In this document: piece after piece, positions 1 to 64,000 of the stretch | Position numbering within the stretch: position 1 is the stretch's first letter | Layout: every line of letters starts with the position of its first letter | DNA from: Candidatus Heimdallarchaeota archaeon | Lineage (GTDB): Archaea > Asgardarchaeota > Heimdallarchaeia > Heimdallarchaeales > Heimdallarchaeaceae | Assembly: GCA_030603365.1 (NCBI GenBank) | Contig: JAUVXV010000005.1 | Coordinates: 32,001-96,000 of the forward strand | Reading direction: 5' to 3' | DNA: 64,000 bases | Notes under the pieces: model-generated | What the model was told of the DNA's origin: nothing | Database searches by the model: none | Seen by the model: the letters and a program-made list of their open reading frames with translations, nothing else | Program-made: the position numbers and the translations under genes

Positions 1-246
1 ATCAAGATATTCAATGAGTGATTTGAGCATCACATTGTATTCAAAACCACTATCAGATTCAATGTATTGGAATTTAGGAACCATTCCTCCAGCGTTAACA
101 TTGATAGTAATTGTATCATAGGTGATTGATACTTGTTTATTCTGTTCTTGATAACCAAGCACTTTAGCATCTGCTGAAACTTGTGTTAGAGTAAGCAACA
201 TCAGGACCATCATGCTCAAGCTTAAAATTTTTGCTTTGTTGTTCAT
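1..246 (-). CDS. Secreted protein, N-terminal part (runs off window start)
   Basis: Read manually from ATG at 246: MNNKAKILSLSMMVLMLLTLTQVSADAKVLGYQEQ...; open to position 1; signal-peptide-like N-terminus. Confidence 0.75.
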   Translation of the reverse strand, partial: MNNKAKILSLSMMVLMLLTLTQVSADAKVLGYQEQNKQVSITYDTITINVNAGGMVPKFQYIESDSGFEYNVMLKSLIEYLD

Positions 247-375
247 TTTTACACCAAGTTGTTGTTGTAATTGTTTTTTGAATACCTTCTTATTTAACTC
301 TATAAAGATTCTAACTTTAGAAAACTAAAGTGTGGATGAAGTAAAACAAATATATAATAGTAATAAAAAACTACT

Positions 376-1227
376 TTGCTGTCAATGACTGAGAACGATC
401 AATCTTATGCTGAGTTGAAAATATTCTCTAATAATATTAGAAGGGAGCTAATTAGGGTTATTGGAGAATCTGGATCACAATCTTTCAGCTCTATAAAGGA
501 TGAATTAAATCTAACAGATGGTCGTTTATACTTTCACCTTAAGAAAATCGAATTATACATAGAAAAAGATAGTCAGAATTTCTATAGATTGAATGATGAA
601 GGGAAAAGAATTTCCTATTTACTATTTCATGAAAAAGACTCTTTATTCACAGATAAAATAAAAGAAGAAGAGGAAGATAAATCCATTAGTTTCATAGATA
701 GGATAGCTCCTTCAGGAATTTTCTACTATTTCTTAGGAACAAAAACCAGAAGTTTAATTGAACTTAACATAATCCTGATAGTCATTTGTTGGCTTTTTGG
801 TTTAACAGAATCATATGGTCTTCTTACAAATAGTTTTAGACTAGAATCATTCTTTGGTGGAGGGGCATTAACCAATGCCTTATTCTCAATAGTTCACTGG
901 TATCTATACATCGGAATAATAGTTTTAATTCTCGTGATTTTGAAAGCCAAATTTGATTTTCTTGATTTAAGTATAGGTGTAATCATAGGCTCTATTCCTT
1001 ATCTATTGTTTTTGATACCTGTAGGGATTATGTTTCTAGTTGGAACAGTTATCCCTGATTGGGGACTAATACTCTTAAGAATAGTTTACGTCTTGTGTAA
1101 GATCTGGTCAACCATTCTTATCGCTCAAGCAATAACTATAGTCTCTAAACGTAAAAGTCATGAATCATTCATTATAGCTTCAATCTTAATATTCCTCGAT
1201 TACATCTACTTATTTGTACAAATATGA
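376..1227 (+). CDS. Winged-helix (ArsR-like) DNA-binding domain fused to a multi-pass membrane domain
   Basis: N-term SNNIRRELI...SFSSIKDELNLTDGRLYFHLKKI is wHTH-like; ~5 hydrophobic segments C-terminally; ATG at 385 is an alternative start. Confidence 0.7.
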   Translation: MLSMTENDQSYAELKIFSNNIRRELIRVIGESGSQSFSSIKDELNLTDGRLYFHLKKIELYIEKDSQNFYRLNDEGKRISYLLFHEKDSLFTDKIKEEEEDKSISFIDRIAPSGIFYYFLGTKTRSLIELNIILIVICWLFGLTESYGLLTNSFRLESFFGGGALTNALFSIVHWYLYIGIIVLILVILKAKFDFLDLSIGVIIGSIPYLLFLIPVGIMFLVGTVIPDWGLILLRIVYVLCKIWSTILIAQAITIVSKRKSHESFIIASILIFLDYIYLFVQI

Positions 1228-1293
1228 ACAAGTGAAATCCTAACTTCAGTAAACTAAATAAAAACGATAATAAAAAAGAATGAGAAATATAAT

Positions 1294-1962
1294 ATGGAAA
1301 GTGTGGAAATGGATAAACGGAATAAACTCAGTATAGTGTTAATCTCTTTCATATTAATCGGGGGATCTATTGCAATACCAATATTAGTCCGAGATTATGA
1401 GACAATAATAAACGATTTTATCAATTCTCCTATCTTTCCACCTCCTATATCTGAATTAGGTACATTAAACCTATATTATACCAGTGATTTCTCTGAAGAG
1501 AACCTTACTTTAATAGAACCTCTTGGGATAATTCTCAATGCAGATAATGACACAGAAACAATTTTGAGAATATGGATAAGTATTACTGAAATCACTTTAC
1601 TTGGTAAGAAAGCTGGCAACTCTCTATTTTTCACCAGTGACGATGTATTTGATGTTCTAGATGCTCTAAACGACACACAACTCCTCAAAACTGGAAATAT
1701 AACAGCTGCTGAATATGCTGGGATACAATTACATTTCAACACAACAATTTTAATTCAAACTGATGTAGATTTCTACACTTTTGAAATTCAAGGGAACAAT
1801 ATAATTGCACTCCCATTCAATATGTTCAATCAAGTTAATAGTACAACTGATTTAAACATTGTAAATGAAACTATAAATGATGTTCTTCTTGATTTCAATA
1901 TAGAAGTGTTATGGCAAAACAGTACTGCAAGAATCATAACAAAGGCTTATGTTCTAGAGTAG
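1294..1962 (+). CDS. Membrane-anchored extracellular protein, DUF4382-like
   Basis: N-terminal TM; motifs ITAAEYAGIQL and DVLLDFN resemble DUF4382; many N-x-S/T sequons. Confidence 0.5.
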   Translation: MESVEMDKRNKLSIVLISFILIGGSIAIPILVRDYETIINDFINSPIFPPPISELGTLNLYYTSDFSEENLTLIEPLGIILNADNDTETILRIWISITEITLLGKKAGNSLFFTSDDVFDVLDALNDTQLLKTGNITAAEYAGIQLHFNTTILIQTDVDFYTFEIQGNNIIALPFNMFNQVNSTTDLNIVNETINDVLLDFNIEVLWQNSTARIITKAYVLE

Positions 1963-2024
1963 TTTAATACCAGTTCAAAGAGTTAGCAAAAAAACTATAT
2001 AAGCCCTCTTTATTTTCAACACCT

Positions 2025-2861
2025 ATGACAATTAACTATACTGCTATTCTACCTCATGGTTTCAATCTTATAGAAAATATTTATCCTAATCAAGGTGAAA
2101 AATGGCAGAACCTGATTGAAGCAATGAATACTGTCGCTTCCGAGGTTTATTCTGCAGATCCAGAAGTAATAATTATTGCTTCTCCTCATAATCTTCGTAT
2201 TGATGGTCAAATCGGTATCATAACTTCAGAATGGCTAGAAGGAACTTGGTGGAATGATGAAAAGACTGACAAAGTCCATCTTAAACATAGATGTGATAGA
2301 GAATATGCTCAACTAATTTATGAGAGGTTAAAAAAAGAAAACATGCCAGTTGTAGCTGTTAATTATGGCGCTGCAGGTGGAGAGTATTCAGCAATGAAAA
2401 TGGATTGGGGTACTCTAATTCCTCTATGGTATATCAATAAAATCTATTCAGCTGAAAATCGAGAAATTCCTCCAGTTATCCTTATTACACCTTCTCGAGA
2501 AATACCTTGGAAGAACCTAGTTAACCTCGGTAGTATTTTGAACGGTTTATCTTTGAATAATGGTAAAAAAGTTGTATATATTGCAAGTTGTGATCATGGT
2601 CATGCTCATGATCCAGACGGTCCTTATGGATATCATCCTGCTTCCAAAGTTTTTGATGAACAGATTTGTGAGATGATTAAAAATAATAATTTGAGCAAAC
2701 TTATGGAACTCTCGGAAGAATTTATTGATCATGCTAAACCTGATAGTTTTTGGCAGATGCTCATTTTGCTGGGTATTCTAAATGTAACTGAATTGAAAAA
2801 CGATTTGTGTGTCTATGAATGTCCCGAATATTATGGTATGATAGTTGCTTCTTTTAAATAG
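2025..2861 (+). CDS. LigB/MEMO-like extradiol ring-cleavage dioxygenase family protein
   Basis: LPHG, IIIASPH, MDWGTLIPL, IASCDHGHAH, YYGMIVA motifs. Confidence 0.8.
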   Translation: MTINYTAILPHGFNLIENIYPNQGEKWQNLIEAMNTVASEVYSADPEVIIIASPHNLRIDGQIGIITSEWLEGTWWNDEKTDKVHLKHRCDREYAQLIYERLKKENMPVVAVNYGAAGGEYSAMKMDWGTLIPLWYINKIYSAENREIPPVILITPSREIPWKNLVNLGSILNGLSLNNGKKVVYIASCDHGHAHDPDGPYGYHPASKVFDEQICEMIKNNNLSKLMELSEEFIDHAKPDSFWQMLILLGILNVTELKNDLCVYECPEYYGMIVASFK

Positions 2862-2928
2862 ATAATCAGATAATCTTTAAAGGAAAGCTTTCTTTTTTTA
2901 TTCCAGTCATTATATGATGTGATACATA

Positions 2929-3675
2929 ATGAAAGACCAAATCGGTAAAGAATTCATGAAAAAAACTCAGTATAAATTTACATCACAATCAGATCAAAGT
3001 CAACATCATCCAAATCCACCTTTACAGATGGAATATGCTCACAAAATGAGAACATTTGATCTACCCAAACCTGAAGAAATTGAGGTTAAAGAATTAATAT
3101 TACGTAAGGCAATTGAAAACCGTAAGAGTGTAAGAAAATATTCTGATGAATCGTTTTCTTTAATGGAGTTAGCATGGCTACTATGGACAACTCAAGGAGT
3201 AAAAGAAGTTATGAAAGATAATTATGCAACTTTAAGAACAGTCCCTTCTGCAGGAGCAAGACATGCATTTGATACTTTCTTATTAATTAATAATGTTGAA
3301 GGTTTAGAGCCTGGTATTTACAGATACTTAGCACTTGAGCACAAGTTATTAGAATATATTATTGAGGATGGAATAGCTGACAAAATTGTTGAAGCATCTT
3401 ATGGACAAAAAATGGTTAAGAATAACGCTGTCACTTTCATCTGGGTAGTAGACATATACAGAATATTTTGGAGATATGTTGAAAGAGCTTATAGGTATAT
3501 TCATATCGATGCGGGGCATGTCTGTCAGAATCTTTATCTTGCTGCTGAAAACATTGGTGCTGGAGTTTGTGCAATTGCAGCCTTTCATGATGAAATTTTC
3601 TCTGAGGTTCTGAAATTAGATGGTGAAAACCATTTTGTTGTTTATTTAGCTTCTATTGGAAAGAAAAAGGATTAG
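2929..3675 (+). CDS. SagB/ThcOx-family nitroreductase-like FMN oxidoreductase
   Basis: RKSVRKY, RTVPSAGARH, DAGHVCQNLYLAAE motifs. Confidence 0.85.
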   Translation: MKDQIGKEFMKKTQYKFTSQSDQSQHHPNPPLQMEYAHKMRTFDLPKPEEIEVKELILRKAIENRKSVRKYSDESFSLMELAWLLWTTQGVKEVMKDNYATLRTVPSAGARHAFDTFLLINNVEGLEPGIYRYLALEHKLLEYIIEDGIADKIVEASYGQKMVKNNAVTFIWVVDIYRIFWRYVERAYRYIHIDAGHVCQNLYLAAENIGAGVCAIAAFHDEIFSEVLKLDGENHFVVYLASIGKKKD

Positions 3676-3757
3676 GAGAACCTCTATTCACTCTTCTTTT
3701 CCTGTTTTTCTACCAACATTTTTTAAATGAGTAATTAAGCTCATTTTTGGTTATCTC

Positions 3758-4636
3758 ATGGTTACTAAATATCCCCTCTTTATCTTATGTGGTAGAGATG
3801 AGAAAAAGCGGGAGTTAATAGAAATTCTTGATCCAAAAGAGAAATATGGTGTAAAATGTTTACTGCCAATATTAGGAAGGAGAGTTATTGATTGGCAGTT
3901 AGACGCTTTAAGAAAATCGCCTTATGTTGATGAAATTTATCTGTTGGGATTAACTGAAGAAATGGCGAAATTTGATTTTCCTGTTCATTATGTTCCAGTT
4001 CCTACAGTTTCAACATTTGCAGAAAAATTGTATGCTGGTTTACAGTATATACGTAAACAAGGTAAAAAAGATACAATTGTCTCTGTTTCTTCTTCAGATA
4101 CTCCAGGAATGACTGTGAAGGCGGTAAATCAATTCTATGAAGAAGCGGATAAGTACAGAGATTATGATTTTGTACAATCGGCTGTCACTGATGAAATAAC
4201 CAAGAAAACCTTTCCTGATCATAAACGAGTGATTATAAGGTTTAAGGATATACATGTTTACCCCGGTGAAATGTATTTGATGAGCGAACACGGGATTATT
4301 GAAGGTGCAAAACTCATTACTGAAGTTGGTGGTGGAAGAACTAAAATTAAGAAAAAGAATAGAGAAAAGAAAAACAGTCCTCTTATTCCCCTCCTTCGAA
4401 TTGTTCTAACAACTCCTAGAACATGGCCTTACATAATCAAATTCTTACTAGGCAGACTTACTATGGCTGGTGGAGAAAAATTTATTTCAATAATAAGTAA
4501 AGGTATGAAGATTAAGGCTGTAGTAGTTGATGATGCCAGTTTTGGAATGGATATGGATCTACCAGAAGATTATGATGTACTAAAGAAATATATGAGTAAA
4601 ATTAAAGATATTCCATACACTGAAGGGATTAATTAG
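3758..4636 (+). CDS. MobA-like NTP-transferase domain protein, paralog 1
   Basis: ILCGRD...KCLLPILGRRVIDW, SSDTPG, C-terminal DMDLPED. Confidence 0.7.
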   Translation: MVTKYPLFILCGRDEKKRELIEILDPKEKYGVKCLLPILGRRVIDWQLDALRKSPYVDEIYLLGLTEEMAKFDFPVHYVPVPTVSTFAEKLYAGLQYIRKQGKKDTIVSVSSSDTPGMTVKAVNQFYEEADKYRDYDFVQSAVTDEITKKTFPDHKRVIIRFKDIHVYPGEMYLMSEHGIIEGAKLITEVGGGRTKIKKKNREKKNSPLIPLLRIVLTTPRTWPYIIKFLLGRLTMAGGEKFISIISKGMKIKAVVVDDASFGMDMDLPEDYDVLKKYMSKIKDIPYTEGIN

Positions 4637-4697
4637 TACTCTATTTTTCTCTATTAGTTTCACTGTAAATGTTATATAGAACTACATTACTTAAATA

Positions 4698-5528
4698 TTG
4701 AATCTGATGAAATATCATGTTTTTCTACTCGCAGGAAGAGATTCAGAACGTCGCGAAATTATGAAAGTCTTAGATCCGAAGAAGAAATATAAAACCAAAG
4801 TTCTTCTCCCAATGTTTGACAAAACTGTTCTTGAATGGGTTGTTGAAGAATATCATAAATCCCCTTATGTTGAAAAAATCTGTATAGTAGGTTTAACAAA
4901 AGATGATATTCAATTTAATGTACCTGTCGAGTATATTCCAATTGATCCTTATACTCCTATATCTCAAAAATATCTTGCAGGGCTAAAGTATCTAGAAGAA
5001 AATAATTTACCAACTGATAAGATTATTTTTAGTAGCTCTGATTGCCCAGGTGTCAAGGTTGAAACCCTGAACTATTTTCTCAAAGAAATTGAATCAAAAG
5101 ATGGATTTGATTTTATACTTTCTGCCATTCCTCTTGAAGTAGTTGAAAAAGTTTTTCCTGATTCTAAAAGGGGTGTAGCAAGGCTAAAAGATATTAATTT
5201 AACCCAAGGTGAAATAGCATTATTTAGTGCATATGCAATAAGGAATCATGTAAAGACAGTCGATAACATAACTACAATTAGCAAAAAAAGAGGTTTCTGG
5301 CCTCTATTTTGGTATGTTGCTAGACGTCCGAAAGCATGGTCAAAACTTTTCAAAATTCTGATAAAACAAGGAACTCTAAACGATGCAATTATAGGATTTT
5401 CACGAGCTTTTAAGTTAAAATCTGATGTTGTGATTATCAATGATGCTGGATTGAGTTTGGATATGGATTTACCTGAGGATTACAATAAACTGAAAAACTA
5501 TGTGGAAAAGGTTAAAATTCAGAATTAA
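4698..5528 (+). CDS. MobA-like NTP-transferase domain protein, paralog 2
   Basis: LLAGRD...KVLLPMFDKTVLEW, SSDCPG, DMDLPED. Confidence 0.7.
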   Translation: MNLMKYHVFLLAGRDSERREIMKVLDPKKKYKTKVLLPMFDKTVLEWVVEEYHKSPYVEKICIVGLTKDDIQFNVPVEYIPIDPYTPISQKYLAGLKYLEENNLPTDKIIFSSSDCPGVKVETLNYFLKEIESKDGFDFILSAIPLEVVEKVFPDSKRGVARLKDINLTQGEIALFSAYAIRNHVKTVDNITTISKKRGFWPLFWYVARRPKAWSKLFKILIKQGTLNDAIIGFSRAFKLKSDVVIINDAGLSLDMDLPEDYNKLKNYVEKVKIQN

Positions 5529-5548
5529 GTAAGTTTAAGTGATAAATA

Positions 5549-6382
5549 ATGAATAAGCTCCCAATTTTTCTATTAGCTGGAAGAGATAAAGAAAGAAGAG
5601 AAATAATGGAAGTTCTTGATCCTGAAATGAAATACAAATCTAAATGTCAACTAGATATGTTAGGAAAACCCATAATACAATGGGTAATTGATGAACTTCA
5701 AAAATCTGAATATGTAGACCAGATTTATGTTCTTGGTTTAGAAGAAAAGGATCTTAAGCTGAGTGGTGATTTAGAGTATATTTCAGTGGATTATGATTCA
5801 GAAGTTTTTGACAAAATCAAAGCAGGATTTGATTACCTCAAGTCGAAAAACAAATTTAATGAAATGGCTGTGATTTGTGGATCTGATATCCCTGCAGTTA
5901 AAGTAGAGAGTATAGATGAGTTTCTCAAAGTGGCTTCTGAAAAACAACAATATGACTTTCTTTGGGGTGTTGTACCAATTGAAATTGCAGCTGCAGTGTT
6001 CCCTGACCATGGTAGAACAGTTGGATATTTCAAAGATCACAATCTTTTCCCTGGAGATATTTTTGCTTTAAATCATAGAGCTATACTAGTGGGTGAAGAT
6101 GTTATAAGGCAATTCTCTGATAATAGAAGAAAAAGATCATTTTGGACAAATGTTTGGTTTATTGCTAAACGACCAAGAACTTGGCCAAAACTTATTAAAA
6201 TCTTTCTTAAAACAGCTACAACACTTGACGGTATAAGAATTTTTGAAATTGCTTTCAGATGTAAAGCTGATATCGTAATTATAGAAGATCTTGGGTTTGG
6301 TTATGATATGGACCTACTTGTTGATTATGAAAGATTGACTAACTATGTAGCAAAAATAAAGAACGTTCCTCTAGATACTTAA
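5549..6382 (+). CDS. MobA-like NTP-transferase domain protein, paralog 3
   Basis: LLAGRD...KCQLDMLGKPIIQW, GSDIPA, DMDLLVD; GTGA-type RBS upstream. Confidence 0.7.
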   Translation: MNKLPIFLLAGRDKERREIMEVLDPEMKYKSKCQLDMLGKPIIQWVIDELQKSEYVDQIYVLGLEEKDLKLSGDLEYISVDYDSEVFDKIKAGFDYLKSKNKFNEMAVICGSDIPAVKVESIDEFLKVASEKQQYDFLWGVVPIEIAAAVFPDHGRTVGYFKDHNLFPGDIFALNHRAILVGEDVIRQFSDNRRKRSFWTNVWFIAKRPRTWPKLIKIFLKTATTLDGIRIFEIAFRCKADIVIIEDLGFGYDMDLLVDYERLTNYVAKIKNVPLDT

Positions 6383-7062
6383 TCCGTTATTGGGTCAATT
6401 TTGGACAATTCTTTCTTTTTTGGTTTGATGAAAGAGAATATTCCTAGAGTTACAGCAAGTACAAGAGCATATTTACACATAATACTTGGTATAGCTAGAC
6501 CAAATTTTAAAGGATCTATTAGAACCATGATATACATTGGTGTGAGAAAAGAAAGATAACCAAGTAAGATTATTAACCCTATTTTATTTTCAATCTTCTT
6601 GTTCCCTAAAATCATATGCCCTATAATGAAAAGAATGCTGTAAGCAATCATCCCTAAATAATAAATACCATAAATTGTTGAGATGTTATTTTCATAGGTG
6701 GCATATAGTGGATTACAGTTAGTCAGTACTACTGATTCTGAAACACTAAGAAAGTAAATTGATAAAGCTAGACCACCTGCGAACCCTATCCAATAATCAG
6801 GAAACTTCCATCCAACTACTCTTGTGCAAAGAAAATAACCTGTTGGAGGTAGAAAGGTAATTATAACAAAAGCTATCCTCCCAGTAATATTCTCACTTAT
6901 TCCCATACAGATTAAGAATTCCGATAATTGATAGAGTAGCAATAATGCTAATAATGAAACTGTTGACCAGAAAAACGAGTGTTTTCTGTTAAATATAATA
7001 ACAATGCCTAAGATTACTAATTCAATACAAAAGAAAATTAACGATAAAGTTCCAGGTAGCAC
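6379..7062 (-). CDS. Seven-TM integral membrane protein
   Basis: ~7 hydrophobic helices; YQLSEFLIC and SIMCKYA motifs; start uncertain. Confidence 0.65.
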   Translation of the reverse strand: MLPGTLSLIFFCIELVILGIVIIFNRKHSFFWSTVSLLALLLLYQLSEFLICMGISENITGRIAFVIITFLPPTGYFLCTRVVGWKFPDYWIGFAGGLALSIYFLSVSESVVLTNCNPLYATYENNISTIYGIYYLGMIAYSILFIIGHMILGNKKIENKIGLIILLGYLSFLTPMYIMVLIDPLKFGLAIPSIMCKYALVLAVTLGIFSFIKPKKKELSKIDPITD

Positions 7063-7189
7063 AGCAACCCCTTTTTTGTATATTATAATAAGCTTTCTGC
7101 TTCTCTATTCCTTTCTTGTTGGAATTGTTTCTATCTGTTCATGCAACAATTTTAATATGTGTTTATTTTCTAATCTGATGGTGTAAATT

Positions 7190-8044
7190 TTGTCTAAGAA
7201 ATATCCTGTTTTTCTAATGTCAGGAAGAGATAAAGACATTAGAAGAGAAATCATGCAACAATTAGATCCAGATGAGAAATACAAAGGTAAATGTTTACTC
7301 CCCTTACTAGGAAAACCTGTGATACAATGGGTTGTAGATGAGCTTGTTCAGTCAGAATATATTGAAGGAATTTACTCCTTAGGTGTTTCGAGAGAAGATA
7401 TTGATTTTGGAGATAAAGTAGAATATGTCCCCGTGGACTTCTTTGCTGACTTAAGTGAGAAATGGTTAGTAGGATACGAATATCTCAAGGATCAAGGAAA
7501 GGAATTTGACGATTATGTTATCTGTATGGCAGATACTCCTGGAATGACTATTGAAAAAATCGAGGAATTTTTTAAACAACTAACCCAAATGGAAGGATAT
7601 GATTTTATACTGTCTCTTGTTCCTTATGAGCTATCTAAAAAGTGGTTTCCTGATGCTGGAAGAGTTGTAGGAAATTTCAGAGATTATCAGATATTTCCAG
7701 GAGAAATGATGACTTATAGTCCCTATGCAATCGTAGAAGGAAAGAAGATATTTGATGATATAAGTCGCCTTAGAAGAAAAAGATCCTTTTGGGCTGTAGC
7801 TTGGTACGTTTTTAGAAATCCAAAAACTTGGCTCAAGATGCTGAAAATTGTTTTCAAACTAGCCAAATTAGATGATGCTGTTAGAGTTCTAGAGATTGCT
7901 TTTAACATGAAAATGGGTTACATCATTATTGAGGATCTTGGCTTTGGTTTAGATATGGATGTTCCACAGAATTATGAACAACTCAAAGAGTATATGCTAA
8001 AAACCAAACTATCAGGAAAAAATGTAAGTGAAAGTAAACTGTAA
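7190..8044 (+). CDS. MobA-like NTP-transferase domain protein, paralog 4
   Basis: LMSGRD...KCLLPLLGKPVIQW, MADTPG, DMDVPQN. Confidence 0.7.
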   Translation: MSKKYPVFLMSGRDKDIRREIMQQLDPDEKYKGKCLLPLLGKPVIQWVVDELVQSEYIEGIYSLGVSREDIDFGDKVEYVPVDFFADLSEKWLVGYEYLKDQGKEFDDYVICMADTPGMTIEKIEEFFKQLTQMEGYDFILSLVPYELSKKWFPDAGRVVGNFRDYQIFPGEMMTYSPYAIVEGKKIFDDISRLRRKRSFWAVAWYVFRNPKTWLKMLKIVFKLAKLDDAVRVLEIAFNMKMGYIIIEDLGFGLDMDVPQNYEQLKEYMLKTKLSGKNVSESKL

Positions 8045-8115
8045 AATGTGTGGTTCTACTCCTTGCATTACATGCGTAATATTCTTTTATAGGAAAATCT
8101 ATATGTATAGACACT

Positions 8116-9087
8116 ATGAATAAAAAAGGTAAATTTTTGACTTTATTTTTAATGGGGGTTTTAGTAACTTCTATTTTGTTTTCAGACTTATCTAAAGCCG
8201 TTATAGTATCGGATCAATTGGCTCTTGTTGAAGGAAGTTATGTTGATGGTAAAATACTATATACCAACAATACTCATGCAGATTTATTGATTGGGTATTC
8301 AACAATATTAGTTGAGAAGATATTTACACCATCAGATATACCAGATGAGATGGTACTAATCAAACATTCTTGGGATGCCGCAGTAGGACAAAATACAATT
8401 ATTACTTATTACGAAAACCAGCAAGAAATGGATTTAACTTATCTGGTGTTCTACGATAACAGAACTACTGTATTTCTAGGTGTAATGAGGTTTGCAAATG
8501 CATCAGTTTCAGTAGAAGTTAATGCTATGCAAGGCAGCACTTTTGAAGGTTTCTTGAACGTTAATAATACAGTTATAACTTATGGAAATGGAACAAGCTA
8601 TGTTTATGGAGATGTTCAACCTGCTGATCCTGCTTATGATGAAATTCAAAGTTTAATGTTTGGTTTTTATATTATTGGTTTTAGTCTTGGAGCGGATGAA
8701 TATGCATGGACACCCTTTGGAATATCGCCTTTAGCTAATGTGAATGACGATGTGCACTATTCTACAGGTTTAGGAAAAGTAATTGACAAACCAGCGGTTA
8801 TAACAACAAATGGAGATTCCTATGACGCAATACATGTTGAATATTATGATACTTCTTTAATTGGTTGGTGGGAAGCACCTGAAATGCATTGTTTCTATGA
8901 AGCAAGCACAGGTATATTACTAAAAGTCTATGAGACAGATGGTACAGAAACTTGGGATTTCTTACCTGGAGATGTTGTACTAGAACCTGCAACTTCACCA
9001 ACAGCTACACCATTTGGAACTACAAGTTTAATTATAGGGTTGATTGTTTTAGGTCTGATAACAGTTTTTGTTAAAAGAAGGAAATAA
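8116..9087 (+). CDS. Secreted surface protein with C-terminal PF-TM-basic anchor, paralog 1
   Basis: Signal peptide; ends PFGTTSLIIGLIVLGLITVFVKRRK; shares SDQL, KIFTP, VFYDNR, ISP.A, GDSYD, YEA..G with the next two ORFs. Confidence 0.8.
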   Translation: MNKKGKFLTLFLMGVLVTSILFSDLSKAVIVSDQLALVEGSYVDGKILYTNNTHADLLIGYSTILVEKIFTPSDIPDEMVLIKHSWDAAVGQNTIITYYENQQEMDLTYLVFYDNRTTVFLGVMRFANASVSVEVNAMQGSTFEGFLNVNNTVITYGNGTSYVYGDVQPADPAYDEIQSLMFGFYIIGFSLGADEYAWTPFGISPLANVNDDVHYSTGLGKVIDKPAVITTNGDSYDAIHVEYYDTSLIGWWEAPEMHCFYEASTGILLKVYETDGTETWDFLPGDVVLEPATSPTATPFGTTSLIIGLIVLGLITVFVKRRK

Positions 9088-9208
9088 TTGATTATTTCTT
9101 TCCAACTTTTTTCTATTATAAATGTGGTTTGAAAATCTTAGATATAGGAAACATTAGTTTTTTTAAGCACAAAATTCTTTAACCGGTAGCTCCTAAAGTT
9201 TAGTTACT

Positions 9209-10141
9209 ATGAAGAAAATAAAATTGACTTTTATGTTTGCTTTTGGAATCCTGTTAACATCTATACTATTTTCCAACGTATCCAATGCTATACTTGCTTC
9301 AGATCAGCTTGATGTAGGCGTTAACAGTTATGTAGAGGGAAAATTACTTGTGGAAACAAGTGTTGCTGGAGACGAGCTTATGGCATATGTGTCTATAGCG
9401 GTTACAAAGATTTTTACTCCAGCTGACATTTCTGATAAGATAATTCAATTTGAAGTAAAGATACGACCTGTTGTGGATTATTGGATCGGTTTCTTAGAAG
9501 ATCCTACTGAAATTTTCTTGACTTTTCTGGTCTTCTATGATAACAGAAGTACAATTATGCTTGGAGAATTAATAGTTGTAAATGGAACTGAACAAATAGA
9601 AATGACTGTTCTACATGAAACAACATTTGAAGGCATGATAAAACCAGACAGTAGAAAAATAACATTCGCAAACGGTACTACAGCTACAGCAGGATCATTA
9701 GAACTTGCAGATCCCATGTATATCTTACTTGAACAGTTTAGTGATCTTTCTAACGATTACTTATTCTGGCATAAATTCACTATGTTTGCAATATCTCCAA
9801 CAGCTGTTTTGGGAGATGATATAAGTTATGACCCTAACCTAGGTTTAGTTATTGGGACTCCAGCAGTTACTACTTCTGAAGGTGACTCTTATGACTCAAT
9901 CCTTGTTGAATACTATGAAACAGGACTTTTCAACAAATGGGGTGATGCTTATGAAGTTCATGCATATTACGAAGCTGCTTCTGGGTTCTTAATTCAGGTA
10001 TACGAACGATTTGATCAAGGAACATGGAAGTTCATTCCTAGTAAGGTAGACACAGTTGTTGCACCATTCCCAACTGCACCCGTAATTTTAGGTCTAGCGG
10101 TAATCGGTTTGATTGCATATTATTATCGTAAGAAGAAATAA
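9209..10141 (+). CDS. Secreted surface protein with C-terminal PF-TM-basic anchor, paralog 2
   Basis: Signal peptide; ends PFPTAPVILGLAVIGLIAYYYRKKK. Confidence 0.8.
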   Translation: MKKIKLTFMFAFGILLTSILFSNVSNAILASDQLDVGVNSYVEGKLLVETSVAGDELMAYVSIAVTKIFTPADISDKIIQFEVKIRPVVDYWIGFLEDPTEIFLTFLVFYDNRSTIMLGELIVVNGTEQIEMTVLHETTFEGMIKPDSRKITFANGTTATAGSLELADPMYILLEQFSDLSNDYLFWHKFTMFAISPTAVLGDDISYDPNLGLVIGTPAVTTSEGDSYDSILVEYYETGLFNKWGDAYEVHAYYEAASGFLIQVYERFDQGTWKFIPSKVDTVVAPFPTAPVILGLAVIGLIAYYYRKKK

Positions 10142-10209
10142 TCTCCTTCTTCGCATTCTTCTTTTTTTACACAAACTTCTTTTATTTGTAGAACATAATG
10201 TTAGGTACT

Positions 10210-11145
10210 ATGAAAAGAATAAGAATTACATTTATTATTGTTGCATGTATATTGCTAACTTCTGTACTATTTTCAAATGTCTCTAATGCAATTCTTGCGT
10301 CAGATCAACTGGAAGTAGGAGCTGGAAGTTCTGTTGAGGGAAAATTGTTTCTATCAACAACTGGTGCAGCTGATGTCTTAATGGCTTACATTACTATTAC
10401 AGCAAAAAAAATCTTCACTCCAACAGATATCCTTGATAAATTGATTCAATTTGAGATTATTATCAAACCTTTCGAAGGGTATGGCTATGGTCCTCTAGAA
10501 AATGTAACAGAAAACCGACTAACACATGTCGTTTTTTATGATAATCGAACTACACTTATGCTTGGAGAATTTTACGTTGAAAATGCCACGGAATGGATAG
10601 AAATGACCGTTTTGCATGAACCAAAACTTGCGGATATGCAAAATCCAGATAATAGACAAATTTCATTTTCAAATGGTTCTTCCTATTTAGCTGGAACATT
10701 AGAACATGCAGATCCAAAATATCTCTTGCTACAAGATTTTAGTACTATGTCTGGTATATATCAGCTTTATTACGCTTGGACGATTTTTGCGATATCTCCT
10801 ACAGCTATTTTGGGAGATGATATAAGCTACTATTCTATTTTGGGAGAGGTCGTTGGAACACCTGCTGTTACTACCTCAAATGGGGATTCGTATGACTCAA
10901 TACATGTAAAGTATCAAAGTACACATTTATTCAGTATGTGGGGTCCTGGTCCTGTAGTAAATGCTTATTACGAAGCTGCTTCTGGATTGTTGATCCAAAT
11001 CTTTGAAGAATACGATAATGGAATTTGGAAATTCTTTCCTGGTACCATAACCATAGTCTCTGGTGTTCCATTCTCAACTACATCAGTTATAATTGGTTTA
11101 GCAGTTATTGGTTTAATTACCGTATTTTATCGTAAGAAGAAGTAA
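10210..11145 (+). CDS. Secreted surface protein with C-terminal PF-TM-basic anchor, paralog 3
   Basis: ATG at 10210 aligns with paralog starts (ORF track begins at 10198); ends PFSTTSVIIGLAVIGLITVFYRKKK. Confidence 0.8.
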   Translation: MKRIRITFIIVACILLTSVLFSNVSNAILASDQLEVGAGSSVEGKLFLSTTGAADVLMAYITITAKKIFTPTDILDKLIQFEIIIKPFEGYGYGPLENVTENRLTHVVFYDNRTTLMLGEFYVENATEWIEMTVLHEPKLADMQNPDNRQISFSNGSSYLAGTLEHADPKYLLLQDFSTMSGIYQLYYAWTIFAISPTAILGDDISYYSILGEVVGTPAVTTSNGDSYDSIHVKYQSTHLFSMWGPGPVVNAYYEAASGLLIQIFEEYDNGIWKFFPGTITIVSGVPFSTTSVIIGLAVIGLITVFYRKKK

Positions 11146-11319
11146 TCTTCTTCTTTTCTTCTTTATTTCTATAACAATAAAATTAAGCTCTTTGCATAAA
11201 CTTCAATTATCTTTTTTTCCCCTTAATTGTGTGTAAAGCATTCTTCAGCTTTGACTTACTTTCCGACAAGATATCCTTTATATATTATATTTTACATAGA
11301 ATCTATTAGGGTTTTAACC

Positions 11320-12915
11320 ATGAAACGAGGTCTAGGATACGTTATAACTTTAAATATAGTTCTAGCTATGTTATTTGGGGGTTTATTTAACGTAAACGCA
11401 GTAACTACTTATCAACACTTGAATCCGGGGGATCAACTCCTGTATTCTGCAAACTACAACTATTACTCAGATGAATATAACTACTATCTTTTTGAAAATG
11501 ACTTGCCAGAATACAACTCATATTATGATTTATGGCATTATGAAATGCAAGCAGATGAATTCCACAGTTATACAGTACAAAATGACTATGGTACATATAC
11601 CGATGGACAAAGAGTTGCAACCTATTTTGATACCTACAGAAATAACTATGGTGACCACTATTATTGGGATTATATAGCCACAGAATGGGTTAATGCTGGT
11701 GGTTGGTCAGATAATTACTTATATTACGGTGCTAATTCTTGGTACACTTCATATAATGACTACAATATGACATTAAATTGTGATGTTCCATACTATTTCG
11801 GTGGTGCTATATACCTGTATGATGAAGTTAGAGGATATACAATCAATGGAGTGTATAGCACTTATGATGTAGCAGTTTATTATAAGAATTATTACGATTT
11901 CTATACAGGTCCAACTAGTATGTACAACATTATCTATGACTACACATATGACTATAATGAAGACAACTATTTCTATGTCGACAAAGCTACAGGATTTCTA
12001 CTAGAGTTTGATTATAATTATTATACATATAACTATGAATCCTTTGATGCATATAGTAATTATGAAGGAATTTATTGTAATGTAACTCACGAATATTATT
12101 ACTACTCTACAACTAATTATAACTGGTTATTACAAGAGACAACAGCTGGTTACGGTTCAATAGCTGATGCCGATTTACCTGGTATAAACTGGGATTGGAA
12201 TTATGTCTATGAGATAACCATGGGTCTTGAATATTTGACTGTCTATTTCTGGCTCTATGATTCTTACAGTACATGCACTTTTGATGTTTATCTCAATGAA
12301 ATGTATGTTGAAACAATAAATGGTGTATCTCCTGGATATATGAGTTACGATCTGTTCGTTAAGGATCTTCCTATCGATCCGATGGGATATAATTCAAAAC
12401 TAACTTTTGTTGTAACTGATGATTCAGGACTAGGTCATACAGCATTTTATGACTTGTATTTTAATGATATAAGAGCTGATTATCCTACAATCAATGGACC
12501 AAATTACTGGGACTACAAAATAGGTGACACTAAGACACTTTATTGGGAACTAAAAGATATTAATTATAATCCAGATTACTATGAAGTCAAATTCAACGGT
12601 TCAATAGTTGAATCAGGTCCTTGGAATGTTGATGATCTTATATCTTTTAATCTTCATGACTATATCTTTGTAGCAGGTGATTTTGAGATCAAGATTATAG
12701 CTACAGATTTGGATGGGTATGAAACCTACTTATATGTTAATATCCATGCTTATGAAGATACTCCTACTGAGCCTACAGGGACTGAACCAACTGGTACCGA
12801 ACCTGAAACATCTAATTCTAATACAGTAACTCTTGATTCTCCAAATATGCTTTATGTATTAATAGGCGTCTTTAGTTTTGTTGCACTTACTGTTTTAATT
12901 CGCAGAAGAAAATAA
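11320..12915 (+). CDS. Tyr-rich secreted surface glycoprotein with Ig-like domains, PT linker and TM-basic anchor
   Basis: Start at ATG 11320 (MKRGLG...) after TTAGGG, leader similar to that of the 13030 paralog; TPTEPTGTEPTGTEP linker; ends TM+RRRK. Confidence 0.8.
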   Translation: MKRGLGYVITLNIVLAMLFGGLFNVNAVTTYQHLNPGDQLLYSANYNYYSDEYNYYLFENDLPEYNSYYDLWHYEMQADEFHSYTVQNDYGTYTDGQRVATYFDTYRNNYGDHYYWDYIATEWVNAGGWSDNYLYYGANSWYTSYNDYNMTLNCDVPYYFGGAIYLYDEVRGYTINGVYSTYDVAVYYKNYYDFYTGPTSMYNIIYDYTYDYNEDNYFYVDKATGFLLEFDYNYYTYNYESFDAYSNYEGIYCNVTHEYYYYSTTNYNWLLQETTAGYGSIADADLPGINWDWNYVYEITMGLEYLTVYFWLYDSYSTCTFDVYLNEMYVETINGVSPGYMSYDLFVKDLPIDPMGYNSKLTFVVTDDSGLGHTAFYDLYFNDIRADYPTINGPNYWDYKIGDTKTLYWELKDINYNPDYYEVKFNGSIVESGPWNVDDLISFNLHDYIFVAGDFEIKIIATDLDGYETYLYVNIHAYEDTPTEPTGTEPTGTEPETSNSNTVTLDSPNMLYVLIGVFSFVALTVLIRRRK

Positions 12916-13029
12916 AACTCCCTTCTCTTTTTCTTTTATTTTTTTAGTCTCTAAGAAGTCTATCGCTGATTCCTTTACCACTTTCTTTAAATATGGAATT
13001 TTGCTTAAATTACTATTAGGGGATTAACC

Positions 13030-14931
13030 TTGAAAAGGGGTCAAACAACAATAATATTAACACTTTTAGTTGTCTCTATCTTCGTTGTTGGATTTACACC
13101 AACACAAGCAGCAACAAGCTACCAAGCCCTTGTTACAGGAGACCAACTATTATACAAAAATGTGTTCACATTTTATGAAGATTTGGAGCAACAACTCTTA
13201 CATGAAATTGACATCGCAGACAATTGGTGGGTAATAGATCACTGGGATTATATTTACGATGAGATGGAAAGTTACTCTGTCAATTCAATAGATACAACCA
13301 CAGGAAATGTGAATTACGCTTGGACACTTTATGATAGATACAATAATCGATATCAAGAAGACTATTATTACGATTATATTGATCAATCTTGGTTTCTTAA
13401 TAATTCATACTCTGATTATGAACCAGTCACATTGAGTAGCTTTGAAGTAAAGGGTTTCGATGTTTATGATGGCACACTCAACCTAGATGTTACTGATTGG
13501 TTTTCAAATGGTGTTTATGATCATTCAGAGGTTAGATACTATATAATTAACGGCGTAAATACTTCTTACAATGTAGATGTATATATGGATGTATATGATG
13601 ATGTAGCTACAACCGCATATACCTATGAAGGTATCAATTTCGATGAAACTAATCCATATGGCTGGGAAGATGTTTTCTATATTGATAGTGATGCAGGATT
13701 TCTATTAGAATATACAACATTGTATTATGATAATTATTATAGAAATATTGATCATAAAAACAGTCCTACACTTGGAACTTTTGTTGATTACTACTTCAAT
13801 CACACATATGGGTATTACTATGAATGGCAACTCTTTGAAACAACTGCAGCATACTCACCAGTAACTGATGCTGATTTACCAGTACTACTTGTGGATATGG
13901 GATATGATTATCAAATTAAACAGAATACTATTTCAACAATGATTTATTTTGATCTATTGAACAAATGGCCATCTATGACAGTAGATGTTTATTTGGATGG
14001 TGCCAAAATTGATACTCTCTATGGATTATCTCCAGGATCGAATTATTATGATTTATATACTGGTGGTATCGCTCCAAGTTTACAAAACCACACAGTAGCA
14101 TTTGTAGTTTATGATGATTCAAGTTTTGAACATAATACTACCTGGTCTGTTGAAATTGATGATATTAGGCTAAAAGCACCATATATCTCTGGACAAGATG
14201 GTGGGCTCTACTATGAAATAGGAACAACTCAAACTGAAACATGGCACCTCACTGATCCTACAGACAATCCTGACACATATGAGCTTAAAATAAATGGAAT
14301 GATAATTGAATCTGGTCCTTGGATCAATGATACCGCTATCTCTTTGAATTTCCAGGATTATATGACTGATCCAATTTTATATGATATCTATATCAAAGCA
14401 GAAGACATAAGTGGATATTATTATGAATTAACTCTAGCTGTTTATGCCAGTACTGCACCTGAAATACTAGGTCCTACTGGGGATTATTATATGGATGAAG
14501 GTGATCCTAATGATGTCTTCTGGGTATTAAGAGACGATAATCCAAATTATTATGAGTTGAAAATAAACGGTTCATTAGCTGAATCGGGAACTTATTTTGA
14601 TGAACATATTGTTGGATTTGATCTTAGTATTTTAACTGGAGGACTGTGGATTTTCGAAATAAGTGCTAACGATTATTATGGTTTTAGTAATTCTCTAGCT
14701 CTATGGGTTTTCGTAGCAGGCGTTATAGTAACTACAACACCTGAACCAACTGAGCCCACAACAGAACCAACTGAACCAACCAGTCCAACTGAACCAACCA
14801 GTCCAACTGAGCCATCAACTTCTAAACCAAATAATAATACATTAACACTTGATTCTTCTGGAATAATTTATTCTATTCTTGGAATACTAAGTTTTATATC
14901 AATTATAACGATTTATAGAAAAAGAAGATAA
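13030..14931 (+). CDS. Tyr-rich secreted surface glycoprotein, paralog with an extra Ig-like repeat
   Basis: Shares GDQLLY, GFLLE, DADLP, ESGPW and TLDS motifs with the 11320 protein; PTEPT linker; TM+RKRR. Confidence 0.8.
   Translation: MKRGQTTIILTLLVVSIFVVGFTPTQAATSYQALVTGDQLLYKNVFTFYEDLEQQLLHEIDIADNWWVIDHWDYIYDEMESYSVNSIDTTTGNVNYAWTLYDRYNNRYQEDYYYDYIDQSWFLNNSYSDYEPVTLSSFEVKGFDVYDGTLNLDVTDWFSNGVYDHSEVRYYIINGVNTSYNVDVYMDVYDDVATTAYTYEGINFDETNPYGWEDVFYIDSDAGFLLEYTTLYYDNYYRNIDHKNSPTLGTFVDYYFNHTYGYYYEWQLFETTAAYSPVTDADLPVLLVDMGYDYQIKQNTISTMIYFDLLNKWPSMTVDVYLDGAKIDTLYGLSPGSNYYDLYTGGIAPSLQNHTVAFVVYDDSSFEHNTTWSVEIDDIRLKAPYISGQDGGLYYEIGTTQTETWHLTDPTDNPDTYELKINGMIIESGPWINDTAISLNFQDYMTDPILYDIYIKAEDISGYYYELTLAVYASTAPEILGPTGDYYMDEGDPNDVFWVLRDDNPNYYELKINGSLAESGTYFDEHIVGFDLSILTGGLWIFEISANDYYGFSNSLALWVFVAGVIVTTTPEPTEPTTEPTEPTSPTEPTSPTEPSTSKPNNNTLTLDSSGIIYSILGILSFISIITIYRKRR
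14767..14810 (+). repeat. 18-bp tandem repeat (ccaactgaaccaaccagt x2.4) encoding the PTEPTS linker
   Basis: Exact copies at 14767 and 14785, partial at 14803. Confidence 0.85.
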
Positions 14932-14939
14932 TTCTTTTA

Positions 14940-16001
14940 CTATTTTTCTTTTATTTTTTGAACTAACTCTTCAGTTGTAAGTACACCTTTTGCAGTAATA
15001 TATCCTGAGATTAATTTTGGAGGAGTGATATCAAAAGCGGGATTAAATGCCTTTGAATTAGGATTAGCAATTAGGATTTTTCCTTCCTTATGGACGAAAG
15101 ATTTGACTTCATCTTCAGATCTTAATTCTATTTCGAATTCTTCAGCTGAATTAGAATCATGATCAATTGTAGACCATGGGAAGGAAGAATAGAAGGGGAT
15201 ATTATGGTATTTTGCATTTACAGCAATTGAGTAGGTTCCAATCTTATTTGATATTGTTCCGTCTTTAAGGCATCTATCTGCTCCTAAAATTACCTTGTTT
15301 ATCTTGTTTTTTGACATTAGATAAGCAGCTACAGAGTCAGCTATAATTTCATGGTCTATCCCTTCTTGTTCAAGTTCCCAAGCTGTTATTTTTGCACCTT
15401 GTAATCTAGGTCTAGTTTCATCTACATAGACTTTAACTCCCTTTCCTTTTCGATGAGCTTGAATAATAGGCGCAAGTGCAGTACCATAGTCTACAGTTGC
15501 TAATGGTCCAGCATTGCAATGTGTTAATATTGCATCACCATCATTGATGATTTCTAAACCACGATCCCCTATAGTTTTACATTCTTCGACCATTTCATCT
15601 GTTAAACTTCTAGCTTTCAAGAGAGTATCTTCAAATGAATAATTTGTTTCTATAGCTGTAGTATAAGTTTTAAACACGAAATTTGCTAAATCAACAGCTG
15701 TTGGTCTTGTTGCTAGTATCATTTCCATCTTTTCATCTAGTTTCTCTTTTTTATTGCAATTATCCTCTTTCTCGATTTCTTTGATAGCTAAAGCAACTCC
15801 ATAAGCCGCTGTTGAACCAATTGCTGGTGCTCCCCTAACAACCATAGTTTTAATTGCATCACAAAGATCTACAACTGAAGTATAATTATTGATTTTAAAA
15901 TCAAAAGGAATTAATCTCTGATCAATAAGCTGAACAAAGTTTTCATCCTCATTCCAATCAACAGATCTTACATCATCCAATCCTAGTTCTTTTATTTTCA
16001 C
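14940..16001 (-). CDS. mtnA: S-methyl-5-thioribose-1-phosphate isomerase
   Basis: LIDQR, MVVRGAPAIG, TRPTAVDL, LTHCNAG, DETRPRLQG, NKIGTY, NPAFDITP. Confidence 0.92.
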   Translation of the reverse strand: MKIKELGLDDVRSVDWNEDENFVQLIDQRLIPFDFKINNYTSVVDLCDAIKTMVVRGAPAIGSTAAYGVALAIKEIEKEDNCNKKEKLDEKMEMILATRPTAVDLANFVFKTYTTAIETNYSFEDTLLKARSLTDEMVEECKTIGDRGLEIINDGDAILTHCNAGPLATVDYGTALAPIIQAHRKGKGVKVYVDETRPRLQGAKITAWELEQEGIDHEIIADSVAAYLMSKNKINKVILGADRCLKDGTISNKIGTYSIAVNAKYHNIPFYSSFPWSTIDHDSNSAEEFEIELRSEDEVKSFVHKEGKILIANPNSKAFNPAFDITPPKLISGYITAKGVLTTEELVQKIKEK

Positions 16002-16041
16002 AAGAAGAATAAAGAAAAGAGATTATTAAATGTTAATGCTT

Positions 16042-16914
16042 TCAGTGGTTTTTCCCTATGAATTTTGGAATATATTCTCTGACTATTTCTATCATAAGAG
16101 GTGCATGAGTGTCTTTATTAGAACCTAGATTGATATAGGTTGAATTTTCCATCATCCCATCAACCTTTTTAGTTACAACTGCATCATGCATTTTATCAGA
16201 TTCTGCAGCAACTAGAAGAACATGATTTTTTACTTCAGGAAAAATTTTCCAATATCTTTTATAAGCTAACCTTAACCCTAATCTTTTCCATTTTTTAGCA
16301 TCCGCTTCCTCCAGGGTTCTAAGATACTTAGCAGCTTGTCTTGCATCTTCAGATTTGAATTTTGTAACCCACCATCTCAAAAGTGGCTGTGCGGGTTTCC
16401 AAAGAAAAGTAGGGCCAAATGGGATAAAGTATCTTAAAACTGGTGGAACTTCAAATCGTGCAGGGGGAGCGATTAATACAGGAAGAAAGGGATTATACAT
16501 TTTATTGTACATCCCATAAACAATAGTGGTTGCACCTATACAAGACCCAAAAAGAATTAGTTTTTTCTCTTCAATCTCTAATTGTTCATAAACCTCTTGA
16601 AGATCTTTAGCCATTCTATCCATACCAATTTCGGATGATTTTGGTAATACACTGGAACCCTTCTCTCTGGATTCAAAATAAACCACATCAAAGTCTTTGA
16701 TTGCTTCAAGAAGTAAAGAATCCCATGCAGGAACCACTGTACCCCAACCTACACTGAGGACTATTGAATAACCATTGAAATCTTCTTTTGGAGGAGTTGA
16801 TCTGTAAACTCGAATAGTTGCACCATCAGACATTTGAAGGTCTATAGATTCAGCTTTCTTCTCGAATTCTGAAACTTTAAAACTCTCCATTGCTTCTCTG
16901 ATTTCTTGTTTCAT
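16042..16914 (-). CDS. Alpha/beta hydrolase fold protein
   Basis: GWG oxyanion region, GSCIG nucleophile elbow, late Asp (ESD) and His (THA). Confidence 0.65.
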   Translation of the reverse strand: MKQEIREAMESFKVSEFEKKAESIDLQMSDGATIRVYRSTPPKEDFNGYSIVLSVGWGTVVPAWDSLLLEAIKDFDVVYFESREKGSSVLPKSSEIGMDRMAKDLQEVYEQLEIEEKKLILFGSCIGATTIVYGMYNKMYNPFLPVLIAPPARFEVPPVLRYFIPFGPTFLWKPAQPLLRWWVTKFKSEDARQAAKYLRTLEEADAKKWKRLGLRLAYKRYWKIFPEVKNHVLLVAAESDKMHDAVVTKKVDGMMENSTYINLGSNKDTHAPLMIEIVREYIPKFIGKNH

Positions 16915-16989
16915 TGAATGAGAAATTTCATAATCCTTTAAAAATCTTTCAAAGTTAGTACAAAAAAGTAAAAGAAAAAGAAAGTAATT

Positions 16990-17490
16990 CTATCTATTAC
17001 CTTGATAGAATTTTGAATCGATTGTTAAAGCTGCAGCTAAACCAAAGAGTGGTTCTAAAGGTGGATAAACTGTCACTTTGTATGTGTCTTTTATTCTAAA
17101 GATTTTCTTATCCAAAGTAAATCCTACATTCCCTGATGCATCTCGAGCATTGAATGACCATCCTAAAAGATCTGAAGCTGTATACTGTTGTCCAGCTAAA
17201 TGAACATCAAATTTGATTCCACAAATTCTGATAATTGGAAATTCTACTTCACCGATAATATTTCCTCCTTGTGTAATCTTCCATCTATTCTTGAAGAAGA
17301 AATTTGATTTTATTCTGATTACTTCATTTCCATGTAAATCTTCTATCCAGAGAGTAGGTGTCATTGCAAATATCTGTCTTTTAGCTATGAAGATCTTTTG
17401 TCCTGTTGCTTCATCTACAATATCATAAGTTGCTCTTAAGGCGAGAATTTTTTGGGTTACTTTGAATCCAAATGGTGCGTTTTGTGCCAT
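16990..17490 (-). CDS. LURP-one-related / Tubby-C / scramblase-like protein
   Basis: QKILALRATYDIVD...KKIFRIKDTYKV...LAAALTID: beta-barrel plus C-terminal helix pattern. Confidence 0.75.
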   Translation of the reverse strand: MAQNAPFGFKVTQKILALRATYDIVDEATGQKIFIAKRQIFAMTPTLWIEDLHGNEVIRIKSNFFFKNRWKITQGGNIIGEVEFPIIRICGIKFDVHLAGQQYTASDLLGWSFNARDASGNVGFTLDKKIFRIKDTYKVTVYPPLEPLFGLAAALTIDSKFYQGNR

Positions 17491-17554
17491 AATTATATAA
17501 AATCTAATATTGTAATTTAAAAGTTATGTAAAAGGAAAAAGAGAATTTGAGGGT

Positions 17555-18298
17555 TCAATATAGTAAAGGAGTGTTCCATTCTCCTTCATTAGTTAGGAAA
17601 AACAAGATCTCGTTAAAGGTATTCATGAAAATAATTCTTTCGAATTCTGTAGAATACTCATTAAACAATCCTCTACTTTCAGTATAGGAAACAGTTTGGT
17701 AAATAACATAATCTGGCATTATGCTAGGATTAATAAAAATCTCTTGAAGTGCATCCTGGATATCGTCAATAGTATATGAATCAACATCTTGGATTGTAAA
17801 ATTAGAGTAAACCTCATAGTTTAGTGCAGAATTTTTGAATGCAAAATAAGTACCTACTTCACCATTATCAAAAACACTCTCTACCCAATCTTCATAAGGT
17901 TGAGAGTCGTTTCCAACACCATAAATTGAGCCATTATATTTTAGATTGATTCTTCGAGGTATAATTTCTCCAGGATTATCAAATGCTGCTGATTTCTTTT
18001 CCCCCGCAAGAATTAACATTACAGAAATATCGATTATTGCATTATCTGGATTCTCAATTATAATCTCTGAGAAATTTATTCCCGCAAAAATGTCTGAATC
18101 GAAGCTGATTTCTTCAGCGATTTCAAGTAAACCCAATTGGAATTCATTTTCTGTGTTGCGATAGACATTAACACTAAAGAAAATATCTGGGAAAACATAG
18201 ATATTAAGCAGAGATAATGTAAATGCAATCACGATGACAGAAGCGGTTCCAATTATTATAGGGTCTTTCTTCATTATAAGGTAATTGGACAGAAGCAT
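17555..18298 (-). CDS. Hypothetical membrane-anchored acidic protein
   Basis: Single N-terminal TM; likely start 18274 (MKKDPII). Confidence 0.6.
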   Translation of the reverse strand: MLLSNYLIMKKDPIIIGTASVIVIAFTLSLLNIYVFPDIFFSVNVYRNTENEFQLGLLEIAEEISFDSDIFAGINFSEIIIENPDNAIIDISVMLILAGEKKSAAFDNPGEIIPRRINLKYNGSIYGVGNDSQPYEDWVESVFDNGEVGTYFAFKNSALNYEVYSNFTIQDVDSYTIDDIQDALQEIFINPSIMPDYVIYQTVSYTESRGLFNEYSTEFERIIFMNTFNEILFFLTNEGEWNTPLLY

Positions 18299-18401
18299 TC
18301 TAAAATATTACTATTCGTTGATTTTCTTTTTCATGTGATCAAAATTTATAGACCGATGATGAAATATATAAAGGGAATAAGAAAACTATAGTTTGATTAC
18401 A

Positions 18402-19232
18402 ATGGTTAAGATAACTTTTGTTAAAATAGGCAATATTACGCTAACAACGCTGATTGATATTATGCTAGATGAAAGAGCAAGCAGAACTGATATAGAATCT
18501 ACTGTAATCAGTTCTTCTACAAAGATGAAACTTTCAGCCGCTGAGAGAATCTTCCCACTGATAGATCAAGTTGAAACTGATCTAATGGTTATGATATCTC
18601 CAAATGCTAACGATAAAGGTCCCCAGTCAGTAATAGACAGGTACAAAGAAAAATACCCTTTGATTGTAGTGTCAGATACAGCTGATAAGGAAGTCAGAGC
18701 AAAGTGGAAAGAAGACGGAGTTGGATACATTATAGCTCCATTCGATCCAATGATAGGCGCAAAAAGAGACTATCTAGATACAACTGAAATGTGCTTGTTT
18801 AACGGGTACATAATCACAGCTTTTAGTGCTTGTGGAGTATTTGCTTATATCACAGAATTACTAGATGGAGTAATTGATCAATTAAAAGCTGGTGAGAAAC
18901 CAACACTACCAACACGCAATATGTCAGGTATAGGTGTAGTTACTAAAGCTTCATTTGCTAATGAATATTCAAGACCTAAAGCTTTAGCCGCATTGAATAT
19001 CTTGAAAGATGCTGGAGATGTCAATGTAAATGGTTGCTTTGTTGAAAAAGATAGAGAAAAAGCTTTAATCAAAGTAGCAGGAGCTCACGAAATGGTTCGT
19101 CAAGCTGCTATATTAGCAGATGAAGTCAGAGAACTTGAAAAAGCTTCAAATCATTTAATCAGAACTCCACATAGTAAAGAAGGAAAACTATTACACAAAA
19201 TGCATTTCTTTGATGAAGCACATGAGAAATAA
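18402..19232 (+). CDS. mtd: F420-dependent methylenetetrahydromethanopterin dehydrogenase
   Basis: KIGNI...LDERASR.DI, ISPN...GP, DPMIGAKRDYLD..EM.LFN, AHEMVRQAA.LADEVRELEK, RTPHSKEG. Confidence 0.9.
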   Translation: MVKITFVKIGNITLTTLIDIMLDERASRTDIESTVISSSTKMKLSAAERIFPLIDQVETDLMVMISPNANDKGPQSVIDRYKEKYPLIVVSDTADKEVRAKWKEDGVGYIIAPFDPMIGAKRDYLDTTEMCLFNGYIITAFSACGVFAYITELLDGVIDQLKAGEKPTLPTRNMSGIGVVTKASFANEYSRPKALAALNILKDAGDVNVNGCFVEKDREKALIKVAGAHEMVRQAAILADEVRELEKASNHLIRTPHSKEGKLLHKMHFFDEAHEK

Positions 19233-19260
19233 CTAAGAGAAAATTCTTCTTAGTTTTTTT
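19231..19260 (+). terminator. Hairpin plus T-run downstream of mtd
   Basis: aactaaga...tcttagtt 8-bp stem followed by a T-tract. Confidence 0.55.
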
Positions 19261-19307
19261 CCTTATTTTTTAGGTACTCTTATATTCAATTTATATGACT
19301 ATAAAAT

Positions 19308-19955
19308 ATGCATATTGTTTTGATAATTTTTCTTGTGATAATTAGTATTCCAGTAATATGGTTTTTACTTCTTCTTACTATTGTGAAACTAATTCGAAAA
19401 ATATATCCCTTTCCGATTCCACAGTTTTTCACTAGATTCATAGACAATCCTATTAGAAGAAAATATTGGCAAGATCCAGAGAAAATTGCTGAAAGGATGG
19501 GTGTAAAACCCGGAGATATTGTAGTTGAAATTGGACCAGGTAAAGGTAGTTATACTAAAGCAGTAGCAAAAAGAATCCTACCTGATGGTAAAGTGTATGC
19601 AATTGATATCCAACAACCTATTTTAGATAGATTGGAAAAACGAATGAAGGAAGAAGAAATAACTAACATCATACCAAAACTAGATGATGCATACAAACTG
19701 TCATTTGATAATGATTCTATTGATGTGATTTTTGCAATTACATGTTTACCTGAAATACCACAACCAGTTGATGTTCTAAAGGAATTCAAGCGAATTCTAA
19801 AACCTGAAGGAGTTATATCTTTATGTGAATTATTTATAGATCCAGATTATCCTTTGAGAAAAACTGAGAAAAGATGGGCAAAAGAAGCTGGACTCATTCT
19901 AAAAGAAAACTATGGTAATTGGTTTGCTTACCAGTTACATTTTGGTAAAGAATAG
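19308..19955 (+). CDS. Class I SAM-dependent methyltransferase with N-terminal TM
   Basis: VVEIGPGKG motif I, YAIDIQ, DDA..L.FDNDSIDV, RILKPEG. Confidence 0.88.
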   Translation: MHIVLIIFLVIISIPVIWFLLLLTIVKLIRKIYPFPIPQFFTRFIDNPIRRKYWQDPEKIAERMGVKPGDIVVEIGPGKGSYTKAVAKRILPDGKVYAIDIQQPILDRLEKRMKEEEITNIIPKLDDAYKLSFDNDSIDVIFAITCLPEIPQPVDVLKEFKRILKPEGVISLCELFIDPDYPLRKTEKRWAKEAGLILKENYGNWFAYQLHFGKE

Positions 19956-19980
19956 AGATTTGGAAATCAATCTATTTCAG

Positions 19981-20505
19981 CTACATCACAGCAGCTGTAG
20001 ATGCTACTGCTGCACTTTGTGCACCACGAATAATAGTATCGAGAATTACAGAAGCAAGAATCGCTATTTCTGGTTCAATATTATCGTACACTTCTACTAA
20101 ACATTCTGTTCGCAGGAATTTGACAAATCTTTGAAAAAAGAATGCTAATCTACCATAATTGTCAACAAATTCGAATGAAGAACCCTTTAATCTTGAGCCA
20201 AGATATCTTTTCATTTCAGTTTGTATCTCTGTCTGAGAACTGCAACAGCTTGATGAATAGTCGAGAGTTGCATATCTTACACTATTTTTGAATATTCTAT
20301 ATATTCCAGACCAACCCGATATCTTCTTTGCTGTGAATACTTCTTTACCTGTTGTATCTTGCATAATAAAAGTTGGTTTAAATGCTCCCTCTTTGTAGAT
20401 TTCAAAAATAGCTTCATTGGTAGAGAGGTCTACAACTTCATACCAAGTTCTGAAGATAGATATGTGCGGATAAATAGTAAATCCAAAAGGATTAGCATCT
20501 TCCAT
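19981..20505 (-). CDS. LURP-one/scramblase-like protein, second copy
   Basis: Starts NPFGFTI like the 16990 protein (APFGFKV); C-terminal PEIAILASVILD helix. Confidence 0.65.
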   Translation of the reverse strand: MEDANPFGFTIYPHISIFRTWYEVVDLSTNEAIFEIYKEGAFKPTFIMQDTTGKEVFTAKKISGWSGIYRIFKNSVRYATLDYSSSCCSSQTEIQTEMKRYLGSRLKGSSFEFVDNYGRLAFFFQRFVKFLRTECLVEVYDNIEPEIAILASVILDTIIRGAQSAAVASTAAVM

Positions 20506-20565
20506 TTGATAGAGATTAGCTAAAAACTGTTATAAAACTATCCAAATGAAAAAAGAAAAGGAATA

Positions 20566-21861
20566 TTAAGGATATACTCTGTTTCTTGTTCTTGGGAAGG
20601 GAAGTGTTTCTTGAATAGCATCTAATCCACACAACCACCAAGTTAATCTTTCTGCGCCAAGCCCAAAACCAGAATGGGGGACTGAACCATATTTGCGTAG
20701 GTCAATGTACCAGGCATAATCCTTAACAGACCAGCCTTCCAATTTGATTCGACTGATTAATGTTTCTAGAACATCCTCTCTTTGTCCTCCAGTTATAATC
20801 TCTCCGAATCCTTCAGGAGCCATTAGATCTGCTGAATAGCACCATTTGGTGTCATCTTCATGAATCTTAACATAGAATGGTTTGTGATTAGAAGGATAGT
20901 CTCTAACAAAGAAAGGTTCTCCAATTACATTGGATAATTCTCTCTCTTCTTCAGTTTTCAAATCATCATCCCATTTCAAATCGAAACCACTTTCATTTAG
21001 AGTATCAATGGCTTCCTTGTAGCTAATCTTCTTGAAAGGAGCTTTGATTGTTTCTAAAACTGAGGTGTCCCTTTTTAGCTCTTTGAGTTCTTTTGCATTA
21101 TTTTGAAGGACAAATTGGACTATATATGCAACTAATTCTTCTTGAATCTTCATGTTGCCTTCAAAGTCTACAAATGCTTCTTCTCCTTCAATATGCCAGA
21201 ATTCATTGACATGCCTTTTAGTTCTCATCTTCTCTGCTCTAAAGCTAGGAGTTATAGCATATACTTTTTCTAAACTGTAGATGAGTGCTTCAAGATAAAG
21301 TTGAATGCTCTGACTAAGATAAGCGGTTGAATCAAAGTACTTCAGACTGAAGAGTGTTGAGCCTCCTTCACAAGCTGAACCTGTAAGAATAGGTGGAGTA
21401 GTTTCGTAGAAATCATTTTCAAAGAACCATTCTCTTGATGCTCTAAGAACAGAAGCTTTTACTTTCCACACATTTGTAGATTGAAAACTTCTTACAAATA
21501 GATGAGTGTTATCAAGCATGAATTCTTTACTTTTGTCTTTAGCAATAGGAAAGACTTCGCCTTTGTGCATTAACTTGAAATCAATTAATTTAACTTCAAC
21601 ATTATTTACAGCCCTATTATCCTCTACAGGATTACCTTCAACAATAATATAATTCTCAATAGCAGCTTCGTTTAACATCCCCCATGCTTCTGAAGATAAA
21701 GTATCTTCTTTACCAATACATTGGATGATGCCTGAAGCATCACGTAAAACGACAAAGATCTTATCTTTCATTTTACGGATTCGATAGATCCATCCTCGGA
21801 TAATAACTGAATCCTCCGAGGGAATTACTTGTGCTGCACGTGTGAAAGTTTTCTCGGGCAT
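20566..21861 (-). CDS. asnS: Asparagine--tRNA ligase
   Basis: OB-fold IRGWIYRIR..LRDASG; ACEGGSTLF; YLSQSIQLYLE; FRAEK.RTKRHVNEFWHIE; PHSGFGLGAER. Confidence 0.9.
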   Translation of the reverse strand: MPEKTFTRAAQVIPSEDSVIIRGWIYRIRKMKDKIFVVLRDASGIIQCIGKEDTLSSEAWGMLNEAAIENYIIVEGNPVEDNRAVNNVEVKLIDFKLMHKGEVFPIAKDKSKEFMLDNTHLFVRSFQSTNVWKVKASVLRASREWFFENDFYETTPPILTGSACEGGSTLFSLKYFDSTAYLSQSIQLYLEALIYSLEKVYAITPSFRAEKMRTKRHVNEFWHIEGEEAFVDFEGNMKIQEELVAYIVQFVLQNNAKELKELKRDTSVLETIKAPFKKISYKEAIDTLNESGFDLKWDDDLKTEEERELSNVIGEPFFVRDYPSNHKPFYVKIHEDDTKWCYSADLMAPEGFGEIITGGQREDVLETLISRIKLEGWSVKDYAWYIDLRKYGSVPHSGFGLGAERLTWWLCGLDAIQETLPFPRTRNRVYP

Positions 21862-21986
21862 AAGTTCTCAATATGACTGTCATAAAAAAATGTTAGGGTT
21901 AAGAAGAAAAACATTCGAATTTCTTTGGTAACTGGTTCATGAGTTAAAATTATATACTATCAATTATATTTCAAAAGTGAATCATC

Positions 21987-22745
21987 ATGTGTCGTCTCTT
22001 CCTTAATATAGGTAGAACTGTATCGAAGCAAGCTTTCGAGGAATTCGTTGGGTCCTGTTCCGATTATGTCGGTGGAGTAAAACTTGATGTTCACGAAAGA
22101 AATGAAACTAAACTTGAGCAGCATTCTGATGGCTTTGGGTATGCTTTTGTGAAAGATAATCATTTTGAACTGAGAAGATTTAGAGAACCAATTTATGAAC
22201 GTAATCTTGTAGATGAATGGATGAAAATGGATACAGAGGTCCTTTTTATTCACGCTAGACAAGCTTCTCCTAATATCAAAATTAAACTAACAAACAATCA
22301 TCCTTTTTATTGGTACAATGGTGATGAATATGTTTTTGGTCATAATGGTACTATAAAGAATCAAATCAAGGACTATGATGAACAGAAATTCTACATGAAA
22401 GGTAGTACTGATTCTGAGAAATACTTCTATACATTACTAACAGAAATGGGTTCAAATGAATGGCAGATAAACAAACAAATAACTGACAAAATTTTGGCAA
22501 ATTGGGATTATACTGCTGCGAACTTCATATTGACCTCCCTAACAAAAGCTTGGGTAGGCGTGTTTTACCGAAAAGATCCATTGTATTTTACTATGAAATT
22601 GTATAAAACTGATGATTACATTGTCATAAGTTCTAGCGCAATACCTTCATTGGGTTCCCCCACAGAAAGATTAAGGCATGGTGCTTTGATCGAGATAGAT
22701 ATAGCTAGTAAAAACTACTTCTACTTAAGTGAATTCAGAATTTAA
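21987..22745 (+). CDS. Class II glutamine amidotransferase (YafJ/EgtC-like Ntn hydrolase)
   Basis: N-terminal MCRL, HSDGFG, HARQAS, NNHPF, GHNGTI, GSTDSE. Confidence 0.88.
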   Translation: MCRLFLNIGRTVSKQAFEEFVGSCSDYVGGVKLDVHERNETKLEQHSDGFGYAFVKDNHFELRRFREPIYERNLVDEWMKMDTEVLFIHARQASPNIKIKLTNNHPFYWYNGDEYVFGHNGTIKNQIKDYDEQKFYMKGSTDSEKYFYTLLTEMGSNEWQINKQITDKILANWDYTAANFILTSLTKAWVGVFYRKDPLYFTMKLYKTDDYIVISSSAIPSLGSPTERLRHGALIEIDIASKNYFYLSEFRI

Positions 22746-22756
22746 GCTAGGATGGA

Positions 22757-23353
22757 TTGGTTGTGTCTGATTCTGAAAATGTTGCGAATGGAAAAGGTTC
22801 AAGTATAGATAAAAAGAAGAAACCTTTCAGTTATCGACTTAAGATTTTCTCCATGCAATATCTTGCTCATCATCCTGTCTGTCATAAATTTGACAATCAC
22901 ATATTTAGATTAGGTTCACTATTTCTGTGTGTTGGGTGTTTAAGTGTTATTCTTGGATTCATAACTCACACTGCTGTATTCTTCTCCCTACTTCCTTTTT
23001 TCAGAAGTTTCCCTTATGTTAGTGGGAGCATTGCTGCTTTAGGAGTTGGACTGGCTCTGATTCAGGTCTTTCTAAAACCAAATAATAGATGGTTGAAAAT
23101 AGTGTTCAGATTCAGTTTAGGAATTGGTTTAGGTGCATATACAGCGATTATTGTGTTAGCAGCTAATCTTTCGTATACCATAGGATTTTATGCTATTCTT
23201 ATTCAATTTCTCCTATTTATTTTGCTAATACCTGGAATTTACCTGTATAATGTTATCAGAGGAGCATCACCATATCTAGAATGTAAAGATTGTGAAGATA
23301 AATTCATTGAACCAACTTGTGACTATAATGTTGTATCAAATTACGAATCTTAG
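22757..23353 (+). CDS. Membrane protein with Cys/His metal-binding motifs (DUF2085-like)
   Basis: HHPVCHK...LCVGC, four TM helices, C-terminal CKDC...C. Confidence 0.6.
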   Translation: MVVSDSENVANGKGSSIDKKKKPFSYRLKIFSMQYLAHHPVCHKFDNHIFRLGSLFLCVGCLSVILGFITHTAVFFSLLPFFRSFPYVSGSIAALGVGLALIQVFLKPNNRWLKIVFRFSLGIGLGAYTAIIVLAANLSYTIGFYAILIQFLLFILLIPGIYLYNVIRGASPYLECKDCEDKFIEPTCDYNVVSNYES

Positions 23354-23362
23354 AAGAAATTT

Positions 23363-23770
23363 TCATTCTTCTTCTGTTTCTTCCTCTAAAGATTCTTGTA
23401 TTTCAATTTGATATCCTTCAGGATCATTGAATACAAATGCTTTGATTTTGATTTCATTGTTGACGAACATTTCAGATAAACCATCAACACTGGCTTGTTT
23501 ACAGTATTCATAGAATGCATCTACATCTGGAACTCTCATGCAAATCTGAACTGGTTTGATTTTATTCCACTTATGCATTCCTTTAGTTTCATCAACTATG
23601 CCCACATATCCAGCTTCAGAAATACGATATATTTTGCAGAATCCTTGATCTATCTCCAATGGGAAATCTAGAAAATCTCCATAAAAATCCATTCCTTTCT
23701 GTAAATCTCTATAATAGATGAAAGTAATGAGTTTGTCAGCTCTGTTTTCTATTAAATCAGGTCTTTTCAT
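23363..23770 (-). CDS. VOC/glyoxalase family protein
   Basis: DLQKGMDFYGDFL...FNDPEGYQIEIQ. Confidence 0.85.
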   Translation of the reverse strand: MKRPDLIENRADKLITFIYYRDLQKGMDFYGDFLDFPLEIDQGFCKIYRISEAGYVGIVDETKGMHKWNKIKPVQICMRVPDVDAFYEYCKQASVDGLSEMFVNNEIKIKAFVFNDPEGYQIEIQESLEEETEEE

Positions 23771-23849
23771 TTTATTTTCACTTTCATTGTCTCTGATTTC
23801 TAGGTGAATTATTTATATTAATTATATCTTATTAAAATTTGTTGAAAAA

Positions 23850-23880
23850 TTAGAAAAAGAGAGAGTATGAGACTCTCATA
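23850..23880 (-). terminator. Hairpin plus T-run after the 23905-24402 gene
   Basis: gagagt-atgag-actctc stem followed on the minus strand by pyrimidine/T tracts. Confidence 0.45.
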
Positions 23881-23904
23881 TGATTTTGTCTTAGATTTAT
23901 CTCG

Positions 23905-24402
23905 TTAGTTTGGTATTAGTAATGTTGCTTCGAAATAATTGACAATTACATCGCCATAAATTATACCGAATAGTTTCATGCCTTCGAAATCTTCAAAACC
24001 TTGCAATGAATATTGACCTGTAAGTTCTCCATTAATGACTCTTATGCTCTTTTTTCCATAAAAGTAACCTGAAAGTTCACCCCATGTAAAATACATCCAA
24101 CTGTCTCCGTTAACGATTACTTCTCCACATTGGTCATCTTTTACATGGAAAAGGGACTCAGTATAACCTGATATTTCCTCATCTCCTATAGTTCCTGCTA
24201 ACCAATGAATATCATAGTAATCTTTTATGTGTATTATCCCATCTTCAATGAAGACTATTGTATATGTAGGCGGTTGTGCTATCCATTCCATGGCATAGAA
24301 CTCTAGTTTTTGTGCTGGTGCAGCTTGGCTAAGCATAGGCATAAGAAATAACCCAAGCATTAAGGCTGTAGCAAAAACGATTGCGAATTTACTTTTTCTC
24401 AT
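23905..24402 (-). CDS. Small secreted beta-rich protein
   Basis: AGGTGA RBS; signal peptide ending SQA-A. Confidence 0.7.
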   Translation of the reverse strand: MRKSKFAIVFATALMLGLFLMPMLSQAAPAQKLEFYAMEWIAQPPTYTIVFIEDGIIHIKDYYDIHWLAGTIGDEEISGYTESLFHVKDDQCGEVIVNGDSWMYFTWGELSGYFYGKKSIRVINGELTGQYSLQGFEDFEGMKLFGIIYGDVIVNYFEATLLIPN

Positions 24403-24590
24403 TTTATCACCTTATTTGTAACAAAATCGTTACAAGTTATGTAATTTATTTGATACATATAAACATTGTCCATAAGAAGAGGTAATGAAGGAAATTCAGT
24501 AAAAACATCTGATTAATAACACTTTATAGATTTGTTTTATTCTTAAATTTAGCATACTCATCTAATAAGGTCCTAAGTAGAAATGGTTAT

Positions 24591-24722
24591 GTAAGGCACG
24601 CAAACTGTCGCTAAACGGTTTTAATCAGGAAAAGTGATGCTTAGCCTTACTTGTTCAATTTAAACCCCTTCCCTTCTTGTATATGTCTCCTATCAAGAAG
24701 ATAACCTTGGCAACAAGGTTGT
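24591..24722 (+). ncRNA. Candidate structured RNA (unassigned)
   Basis: Four stems in an intergenic region, including a GCAA-tetraloop hairpin; G-U pairs favour the + strand. Confidence 0.35.
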
Positions 24723-24836
24723 TAGAACTAGTGTTTTCACTGATATTTTTTAATGTATTAGCTATTTAGTTATTTAAAAAAAGAACAAGATATATTTATA
24801 AACTCTAGATGAGAATTAAAGTGATAGAGGGATAGA

Positions 24837-26339
24837 ATGAAGAGAACAAGCATAATTATTTTTTTAGTAATGTCTATATTTTTAATTTCATCAAATGATG
24901 TAGCTACTTCTAACGTTGAAGAATCATTGATTCAACAAGAATTGGAATTGACTATTCCTGAGTTGAATGGATTTGTATCACATGCCCCTATCATTATAAC
25001 CAATGATACACAATTAGAAATTTTCCCAGGTAATGGAACTGAATCAAATCCATACATTATTGAAAATTTCAATATCAATGCAAGTATACATGAAGGTGAA
25101 AGTATTTGCATCTACATTGCAGATGTAACTAAATATGTAATAATACAGAATTGTTATTTAATATCTGACCTTGATGGTATTTTAGTAGCTCGAACAGCTC
25201 AAAATTCTGTTAATATCATTAATAACACTTGTATTTTCAATTCAAGTTATCACTATGAAGGATATGGAATTGATGTGTTTGATACTGAGGGTGTAGATAT
25301 TGTTGATAATTACTGTACTCATTTTGAAGAAGGTATAAGATTAAGGTATTCCGAATATTCGAATGTAACAAGCAATACTTTAGATTTGAATGAACTCAGC
25401 TTAAGAGTAGATTACTCTTACAATTCTACAATAAAAGATAACGCAGTCATTAATCCTATATCACATTATTCAGCTGTGATGATATACAATAGTGATTATT
25501 CAACTTTTGTTGGTAATAATATAACGACAGGAGGATTTTATATTTCTGGGGTTGTAGACACTCTCTATTTTGAAAATAATTTTGTTACAGGGAAGCTTTT
25601 TGGATTCTTTGTAGGGTTCGATAATGTTGTTTTAACTGAACTACTATATGGTCAACTATATCTCTATGAATGCTCAAGCGTAATTATCAGAAATCAGATA
25701 TTGTTCAGCACATCAAGAGCTATAGTACTCAAGAATTGTATGAATATTACAGTAGAGCAAAATGTTCTGAATGATCATGGTCATGGTTTGACTCTCTATA
25801 CAGGTGGTGCAAATACGATAGATAACAATACTTTTTTCAACAATTATCTTGGTTTATATGCGTATTCATCCGATCTCAATGATATAAGCAATAATTTGTT
25901 TGAAGAAAATGAAGCCTTCGGAATCCATCTTCTTTACTGTGAAAGAAACGTAATTCACCATAATTCATTTATCGATAACAATATTGGTAATCCTATGTTT
26001 TCGGAATATCCTGATGCTATTCATTCACAAGCATATGACCAACCACAATACAACATTCTCTCTCATTACATGGATATATGGTATGATGAAGTTACTAACC
26101 AAGGCAACTACTGGAACGACTATACTTTCAATTGTGATGATTCTTATATTGGATATGAAATTGCAGCGGATCCATTAACTCATGAATTCTACTATCAAGA
26201 TATTTACCCATTGTTTGAAGATTTATCCGGATGCTATACTCAAACTCCAACACCTACAGATGATACAAATTTCTCATTAAGTATCTTAATGGTGATAATA
26301 TTTGCATCAGCTGTAATGTATCGAAAAAGAAAAACATAA
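24837..26339 (+). CDS. NosD/CASH parallel beta-helix surface protein with C-terminal TM anchor
   Basis: HAPIII...GNGTESNPYIIEN, repeated I..N..GI, HHNSF, GNYWNDY, DIYPL; TM+RKRK. Confidence 0.85.
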   Translation: MKRTSIIIFLVMSIFLISSNDVATSNVEESLIQQELELTIPELNGFVSHAPIIITNDTQLEIFPGNGTESNPYIIENFNINASIHEGESICIYIADVTKYVIIQNCYLISDLDGILVARTAQNSVNIINNTCIFNSSYHYEGYGIDVFDTEGVDIVDNYCTHFEEGIRLRYSEYSNVTSNTLDLNELSLRVDYSYNSTIKDNAVINPISHYSAVMIYNSDYSTFVGNNITTGGFYISGVVDTLYFENNFVTGKLFGFFVGFDNVVLTELLYGQLYLYECSSVIIRNQILFSTSRAIVLKNCMNITVEQNVLNDHGHGLTLYTGGANTIDNNTFFNNYLGLYAYSSDLNDISNNLFEENEAFGIHLLYCERNVIHHNSFIDNNIGNPMFSEYPDAIHSQAYDQPQYNILSHYMDIWYDEVTNQGNYWNDYTFNCDDSYIGYEIAADPLTHEFYYQDIYPLFEDLSGCYTQTPTPTDDTNFSLSILMVIIFASAVMYRKRKT

Positions 26340-26340
26340 A

Positions 26341-26380
26341 TTGAAGGGGATTGAATTACAATCCCTCAATCTTTTATTTT
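26341..26380 (+). terminator. Hairpin plus T-run between convergent genes
   Basis: gggattg-aatta-caatccc stem followed by cttttatttt. Confidence 0.55.
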
Positions 26381-26389
26381 CAAAAAACT

Positions 26390-27943
26390 TTAGCTCTCTT
26401 CTTTCTTCTTTTTTCTTATCAAAGCAGGTACTATTAACATCAGAACAAAGGAGACTATCATTAAGAGATTCGATGTATAACCTGTTTCTTGTGTTGATGG
26501 AATTTCAAGTGCTATAAAGGACAAAAATATTTCATTGTTACCTTCAACTATTTCGTCTATGATGTTGCTGTTATCAATCTTTATAGTCATATTGTATATT
26601 CCTGGTTCAGAAACTATCCAGTTATACTGGAATTCATATGACTCTCTCACATCTAATGCAGGAACATTAAAAGTTTGAAGAACACCAAGATCGTTCTCTA
26701 TTGATGCCTCTGTTATTTCAGAAATGGTTTGTTCCCCTATATTGGTGACTCTAATTTTTATTTCTTTTGTCTCATTATAGTATCCAGAGTACTTATTTGG
26801 AACAACTTCAACTCTTAGGTCAGGTTTATCTTCTTTATTGAAAGTAAATTCATCTATTAAACTATAATCCATTCTGAAAGCTCTAAAATCCAGCTGATTG
26901 GGATATACGTCCAGCAATGTGAAATGATAAGTTGATTCTGCGATTACTGATTGGCTAATTGCATAAACTGGATTGATTTCATAAAGAGGAGCACCAACTG
27001 ATCCTGCAATTATATAGGTAATATTGTTATTGATTAGTCTTTCATAGAAATGGTCGTGAGCACTTATAACCATGGTAATGTTGTATTGTTCAAAAATTGG
27101 AACTAATAACGTTTTAATATCATCATAATCACCAGCGCTATGTCTTGGTGACGAAGCATAAGCTGGTCTGTGCATAACCACAATCTTCCAAGCATAGTCA
27201 TTATGTGCTTGTAAATCTGTGTGTAACCAGTTTATTTGTTCATCAAATGTTCCACCATAACTGGGTACACAAGTATGTAAAGCTACAAAATGAATAGGTC
27301 CGTAGTTAAAGGAATAATATTCTTCTTTTCCAGGAAGTGCAAAATTATCATAGTATAGTGTATCATTTTTTTCATGATTACCCAATACTCCCATAAAAGG
27401 AAATTCAATCAAAAAAGGTTCAAAATCCTTAAACCAATCATTCCATTCAGATACTTTATAACCAGACTCTACAAAATCTCCTAAGAATACAACAAAATCT
27501 GCTGATACTTTTGACATTTGCAATGCTGAAAATGTTCTGTCTTCTCGATTGGTTCTAGAATCTCCAATTCCGAAGAAGGTTGCATGGTCACCTATGTTTC
27601 CTGTTTTAAAAGACCAATCCGGACTCCAATACTCTCCATTACCAACTCTATAATGATATACTGTATTAGGTGTTAGACCGATTAGTTCAACTGTGTGATA
27701 AATTCCTGATAGCCCTGTTTCCTCTAAACCATAAGTGCTACCGAGTCCATATTGAACAATAGACGAAGTGATTTCACTTGTCTTCCAACTTATTGTCATA
27801 GTTGTACTGGTATCATTTTGCCAACTAAGATGTATGTGTCTGGGAATAATTTCTTCAGCTGATACTTGAAAGAACTGGACTAAAACAGGCATTATGAAAA
27901 TCAGTATTAATGAAAAAACCAGTAATTTTCTTTTAGTACTCAT
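26390..27943 (-). CDS. Purple-acid-phosphatase-like metallophosphoesterase (FN3 + MPP + CARDB), membrane anchored
   Basis: HIHLSW...YHYRVG; GDSR, LGDFV, GNHE, HRP, AHDHFYER; IDEIVEGNN (CARDB); C-terminal TM+RKKK. Confidence 0.88.
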   Translation of the reverse strand: MSTKRKLLVFSLILIFIMPVLVQFFQVSAEEIIPRHIHLSWQNDTSTTMTISWKTSEITSSIVQYGLGSTYGLEETGLSGIYHTVELIGLTPNTVYHYRVGNGEYWSPDWSFKTGNIGDHATFFGIGDSRTNREDRTFSALQMSKVSADFVVFLGDFVESGYKVSEWNDWFKDFEPFLIEFPFMGVLGNHEKNDTLYYDNFALPGKEEYYSFNYGPIHFVALHTCVPSYGGTFDEQINWLHTDLQAHNDYAWKIVVMHRPAYASSPRHSAGDYDDIKTLLVPIFEQYNITMVISAHDHFYERLINNNITYIIAGSVGAPLYEINPVYAISQSVIAESTYHFTLLDVYPNQLDFRAFRMDYSLIDEFTFNKEDKPDLRVEVVPNKYSGYYNETKEIKIRVTNIGEQTISEITEASIENDLGVLQTFNVPALDVRESYEFQYNWIVSEPGIYNMTIKIDNSNIIDEIVEGNNEIFLSFIALEIPSTQETGYTSNLLMIVSFVLMLIVPALIRKKKKEES

Positions 27944-28036
27944 TGAATATTATCAAAATTTAAGTGTTATAAAGGTTACTTAAACTTGAAGAGAAAAATA
28001 AGAATATAGGACGATTAGAGAAGGAAAAATTGATTG

Positions 28037-28207
28037 TTACTTAGCTTCTTTCGCCATTACTGCTGCAGAGAGTTTTCTTCTTAATCTTCTGTTAGAGACT
28101 TCTCTGTTTACTCTTCTGATACTCCAGAAGACTAATCCTATAACTAGACCAACAACACCTGTAGTAAGAAACACACTTATTATTTCTGGTATAAATGTAG
28201 GAGCCAT
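28037..28207 (-). CDS. Unannotated 56-aa single-TM protein with basic tail
   Basis: Manual translation MAPTFIPEIISVFLTTGVVGLVIGLVFWSIRRVNREVSNRRLRRKLSAAVMAKEAK*; AGGTG RBS upstream; below ORF-track cutoff. Confidence 0.65.
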   Translation of the reverse strand: MAPTFIPEIISVFLTTGVVGLVIGLVFWSIRRVNREVSNRRLRRKLSAAVMAKEAK

Positions 28208-28281
28208 TCACTCAACACCTACATGAAGTGATTCTCACACATTTTTAAATGTATGCTTTGTTAGTTTCTGTTCTTCTAATC

Positions 28282-29007
28282 TTAATCTATCAAATGAATA
28301 TTCTTTGATTCCTCAATCTGGATATTGATTATTTCATTGTCTTTAACAAGTACTAGTAATCCTTCATTATTTATTCCATCACAATTGTATTTTTTTAACA
28401 TGTATCTATGCATTTTGCTAAGATTTAACAGGTTTGTATTGTATTCAGAAATTAGTTCGTTGACATGTTCGGATTTTAATTTTTCTAGGTATGCAAAAAG
28501 GGTCTCAGTTAATGATTCTATAAGAATACCCATATTGGAAATACATTTAATTTCTTCTGAAATACTTGTGGCTTTAACTCCCTCCACTTTATTCAGGTCT
28601 TCTTTTTTAATATTGATGTTCAAACCAATTCCAATAAGTAGATGATTTATCTGACTACTATGTATTTCAAGTAAGATACCACCTAATTTCTTGTTGTTTA
28701 GATAGATATCATTTGGCCATTTTATTTTGATGTCTAGTTTGTAAAGTTCTTTGAGTGTTTGTTGAATACTTAAAGCTGTTATGTAATGGATCATTCTCAT
28801 CTGCTTCTGGTTAATACTCTTTTCAAGAGCAAGAACATATGTTCCATAGAATCCACCTTTAGGAGAAACCCACTTAGAATTTTCTCTTCCTTTTCCTTCT
28901 AGTTGCTCATCTGCAATAATTAGAAAAGGTTCAGTGCTCTTTTTACGAAGATGATTTGCAACAATATCCATAGTAGAAGAAATACTATCATATCTAATAA
29001 TTCGCAT
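28282..29007 (-). CDS. birA: Biotin--[acetyl-CoA carboxylase] ligase (no N-terminal HTH)
   Basis: ISSTMD, ADEQLEGKGR..SKWVSPKGG, IKWPNDIY..KKLGGIL, GIGLNI; start 29007 preferred over 29061. Confidence 0.9.
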   Translation of the reverse strand: MRIIRYDSISSTMDIVANHLRKKSTEPFLIIADEQLEGKGRENSKWVSPKGGFYGTYVLALEKSINQKQMRMIHYITALSIQQTLKELYKLDIKIKWPNDIYLNNKKLGGILLEIHSSQINHLLIGIGLNINIKKEDLNKVEGVKATSISEEIKCISNMGILIESLTETLFAYLEKLKSEHVNELISEYNTNLLNLSKMHRYMLKKYNCDGINNEGLLVLVKDNEIINIQIEESKNIHLID

Positions 29008-29136
29008 TTTCTCTCTATTGAATATCACAAGAAACACTTTACACGAGCTGTTAATAGACATTATTACATCTTGAGGTTATAAAATTTATTTACTATACAA
29101 GGAAAATCTATTTTTATTGGAATTGTAATTATTTGT

Positions 29137-30717
29137 TTGATGGTCAAAAAAACAGAGTACTCATCAGAAGATGAGGAAAAGAACAAATATGATGATTTGG
29201 AGAATAAAAGGATTCAAAGTAGAGAAGGAGGGGGAAAGAAAAGAATTGAAAATCAACATAGTAAAGGAAAGCTCACTGCAAGAGAGAGAATCGAAATACT
29301 TGTTGATGAAGATTCATTCATTGAATTGGATTCCTTTGTTACTCATCAATCTGCCAAATTTGATATGTCTAAAAATCGACCGTATGGTGATGGTGTTGTA
29401 ACAGGTCATGCAAAAATCGCAGATAGACCTGTTTATCTTTATAGTCAAGATTTCACTGTTTTTGGTGGTAGCCTAGGTAGAGCCCAAGCTACGAAAATAT
29501 GCAAAGTTATGGACCTTGCAGTAAAAACTGGAACACCTATCATAGGTCTACTTGATTCAGGAGGAGCCAGAATTCAAGAAGGTGTAGCATCTTTAGCCGG
29601 TTATGGGGATATATTCTTTCGGAATACTTTAGCTTCAGGAGTAATTCCTCAAATCTCTGTTATATTGGGACCTTGTGCAGGTGGAGCAGTTTACTCACCT
29701 GCCTTAACAGATTTTGTACTTATGAATAAGGAAAATTCGTTTATGTTTGTTACTGGTCCAGAAGTAGTAAAAGCTGTCACAGGAGAGGAGATTTCTTTTT
29801 ATGAGTTGGGGGGAAGCGAGGTACATAGAAGTAAAACAGGAATATGTCATCTAGTGGGAGAAACTGAAGAAGAAACTTTAGGACTAGTTAGAAAATTATT
29901 ATCATACTTGCCTTCAAATAATCTAGATGATTCACCTACATATTCTCCCCTCCCCAAGGTTAACGAGCAGTTAATTCTTAGAGATTTAATTCCACAGAAA
30001 GATAATGAGCCCTACGATATGAAAAATATAATCTGTACGATAGTTGATTCTGATAGTTTTATTGAACTACAAGAAGACTGGGCTAAGAATATGATAATTG
30101 GTTTCTCAAGGATCAATGGTGATACTATTGGGATTATTGCTAACCAACCTATGTTTATTGGAGGTTCAATTGACGTTAATGCATCTGACAAAGCATCTAG
30201 ATTTATTCGTTTCTGTGATTCCTTTAACCTACCAATTTTAACATTTGTTGATGTTCCCGGATTTTTACCTGGAGTAAAACAAGAATATGAAGGTTTAATC
30301 AGACATGGTGCAAAATTGCTTTATGCCTATTCAGAAGCAACTGTTCCAAAAATTTCAATTATTATTCGAAAAGCATATGGTGGGGCTTACATAGTTATGA
30401 GTTCCAAGCATTTAGGGACAGACTTTAACTTAGCATGGCCAACAGCTGAAATTGCAGTTATGGGATCCGAAGGTGCTTGTAAAGTGCTTTACAAGAACAA
30501 ACTTAACGATGTAGAAAAACCAGAAGAGGTATTAGCAGAATTTGCTAAACAATTTAAAACAGAATTCGCAACACCTTATCAAGCAGCTGAATTGGGATAT
30601 ATCGACAAAGTGATTTTTCCAGAAGAAACTAGGAAAGAGATAATTCTCACTCTAAACATTCTTCAAAATAAAAGGGAACAGACACCAAAAAGGAAACATG
30701 GAGTGCCACCAGTTTAG
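29137..30717 (+). CDS. Acyl-CoA carboxylase carboxyltransferase subunit (PccB/AccD-like), copy 1
   Basis: GKLTARERI, GDGVVTG, DSGGARIQEG, GPCAGGAVY, VDVPGFLPG, RKAYGGAY, KRKHG. Confidence 0.93.
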   Translation: MMVKKTEYSSEDEEKNKYDDLENKRIQSREGGGKKRIENQHSKGKLTARERIEILVDEDSFIELDSFVTHQSAKFDMSKNRPYGDGVVTGHAKIADRPVYLYSQDFTVFGGSLGRAQATKICKVMDLAVKTGTPIIGLLDSGGARIQEGVASLAGYGDIFFRNTLASGVIPQISVILGPCAGGAVYSPALTDFVLMNKENSFMFVTGPEVVKAVTGEEISFYELGGSEVHRSKTGICHLVGETEEETLGLVRKLLSYLPSNNLDDSPTYSPLPKVNEQLILRDLIPQKDNEPYDMKNIICTIVDSDSFIELQEDWAKNMIIGFSRINGDTIGIIANQPMFIGGSIDVNASDKASRFIRFCDSFNLPILTFVDVPGFLPGVKQEYEGLIRHGAKLLYAYSEATVPKISIIIRKAYGGAYIVMSSKHLGTDFNLAWPTAEIAVMGSEGACKVLYKNKLNDVEKPEEVLAEFAKQFKTEFATPYQAAELGYIDKVIFPEETRKEIILTLNILQNKREQTPKRKHGVPPV

Positions 30718-30727
30718 CGAAAAATAA

Positions 30728-32239
30728 TTACCTTCGTTGTTGTTCAAGTCTACTTTGTTCTCTCCATTTACTCTTCTCTTTCTTAATTTTACTTAGTTTT
30801 TGCTCTTTATTCTTTTGTTTTGAATTGTGTGCTGTCTTTGCTTTAAGCATGGCAATGAGCTTTAACTTCTGATACTGGTTCATTAACTGATTAATCTTAT
30901 TTTCATTCAAGAAGTCACTAGTAATTTCTCTATTCAGGAATTCATGAGTCTGAATTATCGCTTTATGAAGATCTATGTTAGTTTTTATTCCTGAAATTGA
31001 CAATTCCTTTAATGCTATGAGAGATTTTTGTATAGTTTCTTCTCTATTTCTTCCTTTAACTATTAGTTTTCCAATTAGAGAATCATATTGGTTAGGAACT
31101 TGATAATTTGGATAGATAAACGTATCAAATCTAACATTATTATTCTCAGGGATACTTAGATTCGATATTCTACCCATCTGTGGATATAACCCTTTTAAAG
31201 GGTCCTCGGCATTGATTCTGAACTCAAAAGCATGCCCTTCAAATTTTATATCACTCTGATCAAACTGGAGTTCTTCATTGTTAGCAATTCTAAGTTGTTG
31301 AATAACAAGATCAATTCCCGTAATCATTTCAGTAATAGGGTGTTCAACTTGAATACGCGGGTTGATTTCATTGAAAAATAATTCATCATCCTTCCAGAGA
31401 AATTCAACAGTTCCAATATTGTTGTAAGATAGATTCTTTGCTAGCATACAAATTTTCTCTCCCAAATCATTTCTTTTTTCTGAGGATATAAATGAAGGAG
31501 CTTCTTCAATTATTTTTTGATGTGATCTTTGGATTGAACATTCTCTATCACCTAATTGAACAATTGCACCATGATTATCTGACATAAATTGCATCTCAAT
31601 ATGCCTGGGTTCTCGAATGTAGCTCTCTAGGAAAACTGCATTATTTCCAAAGTATTTCTTAGCAATAGATTGACATCCTGTTAAACTTTTTTCTAAATCT
31701 TCTGGTCTTTCAACAATTTCGATTCCAATCCCTCCACCCCCAAAAACTGCTTTAATTATTATTGGATAACCAAGAATTTCAGCTAATTTCTCAGCTTCAG
31801 AAACAGATTCAATTATATTAGATGAGCCTGGAATAACTTGAATACCAACATCTTCAGCCATTTTTTTAGCTTCAAGTTTGTTCCCTATTTTATACAACAC
31901 TGAAGAAGTAGGACCTATGAAAATCATTCCTTGTTTTTCAACTTCCTTTGCAAAATTTGCATTTTCGCTAAGAAAACCATAACCAGGATGAATTCCGTTA
32001 GCCTTGGACTTTAATGCAAAGCTAATGATTTTATCTATATTCAAATACGTTTCTTGAACAGAACCATTTCCCAAACAAAATGCTTCATCAGCCATCTTTA
32101 CATGAAGTGATGAAGAATCAATCTCTGAATAGATTGCGACAGTTTTTATTTTCAAAAGCCGGCATGCTCTTATTACCCTTACAGCTATTTCTCCACGGTT
32201 GGCTATAAGGATTTTATTAAGCATTTGAAAATATTTCAC
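30728..32239 (-). CDS. Biotin carboxylase, copy 1, with epsilon-like C-terminal tail
   Basis: ILIANRGEIA, IHPGYGFLSEN, RECSIQR, EINPRIQVEHP, RINAEDP, YDSLIGK. Confidence 0.92.
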   Translation of the reverse strand: MKYFQMLNKILIANRGEIAVRVIRACRLLKIKTVAIYSEIDSSSLHVKMADEAFCLGNGSVQETYLNIDKIISFALKSKANGIHPGYGFLSENANFAKEVEKQGMIFIGPTSSVLYKIGNKLEAKKMAEDVGIQVIPGSSNIIESVSEAEKLAEILGYPIIIKAVFGGGGIGIEIVERPEDLEKSLTGCQSIAKKYFGNNAVFLESYIREPRHIEMQFMSDNHGAIVQLGDRECSIQRSHQKIIEEAPSFISSEKRNDLGEKICMLAKNLSYNNIGTVEFLWKDDELFFNEINPRIQVEHPITEMITGIDLVIQQLRIANNEELQFDQSDIKFEGHAFEFRINAEDPLKGLYPQMGRISNLSIPENNNVRFDTFIYPNYQVPNQYDSLIGKLIVKGRNREETIQKSLIALKELSISGIKTNIDLHKAIIQTHEFLNREITSDFLNENKINQLMNQYQKLKLIAMLKAKTAHNSKQKNKEQKLSKIKKEKSKWREQSRLEQQRR

Positions 32240-32420
32240 TTGATATTTATTTAAAGTCTTTTAATTCATGATATGATTTATGATGTTAAGATTAAATTGA
32301 TTTTATTATGAAAAAACATTTTCTATATTACATATAGAAAGTACCAGAACGCATCTTATTATGGTTGGATATAAAGCTTATTTCGTTTTATGTACAAAGA
32401 ATTTTTAATCATGAAAAGAG

Positions 32421-34034
32421 ATGTCGTTTTTATTCGACTTAAATGATACTAGTTTAATGTATCAGAAACCTAAGAATTTAACTGAGATTCAAGAAAACAA
32501 TAAGTATACTACTCTACATGATAAGAGAAAAAAGAGTAGAGAAGGAGGAGGGGAAAAAAGGATTGAGAATCAACATCAGAAAGGAAAATTAACTGCCCGT
32601 GAAAGGATTGAACTTTTAGTTGATGAAAATTCTTTCAATGAGATTGATGCTTTTGTTACACATCAATCTACTAAATTTAACATGTCAAATAATCGACCTT
32701 TTGGAGATGGTGTTGTTACAGGTCATGCAAAAATCTCAGGTAGGACTGTCTATATTTATAGTCAAGATTTCACAATTTTTGGAGGAAGTTTGGGGAGAGC
32801 TCAAGCAACTAAAATTTGTAAAATAATGGATTTAGCAGTAAAAACAGGAAATCCAATAATAAGCTTACTTGATTCAGGTGGAGCTAGAATACAGGAAGGG
32901 GTTGCTTCTCTAGCGGGATACGGAGATATTTTCTATAGAAATACCCTAGCTTCTGGAGTAATTCCTCAAATTTCTGTTATACTTGGACCATGTGCTGGGG
33001 GAGCAGTTTACTCTCCAGCTTTAACAGATTTTGTTTTGATGAATAAAGAAAATTCCTTCATGTTTGTTACTGGTCCAGAAGTTGTAAAGGCCGTTACAGG
33101 AGAGGAGATCTCATTCTATGAATTGGGAGGAAGTGAAGTTCATAGTAATAAAACAGGATTATGTCATTTAGTTGGAGAAACCGAAGAAGAGACTTTAGAT
33201 CTTGTAAGGAAGCTATTTTCCTATCTGCCTTCTAACAATTTAAATGATGCTCCATTAGAAGCCAATTTACCAGAAGTAAATAATCAAAAAATTCTCAGAG
33301 ACCTGATCCCAGAAGAAGACAATGAACCTTATGATATGAAGGGTATTATTGGTGTTATCTTTGATTCTGATAGTTTTCTAGAATTGCAGGAAGATTGGGC
33401 AAAGAACATGGTAATTGGTTTCTCAAGGATAAATGGAAACACAGTTGGAATCATCGCAAATCAACCATTATTCTTGGGAGGAGCAATTGATTTTAACGCT
33501 GCAGACAAAGCATCCAGATTTATACGATTTTGTGATTCCTTTAACATACCAATATTGACTTTTGTTGATGTGCCTGGTTTCCTTCCAGGTATTAAACAAG
33601 AACATGAAGGAATTATCAGACACGGAGCAAAGCTTCTGTTTGCATATTCTGAAGCTACTGTTCCCAAAATCTCTGTTATAGTACGCAAAGCATATGGAGG
33701 GGCTTATATTGTGATGAGTTCCAAACATTTAGGAAATGATATTAATTTAGCTTGGCCAACAGCTGAAATAGCAGTTATGGGATCTGAGGGAGCATGCAGA
33801 ATACTCTATAGAGGTAAATTGAAAGAAGCTGAAAATCCAGATCAAGTTTTAGATGAATTTACCAACCAATTCAAAGAAGAATTTGCTAATCCATATCAAG
33901 CAGCTGAATTGGGTTACGTTGACAAAGTTGTTTTTCCAGAAGAGACTAGAAATGAAATTATCGTTTCTCTTAGTATTTTGAGAAATAAAAGAGAGCAAGC
34001 ACCAAAGAGGAAACATGGAATTTTTCCAGTTTAA
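32421..34034 (+). CDS. Acyl-CoA carboxylase carboxyltransferase subunit, copy 2
   Basis: Same motifs as copy 1 and highly similar to it; stop abuts the RBS of the megasynthase. Confidence 0.93.
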   Translation: MSFLFDLNDTSLMYQKPKNLTEIQENNKYTTLHDKRKKSREGGGEKRIENQHQKGKLTARERIELLVDENSFNEIDAFVTHQSTKFNMSNNRPFGDGVVTGHAKISGRTVYIYSQDFTIFGGSLGRAQATKICKIMDLAVKTGNPIISLLDSGGARIQEGVASLAGYGDIFYRNTLASGVIPQISVILGPCAGGAVYSPALTDFVLMNKENSFMFVTGPEVVKAVTGEEISFYELGGSEVHSNKTGLCHLVGETEEETLDLVRKLFSYLPSNNLNDAPLEANLPEVNNQKILRDLIPEEDNEPYDMKGIIGVIFDSDSFLELQEDWAKNMVIGFSRINGNTVGIIANQPLFLGGAIDFNAADKASRFIRFCDSFNIPILTFVDVPGFLPGIKQEHEGIIRHGAKLLFAYSEATVPKISVIVRKAYGGAYIVMSSKHLGNDINLAWPTAEIAVMGSEGACRILYRGKLKEAENPDQVLDEFTNQFKEEFANPYQAAELGYVDKVVFPEETRNEIIVSLSILRNKREQAPKRKHGIFPV

Positions 34035-34044
34035 GGTGATTTTA

Positions 34045-37000
34045 ATGAAAACAAAAAGACAAATCGAAAAAGAGTTAATACCAAATAAAATCATTTGGGG
34101 ATTTTCTCCAAAAGGTATAAGCAATCCACAATTATCTATAGAACTCTCTCTTAAGGGAGGCGTAGGACTTATAGATCTTGAAGGATTTGATGACCACTCA
34201 CTCACTAGTATCATAACTGATTGTAGTACTAAAATTCCAGAAGATAACCTCTGGGGAGTAAGAATCTCTGAAGCTTCTCACATAGAAGTTTTGAATAAAT
34301 TTGACTTCATTCCACTACTTATCTTACCGGATAAAGTAAATGAAGAGTTGTTAATCGGACTAACTTGCAATTATACCTGGATAGTAGCTGAAGTAAATAG
34401 CCTCTCTGAAGCTCAATCAAAAACTGATTGGGCTGACTTCTTTCTTGTAAAAGGATTTGAAGCAGGTGGAAAGATAGGAGAAACATCTTCCTTTATTCTA
34501 ATACAAGAATTCACTGAAGCTGGCTTTCCCTTCATTATTCAAGGTGGATTTGGAGTTTACAACATTATTAGCGCATTAATTGGAGGTGCATTAGGAGTTG
34601 TACTTGAAGAACAATTGTCTCTACTTCCAGAATGTCCTCTTACTAAAGAAACAAAAGATTATCTTTCATCTCTTGATGAAAATGATACCTATATTGTTGG
34701 AGAAAGTTTTGAATTAAAGTATAGACTAGCTGGAAAAATAGCAAATAAATGGATAAGAGATTTCAAAAAATTTGAAAAAAGCTTGACACGTGAAAGCGTT
34801 CAGGAATTATCACACAAAATAGATAAAATCTCAAAGAATTCGTTGTTCTTGTCGGATCCTGAAATTAAAAATTCTTTTCTTCCTCTTGGAGTAGGCTTGA
34901 GATTTGCTTCATTCATATTAGAAAAATTTGGAGACTTGTCTTCTTTTCTAAAAGGAATTGAGAACATAATTAACAGTCAAATGAGTAATCTTTCAGAACA
35001 TTGGCCATTTGCTGAGGATAGTGATTTTGCAAAGAGTCTTGGAATTAAATTACCCATAATTCAAGGACCTATGGCAAATATTACTGATAATGCTAAGTTT
35101 GCATCTAAGGTTTCGGAAGAAGGAGCTTTGCCTGTTCTAGCTTTTGGAGGATTATTAAAAGAAGAAACAGAAGAACTTTATCTAGAGTTTAATTCAAAGT
35201 TTCCAGTAGATGCTCCTTATGCAGGTGGAATTATAGGATTAGAAGTAATGAAAGAGAGACGAGAAGCTCATATTTCCTTGATAAAGAAAAACAACACACC
35301 TTATTGTCTTTTAGCTGCAGGCTCTATTCAACTAGCATCTAGAATCCAAAAAGAAGGTACTAAAGTCATTCTTCATACTCCTGCATTAGCACTTTTCAAA
35401 GAAGCGCATCAAAATGGAATTGAACATCTTATTTTAGAAGGAAGTGAATGTGGGGGACATATTGGCACTCTGACATCATTAACTCTCTGGGAGACGATTA
35501 TTCAGTTTATAGAGAAAGAGAAAACCAATCTTAAACAAAAGATAAATGTGATTTTTGCTGGAGGAATTAGTGATGCGAAAAGTTCTGCTATGCTAGCAGG
35601 AATGATAGCTTGTCATTCAGAGTACATTTCTCCAGGAATACAAATGGGAACAGCTTATTTGTTCACTGAAGAAATTGTTAAGAGTCGAGCTTTAACATCA
35701 CAATATCAAGAACATCTTCTTAATTCTTCTAATACAAAAGTGATAGGATCAACAGTAAATACTCGAGCTAGAGTAATTCCTTCAGATTTTGTAGAATCTA
35801 CATTAGAAGTAGAACTTGAGAGAATTAGTTCAGGATTATCGATACAAGATAGAAAGAAATTATATGAAAAAGATAACTTGGGAGCTCTACGAATTGCAGC
35901 AAAAGCTGAAGTGTGGAATGATAAACACATACCTGGTGGTGATACAACTCAGTTTGTAGCTGCTAGCAAAAAGATTCAGGATAGCAAAGGATGTTACATG
36001 GCTGGAGAACTTATTAGCTTGAAAAGAAACATATTGCGAATTAAAGATCTTCATACTGATGTTGTAAATTCAAGTAGAACATACGTTAAACATCAAATTA
36101 CAGCAATAGAAAAAATGCTCCCTCACGATACTATAAAAGAAGAATCTCACTCTGATACTATATCTTTACCAATTGAAAATAGAGTAGCAATAGTTGGGAT
36201 GGGCTGTATTTTTCCAGATGCTTTGAACATCAATCAATTTTGGTCAAATGTAACTGATAAGAAATATTCGATAACAGAAATTCCTGAATCAAGATGGAGT
36301 ACTGAATTATATTTCAACGAGGATAAAACAGCTCCAAATAAATCCTATTCCAAAATTGGTTCTTTTATAACAGATTATGAATTTGCTTCTATCAAGTATC
36401 GAATACCACCTAAAATCGCTGAGAGGATGGATGAAGTTCAAAAATGGGCTATAGATGCCGCAAAACAAGCTCTAGACGATGCTGGAATTCCTACCGATGG
36501 AAAATCAAGATTGCCTGTTTCTGTAATAGTAGGGAATTCATTAGGAGGAGAGAATCAACGAACTACAAACAAAGGACTTTTTGTTCCTGAATTTCTAAAA
36601 GAAATGAAGAAAAACGAAGTATTTCAAGAGCTTTCAAAAGAAAAACAGAAAGTTATGATAAAACAACTTGAAGTATTCTATACTGAAAAATATCCTCCAG
36701 TAACAGAAGATTCTATGCCAGGTGAATTATCTAATGTGATTTCTGGAAGAATTGCAAATGTTTTCAATTTAACTGGAAAATCTATGACAACGGATGCAGC
36801 TTGTGCTTCTAGTATAGCAGCAATTGATACTGCTGTTAATTCTCTCCTTTCAAGAGAATTTGATGTTGCTCTTTCAGGTGGAGCAGATAGATCAATGGAT
36901 ATTTCCACCTATATTAAATTCTCTAAAATAGGTGCATTATCTGCAACAGGAACAAGACCTTTTGACGAAAAAGCAGATGGTTTCGTTATGGGAGAAGGAG

Positions 37001-40000
37001 CAGGTTTTGTTGTTCTTAAACGTCTAGAAGATGCAATTAAAGATGGAAATAAAATTTATGCTGTTATTGCTTCAATCGGATCTTCTTCTGATGGTAAAGG
37101 TAAAGCAATTACCGCTCCCAACCCAGAAGGACAAAAACAAGCTATTCAAATGGCTATGAGAAAGGCACATATTAATACAAATGAGGTCGATTATATCGAA
37201 GCTCATGGGACTTCTACTATTGTCGGTGATGCTGTTGAATTAAAAGTTTTGGAAGAAGTTTTTGAAAACCGTAAAAGAGAACAGAAAATTGCTGTAAGCT
37301 CTATAAAAAGCCAAATTGGACATCTTAAGAGTGCGGCTGGAATAGCTTCAATAATCAAAACATCTTTGTCTCTTCATCACAAAATTCTTCCTCCTTCAGT
37401 TAATGTGGAAAAACTGAATCCAAAAATAAATTGGAAAGAATCTCGATTGAAAGTAATCACCGAAACAGAGGATTGGAATCTTTCCAATAACGAAGTAGGT
37501 AGAGCTGGAGTATCTGCATTTGGTTTTGGCGGAACCAATTATCATGCGATTTTAGAAGAATTCAATCCTGAAAAAATCCTTTATGAAGAGAAACCCAAAC
37601 ATATTTCTTCAGTTCTACAAGAGGATGATACTGTTCAAGAACAAATTTCTCTTCAAAGTATTCTTCCTAAGCTTTGTTACATGTTTACTGGTCAAGGTAG
37701 CCAATATCTAGGCATGGCTAAACAACTCTATGAGAATTCTGATATAGTAAAGAGATTTTTCGAAAAAGCTGAAAAAATTTGGTACAATTACTATACTTAT
37801 AGCTTCAAGGAAATTGTATTTGGTTCAGAAAAATTGTCAGTAGAATCAAATAAGAAGAGATTAACCGATACAAAGTTTACTCAACCTACCATCTTTGTTG
37901 TAGATGTAGCAATAGCTAATCTCTTAGCAGAAGAGGGGATTGAACCGGACATTGTTGCAGGACACAGTTTGGGAGAATATGCTGCTTTGGTTATTGCTGG
38001 AGTTCTATCTTTTGAGGATGGATTAAGGGCAGTTATTGAACGGGGGAGATCTATGAGCAGAGCTGGGAATTCAGTTCCTGGTGCTATGGTAGCAATTCTT
38101 GCTCCTATAGATAAAGTAACAGAGATTGTCAAGGAAGTAAAAAATAACTATGTTACTGTAGCCAATTACAACTCTAAAAATCAAACTGTAGTATCTGGAG
38201 AAATAGAAGGTATTGAGCAGATCTTAGAAATCTCAAAGAAGAAGGGAATTACAGCAAAGAGACTGAATGTATCTACTGCATTCCATTCAAAGATTGTAAA
38301 ATCAGTTGAGGAAGAGATGGAAAAGGTTCTTGCAAGAATAGAATTCAAAAATCCACGAATACCTGTATATAGCAATGCTACTGGAAAAGCATACCCTTCA
38401 GAGCCAGAACAGATGAGAAATCTACTAGTTGAACAGGTCAGCTCTTCTGTTTTATGGGTAGATGAAATTCAGAATATTTACAATGCTGGTGCTAGATATT
38501 ATGTTGAGATAGGTCCAAAGAAAGCCTTATTCCATTTTGCTAAGGATATCTTAAAGGAGAAAACTGACATTTCAACTTTCATTACACTATTACCTAAAGA
38601 AGATGAGATTGATACAATTCAATCAACCTTGAATCAACTTAGTCAATTTGTTGGTTTTGTTTCATCTTCAGATTCTAGTACCCAAACCAAGGAAACAAGC
38701 TTAAATATAGCAACTAAATCTATAGATAGAATAGTTCTATCATCGGATAATGATTTTCAAAATTTTGTGAAAAATAATAGCAAGTATCTTGAGAATATCT
38801 TGAAAGCAGGGCACGAACTTTATTCAACATATTTAGGAGAAGAAAGAAAATCAGAAAAGTCTCATTCACACTTCGGGATTGACCATCACTTGATTGGTGT
38901 GACAGGAGTAGGAATTGGTCTTCCAGGTAAACAGAGGAATGTTTTCGATGATGAAAATATCGATTCAATCTTAGCTGGGGAGAATTTCATTGATTCTATC
39001 GCTCAGGAAATTAAACAAGACATTCTAGATAAGAATATCAACCGCTTAGTTAAATCTCCTGATGGATCAGCTTCCTTCGAGGAAATAGATGATCTAACTA
39101 AGGTAATTAGCCTAGCAGGACAGATAGGTAAATTTGATCCAGTTGGAGATTTTGGAATAAACGAAAAGTTTCTGAATTCTCTTGACATAACCTTCCAGTT
39201 AGCTATTTGTGCAGGATTAGATGCTTTGACTGATGCAGGAATACCTTTAGTCAAATCTTCATTTACGACTTCAACAGGAAAAGTACTGGAAGGTGAATGG
39301 GCTTTACCTGAATCTCTTCAAGAAGAGACAGGGATAATATTTGCTTCAGCATTTCCAGGTTATGATAATCTAATTAAAGAAATTCAAGAACATAAAAACC
39401 AAGGTGATGATAGGAAATTTAGCAGAAACTTTCTGTTTAAGATTCTTTCATTGGGACATGCTCAATTTGCTCAACTCATCAAAGCAAAAGGACCAAATAC
39501 CCAAATTAATGCTGCATGTGCATCTACTACTCAAGCAATAGGAATCGCGGAGGATTGGATACGTACAGGACGTTGTAATCGAGTAATAGTAATTGCAGCT
39601 GATGATGCCTCAAGTGAAAATCTTCTGCCTTGGATAGGTTCAGGATTTTTAGTTGCAGGAGGTGTTACAACTCAAGATAAAGTCGAAAATGCTGCATTAC
39701 CATTTGGTAAAGATAGACACGGATTAATCATAGGTTCAGCTGCAGCTTCTCTAGTACTTGAGAGTGAAGAAGCATATAATAAAAGAGGAGTAAAACCAAT
39801 AGTAGATCTAATTGGTTCTACTTTTGTAAACAGTGGATTTCATGGTTCAAGGTTGGATGTTCAACATATCTCTCATGTTTTCCAATCTTTTGTTGAGAAG
39901 ATAGAAAAGCAATATAACATTTCAAGAAAAGAGCTAGCAGAAGATGGAATGTTTGTTTCTCATGAAACTTATACTCCTGCTAGAGGAGGAAGTGCAGAAT

Positions 40001-43000
40001 CAGAGATAGAAGCACTCAAAAGAGTGTTTGGGAAGGATTCAAGTAAGATTACTATTGTTAACACAAAGGGTTTCACAGGACATTCAATGGGAGCTGGAAT
40101 AGAAGAGTGTATTGCAATAAAATCTATAGAAAAAGGAAAAATTCCCCCTATTGCTAACATGGACAAAATAGATCCGATTTTCTCTGAGTTGAACTTTTCC
40201 AAAGGTGAAAATCGACGCGTAAAATATGCTATAAGATTAGCTGCAGGATTTGGCTCTCAGATAGCTTTTACTGCTTTTAGACTTAATACATATGAAGATA
40301 GATATGATTTAATTCTTCATGAAGAATGGTTAAATCAACTAGGAGGAGATATGAGAAGTACTTTTCTGGATGGTCGAGTTTTGAAGCTTAGAACAAGATC
40401 TAGACAAGAACAAGTATCTCATGTTGCATCAACAACATCTATTGTTCAAGAAACAGTGGTATTCAAAGAAATTCTCCCTGGTGTGATTTCAATTATTTCT
40501 GAAATAACTGGTTATGAAGCCAATCTGATTGAAGCTGAGATGCACCTTGAAGAGGATCTGGGAATAGATACTGTAAAACAAGCCGAGATTTTTGGTATTG
40601 TTCGAGAAAAATGGGGTTTAGATTTAGACGAAACAGTAAGTCTTGTTGAATTTACATCACCACAAAAAATAGCTGAGTATATTCAAAGTAATATGAAAGG
40701 TGTGAATGATATTGAAACAGCTGTTTCACAAGTCAAAGGTGGTCAGTTTGAGGATATATCCTTTAAGATTAGAGAAGTAGTATCTGAAACAACAGGATAT
40801 GAACAAGATTTAATTGAATACGATATGGATCTTGAAGAAGATCTGGGAATAGACACTATCAAACAAGCAGAGATTTTCGGTGACATAAGAGAAATATTTG
40901 ATTTGCCAGTTGATGAGTCAGTGAGTTTAGCTGAATTCAGGTCAATAAATGACATTGCGAAATATGTGTCTCAGTCTATTGGAGCTGAACAAAAAATCAT
41001 TACAGAGAGCTCTGATGATCAAAAACAAAAACAAATTACAGCTGACAAAGTTGAAGATGAAAAGAGCCTTGTTCGTATTGACAATCTAATTACAGTACCA
41101 GTTCCTTTGAATAAAAAAGATGCTGAGAAAATTACTCTAAAAGATATTTCTTCATTAGTAGTCAACATAAATTCAGATTTGCGGAACAGCTTAACGGAAA
41201 CATTGGTTGAGAAAAAGGCTAAATTTGTTGAACATAATTTACTAAAAGATGAAATTTCTTCAATACCAGAAAAGGAATTTGACCTCTTCATTTTAGTTCT
41301 CCCAGGTGTAAAATCAGAACCTGGTTATATCGACCAAGAGATTTACAGAAAACTTTTTTCGCTATTTCAATCTCTTGAATTGCAGAAAGGAAATAGGATT
41401 GTCGCATTATCTGAAGAGAGTTTCTTTGGTCTTAAAGAAGGTGCTAATCCAATATCTGGAGGAATATCAGGATTTGTGAAAACCTTAGGTTTAGAGTTTG
41501 ATATGCCCTATAAGCACATTTATTCTGAAAACATCGCTGATATAATTCAAGAGCTTGAATACTGGGATGGTATAATAGAAATTGCATTTGATAAAAAAGG
41601 ACGTTTCACTCTTGCTAATCTTGATATTAGTAATTATCTTACTCAGTCATCAAAAATTGATATAGAGAAAGATGATCTGATTTTAGTAACTGGAGGTGGA
41701 CGAGGTATCACCTTCAAATGCATTGAAGCTTTAAGTACAATAGTAAAATCTAAAGTTGCTATAATTGGAATTGAGGACATCTCTGATATTAATTCTGATA
41801 TGCTTCAATTTTCCGATGATGATTTAGAACTAAGAAAACAACAACTTATCAAAGAATTAAAAGAATCAGAAGAGAAAGTTACACCTGTTCTCATAGATAA
41901 ACACTGGAACAGATTCCTTTTCGGCTTAGAAGTTACTCGCAACATTGAAAAACTAAGAAAAATGAGAATTCAGGCAGAATATAGACGCGTAGATGTAACT
42001 AATAAAGAAGCTGTTGAGAAAACAATCAGAGAAATTGAAGACCACTTCCAAACATCTGTTAGTCATATCATACATGGTGCTGGTCTAGAAGAATCAAAAT
42101 CTTTCAAGAAGAAGAAAATAGATTTTTCCAATCTTATAGTTTCTGTGAAGGTTGAAGGAATTTGGAACGTTCTCAATTCTGTTAACACTAAGAAACTAAA
42201 ACGAGTTGTATGTTTCACTTCAATTGCTGGTCGGTATGGTAACAGAGGTCAAGTAGACTATTCTTTTGCAAATGGTTACTTATCTAGACTATGTTGGAAG
42301 CTAAATCAACAGGGTGTATCTGCACTTGCTTGCGATTGGTCTGCCTGGGGAGGAGTTGGAATGGCAACAAGAGGCTCTATAATGGACATATTAACATCTC
42401 AAGGGATTAATCCTATACCTTTACAAGACGGGACTGAAACTTTTGTTAAGCTCTTTCTAAACACAATCGGAAATGAAGTTGTGGTTTCTTGCGGTCTTGG
42501 TCCATTTGAGCAATTATCTAACATCCAATCGGAGATTAAAGAAAAGAAATATCCTATGATCAATAGAATTGAATATTCTGAATCAAAATTCTATGCAAGA
42601 AAGTCAATATCTTCTTCAACTGATCTTTACTTAAACGATCATCAAATTCAACAAACACCTATATTTCCAGGAGTTATGGGGTTGGAAATGTTTGCTGAAA
42701 CATTTGAACTAGTCTCAGCACAGAAACCTGTTAGTTTCACAAAAGTAGAATTCAATACAGCACTGAAGATTCAACAATCACAAGCTAAAGAAGTTTACGT
42801 TGAATATAAATCAGATTTAGGAGAAATGCGGTTAAAATCTGATTTTGTTGCAAAAATCGAACCAAGCAAAACAAGAGAAATAGAACACTTTAGAGTGAAT
42901 GTAGATACTTTATCAAAAAGAAGGAAATCAAAGAAATCTAAACATATAATTAGAGAATCGAAGATTAATCTGCTCACAAAAGAAGATATTTATTCATTCT

Positions 43001-50255: not shown

Positions 50256-51272
50256 TTACAACTTCTCATGTCTCCTTCTTACTATGATAAATCCTGCAAT
50301 GCAGAAAATACAAACTAATGTTATAACGAAATTGGTGCTTGTTTTATTCATATTTATTTCAGTATCAATTTCTACAACATCAGCTTCTACTGCATAATTG
50401 CCAAACCAGTCTCTCATGGAAACATCAAGAGAGTAGATGCCATCTTGTGTCATACTAATTATACCTGAAAAAGTAAATTCGTCTGATGTCTCTTCTAATA
50501 TTACTATTTTGATGAAAGTTTTCTGGTTATCATCAGAGATGATATAGAGCATTACTGAAACACTATATACTGGACTTTCATCAGCTGTTTCTACTGTAAT
50601 ATTATACTGTTTATCTCCTAATTGTTCAACTGTAATATCGACAAAAGAAGGTGGTGCTTCCTCATAATCTCCTAAAACATCTGCTATTGCATTAACTAAC
50701 TGGATATGGAAACCTGCTTGAGCTGTTACAAATGGTTCATCTATGACAAGAGATGTATCAACATATGTTCCACCTGCAGCTTCTATAACTGGTGCTAGAT
50801 CATCATAAGCTGTAAGTGATGTGCCATTGATGATATCTGCAGCAGCAAAGAGATGAGCACCCCCACAAATGGAAGTCATTAGAAGTCCTGCACTAAAAGC
50901 ATCTTGAATAAGGGTGATAGCTTCGGCACTGTTTGCTCCTTCGGCAATTGTTTTAGCAGCCCAACCACCAGCCATATAAAAAACATCATAATCATTAACA
51001 TCAACTTCTGAGACAGAAATGTCAGTATAAAGCGTTTGACCACCTAAAATTATGGAATCAACAAAACCTGTATAAGTAAAATGACAACCTAAACCAGTAA
51101 ACTAATCAACGACACCATAAAACTCTGTAGCAGTAAGTTCAGGATGGAGTATTGTTAAGACATTAATATCATCCATAGATTCACTGGATACTTTAGTTAG
51201 TTCGTTTGATTTAATGAACAACAGTAATAATATAAATAAGAAAGGAGATAGAATTCTCTTGAATTGTATCAT
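50256..51272 (-). pseudogene. Secreted DJ-1/PfpI-family protein with Ig-like domain and TM anchor, interrupted by an in-frame TAG (51102-51104)
   Basis: Frame from ATG 51272 gives signal peptide + INVLTIL...EFYGVVD*FTGLG...YDVFYMAGG and continues in frame into ORF 50256-50975 with SICGG nucleophile. Confidence 0.7.
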
Positions 51273-51386
51273 TTTAATCGTTAAATTTTACTTAGATGCA
51301 CTTATATTAGTTTTGGATGAATATTCTGCTCCTGTTATTATCACTAATAGCAAAGTGCTAAAATGAAAAAAGAAAAAAAAAGAGAA

Positions 51387-53285
51387 TTAATTTCTTATTC
51401 TTCGGTAGTAGTATATACCTGCTATAAAGGGTAATAAAAGAATCGATAGTATGAAACTGTAATGTATGTGAAATTCTGAAATAATTGGAGGTACATGAGG
51501 TTCTCCCAAAGGATAAGGATCTTCTTCAAACCCCACATAATAATGTCCGGTACCGCTCCAGTCAGACCAATAGTTGCCTTCATTGAGAAGAGAGTCGTAC
51601 CAATTATTGTCATTAGCAGATGTATCACTGTATGCTTGAGAATCACCGTTGATGTTATTGTCTTGAAAAGTATTATGATGAATGGCGTTATATTGAGAAT
51701 TAGTAAGGTAAATACCATAATCTTCGTTCTCTTGGATTAAGTTAAATACTATCTCTGAATGATCAGTTCTAACAATTTCTATCCCATACCCTTCGTATTT
51801 GTAAAAAGTATTGTCGATAACATATGCATGGTCAGCTTCATCTAAAACTAGACCATAGTTCAACTCATTGTAAAGCACAATTCCTGAGTTATCACATATA
51901 TTTTCACTTATACTTGCAGAAAGGCATCTATGAATCTCGATGTCTGTTTGTGAAGTTTGTTCAAAGATGTTTGCGGTAATATATGGAGCATTTGAAAGAT
52001 AGCAGGAGATGGATCTGACACTCCTTAAAAATGTATTATCTCCGATTGTCGCATAATCTGCAGAGTTCAAGTGTAAACCAAAGTAATAATTGTCCTCAAA
52101 ATAATTATATGTCACACCACAATATGGCGATTGTTGGATATTCACTGCATATCTTCCTATTCTTCTGAAGAAATTTTGAGTAATATGAGTATCTGGACTT
52201 TCATAGACAAAAATTGCCTCCAAAGGAAGATCGTGAAAATCTTGATTTGCTATGAGAGTATTAGTACAGTTGATAAGGATAATCTGTCCATAAATAGGAT
52301 AAGAAAGTATTAGATCTTCTTCATGTTTGAAGTAACCCAATAGCTTACTATTAACTTCATTAAATCTGATAGTATAAGACTCATATCCTGCAAGAGTCAG
52401 ATGATAAAGAGACAAACCAGACATGTCAAAGCTGTTATTCTCGATTGTACTCCCATCAGAAAAACTAACATACATACCATATTTCAAACTTCCTAAAAGC
52501 TTAGTACTATCACTACAGATATTATCTACAACTATGCATGATCCAGATACTTGAATAGATATTTCACTATAGACATTTGAACTGCAGAGGTTGTTACTTA
52601 TTGTAGAAGAATTTGATTGTGATACTTTTATACCATAATCACTGTTGATACACGTATTGTTATGGATGATTGATGAGTAACTATTTGCTACATGAATGCC
52701 ATATAACTCACCATTTAAACAAGTGTTGTTAGCTATATAATTTGAATATGAATTTGTTGAAGAAATTCCGGTGTTAAGTCGATATATCCCTTCTAAATCT
52801 GAACTAATGTAATTATTTGTAACATTAGCTTGTTCAGTAGCTATTATATCGATACCATAATCATAAGTGTTGTAACAGATGTTGTTGGTAATTATGGAAG
52901 TGTTTGGTGCTACACTGTTGAGACGTATTCCATTGGTATAATATGAAATATAACAGTCTCTAATAATGAAATAAACAGTTGTATCTCTTATTCGTATTCC
53001 ACTTCCCGTTCCTGATGTAATATTATGGTTTTCAATAATATAAGGGTCATCAATTGCACCTATTCCTGGAAAACTGAAACTAGCAAAGTGAGTATCGTTG
53101 TCAACGATAATTGATTCTCGTTCAACATAATTTGTTTTGACAGGTACTAAAGTAGAATTCTCTGAAAGCTTAGCATGGACTATTGGAGTCTTAATTGTAA
53201 TGATTGAGGTTATTAGTAATGGGCATAGAATTATACAAATGAACTTCAATTTTTTGAATTTTGTAATTTTAGCCATATTTTTCAC
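51387..53285 (-). CDS. NosD/CASH beta-helix surface protein
   Basis: GIGAIDDPYIIEN, many N-rich repeats, EGNYWSDWSG, ISEF-TM-RRIR. Confidence 0.85.
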   Translation of the reverse strand: MKNMAKITKFKKLKFICIILCPLLITSIITIKTPIVHAKLSENSTLVPVKTNYVERESIIVDNDTHFASFSFPGIGAIDDPYIIENHNITSGTGSGIRIRDTTVYFIIRDCYISYYTNGIRLNSVAPNTSIITNNICYNTYDYGIDIIATEQANVTNNYISSDLEGIYRLNTGISSTNSYSNYIANNTCLNGELYGIHVANSYSSIIHNNTCINSDYGIKVSQSNSSTISNNLCSSNVYSEISIQVSGSCIVVDNICSDSTKLLGSLKYGMYVSFSDGSTIENNSFDMSGLSLYHLTLAGYESYTIRFNEVNSKLLGYFKHEEDLILSYPIYGQIILINCTNTLIANQDFHDLPLEAIFVYESPDTHITQNFFRRIGRYAVNIQQSPYCGVTYNYFEDNYYFGLHLNSADYATIGDNTFLRSVRSISCYLSNAPYITANIFEQTSQTDIEIHRCLSASISENICDNSGIVLYNELNYGLVLDEADHAYVIDNTFYKYEGYGIEIVRTDHSEIVFNLIQENEDYGIYLTNSQYNAIHHNTFQDNNINGDSQAYSDTSANDNNWYDSLLNEGNYWSDWSGTGHYYVGFEEDPYPLGEPHVPPIISEFHIHYSFILSILLLPFIAGIYYYRRIRN

Positions 53286-53395
53286 CTAGTTAATGAATCA
53301 TGTACAATTAAATCTAGATTTAATAAACTTTATCTGGAAACTAGGAATATTAGAAAACAATAATCCTAAAATAGTCTTTCTTCATATTTTGAGTT

Positions 53396-53824
53396 ATGCC
53401 AAGTAAACCTACATATCCGATGACATTCTTAAGAACTAATAATCTAGATGAAACCCGAAATTTCTATGAGGAGGTTCTTAATTTTCCCGTCGCTTTAGAG
53501 CAAAGTGGATGTATCATTTTCAGAATTGGTAATTATGGTTATTGGGGTTTTTGTGAGACAGACAAAGAAATCTCTGATCCAGGACAAGTTTGCTTAACAG
53601 TTGTTGTAGAAAAGAGAGAAGAAGTTGATGAATGGCATAAGCATCTAGTTGCTAGTAAGGTTAAACTACATCGCGAACCTCAAGAAACCTCTCAATACAA
53701 AATCTATAATGGGTTCTATGTTGATCCAACTGGTTATACAATCGAAATCCAAGCTTTTGATAAAGAAGGACAACCTGTTGGTCATGATGATTTCCATACA
53801 ATTTGTCAGTGTGAACACAAATGA
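53396..53824 (+). CDS. VOC/glyoxalase family protein
   Basis: NLDETRNFYEEVL...DPTGYTIEIQ; similar to the 23363 protein. Confidence 0.85.
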   Translation: MPSKPTYPMTFLRTNNLDETRNFYEEVLNFPVALEQSGCIIFRIGNYGYWGFCETDKEISDPGQVCLTVVVEKREEVDEWHKHLVASKVKLHREPQETSQYKIYNGFYVDPTGYTIEIQAFDKEGQPVGHDDFHTICQCEHK

Positions 53825-54219
53825 GAAGAGTAACTGGGATAGGGGGAGTTTTTTTTAGATCAGAAAATCCAGAAAAATTACAAGAGTGGTATATTAAATA
53901 CCTTGGAGTTCCTTTTGTAACTGCTGGTTCTGAGAAATTCATCATTTTTCATTGGAAAGAACAAATGAAGAATGAGAAGAACGGTTATACTCTCTGGGGA
54001 CCTATGTCAAATGACCATATATATTTCAAAGAATACAAGAAAGATGTCATGTTCAATTTTACTGTAGATAACCTAGATGAACTTCTTAAGGTTCTGAGAG
54101 ACGAAGGTGTACATGTTTTTGAAGAAATAGAAGAACATCAAGAAGGACGGTTTGGGTGGATTTTGGATCCAGAAAGAAATAAAGTAGAGTTATGGGAACC
54201 TCCTAAAAAGGAGACATAA
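53821..54219 (+). CDS. VOC/glyoxalase family protein
   Basis: RVTGIGGVFFRS, FNFTVDNLD, GRFGWILDPERNKVELWEP; ATGA overlap. Confidence 0.88.
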   Translation: MRRVTGIGGVFFRSENPEKLQEWYIKYLGVPFVTAGSEKFIIFHWKEQMKNEKNGYTLWGPMSNDHIYFKEYKKDVMFNFTVDNLDELLKVLRDEGVHVFEEIEEHQEGRFGWILDPERNKVELWEPPKKET

Positions 54220-54237
54220 AAATTGAAAAGAAGAGAA

Positions 54238-55878
54238 TTAACTTCTTCTTCTTCTTCTTCTAATTACTATTAGAAATATAGCTGGAATAACTGTCACTAT
54301 TAATAAGATGGATCTGTTATTCTTGAATTCTATAATAACAATTACTGGTGCTCCTAATGGGTAAAGATCTGTTGAATTTGCAATACCTTCAATTGTATAA
54401 TTTCCAATTCCTGACCAGTCAGACCAGAAATTTCCTTCATTTGTACTTATGTCATACCATGTGTTATTGATTCCATCATCAATTCCAGTACAATCTTGAA
54501 AGTTATTATGATGAACTAAATTGTACGAACAGGGGTTGTTTAGTACAACACCATAGTATAGATTTTGAAAGTGGTTGTGGTGAATAAGTGAATAGTGAGA
54601 GTTGTATAGTAGAATTCCATCTAATCCAGAAATAAAAGTATTATTTACAAACGTTGCATTATTAGTGTTGTAAAAAACAACTTGCGTGTCACTATCTTGG
54701 AATAGATTTTCTTCCAAATTTAATAGAGAACATCCAGTAATGTAAAGATTATGAAATTTGATATCATCAAAACGATTATTCGAAATGGTGATATTGTAAC
54801 TGTCAACAACAAAAATTCCTCTGACAACATCTTTCATTAAATGGTTTCTTATTATTGTATTGGAACAATTGTACAGTAATATTTGACTGAAATCATCAGA
54901 AGTCAGAATTAGATCTGATCTATCGACAAAATATCCATATTCCTTTCCATTCACAGTGTTATTTTGCATGGTATAGTCTCTATGTGCAGCATGAGGAACT
55001 GATAAGCTAAATATACTAATACCACCTCCATTGATTACATTATTAGTAACATTGGAAATTGAAGCAAATAAGCTAATTCCATCGTATACACAATTATCTA
55101 TTGTGTTCAGATAGATGAGATTATTAGGGGAATAAGTAATATAAATTCCTTGATCCATATCATCAAAGTAATTGTTATTAATCGTAGTATTTGAACTAGA
55201 TTCTATCTTTATACCCATATTTTGGTGTTCAAACACATTTTCTGAAAGAACTGTGTGCGCTGAATATTCTGTTCTGATTGAAACTCTATGAATCTCTACA
55301 GCATCACCATTTAGAAGATTTTTGTTAATTTCTGTGTACTCACAGTTTCCAAGCCATATGTCATATGAAGTATAAATACTCCCAATATCATAGAAAGAAT
55401 TGTTCACGAGTGAGATATAATCAGAATCAGTTATCATAATTCCATAAGTCATATGAGGTCCATTGATTCCTTCAATCTTATTGTGAGCTATTGTGGCTGA
55501 ATGGGGTGAGATGTTGTGAATTTCAATTCCAATCATATTGCTAGATATAAAACAGTTTAGGATAGAGAAATATTTGGTTGTATCATATATGGATATAGAT
55601 ATACTTTCATTGGTAATTATACTTAGAGAATCAATTAAGAAAGGATTAGAAATTGATCCATTTCCTAGAAAACCATAATCGGTGAAGTTATCATCGTGCA
55701 TAATTTCAATTGGAAGATGCGGTGTTAAAGAATTGAATTTAATGTTTTCTTTTCCGTTGCTATCTAAACCGAGAGTGCTTTTAAAATCAGTGATGGAAAT
55801 TGCAAAGAAAAAACATAAAAGAATCAAACAGGTATAAGTTTTATTTCTTTTCATAATTATCACCTTCATGTGAATCAT
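54238..55878 (-). CDS. NosD/CASH beta-helix surface protein
   Basis: GNGSISNPFLID, HHNNF, EGNFWSDWSG, DLYPL, IIEF-TM-RRRRR. Confidence 0.85.
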   Translation of the reverse strand: MIHMKVIIMKRNKTYTCLILLCFFFAISITDFKSTLGLDSNGKENIKFNSLTPHLPIEIMHDDNFTDYGFLGNGSISNPFLIDSLSIITNESISISIYDTTKYFSILNCFISSNMIGIEIHNISPHSATIAHNKIEGINGPHMTYGIMITDSDYISLVNNSFYDIGSIYTSYDIWLGNCEYTEINKNLLNGDAVEIHRVSIRTEYSAHTVLSENVFEHQNMGIKIESSSNTTINNNYFDDMDQGIYITYSPNNLIYLNTIDNCVYDGISLFASISNVTNNVINGGGISIFSLSVPHAAHRDYTMQNNTVNGKEYGYFVDRSDLILTSDDFSQILLYNCSNTIIRNHLMKDVVRGIFVVDSYNITISNNRFDDIKFHNLYITGCSLLNLEENLFQDSDTQVVFYNTNNATFVNNTFISGLDGILLYNSHYSLIHHNHFQNLYYGVVLNNPCSYNLVHHNNFQDCTGIDDGINNTWYDISTNEGNFWSDWSGIGNYTIEGIANSTDLYPLGAPVIVIIEFKNNRSILLIVTVIPAIFLIVIRRRRRRS

Positions 55879-56092
55879 CTAACATTCATTTAGTAGAATT
55901 TAAGATTTGTTGACAGCCTTATAAATCCCAATCATCATCTTTTTCCAATGGAACTACTCATGACTTTTGGAATAAATTTAAATTGGTTCATTTTTCCTTT
56001 ATCCAAAGGTGTAATTAAAGTTCAAGTATTACCCTATTCTTCTATCTTTTGTGGGGTTTATATAAGCAAAACAAATTAAGTTAGAGAAAGAA

Positions 56093-57343
56093 ATGGCTAG
56101 AGAAGTGTGGAGGACAGAAGTGATGGAAACTACTCCCCACACTGCACTCGACCTTCTCTGTCATCAAACCAAGAACCTCTATAATAGGGCAATGTATGTA
56201 TTCAAACAACATTATACTCAAACAAAACATTGGCTGTCGTATCAGCAATTAAACAGGCAGCTGAAACAAGAGCCGTGCTACAGAATCTTGCCAGTTCATA
56301 CAGCCCAACACACCCTCAAGCTCCTCTCCCGCAACTGGAATGGATTTGGGAGGGCAATTAGGGAATTTCACAGCAATCCTCAAGCATTCCTTGGTAAACC
56401 CCGTCCTCCAGGATATAGGCCGAAGAATGGCCAACAAGTAGCGATTTTTACTAACCAACAAGCTAAGTTAAGGGATAATAGGTTACTTTTACCCAAGAAA
56501 GTTCCGTTTTCTATCAAAACTCGCTTACCAGACCATGTGAAACTTAAGGAAGTGCGTGTTGTCCCTCGAGGGGTAGGGTATACAATCGAGCTAGTTTATA
56601 GTAAGCTTGTTCCAGAAGTAGAGGTGCAAGGAACAAACATAGGAGCGATAGACCTAGGAGTCCACAACCTTCTCACTTATGTAGACAACATCCAGGGAAG
56701 ACCGATTGTTGTCAAGGATGAAGGAAAAGGGATCAAATCTACTATCAGGTACTATTTGAAAGAAATCAAGAAATTGCAAAACAAGTATGCACAGCAACAA
56801 AGATTAGCATTGAAACAACAGAACAGATTAGAGTACGGACAACGATTTCGCCACCTTCGTGAAATAAAACGTAGACTAGTGAAAGAGTGGATCCATCAGA
56901 TGAGTAGGAAGTTTGTCCAGCTTTGGGTACAAACAGGAATCCAACACGTATATATAGGATATAACCCCCTCTGGAAACAACAAGTGAAGTTAAGGAAGAA
57001 GACCACCCAGATGTTTGTTATCCTCCCGTTTGACCGATTTATCCACGCGCTCAAATACAAGGCTGAAGAGCATGGAATCATTGTTGAAAGGGTAGAAGAA
57101 TCTTACACTTCCAAGTGTAGTTTTCTAGATAATGAATCCCCTCAAAAGCATTCTACTTACCAAGGACGAAGACCCAAACGAGGGTTGTTCAAATCTGCAA
57201 CAGGCGTACTCATCAATGCTGATGTGAATGGGGCATACAATATTTTACTCAAAGGCGATCCGCAAGCACTACCTTCTTGTAGTGTGGGCGGGGTAGGAGG
57301 ATATGTGATTTATCCGCTTAGATGGAGTTTCGAGCTTTATTAA
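56093..57343 (+). mobile_element. tnpB: TnpB RNA-guided nuclease gene of a non-autonomous IS200/IS605/IS607-type element
   Basis: KNLYNRA, PRPPGY, GAIDLGVHNL (RuvC-I), YIGYN..WKQ, LKYKAEEHGI, EESYTSK, NADVNGAYNI (RuvC-III); visibly higher GC than flanks; no tnpA; element ends not resolved. Confidence 0.9.
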
Positions 57344-57385
57344 ATCTAAGGAAAAGGTTTTAACGAACAACGAAAAAATCTAATC

Positions 57386-59572
57386 ATGGTTATTAAGGAA
57401 TTCAAATATGACGTTCCTATATTAGATAAGGGATATGCAAACAAATCTCTATACATCAATCTTGATACATATGAAATAAGAATAGATGATGTAACTGAAG
57501 AAATGAAAGAGAAGTTCATTGGTGGTAAAGGTTTCGACCTTTATATGATGTGGAAACACTTGCCAAAAGATAAAAAAACAAAATGGGATGACCCAGAAAA
57601 TGTTCTTTGTATCGCAGCAGGTGCTTTGGGCGGAACAACTAACTTCCCTGGTTCTGGGAAAAGCATAGTAACAGCTGTTTCTCCTCTTACTGATATCATT
57701 ATTGACTCAAATGTTGGTGGTTATTTCGGTCCTTATCTGAAATACTCTGGATTCGATGTTCTAGCTATCCAAGGAAAATCAGATAAGGAAATTTATATTT
57801 ACATTGATGGAGAAGAAGGAAGAATAGTTATCGAAGATGCTGAGGACTTATCATCTGAAACCTACCAGTTAGGTACTATTCTAACAGACAAATATTGCGG
57901 AGAAGAAAAATTCAAACGAGATGTTTCTGTAGTTTCCGCTGGTCCAGGAGCAGAGAACACCCGTTGGGGTTGTCTGAATTTTAGTTATTATGATACCCGA
58001 AGAGGATATGCAAGATACAAGCAAGCTGGACGTGGGGGAACAGGTTCTGTTTTCCGAAATAAGAAACTTAAGGCACTCGTTGTTAAGAAACTCAAAGTGG
58101 TTACAAGAGGTAATAATCCAGCTGATCCTGAAGCTCTAAAAGAGATAGGTAAGAAGCACACACAAGAAATGATACAACTCGATCCCAAACAGAATGAAAT
58201 GAGGATGGTAGGTACAACTCATCTGGTTACAATAATGAACGATTATGATTTATTACCAACTAAAAACTTCAAGTATGGAAGTGATCCTCAAGCTGATAAA
58301 ATTGGTGCAGAAGTTTATCGTAATCTGTTCGAAAAAGGACCAGATCCATGTTGGAAAGGATGTGCGGTCGCTTGCACACACGGTGTAAAGGAATTTGTCC
58401 CTAAAACTGGTCCCTACAAAGGTCAGAAAGTATCAGTTGATGGTCCAGAATATGAAACTATTGGAGGAGTAGGTTCCAATTGGTATGTATGGGATCCTGA
58501 AGCGGTAATTGAGACAAACTTCTATTGTGATACTTACGGTCTAGATACAATTGGTATTGGAACAGGAATAGCTTTTGTTATGGAATGTTATGAATGTGGA
58601 ATTCTAGACAAAGAGAAAACTGGTGGTTTAGAATTAAATTTTGGAAATCAAGAAGCTGCAATGGAACTCATTCATCAAATGGCTAGAGGAGAAGGTTTTG
58701 GGGTCATAGTTGGTCAAGGAGTAAGAAGGATGAAGAAATACTTTGCTGAGAACTTTGGAGCTGATATTAACTTCCTTAACGACATAGGGATGGAATCAAA
58801 AGGCTTGGAATTCAGCGAATATATGACCAAAGAGTCTCTGGCTCAACAAGGTGGATATGGTTTTGCACTCAAAGGTGCACAACATGATGAAGCATGGTTG
58901 ATCTTTGAGGACATGGTCAGAGGTAATCTCCCAACATTCGAGAAAAAGGCAGAAGCTTTACATTGGTTCCCAATGTGGAGAACATCATTCGGATTACTTG
59001 GTTTGTGTAAGCTTCCATGGAATGACATAATACCAGAAGATAATCGAGAATTCGCCGAAGGAAAGATACGCAAAGAAGGTAGTTATGTTCCAGATGATTT
59101 AGCAGATCCTGCAAAAATTCCAGAACATGTCCAGAATTATGTTCAGTACTATAATGCTGTCACTGGAAGAGAAATAGACTCTGTAGAATATATCCGAATG
59201 AGTGAAAGAGTGTATAATTTTCAGAGAACTCTGAATCTGATGTTGATTCCTGATGGAACAACTTACAGAGAAATGGATACTATTCCTTACAGAGCTATGG
59301 GTCCTGTTACAGCAGAAGAATACCTTTCGAGAGAACAAGAGTATTATCTTAAACAGCTTAAAGACGAAATTGGTTTAAATCCGGATGGAATGAGTGTAAA
59401 AGAGAAAATGGGTGCTATTCGCAAACATCGTGAAGAAGCTTATAATAAACTAAAGGATACAGTTTATGAACGCAGAGGATGGACTAAGAACGGTGTTCCA
59501 ACAGTTAGGAAAATAAAAGAATTAGGGATGGATTTTCCTGAGATTATTGAATTAGTAGAACAACATCAATAA
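57386..59572 (+). CDS. Tungsten-containing aldehyde:ferredoxin oxidoreductase family protein
   Basis: FIGGKG, SPLT..IIDSNVGGYFG, QAGRGG.G...KKLKA, CWKGCAVAC, GPEYET, CDTYGLDTI, RGW..NGVPT. Confidence 0.92.
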   Translation: MVIKEFKYDVPILDKGYANKSLYINLDTYEIRIDDVTEEMKEKFIGGKGFDLYMMWKHLPKDKKTKWDDPENVLCIAAGALGGTTNFPGSGKSIVTAVSPLTDIIIDSNVGGYFGPYLKYSGFDVLAIQGKSDKEIYIYIDGEEGRIVIEDAEDLSSETYQLGTILTDKYCGEEKFKRDVSVVSAGPGAENTRWGCLNFSYYDTRRGYARYKQAGRGGTGSVFRNKKLKALVVKKLKVVTRGNNPADPEALKEIGKKHTQEMIQLDPKQNEMRMVGTTHLVTIMNDYDLLPTKNFKYGSDPQADKIGAEVYRNLFEKGPDPCWKGCAVACTHGVKEFVPKTGPYKGQKVSVDGPEYETIGGVGSNWYVWDPEAVIETNFYCDTYGLDTIGIGTGIAFVMECYECGILDKEKTGGLELNFGNQEAAMELIHQMARGEGFGVIVGQGVRRMKKYFAENFGADINFLNDIGMESKGLEFSEYMTKESLAQQGGYGFALKGAQHDEAWLIFEDMVRGNLPTFEKKAEALHWFPMWRTSFGLLGLCKLPWNDIIPEDNREFAEGKIRKEGSYVPDDLADPAKIPEHVQNYVQYYNAVTGREIDSVEYIRMSERVYNFQRTLNLMLIPDGTTYREMDTIPYRAMGPVTAEEYLSREQEYYLKQLKDEIGLNPDGMSVKEKMGAIRKHREEAYNKLKDTVYERRGWTKNGVPTVRKIKELGMDFPEIIELVEQHQ

Positions 59573-59737
59573 TCACTTCTTTTTCTATATTTTTTACCTA
59601 TAATTTGGCTGATTAATCTACTAGGAATATCCTAAACGTTAAATACTTCGTTCATAGTATTGTTTGAACAATACTGTATTTGGGGTTCATAAAAATATTC
59701 TCTGCAGTATCTGTTCTCTATTGAAAGGGGTCAGAAA

Positions 59738-60292
59738 ATGAGTATGTTTGCATCTTTGTTTTCAAGAACAAAACAGGAGAAAAAAGCTAAAGTTCTAATT
59801 CTAGGTTTAGCAGCAGCTGGAAAAACAACCTTAACAAAATATCTGCGTTATGGGGAATTTCAAAGTGACTCTATACCTACTATAGGACAGAATATAGATT
59901 CTTTGGAATTTGAAGGGTGGAAGATTACAACCATAGATGTTGCTGGACAACAGGATTTCCGATTTTTATGGGATGTACATTATCCAGGCACTTCAGCAGT
60001 GATATTTGTTATTGATGCAGCTGATGTGGAGACTTTGCCTGAGGCACGTGATATACTCAGAAAACATGTTTTTAACAATCCTCAACTAGATGATGTGCCA
60101 GTATTGGTTATTGCCAATAAACAGGATTTAGATGGTGCTGTTGAAGCTCCATTGCTGATACAATTATTAGGGTTACACATAGATATGCCTGACAGAACCT
60201 TTGCAGTTTTTGATGCAAGCATACTTTATGGCAGAGGAATAATTGAATCTTTTAGTTGGGTAGTTAATCAATTAGAAATAGAAGATAAGTAG
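59738..60292 (+). CDS. Arf-family small GTPase
   Basis: N-terminal amphipathic MFASLFS, GLAAAGKTT, PTIGQN, DVAGQ..FRFLW..HY, NKQD. Confidence 0.88.
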   Translation: MSMFASLFSRTKQEKKAKVLILGLAAAGKTTLTKYLRYGEFQSDSIPTIGQNIDSLEFEGWKITTIDVAGQQDFRFLWDVHYPGTSAVIFVIDAADVETLPEARDILRKHVFNNPQLDDVPVLVIANKQDLDGAVEAPLLIQLLGLHIDMPDRTFAVFDASILYGRGIIESFSWVVNQLEIEDK

Positions 60293-60398
60293 ATTTTATC
60301 AACTATTTACATTTACTTGCTTTTCTTCAATTAGTATAGATTTATTAATGTACAAGATTTCAATATGTCAGTGAAATTCAAGTCATTATAGTGGTATT

Positions 60399-62531
60399 AT
60401 GTTAAATAAGAAATTTCAAAAGAAATCAAAGTTAGTTTTACTTCTAACATCCTTCTTAATACTAATTGTTATTCTTTCAGGTAGTTATTTGCAAACATCA
60501 GGAAATCAAATTCCATCCTATGCTCTTCCCGAAATTCTTCTAGTAGATTTAGAATTAGAGGATTCCATAATAAAATATGATATAGATAATCCAATAGAAA
60601 TGGAAGGTTTGTTTGATGATATTTATGCAGCACAACTTGATTATTTCAATCTTGTAGGTTTAACTGTTTCTGTTGTAAAAGATGGATCGTTATTCTTGAC
60701 GAAAGGTTATGGTTATAGGAATTACTCTTCAATGCTGCCAGTTGATCCACTGACAACTCTTTTCCGTTTAGGGTCTATTTCAAAAACGTTTACTGCTATT
60801 TCTATTCTACAACTGATGGAAGATGGTTTAATAGATCTCGATGAAGATGTGAATACTTACCTAACTGCTTTCCAAATTGCTGATACTTATGCTGAGCCTA
60901 TCACAATCAGACATCTGCTCACTCATTCAGCTGGTTTTGAGGAAACGGTGGAATTATCCTTTTTTGAGGTAGCTTCTGAAATGCCAGACTTGGAAGAGAC
61001 CCTAACAACTGGAGCTCCGATGAGAGTTAATCCTCCAGGAGAAGTTGTTTCTTACTCAAACTATGGGTTTACACTTCTAGGATATATTGTTGAAGAACTT
61101 ACAGGAATGCCTTTCGCGCAATATGTTCAAATTGAGATTTTTACTCCCTTTGAGATGAATCATACAACATTCGAACAGCAATTACCTTCTAATTTAGAAT
61201 CAGATATGGCTGTAGGGTATTGGGAAGAAAGAGAAGTTGGGTATTTCGAATATCTTTCAATTAACCCAGCGGCTGGATTGACCTCTTCAGCTGGAGATAT
61301 GGTCAATTTCATGTTAGGAATGTTGAATAATGCTACTTATGATGGAAATCAAATTTTAGAGAACACAACAGTTGAAATAATGCAATCAGCGCAGTTTATT
61401 ACTCATCCCGATTTGCAAAATATGTGTTTTGGGTTATATGAAATGAGCATGAATGATGAATACATTATAGGTCATGGAGGAGATACAGTTTTCTTCCACA
61501 GTAGAATGGCACTATTTCCAGAGCATGATTTTGGTTTGTTTATCTCATATAATAACCGAGAAGGAATAACAGCAAAGTTAGATTTCTTTATCACTTTTAT
61601 GAACTATTACTTCCCTTATCAGAATAACAATATAATACCAATGGAAGATTATACTAAAGGACTATCAGATTTCGCAGGTTTCTATTTGTCTTCAAGAAGA
61701 CATTATAGAGATGCTCCAGAGATTCCTATGGAGATGTGGATGAGATATTTTGGATTAGAATTTGTTTCTACAGGTGAATATCTCAAGATAGTTGGAGTAC
61801 CGATAGAATTTGTTCAAACAGCTCCTAATTATTTCGTAGAGAGAACAGGTCAATACGACTATACGATTGTTTTCTTCAAAGATGAAAAAGGAAGAGTTAC
61901 TCATTTCCACTCAGACTTAGTTGGACCCACTTCAACGTTTGAGAAGCTACATTTTGTCTATCGTAATTTTGAAACTTTTAATGCAATAATAATAGCTTTT
62001 GCTGTAATATTTCTTGTATCTCTAACCTATTGGGGAACAAAGGGGTTGTATAGTTTCATTACAAATAAGAAGAGTTTCCGAAATGTAGATACTATTGCTA
62101 AATGGTGGGTATTAGGGATTCCTGCAACATTCATTCCTTTTGCCTTATACTTGAACACAAAATCCGAGACAGTTATTTTTCTCGAAAAAGAAGTTCCGGA
62201 GATATTTGGAAATATGTTTATTCTCCCTCTTTTCACTTTGATATTTGTGATTGGGCTAGTAATATTGACCTTTATTTCTTGGATGAATTTCATGGGCATT
62301 AAAATCAAACCAAAACCCGAAAAAGAATCAGGAGAAAAAACAGCTAAGGACGAATCTCAAGAAACAACAGATACTGAAAGAACTGTAATTAAGAAAACTA
62401 TGAGGATCGTATTGGAAAAATTAGCGAAATATCAACCAATAATCAAGAGAGTTCACTATAGTATTCTAGCAATATTTGGAATATCTTTGATTTTCATACT
62501 TGGTTTCTGGGATCTATTACGAATTGCTTAA
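60399..62531 (+). CDS. Serine hydrolase (beta-lactamase class C/PBP-like), membrane bound
   Basis: FRLGSISK (SxxK), LLTHSAG, YSN, GHGG; N-terminal signal/TM and four C-terminal TMs. Confidence 0.88.
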   Translation: MLNKKFQKKSKLVLLLTSFLILIVILSGSYLQTSGNQIPSYALPEILLVDLELEDSIIKYDIDNPIEMEGLFDDIYAAQLDYFNLVGLTVSVVKDGSLFLTKGYGYRNYSSMLPVDPLTTLFRLGSISKTFTAISILQLMEDGLIDLDEDVNTYLTAFQIADTYAEPITIRHLLTHSAGFEETVELSFFEVASEMPDLEETLTTGAPMRVNPPGEVVSYSNYGFTLLGYIVEELTGMPFAQYVQIEIFTPFEMNHTTFEQQLPSNLESDMAVGYWEEREVGYFEYLSINPAAGLTSSAGDMVNFMLGMLNNATYDGNQILENTTVEIMQSAQFITHPDLQNMCFGLYEMSMNDEYIIGHGGDTVFFHSRMALFPEHDFGLFISYNNREGITAKLDFFITFMNYYFPYQNNNIIPMEDYTKGLSDFAGFYLSSRRHYRDAPEIPMEMWMRYFGLEFVSTGEYLKIVGVPIEFVQTAPNYFVERTGQYDYTIVFFKDEKGRVTHFHSDLVGPTSTFEKLHFVYRNFETFNAIIIAFAVIFLVSLTYWGTKGLYSFITNKKSFRNVDTIAKWWVLGIPATFIPFALYLNTKSETVIFLEKEVPEIFGNMFILPLFTLIFVIGLVILTFISWMNFMGIKIKPKPEKESGEKTAKDESQETTDTERTVIKKTMRIVLEKLAKYQPIIKRVHYSILAIFGISLIFILGFWDLLRIA

Positions 62532-63347
62532 TTCTAGTGTTTCCTTTTTCTTTCTTTCATAATACTCCATCATTCTTCTAGCATCTTCTTCTGGGAAGAT
62601 TCCTAGTTCCTGAAATTTCTCTTTCAGAAAACGATTAAAATACTCAAAAATCGCATCCATTCCTCTAAATAGGCTCTCTTGTGTAAGCTCAGAGAGTAAA
62701 GTTCTATCAAATACAGCCAATCTGTCTTTATCTAGCTTTTTCTCAAGTCTCCGGTAGTTTTCTTGCTTTCTTTCAGCAAATGAATCTTCGAACTTCACTA
62801 GATATTTTCTATAAAAATCAATACAATCTAGAGCATCCCACCATTCTCCTCTAAGAATTTTACTGACAGTATAGCTTATACCCATATGATAATGATTAAT
62901 CCTATGAGTCAAATCAGCTATATCAACATCCCATTTCATTTTTGCAGATTCTTCAATCATCCTTACTAGATGTCTTTCTGGGTCATATAGAATATCAAAA
63001 TTGATTTTATCTGGTCTGGTTTCAGGAGGGAGAAGGTTAAAAGCAAAATCTACCTTGATTTCTTCATCTTCATAAAAAACTACATAGACAGTAGGAAAAC
63101 CTGACATAGACTCAGCTTTAATTCTACCAACTTTCTTAGCAATTTCAAGTCTTTCATTTCTGAAACTATCTCTATCTTCTTCATTAGCAAAAGAAATGCT
63201 CAGATCAATATCAGAATATTCATCAGCTGATTGGGAACCTCCAAGATACAAACCTACAACTCTAGGATCTTCAGTGATTATTTTAGCAACTTTGTTAAGG
63301 AGAGATTGATGTTTGGGTAGATTTTTGAATTTCTCAATTTGATGCAT
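62517..63347 (-). CDS. Pol-beta-type nucleotidyltransferase (aminoglycoside/lincosamide adenylyltransferase-like)
   Basis: LGGS..ADEYSDIDL motif; helical C-domain RGEWWDA. Confidence 0.75.
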   Translation of the reverse strand: MHQIEKFKNLPKHQSLLNKVAKIITEDPRVVGLYLGGSQSADEYSDIDLSISFANEEDRDSFRNERLEIAKKVGRIKAESMSGFPTVYVVFYEDEEIKVDFAFNLLPPETRPDKINFDILYDPERHLVRMIEESAKMKWDVDIADLTHRINHYHMGISYTVSKILRGEWWDALDCIDFYRKYLVKFEDSFAERKQENYRRLEKKLDKDRLAVFDRTLLSELTQESLFRGMDAIFEYFNRFLKEKFQELGIFPEEDARRMMEYYERKKKETLELSNS

Positions 63348-63455
63348 AACTTTAATTTAGTTTAAAGATAAAAAAAGATTTGCAGAGAATATACTTAACC
63401 TAACTTTAGTTTTGTGGTGGTGAAAATTTTATAAAGCTTAATATAAAGTAGATTC

Positions 63456-63971
63456 ATGAAAAAAGGACTTAAGATTTTTCTCATCATTTTCATTCCTATA
63501 ATGTTAGGTGTTCTTTCCTTTGGAGGAACTATACTCTATTCTTATCTGCAAGTTGATTATTCAATCGGTGATACAACTGTTGCTTTTGATATCACACCCG
63601 ATTTTATAGAGGGATATGTAGGTTTTATTGAACTTACCACACCAGCTGAAATACAGAATAAGGGGTTGTATTCCATTCGAGATCTCAACATAACCATTAG
63701 TGTTTATGGTGCAAATTTCAGTCTTGCAACTCTCAATGGGGAACTACTCGCAAGTGGAGTAAATCTTATCGGAGATATAATAAAAGGTCAAACTTGGAGC
63801 GATGACATCATTGTTGAAATTACTTACTATATTGCATTTCTGGCAATTTATAGTGGTGATTTTGATATTAATATAGATATCAGCTTAAATGTTGATTTTG
63901 GTATATTTCTAATTCCAATAAATATTCAGACAAATGTTAATGCTACTTGGGACGCACCATTCTCATTATAA
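63456..63971 (+). CDS. Hypothetical membrane-anchored protein (LEA2-like beta sandwich)
   Basis: N-terminal TM; EIQNKGLYSIRDLNI motif. Confidence 0.55.
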   Translation: MKKGLKIFLIIFIPIMLGVLSFGGTILYSYLQVDYSIGDTTVAFDITPDFIEGYVGFIELTTPAEIQNKGLYSIRDLNITISVYGANFSLATLNGELLASGVNLIGDIIKGQTWSDDIIVEITYYIAFLAIYSGDFDINIDISLNVDFGIFLIPINIQTNVNATWDAPFSL

Positions 63972-64000
63972 CTCTCTTTTTTTCTTTTCAAAGGAGAAGT

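Follow-up and report, generated by a model that had tools for sequence, protein, structure and literature searches.

The megasynthase locus and its domain organization

The window, the whole stretch of 64,000 nucleotides analysed, belonged to a Heimdallarchaeia (Asgard) archaeon and contained a very long gene on the forward strand, surrounded by genes for carboxylase subunits, a biotin protein ligase and an α/β hydrolase (Table 1). Domains were called in window coordinates with Pfam, NCBIfam and family HMMs. The initial annotation had placed all activities in one ORF in the order pseudoER-ER-KS-AT-KS-ACP2-KR-DH-PPTase, and the HMM calls matched every boundary that it gave; the ψKR subdomain was absent from its list. 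The longest reading frame (34015-44130, 3371 aa) was uninterrupted. Since the position of Met11 (34045) was occupied by Met in 53 of 55 archaeal homologues, 34045, the start given in the initial annotation, was favoured over 34015 and is probably the true start codon as judged from this conservation. An assembly artefact was ruled out because about two dozen related genomes carried the same KS1 within open frames of 3,200-3,600 aa. Binning contamination was ruled out as well: the window contained Nre, Mtd and a Gtr1/RagA GTPase, its GC content was level with that of the genome, and the orthologues fell in family-level clades.

Table 1. Features of the locus in window coordinates.
Feature	Position	Strand	Remarks
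Biotin protein ligase BirA	28282-29061	-	
Second carboxyltransferase	29137-30717	+	81% identity to the first copy; local duplication
Second biotin carboxylase	30728-32239	-	68% identity to the first copy; local duplication
Acyl-CoA carboxyltransferase	32421-34034	+	10 bp 5' of the likely synthase start
Megasynthase gene	34045-44130	+	Predicted type I iterative fatty-acyl megasynthase, ~3361 aa counted from Met11
ERa	34066-34989	+	FabK-like TIM barrel; pseudo-ER without catalytic His and FMN-phosphate Gly-Thr
ERb	35017-36096	+	FMN-dependent FabK-type enoyl reductase; motifs intact, His482
KS1	36178-37581	+	PfaA-like type I ketosynthase; Cys930, His1064, His1103
AT	37666-38604	+	Ser1318, Arg1343 and Ala-Phe-His1424 invariant (malonyl-type signature); TIGR00128 fabD, 239.7 bits
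KS2	38890-40284	+	FabF-like ketosynthase; Cys1835, His1983, His2023 intact
ACP1	40465-40689	+	Attachment motif G-I-D-T; Thr2186, codon ACT at 40570
ACP2	40750-40974	+	Attachment motif G-I-D-T; Thr2281, codon ACT at 40855
ψKR	41071-41646	+	Structural subdomain
KR, catalytic	41671-42414	+	Lys2712, Ser2736, Tyr2749, Asn2753 invariant
DH	42547-43374	+	PKS-type double-hotdog dehydratase, not FabA-type isomerising; His2876, Glu3043, Gln3047
PPTase	43462-44127	+	Sfp/HetI-type; Asp3262, Glu3264, Lys3300, Glu3301
α/β hydrolase	44127-44888	+	Ser108-Asp197-His228 invariant; start overlaps the synthase stop (ATGA)
Biotin carboxyl carrier protein	44889-45377	-	
Biotin carboxylase	45382-46884	-	

The catalytic residues of the synthase were invariant across about 120 homologues, and those predicted to serve loading, two condensations, ketoreduction, dehydration, enoyl reduction and pantetheinylation were all intact. 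The protein was the sole KS, AT, ACP and PPTase detected in the host genome (the PPTase with the family profile). The BirA-CT-synthase-hydrolase-BCCP-BC cluster was conserved among archaeal loci, with the carboxyltransferase immediately 5' of the synthase in nearly all of those examined. In one single-contig relative plsY adjoined birA-CT-synthase, and in a second it lay at about equal distance upstream. The hydrolase, whose closest structures were generic lipases and esterases, is a candidate trans-acting thioesterase. A promoter scan gave results at chance level, and the contigs from three metagenome runs contained short pieces only, which added nothing on structure. An exact look-up of the synthase protein gave no match, and no RNA run was listed among the sequencing runs holding it.

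The enoyl reductase pair and the two ketosynthases

The assignment of the first barrel as a pseudo-ER was borne out. In 98 of 98 homologues, ERa had no catalytic His in its xEAGGH motif, and the FMN-phosphate Gly-Thr was replaced by E/D-x-Q/H, whereas ERb retained G-P-M, G-G-H and A-G-G in 101 of 101 homologues, with Gly followed by Thr or Ser at the FMN-phosphate site (motif roles were taken from PMC13311796). The AlphaFold model of ERa and ERb together reached a pLDDT of 94.0 and a pTM of 0.94. The two halves showed no BLAST similarity to each other and were related at the profile level only. FabK ranked first in both sequence and fold searches, with PfaD only 43rd in the fold search, and the yeast FAS ER was a weak match (10-13% identity). 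In Kariarchaeaceae-type copies without the ER pair, a FabI gene followed immediately downstream at all 4 loci, and enoyl reduction is therefore retained through replacement.

Both KS1 and KS2 contained the Cys-His-His triad, which ruled out KS2 as an inactive, Cys-less chain-length factor. The “CLF” position was likewise an intact KS in 119 of 120 acidobacterial-type homologues. Complex prediction gave weak support for a KS1+KS2 pair, with a score of 0.49 compared with 0.00 for the best control, at least 80% of contacts shared between runs and a partner pLDDT of at least 80. The mark used for these predictions was reached by 58 of 80 solved complexes and 2 of 110 mismatches; at that mark, scores of 0.60 or below were found in only 7 solved complexes, plus both mismatches. 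KS dimers are textbook structures, so this pass may reflect examples already known to the predictor.

Threonine-type carriers

Both ACPs, like more than 95% of those in the family (330 of ~345 and 405 of 408, from archaeal and bacterial members), had Thr instead of Ser as the attachment residue. There were two ACPs here, 2-5 in orthologues and up to six in the family, and in different homologues the ACP block preceded AT, followed KS2 or lay between the two. This variable position fits a shared iterative pool and ruled out a two-module assembly line. Because E. coli ACP(S36T) could not be pantetheinylated (PMC3340395), Thr carriers would need unusual chemistry; no description of a Thr-linked carrier was found in the literature searched, most subscription journals lying outside the search. 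The self-priming proposed in the initial annotation is probable in view of the fused PPTase with its catalytic residues, but uncertain because the residue to be modified is Thr. The E. coli result would also agree with carriers that are inactive, the Thr being unable to take the arm and the protein acting on CoA thioesters or being a relic. We regard this as very unlikely, considering the fixation of Thr in the archaeal and bacterial ACPs, the retention of the PPTase residues, the amplification of the ACPs and the failure to find any stand-alone ACP in four carrier genomes.

Distribution and relation to known synthases

The synthase was present in 46 of 58 related genomes from five families and was not found in Hodarchaeales (0 of 22 genomes). 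One protein labelled “Hodarchaeota” (P0026) grouped with the Loki copies, and its label is probably wrong. The tree neither established nor contradicted Asgard monophyly of the synthase (support 74). At E ≤ 1e-60, KS2 had at least 4,091 homologues. The domain order, which the initial annotation had considered unusual, was no one-off: it was identical in 68 of the 120 top homologues, 17 of them bacterial (Desulfomonilaceae clade). No characterised enzyme with this order was found in the PDB or the literature searched, and no paper on the architecture was found within the same limits of the literature search.

By its sequence features, the synthase is assigned to the fully fused end of the large, uncharacterised “Type R” family of secondary lipid synthases, described by Shulse and Allen in 2011 from Koribacter, Solibacter, Elusimicrobium and Roseiflexus (PMC3098273). 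Type R systems have a single pfaA homologue with a KS-MAT-“CLF”-ACPn-KR core, which is matched by the order KS1-AT-KS2-ACP-KR. They contain 3-6 ACPs, compared with two here, and their PPTase is an adjacent, separate downstream gene, often with an ACC gene nearby, whereas here it is fused C-terminally. The N-terminal fused ERa-ERb pair and the archaeal host are further differences; the domain called “CLF” in 2011 is an intact KS here, and a DH after KR was not listed at that time. Proteins from Korobacteraceae and Bryobacteraceae, the families of the acidobacterial Type R, had the order KS1-AT-KS2-ACP3-6-KR-DH, shared the KS2 motifs and likewise carried Thr ACPs, and in the KS tree, whose backbone was poorly supported, the close homologues from these families formed their own clade. 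The Desulfomonilaceae MAGs shared the identical order, including two ACPs of the Thr type and the pseudo-ER (e.g. Desulfomonile MAG MBI4965598.1, 3549 aa). These bacterial fused homologues, which are uncharacterised, were about 31% identical to the synthase and had a TetR regulator as neighbour instead of the carboxylase and hydrolase of the archaeal cluster. Variants occurred in Desulfobacula toluolica (WP_014958977), Desulfospira, Desulforegula and Lujinxingia; those of Desulfobacteraceae had a third KS and no fused PPTase, and in Lujinxingia the ACPs preceded KS2. The layout ERa-ERb-KS-KS-AT-KS-ACPn-KR-DH was found in Desulfobacteraceae related to Desulfobacterium autotrophicum HRM2, the organism of the Type S synthase. 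The FAS II of D. autotrophicum is incomplete, and its Type S synthase has been suggested to act as the core FAS (PMC3098273).

Fungal and mycobacterial (CMN) FAS I resemble the synthase in all-in-one fatty-acid synthesis and an FMN TIM-barrel ER, and fungal FAS also has a C-terminal PPTase. Their order, AT-ER-DH-MPT-ACP-KR-KS(-PPT), and their KS, AT and DH lineages are different, the synthase has no acetyl or palmitoyl transferase pair, and no fungal or mycobacterial FAS I appeared among the top 60 PDB sequence matches; the likeness is convergent. Animal FAS and modular type I PKS follow the order KS-AT-DH-(MDR-type ER)-KR-ACP-TE, in contrast to the FMN TIM-barrel ER, the DH after KR and the lack of a fused TE here. 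The earlier description of a fused, fully reducing iterative synthase unlike the FAS of animals and fungi and the canonical Pfa systems agreed with this layout and the intact reducing set, with the qualification that the ER pair resembles FabK, not PfaD or the ER of fungal FAS, and that KS2 resembles FabF.

The Pfa systems (PfaA-E and thraustochytrid PFA1-3) share with the synthase a PfaA-like KS1, tandem ACPs, KR, a PKS-type DH, an FMN TIM-barrel ER and two working KS domains, and thraustochytrids also have paired ERs (PMC13311796). PfaA was the top NCBIfam model, although the synthase did not reach its cut-off (TIGR02813, 883.8 bits vs 1010.1), and KS domains from a Heimdallarchaeota MAG of Shark Bay mats were placed nearest to PUFA synthases by Chen et al. 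in 2020 (PMC7472256). Those domains very likely belong to the same family as the synthase; the 2020 study described neither their architecture and distribution nor their residues or lipid context. A PUFA synthase of the Pfa kind is nevertheless highly improbable: the synthase is one chain with an inactive ER copy, its ER and KS2 are of other types, it lacks both a PfaB-type AT and a Cys-less CLF, and neither the protein nor three genomes yielded a FabA-type dehydratase/isomerase (PF07977).

Lipid genes of the carriers

The five carrier families (58 genomes) are kin, so the pattern of lipid genes represents one or two events, not a statistic. PlsY and FakB/DegV were found in 58 of 58 genomes (in the host family, 30 of 30 with 3-18 FakB/DegV matches apiece) and FakA-like proteins in 54, and a canonical GGGP synthase was found in 1 of 58. 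The host had FakA-like kinases truncated to the N-terminal part (214-330 aa), 14 FakB/DegV matches and three PlsY. Its G1P dehydrogenase scored 451, above the equivalog cut-off of 413, and its DGGGPS-like UbiA and CarS-like proteins were best matches with scores below the cut-off. Searches with PF01884, phmmer --max and tblastn did not find GGGP synthase in the host genome (89% complete), nor did Pfam and two protein queries in two single-contig relatives. The same search reached about 1e-55 in Lokiarchaeia, and Hodarchaeales copies scored only 1e-10 to 1e-15; this absence, based on MAGs, could conceal a very divergent or non-orthologous enzyme. In the host, neither PlsX nor a full-length GpsA turned up. 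PlsC failed as a marker of a membrane role: no copy was found in the host family or family f6, and it was universal in Hodarchaeales, which lack the synthase.

Proposed function

De novo fatty-acyl synthesis by the synthase is highly probable from its predicted activities. Membrane lipids appear somewhat more likely than not as the main fate of the product, and we lean towards the synthase as the de novo fatty-acid synthase of the host, with its product entering glycerophospholipids. The initial annotation had proposed a secondary lipid; a primary role in membrane lipids is suggested instead by the Asgard host, the Thr-type ACPs and the context of lipid genes. In the proposed pathway, the carboxylase would provide malonyl-CoA, the AT would load it, and the PPTase would arm the ACPs at Thr. 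KS1 and KS2 would use the single ACP pool iteratively, probably dividing priming or early steps and long-chain steps between them. KR, DH and ERa/ERb would reduce every cycle fully to give a mostly saturated straight chain, with ERa as a structural partner in place of a second FabK subunit. The hydrolase would release the acid, FakAB would convert it to acyl-phosphate, and PlsY, which accepts G1P (PMC13400652), would esterify it to glycerol-1-phosphate, substituting for the missing GGGP synthase. At the second position, either the DGGGPS-like enzyme, giving a hybrid acyl-ester/isoprenyl-ether lipid, or a PlsY paralogue could act, and CarS would activate the lipid product.

Two other products were considered. 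The synthase could make a very long, methyl-branched or partly oxygenated chain (an Hgl/Ars-like alkyl, or a methylmalonyl-CoA-derived isoprenoid mimic), with KS2 performing a special last condensation, e.g. head-to-head. Two different, apparently active KS domains would suit such a product, Pfa-like relatives make C22-C26 alkyl chains (PMC3098273), the fungal PKS release enzymes DcsB and GrgF were among the structural neighbours of the hydrolase, and the duplicated carboxylase scored best as the methylmalonyl-CoA decarboxylase/PCC type (TIGR01117). However, this duplication is local, with a single copy at other loci, the malonyl-type Ala-Phe-His was conserved in the AT of 120 of 120 homologues, and the reducing set is complete, FabI substituting where the ER was lost; such a chain is improbable. 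Alternatively, fatty acids or acyl chains could be made for minor or specialised purposes (acylation of proteins or glycans, a lipoate precursor, lipids for storage or the surface). An unrecognised GGGP synthase would then maintain an archaeol-based membrane, and FakAB/PlsY would chiefly scavenge external fatty acids. A 2025 study predicted archaeol bilayers for Heimdallarchaeia (PMC12042123), and all 10 synthase-bearing Lokiarchaeia of family f20 retained GGGP synthase. FakAB-PlsY can serve scavenging alone, since 9-11 Hodarchaeales genomes had FakA, DegV and a weak PlsY and no synthase, and in bacterial carriers the synthase is secondary because FabZ-type FAS II genes were also present (Acidobacteriota MAG). 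LipA was found in the host and two relatives, but not in the carrier G056. The undetected GGGP synthase in the host and its single-contig relatives, the enlarged sets of DegV and PlsY paralogues and the linkage of plsY to the synthase point instead to bulk acyl-lipid use, and a restriction to minor uses seems somewhat unlikely.

For the membrane-lipid role, the carrier lineages, which seem to have lost the first ether-lipid enzyme, have kept the bacterial acylation enzymes, and the synthase may thus feed a half-bacterial, half-archaeal lipid. More tentatively, in this whole branch of Heimdallarchaeia a single-chain type I FAS with Thr-linked arms and FakAB-PlsY acting on G1P might have replaced the first ether step, with membranes of hybrid acyl/isoprenyl or fully acyl/alkyl lipids. 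FAS I and a complete FAS II have been held to be missing from archaea, and ACP from almost all of them (bioRxiv 10.1101/2024.07.05.601840), the origin of fatty-acid membranes in the archaeal host of eukaryotes was called an enigma (PMC12872458), and the role of Asgard PlsY was stated as unresolved (PMC9385802). If true, the combination of a FAS I-type enzyme throughout a lineage with a lost GGGP synthase and an acquired FakAB-PlsY route would represent a living archaeon crossing the lipid divide, and the self-contained enzyme makes the lipid question testable through a single gene. The synthase is a parallel experiment and not the source of eukaryotic fatty-acid synthesis, because its layout is not homologous to eukaryotic FAS and it was not found in Hodarchaeales. 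For biochemistry, it would combine two active, dissimilar KS domains in one chain with a pseudo-ER/ER unit and possibly a Thr-linked phosphopantetheine.

The acylation genes resemble the FakA/FakB-PlsY route of Firmicutes in the FakA-like Dak2 and the many FakB/DegV and PlsY proteins of the host and its relatives. They differ in that the host FakA is truncated, a G1P backbone would apply, PlsX and PlsC are missing, and the fatty acid is possibly made in-house. Family f6 lacked a G1PDH-like gene, and in its genomes fakA, fakB and plsY were consecutive.

Domain architecture of the synthase

The synthase was encoded in the window by one ORF at 34015-44130 (+), with a length of 3371 aa. Pfam analysis revealed two NMO/FabK stretches, two KS domains, AT, ACP, KR, a PKS-type DH and a PPTase, and the domain boundaries were taken from profiles built on 120 homologues. 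Both agreed with the domain coordinates of the initial annotation, in which the feature was real and correctly described; its start at 34045 is probably right, since a Met was found there in 53 of 55 archaeal homologues. The order of the domains, which it had considered unusual, was not unique. Exactly ERa-ERb-KS-AT-KS-ACPn-KR-DH-PPTase was found in 68 of the top 120 homologues; 17 of the 68 were outside the Asgard set, and those named or sampled in the tree were bacterial. Proteins of Desulfomonile MAGs had the same full order, including two ACPs, whereas homologues of Desulfobacula, Desulfospira and Desulforegula had an extra third KS without the fused PPTase, and that of Lujinxingia had its ACPs before KS2. 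A core without ER and PPTase, KS-AT-KS-ACP3-6-KR-DH, occurred very often in Acidobacteriota (at least 4,091 matches), with Korobacteraceae and Bryobacteraceae among the families represented. It matched the layout of the Type R secondary lipid synthases, reported as KS-MAT-CLF-ACP(3-6)-KR plus PPTase with a product that is not known (Shulse and Allen 2011, PMC3098273). A PUFA-like PKS was noted in a Heimdall MAG in 2020, without description (PMC7472256). The family is thus known, though uncharacterised; the architecture is a new form of it in which all domains are fused, and some bacteria share it.

Positions of synthase domains (aa from the longest ORF start, 34015; homologue-built profiles) and of other genes
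Feature	Position	Remark
ERa	aa 18-325	
ERb	aa 335-694	
KS1	aa 722-1189	
AT	aa 1218-1530	
KS2	aa 1626-2090	
ACP, first	aa 2151-2225	
ACP, second	aa 2246-2320	
psiKR	aa 2353-2544	
KR	aa 2553-2800	
DH	aa 2845-3120	
PPTase	aa 3150-end	
Gtr1/RagA-like small GTPase	window:49639-50223	
TnpB/IS605-type gene	window:56093-57343	
Aldehyde ferredoxin oxidoreductase	window:57386-59572	GC higher (~0.37-0.40) around 56-60 kb
Stand-alone KS2-like genes	G025:C1:136682; G029:C197:4685; G036:C8:519574; G028:C12:46578; G038:C190:10086	related genomes

Catalytic residues and carrier domains

KS1 was PfaA-like, and the best solved relatives of KS2 were discrete FabF enzymes. Both domains kept Cys-His-His in 119 of 119 homologues, and KS2 was therefore ruled out as a Cys-less chain-length factor. 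KS dimers are textbook knowledge; the predicted KS1-KS2 complex received weak support (0.49 versus 0.00 for the best control); at this level a pass is wrong more often than right, except for pairings that are likely beforehand. The AT contained Ser, Arg and Ala-Phe-His, the signature of malonyl-type specificity. The catalytic residues of KR and DH were invariant among homologues, except for a Glu/Asp swap in the DH. In the KR cofactor loop (aa 2585-2587), most bacterial copies had G-R-T/S, and many from Asgard archaea had G-I-E or G-L-x, so that the preferred cofactor may have changed from NADPH to NADH.

ERb kept the FabK motifs as defined in PMC13311796. In ERa, the catalytic His was found in 0 of 98 homologues, and an acidic residue occupied the FMN-phosphate site. 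AlphaFold predicted ERa and ERb as one confident unit (pLDDT 94.0, pTM 0.94), with FabK structures as the best fold matches (TM 0.87-0.88 by target). The model suggests that ERa is a structural partner standing in for the second subunit of the FabK dimer. Full reduction matters, because a FabI gene followed the synthase at all four loci where the ER pair was missing. A divergent FabH-like gene, a possible priming enzyme, adjoined the ER-less cluster in Kariarchaeaceae-type genomes (L098:5061-6014; also loci L131, L133 and L135).

The attachment-site residue was Thr in both synthase ACPs, as in 330 of ~345 and 405 of 408 ACPs from two homologue sets. Pantetheinylation of E. coli ACP(S36T) was reported to be impossible (PMC3340395). 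The synthase's own PPTase was intact at its catalytic residues. Searches of four carrier genomes turned up no free-standing ACP. The simplest reading of the sequences is that the synthase ACPs would bear a Thr-linked arm. A small ACP-like stand-alone frame of 83 aa was present in the Hodarchaeales genome G077 (C1:2728564).

Gene neighbourhood

A carboxyltransferase gene lay directly upstream of the synthase, and a Ser-Asp-His hydrolase gene overlapped the synthase stop codon. The genes for BCCP and biotin carboxylase came next, and BirA was encoded close by. This carboxylase/BirA/hydrolase set recurred in Harpocratesius, family f6 and other relatives. The hydrolase co-occurred with the ER-containing synthase (27/30 and 9/12) and was absent from the search results in the ER-less family and in Hodarchaeales. 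In fold searches its neighbours were lipases and esterases, and the PKS release enzymes GrgF and DcsB ranked lower; from its gene position, it may be a thioesterase. A local duplicate of carboxyltransferase (81%) and biotin carboxylase (68%) was located at window:29137-32239, the other loci being single-copy; the extra copies may have arisen recently or may serve another acyl-CoA substrate.

Lipid genes of the carrier families

Lipid genes were searched in 83 genomes of the class, 58 of them from the five carrier families. PlsY and a greatly expanded DegV/FakB set (14 matches in the host) were found in 58/58 and a FakA-like kinase in 54/58, a pattern that represents one or two evolutionary events because the families are kin. 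DegV/FakB reached 23 matches per genome in families f1 and f6, and PlsY paralogues 13 in f6; of FakA, only the N-terminal Dak2 portion remained (214-330 aa). The genes fakA-fakB-plsY stood in a row in f6, and plsY directly adjoined birA-carboxyltransferase-synthase in one single-contig relative and lay about the same distance upstream in another.

Canonical GGGP synthase (GGGPS) was found in only 1 of the 58 genomes (G021:C45:1467-2240, on a 7.6-kb contig, possibly mis-binned), and three methods found none in the host genome, which is 89% complete. The same search was positive in 123 of 135 Lokiarchaeia and recovered divergent copies in 19 of 22 Hodarchaeales. A hidden, divergent GGGPS in the carrier genomes is possible. 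The Hodarchaeales (f5, f7) proteins of this family were very divergent, and the tested f7 copy fell far below NCBIfam cut-offs. PlsC was present in all Hodarchaeales. The host kept G1P dehydrogenase (above cut-off) and DGGGPS-like UbiA and CarS-like enzymes, and searches for PlsX, GpsA and PlsC found none there; in the 12 f6 genomes, no G1PDH-like gene, GGGPS or PlsC was found. The first archaeal ether-lipid step appears to have been lost in the carrier families.

With PlsY and FakAB present and GGGPS not found, a route from synthase through hydrolase and FakAB to PlsY would fill exactly the GGGPS step. G1P is usable by PlsY (PMC13400652). Scavenging alone can explain FakA, DegV and PlsY, since some Hodarchaeales have them without the synthase; Lokiarchaeia carrying the synthase keep GGGPS. 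Lipoate synthesis by LipA would be a minor alternative sink for the product; LipA was present in the host but was not found in the carrier G056. The interest of the synthase lies in its host, its Thr carriers, its two active-type KS domains and the fit of the proposed route with the apparent loss. We did not find this combination of synthase, FakAB-PlsY and GGGPS loss described in the literature; plain archaeol bilayers were predicted for Heimdallarchaeia in 2025 (PMC12042123).

A 1,395-aa host protein (G000:C2:2940-7127; L174:2943-7127, -) contained two activase domains, DUF2229 and HGD-D, the domain set of the PlsA/Ger ester-to-ether reductase family. It could turn esters into ethers. Three split versions occurred in the host (C4, C11, C15); the protein was also found in G030 and G056, and not in G036 or G077.

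Host and distribution

The synthase gene is native to an Asgard archaeon, because the host genome (3.65 Mb) has an archaeal 16S gene, the nearest KS1 relatives were from Ca. Heimdallarchaeota MAGs (62-70%) and further archaeal MAGs (63-78%), and Nre, Mtd and the Gtr1/RagA GTPase are encoded within the window itself. Close full-length relatives were Heimdallarchaeaceae by name, and on that basis the host most likely belongs to this family. Of the 61 relatives sampled, 48 had a KS1 orthologue, many of these within frames of 3,200-3,600 aa. KS2 was found in 60 of 400 genomes of the phylum: 24/30 in the host family, 12/16 in three other families of the order, 10/12 in f6, and 3/14 and 10/135 in two Lokiarchaeia families. 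None was found in f5 (0/22; Hodarchaeales by ribosomal protein look-up) or the remaining groups.

Four groups clustered separately in a tree of KS1 and KS2: the copies of the host family, those of f6, the ER-less ones of Kariarchaeaceae type and those of Lokiarchaeia. The Loki copies were sister to the host family (support 100, starred), with the backbone open, and Asgard monophyly had a support of 74. A transfer into some Lokiarchaeia would fit this tree, depending on the root. The Thermoplasmatota MAG copy L169 (GCA_049619235.1), ER-less and accompanied by carboxyltransferase, BioY and BCCP, indicated that the family also reached non-Asgard archaea.

In family f4 (G037:C177, G033:C276), the synthase was split after the AT into two overlapping ORFs, with the ACPs directly after KS2. 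The cluster was rearranged in G031:C199, and in the single-contig genome G027 (C1:485134-499007) KS1 and hydrolase stretches were duplicated, by local duplication or as an assembly artefact. The stand-alone KS2-like genes, apart from the megasynthase in some relatives, were frames of ~500-560 aa with ~50% identity.

What the first reader, a model, noticed from the sequence alone, without database searches (positions are those of the whole stretch)
40468..40983. Both ACP domains have Thr instead of the phosphopantetheine-accepting Ser
Seen: EEDLGIDTVKQAEIF (ACT at 40570) and EEDLGIDTIKQAEIF (ACT at 40855). Established: carrier proteins are modified on the Ser of (L)GxDS. The same residue in two otherwise diverged copies, inside a gene with intact catalytic motifs, argues against random decay. 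I saw no Ser-type ACP elsewhere in the window. Inference: the fused PPTase may modify Thr (orthogonal carrier chemistry), or the enzyme uses CoA-bound intermediates or a trans ACP. I recall similar GIDT motifs in uncharacterised bacterial PKSs but cannot verify this.
Basis: partly seen in the sequence, partly recalled or inferred. Interest (0 to 1): 0.85.

Follow-up and report, generated by a model that had tools for sequence, protein, structure and literature searches.

The report
Threonine-site carrier domains, Asgard megasynthase
Both carrier domains of a giant fatty-acid/polyketide-type enzyme in an Asgard archaeon have threonine where studied carrier proteins have the serine that holds the phosphopantetheine arm; this is the rule across a large bacterial and archaeal enzyme family, so a threonine-linked cofactor, which I could not find described, is likely but has not been measured.

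Summary
Confirmed. T2186 (ACT, 40570) and T2281 (ACT, 40855) occupy the phosphopantetheine-serine position of two true ACP domains in an intact 3371-aa ER-ER-KS-AT-KS-ACP2-KR-DH-PPTase synthase of a Heimdall-group Asgard archaeon. This is a family trait, not decay. Among 117 homologues picked by the second KS alone, 112 carry Thr and no Ser, 5 are mixed and none is Ser-only. All four Thr codons occur. In intact motifs the only other residue is Ser, in several separate lineages nested among Thr proteins, sometimes within one polypeptide. No Ser-type ACP or second PPTase was found in this genome (89% complete); a stand-alone ACP-like protein lacks the acceptor. KS, AT and PPTase catalytic residues are near-invariant. 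A complex model puts T2281 against the PPTase catalytic Glu, but like complexes are solved. Best reading (about 0.78): the dedicated PPTase loads phosphopantetheine on Thr; unmeasured. E. coli ACP S36T cannot be modified. Fusion is not required, and strict orthogonality is doubtful. The family matches Shulse and Allen's 'Type R' synthases, whose description does not mention Thr. The scan found this before on other DNA (at least 8 genomes).

The parts
40474..40710 (+). ACP domain 1, acceptor position T2186 (codon 40570-40572)
40759..40995 (+). ACP domain 2, acceptor position T2281 (codon 40855-40857)
34015..44130 (+). 3371-aa iterative type I synthase (ER-like, ER, KS1, AT, KS2, ACP x2, KR, DH, PPTase), uninterrupted
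34057..36084 (+). Two FabK/NMO-like FMN enoyl-reductase units; only the second has the catalytic His (H482, 75/75 homologues)
36178..37584 (+). KS1, PfaA-like, C930/H1064/H1103 (206/206 homologues)
37672..38604 (+). Acyltransferase, S1318/R1343/H1424 invariant; malonyl-type by motif (inference)
38902..40329 (+). KS2, FabF-like, intact C1835/H1983/H2023 (205, 206, 205 of 206); family marker
41632..43389 (+). KR (Y2749) and double-hotdog DH (H2876, E3043)
43432..44127 (+). Fused Sfp-type PPTase, the only one found in the genome; H3245, D3262, E3264, W3297, K3300, E3301 intact
44127..44888 (+). Overlapping alpha/beta hydrolase (nucleophile-elbow Ser motif), candidate release enzyme
32421..34034 (+). 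Acyl-CoA carboxylase carboxyltransferase
44889..46884 (-). Biotin carboxyl carrier protein and biotin carboxylase
28282..32239 (.). Biotin ligase plus duplicate carboxyltransferase and biotin carboxylase

Best explanation
The two domains are working acyl carriers whose 4'-phosphopantetheine arm is joined to a threonine hydroxyl. The fused Sfp-type PPTase binds CoA and Mg, docks ACP helix II and transfers the arm to T2186/T2281. The neighbouring acyl-CoA carboxylase supplies malonyl-type extender, AT loads it on the arm, KS1 and KS2 condense, KR/DH/ER reduce fully, and the overlapping hydrolase probably releases a saturated acyl product of unknown structure. Shown: position and conservation of the Thr, ACP fold, intact catalytic residues, no alternative carrier found. 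Inferred: the Thr-phosphodiester itself, a role for the coupled Gln at +3, substrate and product.
For: (a) Unbiased tally: in 120 homologues selected by KS2, ACP acceptor column Thr 329, Ser 7; 112 proteins with Thr and no Ser, 5 mixed, 0 Ser-only, 3 truncated before an ACP. Among 50%-identity representatives, KS2-bearing proteins are 48 Thr: 1 Ser, proteins without KS2 are 21 Ser: 3 Thr. (b) In domains with an intact surrounding motif only Thr (684) and Ser (7, outside one PfaA-like protein) occur, although Ala, Pro, Ile, Asn, Lys, Arg and Met are equally one base away; other residues appear only in degenerate extra repeats. (c) Ser cases sit at four separate places of a KS2 tree, each among Thr proteins (same picture on a KS1 tree); the family-level case uses AGT, one base from ACT. 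(d) No other conserved Ser or Cys exists in the domain (max Ser 26%). (e) KS Cys, AT Ser and PPTase Mg ligands, all of which serve a thiol arm, are near-invariant. (f) Only ACPs with an acceptor and only PPTase found in this genome; likewise no other ACP in a 10-contig Thr-only relative. (g) Complex model with CoA and Mg: score 0.78, best of 3 controls 0.24, mark reached by 58 of 80 solved and 2 of 110 mismatched pairs, runs agree in 96% of contacts, partner pLDDT 84+; T2281 touches E3301, the Sfp E151 equivalent. Like complexes are solved, so this shows likeness only.
Against: No measurement exists. [quoted passage not shown] The PPTase core is canonical and I found no clear Thr pocket; family-typical residues (E3267, R3269, S3272, F3273, T3294) are only correlates against a small, uncharacterised outgroup. 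The genome is 89% complete. Homologues are related, so counts are not independent events. No product is known.
Confidence: 0.78

Rival explanations
1. The Thr domains stay apo (structural or docking role) and the enzyme works on CoA thioesters or on a separate Ser-type ACP loaded by the fused PPTase.
For: S36T blocks modification in E. coli. ACP-independent, CoA-based fatty acid synthesis exists in archaea (10.1101/2024.07.05.601840). A stand-alone ACP-fold gene exists in this genome and 24/30 family genomes. Bacterial hosts have their own AcpP.
Against: The stand-alone protein has K/E/N/D at the acceptor in 24 of 25 sequences; the 25th is a distant canonical ACP in another genus. A PPTase would have no substrate, yet it is kept with intact ligands in 106/106 fusions. 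A CoA-based route needs no AT. An inert site would not be limited to Thr or Ser.
Confidence: 0.1
2. The Thr hydroxyl is functional but carries something other than plain phosphopantetheine (a direct O-acyl ester or another CoA-derived group).
For: It fits the Thr/Ser-only spectrum and avoids the known failure of canonical PPTases on Thr.
Against: The partner is a canonical Sfp-type PPTase; Cys-His-His KS chemistry needs thioesters (established knowledge); no other modifying enzyme is conserved in the loci examined.
Confidence: 0.07
3. Decay, assembly error or recoding: the carrier sites are dead, or Thr codons are read as Ser.
For: Some homologues carry degenerate extra ACP repeats.
Against: Fixed in hundreds of proteins from archaea and several bacterial phyla, four synonymous codons, intact ORF and conserved operon.
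Confidence: 0.02

Closest known systems
'Type R' secondary lipid synthase cluster (Shulse and Allen 2011, PMC3098273; Koribacter, Solibacter, Elusimicrobium, Roseiflexus)
   Same: One pfaA homologue with KS-MAT-second KS-like domain-tandem ACP-KR, then a PPTase, often beside acetyl-CoA carboxylase genes; same layout here and in bacterial homologues.
   Different: Here ER units and PPTase are fused, a DH is present, two ACPs instead of 3-6, archaeal host. The paper calls the second domain a CLF, but it keeps Cys-His-His in about 205/206 homologues. The paper does not contain the word threonine; product uncharacterised.
Tandem ACPs of PfaA PUFA synthase (NCBIfam TIGR02813) with PfaE
   Same: Closest ACP sequence type; KS1 and AT are homologous.
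   Different: PfaA-like ACPs have Ser with Arg/Lys at +3 (92%); this family has Thr with Gln at +3 (98%). Score 884 is below the family cut-off 1010.
Sfp-TycC3 PCP complex (PDB 4MRT) and AcpS-ACP (1F80)
   Same: Same PPTase catalytic residues and helix-II docking in the model.
   Different: Acceptor is Ser in these; E. coli ACP S36T is not modified.
Self-priming megasynthases with a fused PPT (fungal FAS alpha chain; enediyne PKSE from own knowledge)
   Same: C-terminal PPTase in the same chain; fungal FAS PPT domains are hit by the family PPTase profile.
   Different: Ser acceptors (own knowledge), different domain order, one KS.

Membership tests
Acyl carrier protein (PF00550) | ACP helical-bundle fold | tested here: met
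Acyl carrier protein (PF00550) | Conserved Ser at the start of helix II | tested here: not met
   Thr in both domains; filed as an ACP-fold Thr variant, not a canonical ACP
Acyl carrier protein (PF00550) | Covalent 4'-phosphopantetheine | not testable with these tools
   needs mass spectrometry
Sfp-type PPTase | Two-lobed monomer with CoA-binding His, Asp/Glu Mg ligands and Trp-x-x-Lys-Glu | tested here: met
Type R secondary lipid synthase | Single pfaA homologue ordered KS-MAT-(KS-like)-ACPn-KR | tested here: met
   ACP count is 2 here, 3-6 in the paper's five members
Type R secondary lipid synthase | PPTase directly downstream, often with carboxylase genes | tested here: met
   fused here; adjacent in L051, L052, L054
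Type R secondary lipid synthase | Second domain is a non-catalytic CLF, as labelled in the paper | tested here: not met
   Cys-His-His intact here and in homologues; probably a mislabel in the paper, but its five proteins were not examined
Type R secondary lipid synthase | KS1 groups with the five named Type R proteins | not tested
   those proteins were not fetched; a Korobacteraceae and Chloroflexota homologues are among the hits
PUFA synthase PfaA (TIGR02813) | Score above curated cut-off; separate PfaB/C/D partners | tested here: not met
   883.8 vs 1010.1 bits; no other KS gene found in the genome

The most novel reading that the evidence does not exclude
A large family of two-KS megasynthases in bacteria, Thermoplasmatota and Asgard archaea uses threonine-linked phosphopantetheine installed by a co-adapted PPTase that housekeeping AcpS/Sfp cannot replace, giving a naturally insulated carrier/transferase pair and an ACP-dependent acyl-chain pathway in Asgard archaea.
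Probability: 0.5. Interest if true: 0.85.

Novelty: new variant of a known kind. Interest (0 to 1): 0.72.

Why it matters
Reviews state that all carrier proteins are modified on a conserved serine, and S-to-T is used as an inactivating mutation. A natural Thr-linked arm would break that rule, would mean that genome-mining rules can misjudge such domains as dead, and could give a carrier/PPTase pair insulated from host enzymes for labelling and pathway engineering. It also bears on the lipid divide: a 2024 preprint describes ACP and ACP synthase as absent from nearly all archaea, yet this synthase is in 23 of 26 well-assembled genomes of this Asgard order. The test is one small protein pair and one MS experiment, and cultured hosts exist (Desulfobacter latus, Desulforegula conservatrix, Nonomuraea gerenzanensis).

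Tried and rejected
Paper searches for the motif, for 'phosphopantetheinylated threonine', and for an Asgard type I PKS/FAS found nothing relevant; the library lacks most subscription papers, so this does not prove novelty. 'Threonine' mentions in PMC11744666 and PMC12391972 concern the +1 position, not the acceptor. No RNA holder listed. The genome-contig scan with a single protein returned only close Heimdall relatives. A first KS2 tree lost most rows through fragmentary extraction and was redone. The KS1 tree does not resolve whether Thr arose once (deep supports 0-0.15). Two Thr proteins with a different KS-KS-AT order (P0345, P0363) and one that lacks KS2 (P0299) show Thr is not strictly tied to KS2. 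A search for a diagnostic Thr pocket in the PPTase gave only correlates. The stand-alone ACP-like gene was rejected as trans carrier. An alternative acceptor residue was rejected: the other conserved Thr (end of helix I, after helix III) are also present in Ser-type relatives or far from the modelled active site.

Full report
Observation. The stretch lies in an uninterrupted 3371-aa ORF at 34015-44130 (+). Both GIDT motifs are present; the Thr codons are ACT at 40570 (T2186) and 40855 (T2281). The two repeats are 51% identical. They are ACP domains by Pfam and NCBIfam, the Thr aligns with the phosphopantetheine Ser of solved ACPs, and a confident model of ACP2 has it at the first position of helix II and matches solved ACPs at TM about 0.8.

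Host and locus. The closest homologues (81% identity over KS2) are from genomes labelled Ca. Heimdallarchaeota, and others from Heimdallarchaeaceae; neighbouring genes include archaeal Nre and a Rag/Arf-like GTPase, and gene GC (34.0%) matches the genome (33.3%). The protein reads ER-like, ER, KS1, AT, KS2, ACP, ACP, KR, DH, PPTase. It is flanked by a biotin ligase, carboxyltransferases, biotin carboxylases, a BCCP and an overlapping alpha/beta hydrolase, an arrangement kept in relatives. The ACP region was found in 44 of 61 related genomes. In a phylum sample it was in 30 of 161 genomes: 23 of 26 others in the same order, 3 of 15 elsewhere in the class, and 3 outside it. Named holders include the original Lokiarchaeum GC14_75 bin, Ca. 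Harpocratesius repetitus, Poseidoniales, Desulfobacter, Desulforegula, Ca. Leptofilum and Nonomuraea.

Thr is a family trait. Because an ACP query favours Thr hits, I also selected homologues by KS2 alone. Of 117 with an ACP, 112 carry Thr and no Ser, 5 are mixed and none is Ser-only (some of the five owe their Ser to degenerate repeats). In 50%-identity representatives, which include Ser-type PfaA-like proteins, KS2-bearing proteins are 48 Thr to 1 Ser, and proteins without KS2 are 21 Ser to 3 Thr. Thr codons in related genomes are ACT 23, ACA 23, ACC 5, ACG 1, so the amino acid is held while the codon drifts. These sequences are related, so the counts are not independent events.

The hydroxyl appears to be what is selected. 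In domains whose surrounding motif is intact, only Thr (684) and Ser (7) occur within the family, although seven other residues are one base change away. The Ser cases fall at four separate places in a KS2 tree, each nested among Thr proteins, and a KS1 tree agrees. Two single-contig genomes of the same family carry Ser-Thr-Ser domains with AGT codons in one chain; G030 has a single PPTase match. No other Ser or Cys is conserved in the domain. Thr travels with Gln at +3 (98% of 1078 domains), where PfaA-like ACPs have Arg or Lys (92% of 214); in 14 Ser-reverted domains Gln falls to 21%. This small, related set suggests, but does not show, that Gln+3 helps Thr to be modified.

The rest of the machine needs a thiol arm. 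KS1 Cys-His-His, AT Ser-Arg-His, KR Tyr, DH His and ER2 His are invariant in the 207-protein set; PPTase His, Asp, Lys and Glu are kept in all 104-106 fusions. KS2 is FabF-like and keeps Cys-His-His in about 205 of 206. The fused PPTase is the only one found in this genome, and most relatives have one, in the same ORF. Unfused bacterial versions have a PPTase gene next door in three of four loci fetched, with the fourth ending inside the carboxylase gene; Nonomuraea has a single recognisable Thr ACP with carboxylase and a PPTase-like ORF downstream.

Trans carrier tested. A weak PP-binding hit on contig C2 is a real 83-aa ACP-fold ORF (E 4e-12 to TIGR00517, below cut-off), found in 24 of 30 family genomes. 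Its acceptor position is Lys, Glu, Asn or Asp in 24 of 25 sequences, so it is not a canonical carrier. The assembly is 89% complete, so absence is not proven.

Complex model. PPTase plus ACP2 with CoA and Mg scored 0.78, best of 3 controls 0.24; the mark was reached by 58 of 80 solved and 2 of 110 mismatched pairs (only roughly applicable here); runs agree in at least 96% of contacts, partner pLDDT at least 84. T2281 touches E3301 (Sfp E151 equivalent), I2282 touches W3297 and E3264, and A2285 touches F3273, E3276 and A3277. F3273 lies in a segment typical of the family's PPTases, facing the small Ala at +4 where TycC3 PCP has Met49. Since Sfp-PCP and AcpS-ACP complexes are solved, the pass shows likeness, not chemistry.

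Against. E. coli ACP S36T cannot be modified and is non-functional (PMC3340395), and a review says the arm sits on a conserved serine in all carrier proteins (PMC8857579). Chemically, Mg-dependent transfer of phosphoesters to Thr is common (kinases, FMN transferases; own knowledge), so the barrier is steric and could be relieved by a co-adapted enzyme.

Mechanism. Most likely the cognate PPTase forms a Thr-O-phosphopantetheine, and the synthase then acts as a self-priming, fully reducing iterative enzyme fed by the adjacent carboxylase, with release by the hydrolase (0.78 for the Thr linkage; product unknown). The mixed proteins suggest the PPTase accepts both Ser and Thr, so any insulation would be one-way: host enzymes fail on Thr domains. 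In this archaeon no other PPTase was found, so insulation gives no obvious benefit here and the trait is probably inherited with the gene (inference).

Known and new. The architecture matches the 'Type R' clusters of Shulse and Allen (PMC3098273), whose text does not mention threonine and calls KS2 a CLF. A 2024 preprint describes ACP and ACP synthase as absent from nearly all archaea. I found no paper on a Thr-linked arm in the searchable library. Earlier agents of this scan reached the same reading on at least eight other genomes; those notes gave me the Type R and S36T leads, which I checked, and are not independent evidence. Verdict: real, a new variant of a known kind, directly testable; interest 0.72.

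Noticed in passing
L002:1375-1623 (G000:C2:76942-77190): Stand-alone ACP-fold ORF without the acceptor Ser, found in 24 of 30 family genomes; next to a luciferase-like oxidoreductase-type gene in the three loci read. Function unexplained.
   Followed up: partly
window 38902-40329: KS2 is FabF-like with an intact Cys-His-His triad across the family, so it is not the chain-length factor the Type R description assumed; two active KSs may split priming and elongation or join two chains.
   Followed up: partly
L051:4253-5908, L053:3484-5139, L054:4317-5933: Bacterial versions lacking the ER domain have an acyl-CoA dehydrogenase gene just upstream, while the ER-bearing Desulfobacter locus (L052) does not; it may stand in for the enoyl reductase.
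   Followed up: no
window 29137-32239: Duplicate carboxyltransferase and biotin carboxylase pair, seen also in G023 but not in most relatives' loci.
   Followed up: partly
L034, L036 (G030, G027): Sister genus with Ser-Thr-Ser ACPs in one chain, a natural internal control; G027 also has a second PPTase copy about 2.7 kb downstream and a shorter open frame (2729 aa).
   Followed up: partly
L080:786-2663: The all-Ser revertant P0086 has an ACP_syn_III-type gene and a hydrolase upstream instead of carboxylase genes.
   Followed up: no
L079 (G026:C585): A canonical Ser-type, bacterial-like ACP on a short contig of one family genome; could be contamination or transfer.
   Followed up: no
P0019, P0022, P0047, P0078, P0166-P0171: Some homologues carry degenerate ACP repeats with no acceptor between intact Thr repeats.
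   Followed up: no
window 56093-57343: TnpB/Cas12f-like (IS605 OrfB) gene.
   Followed up: no
window 49639-50223: Rag/Gtr1-like small GTPase, a eukaryote-like protein typical of Asgard archaea.
   Followed up: no
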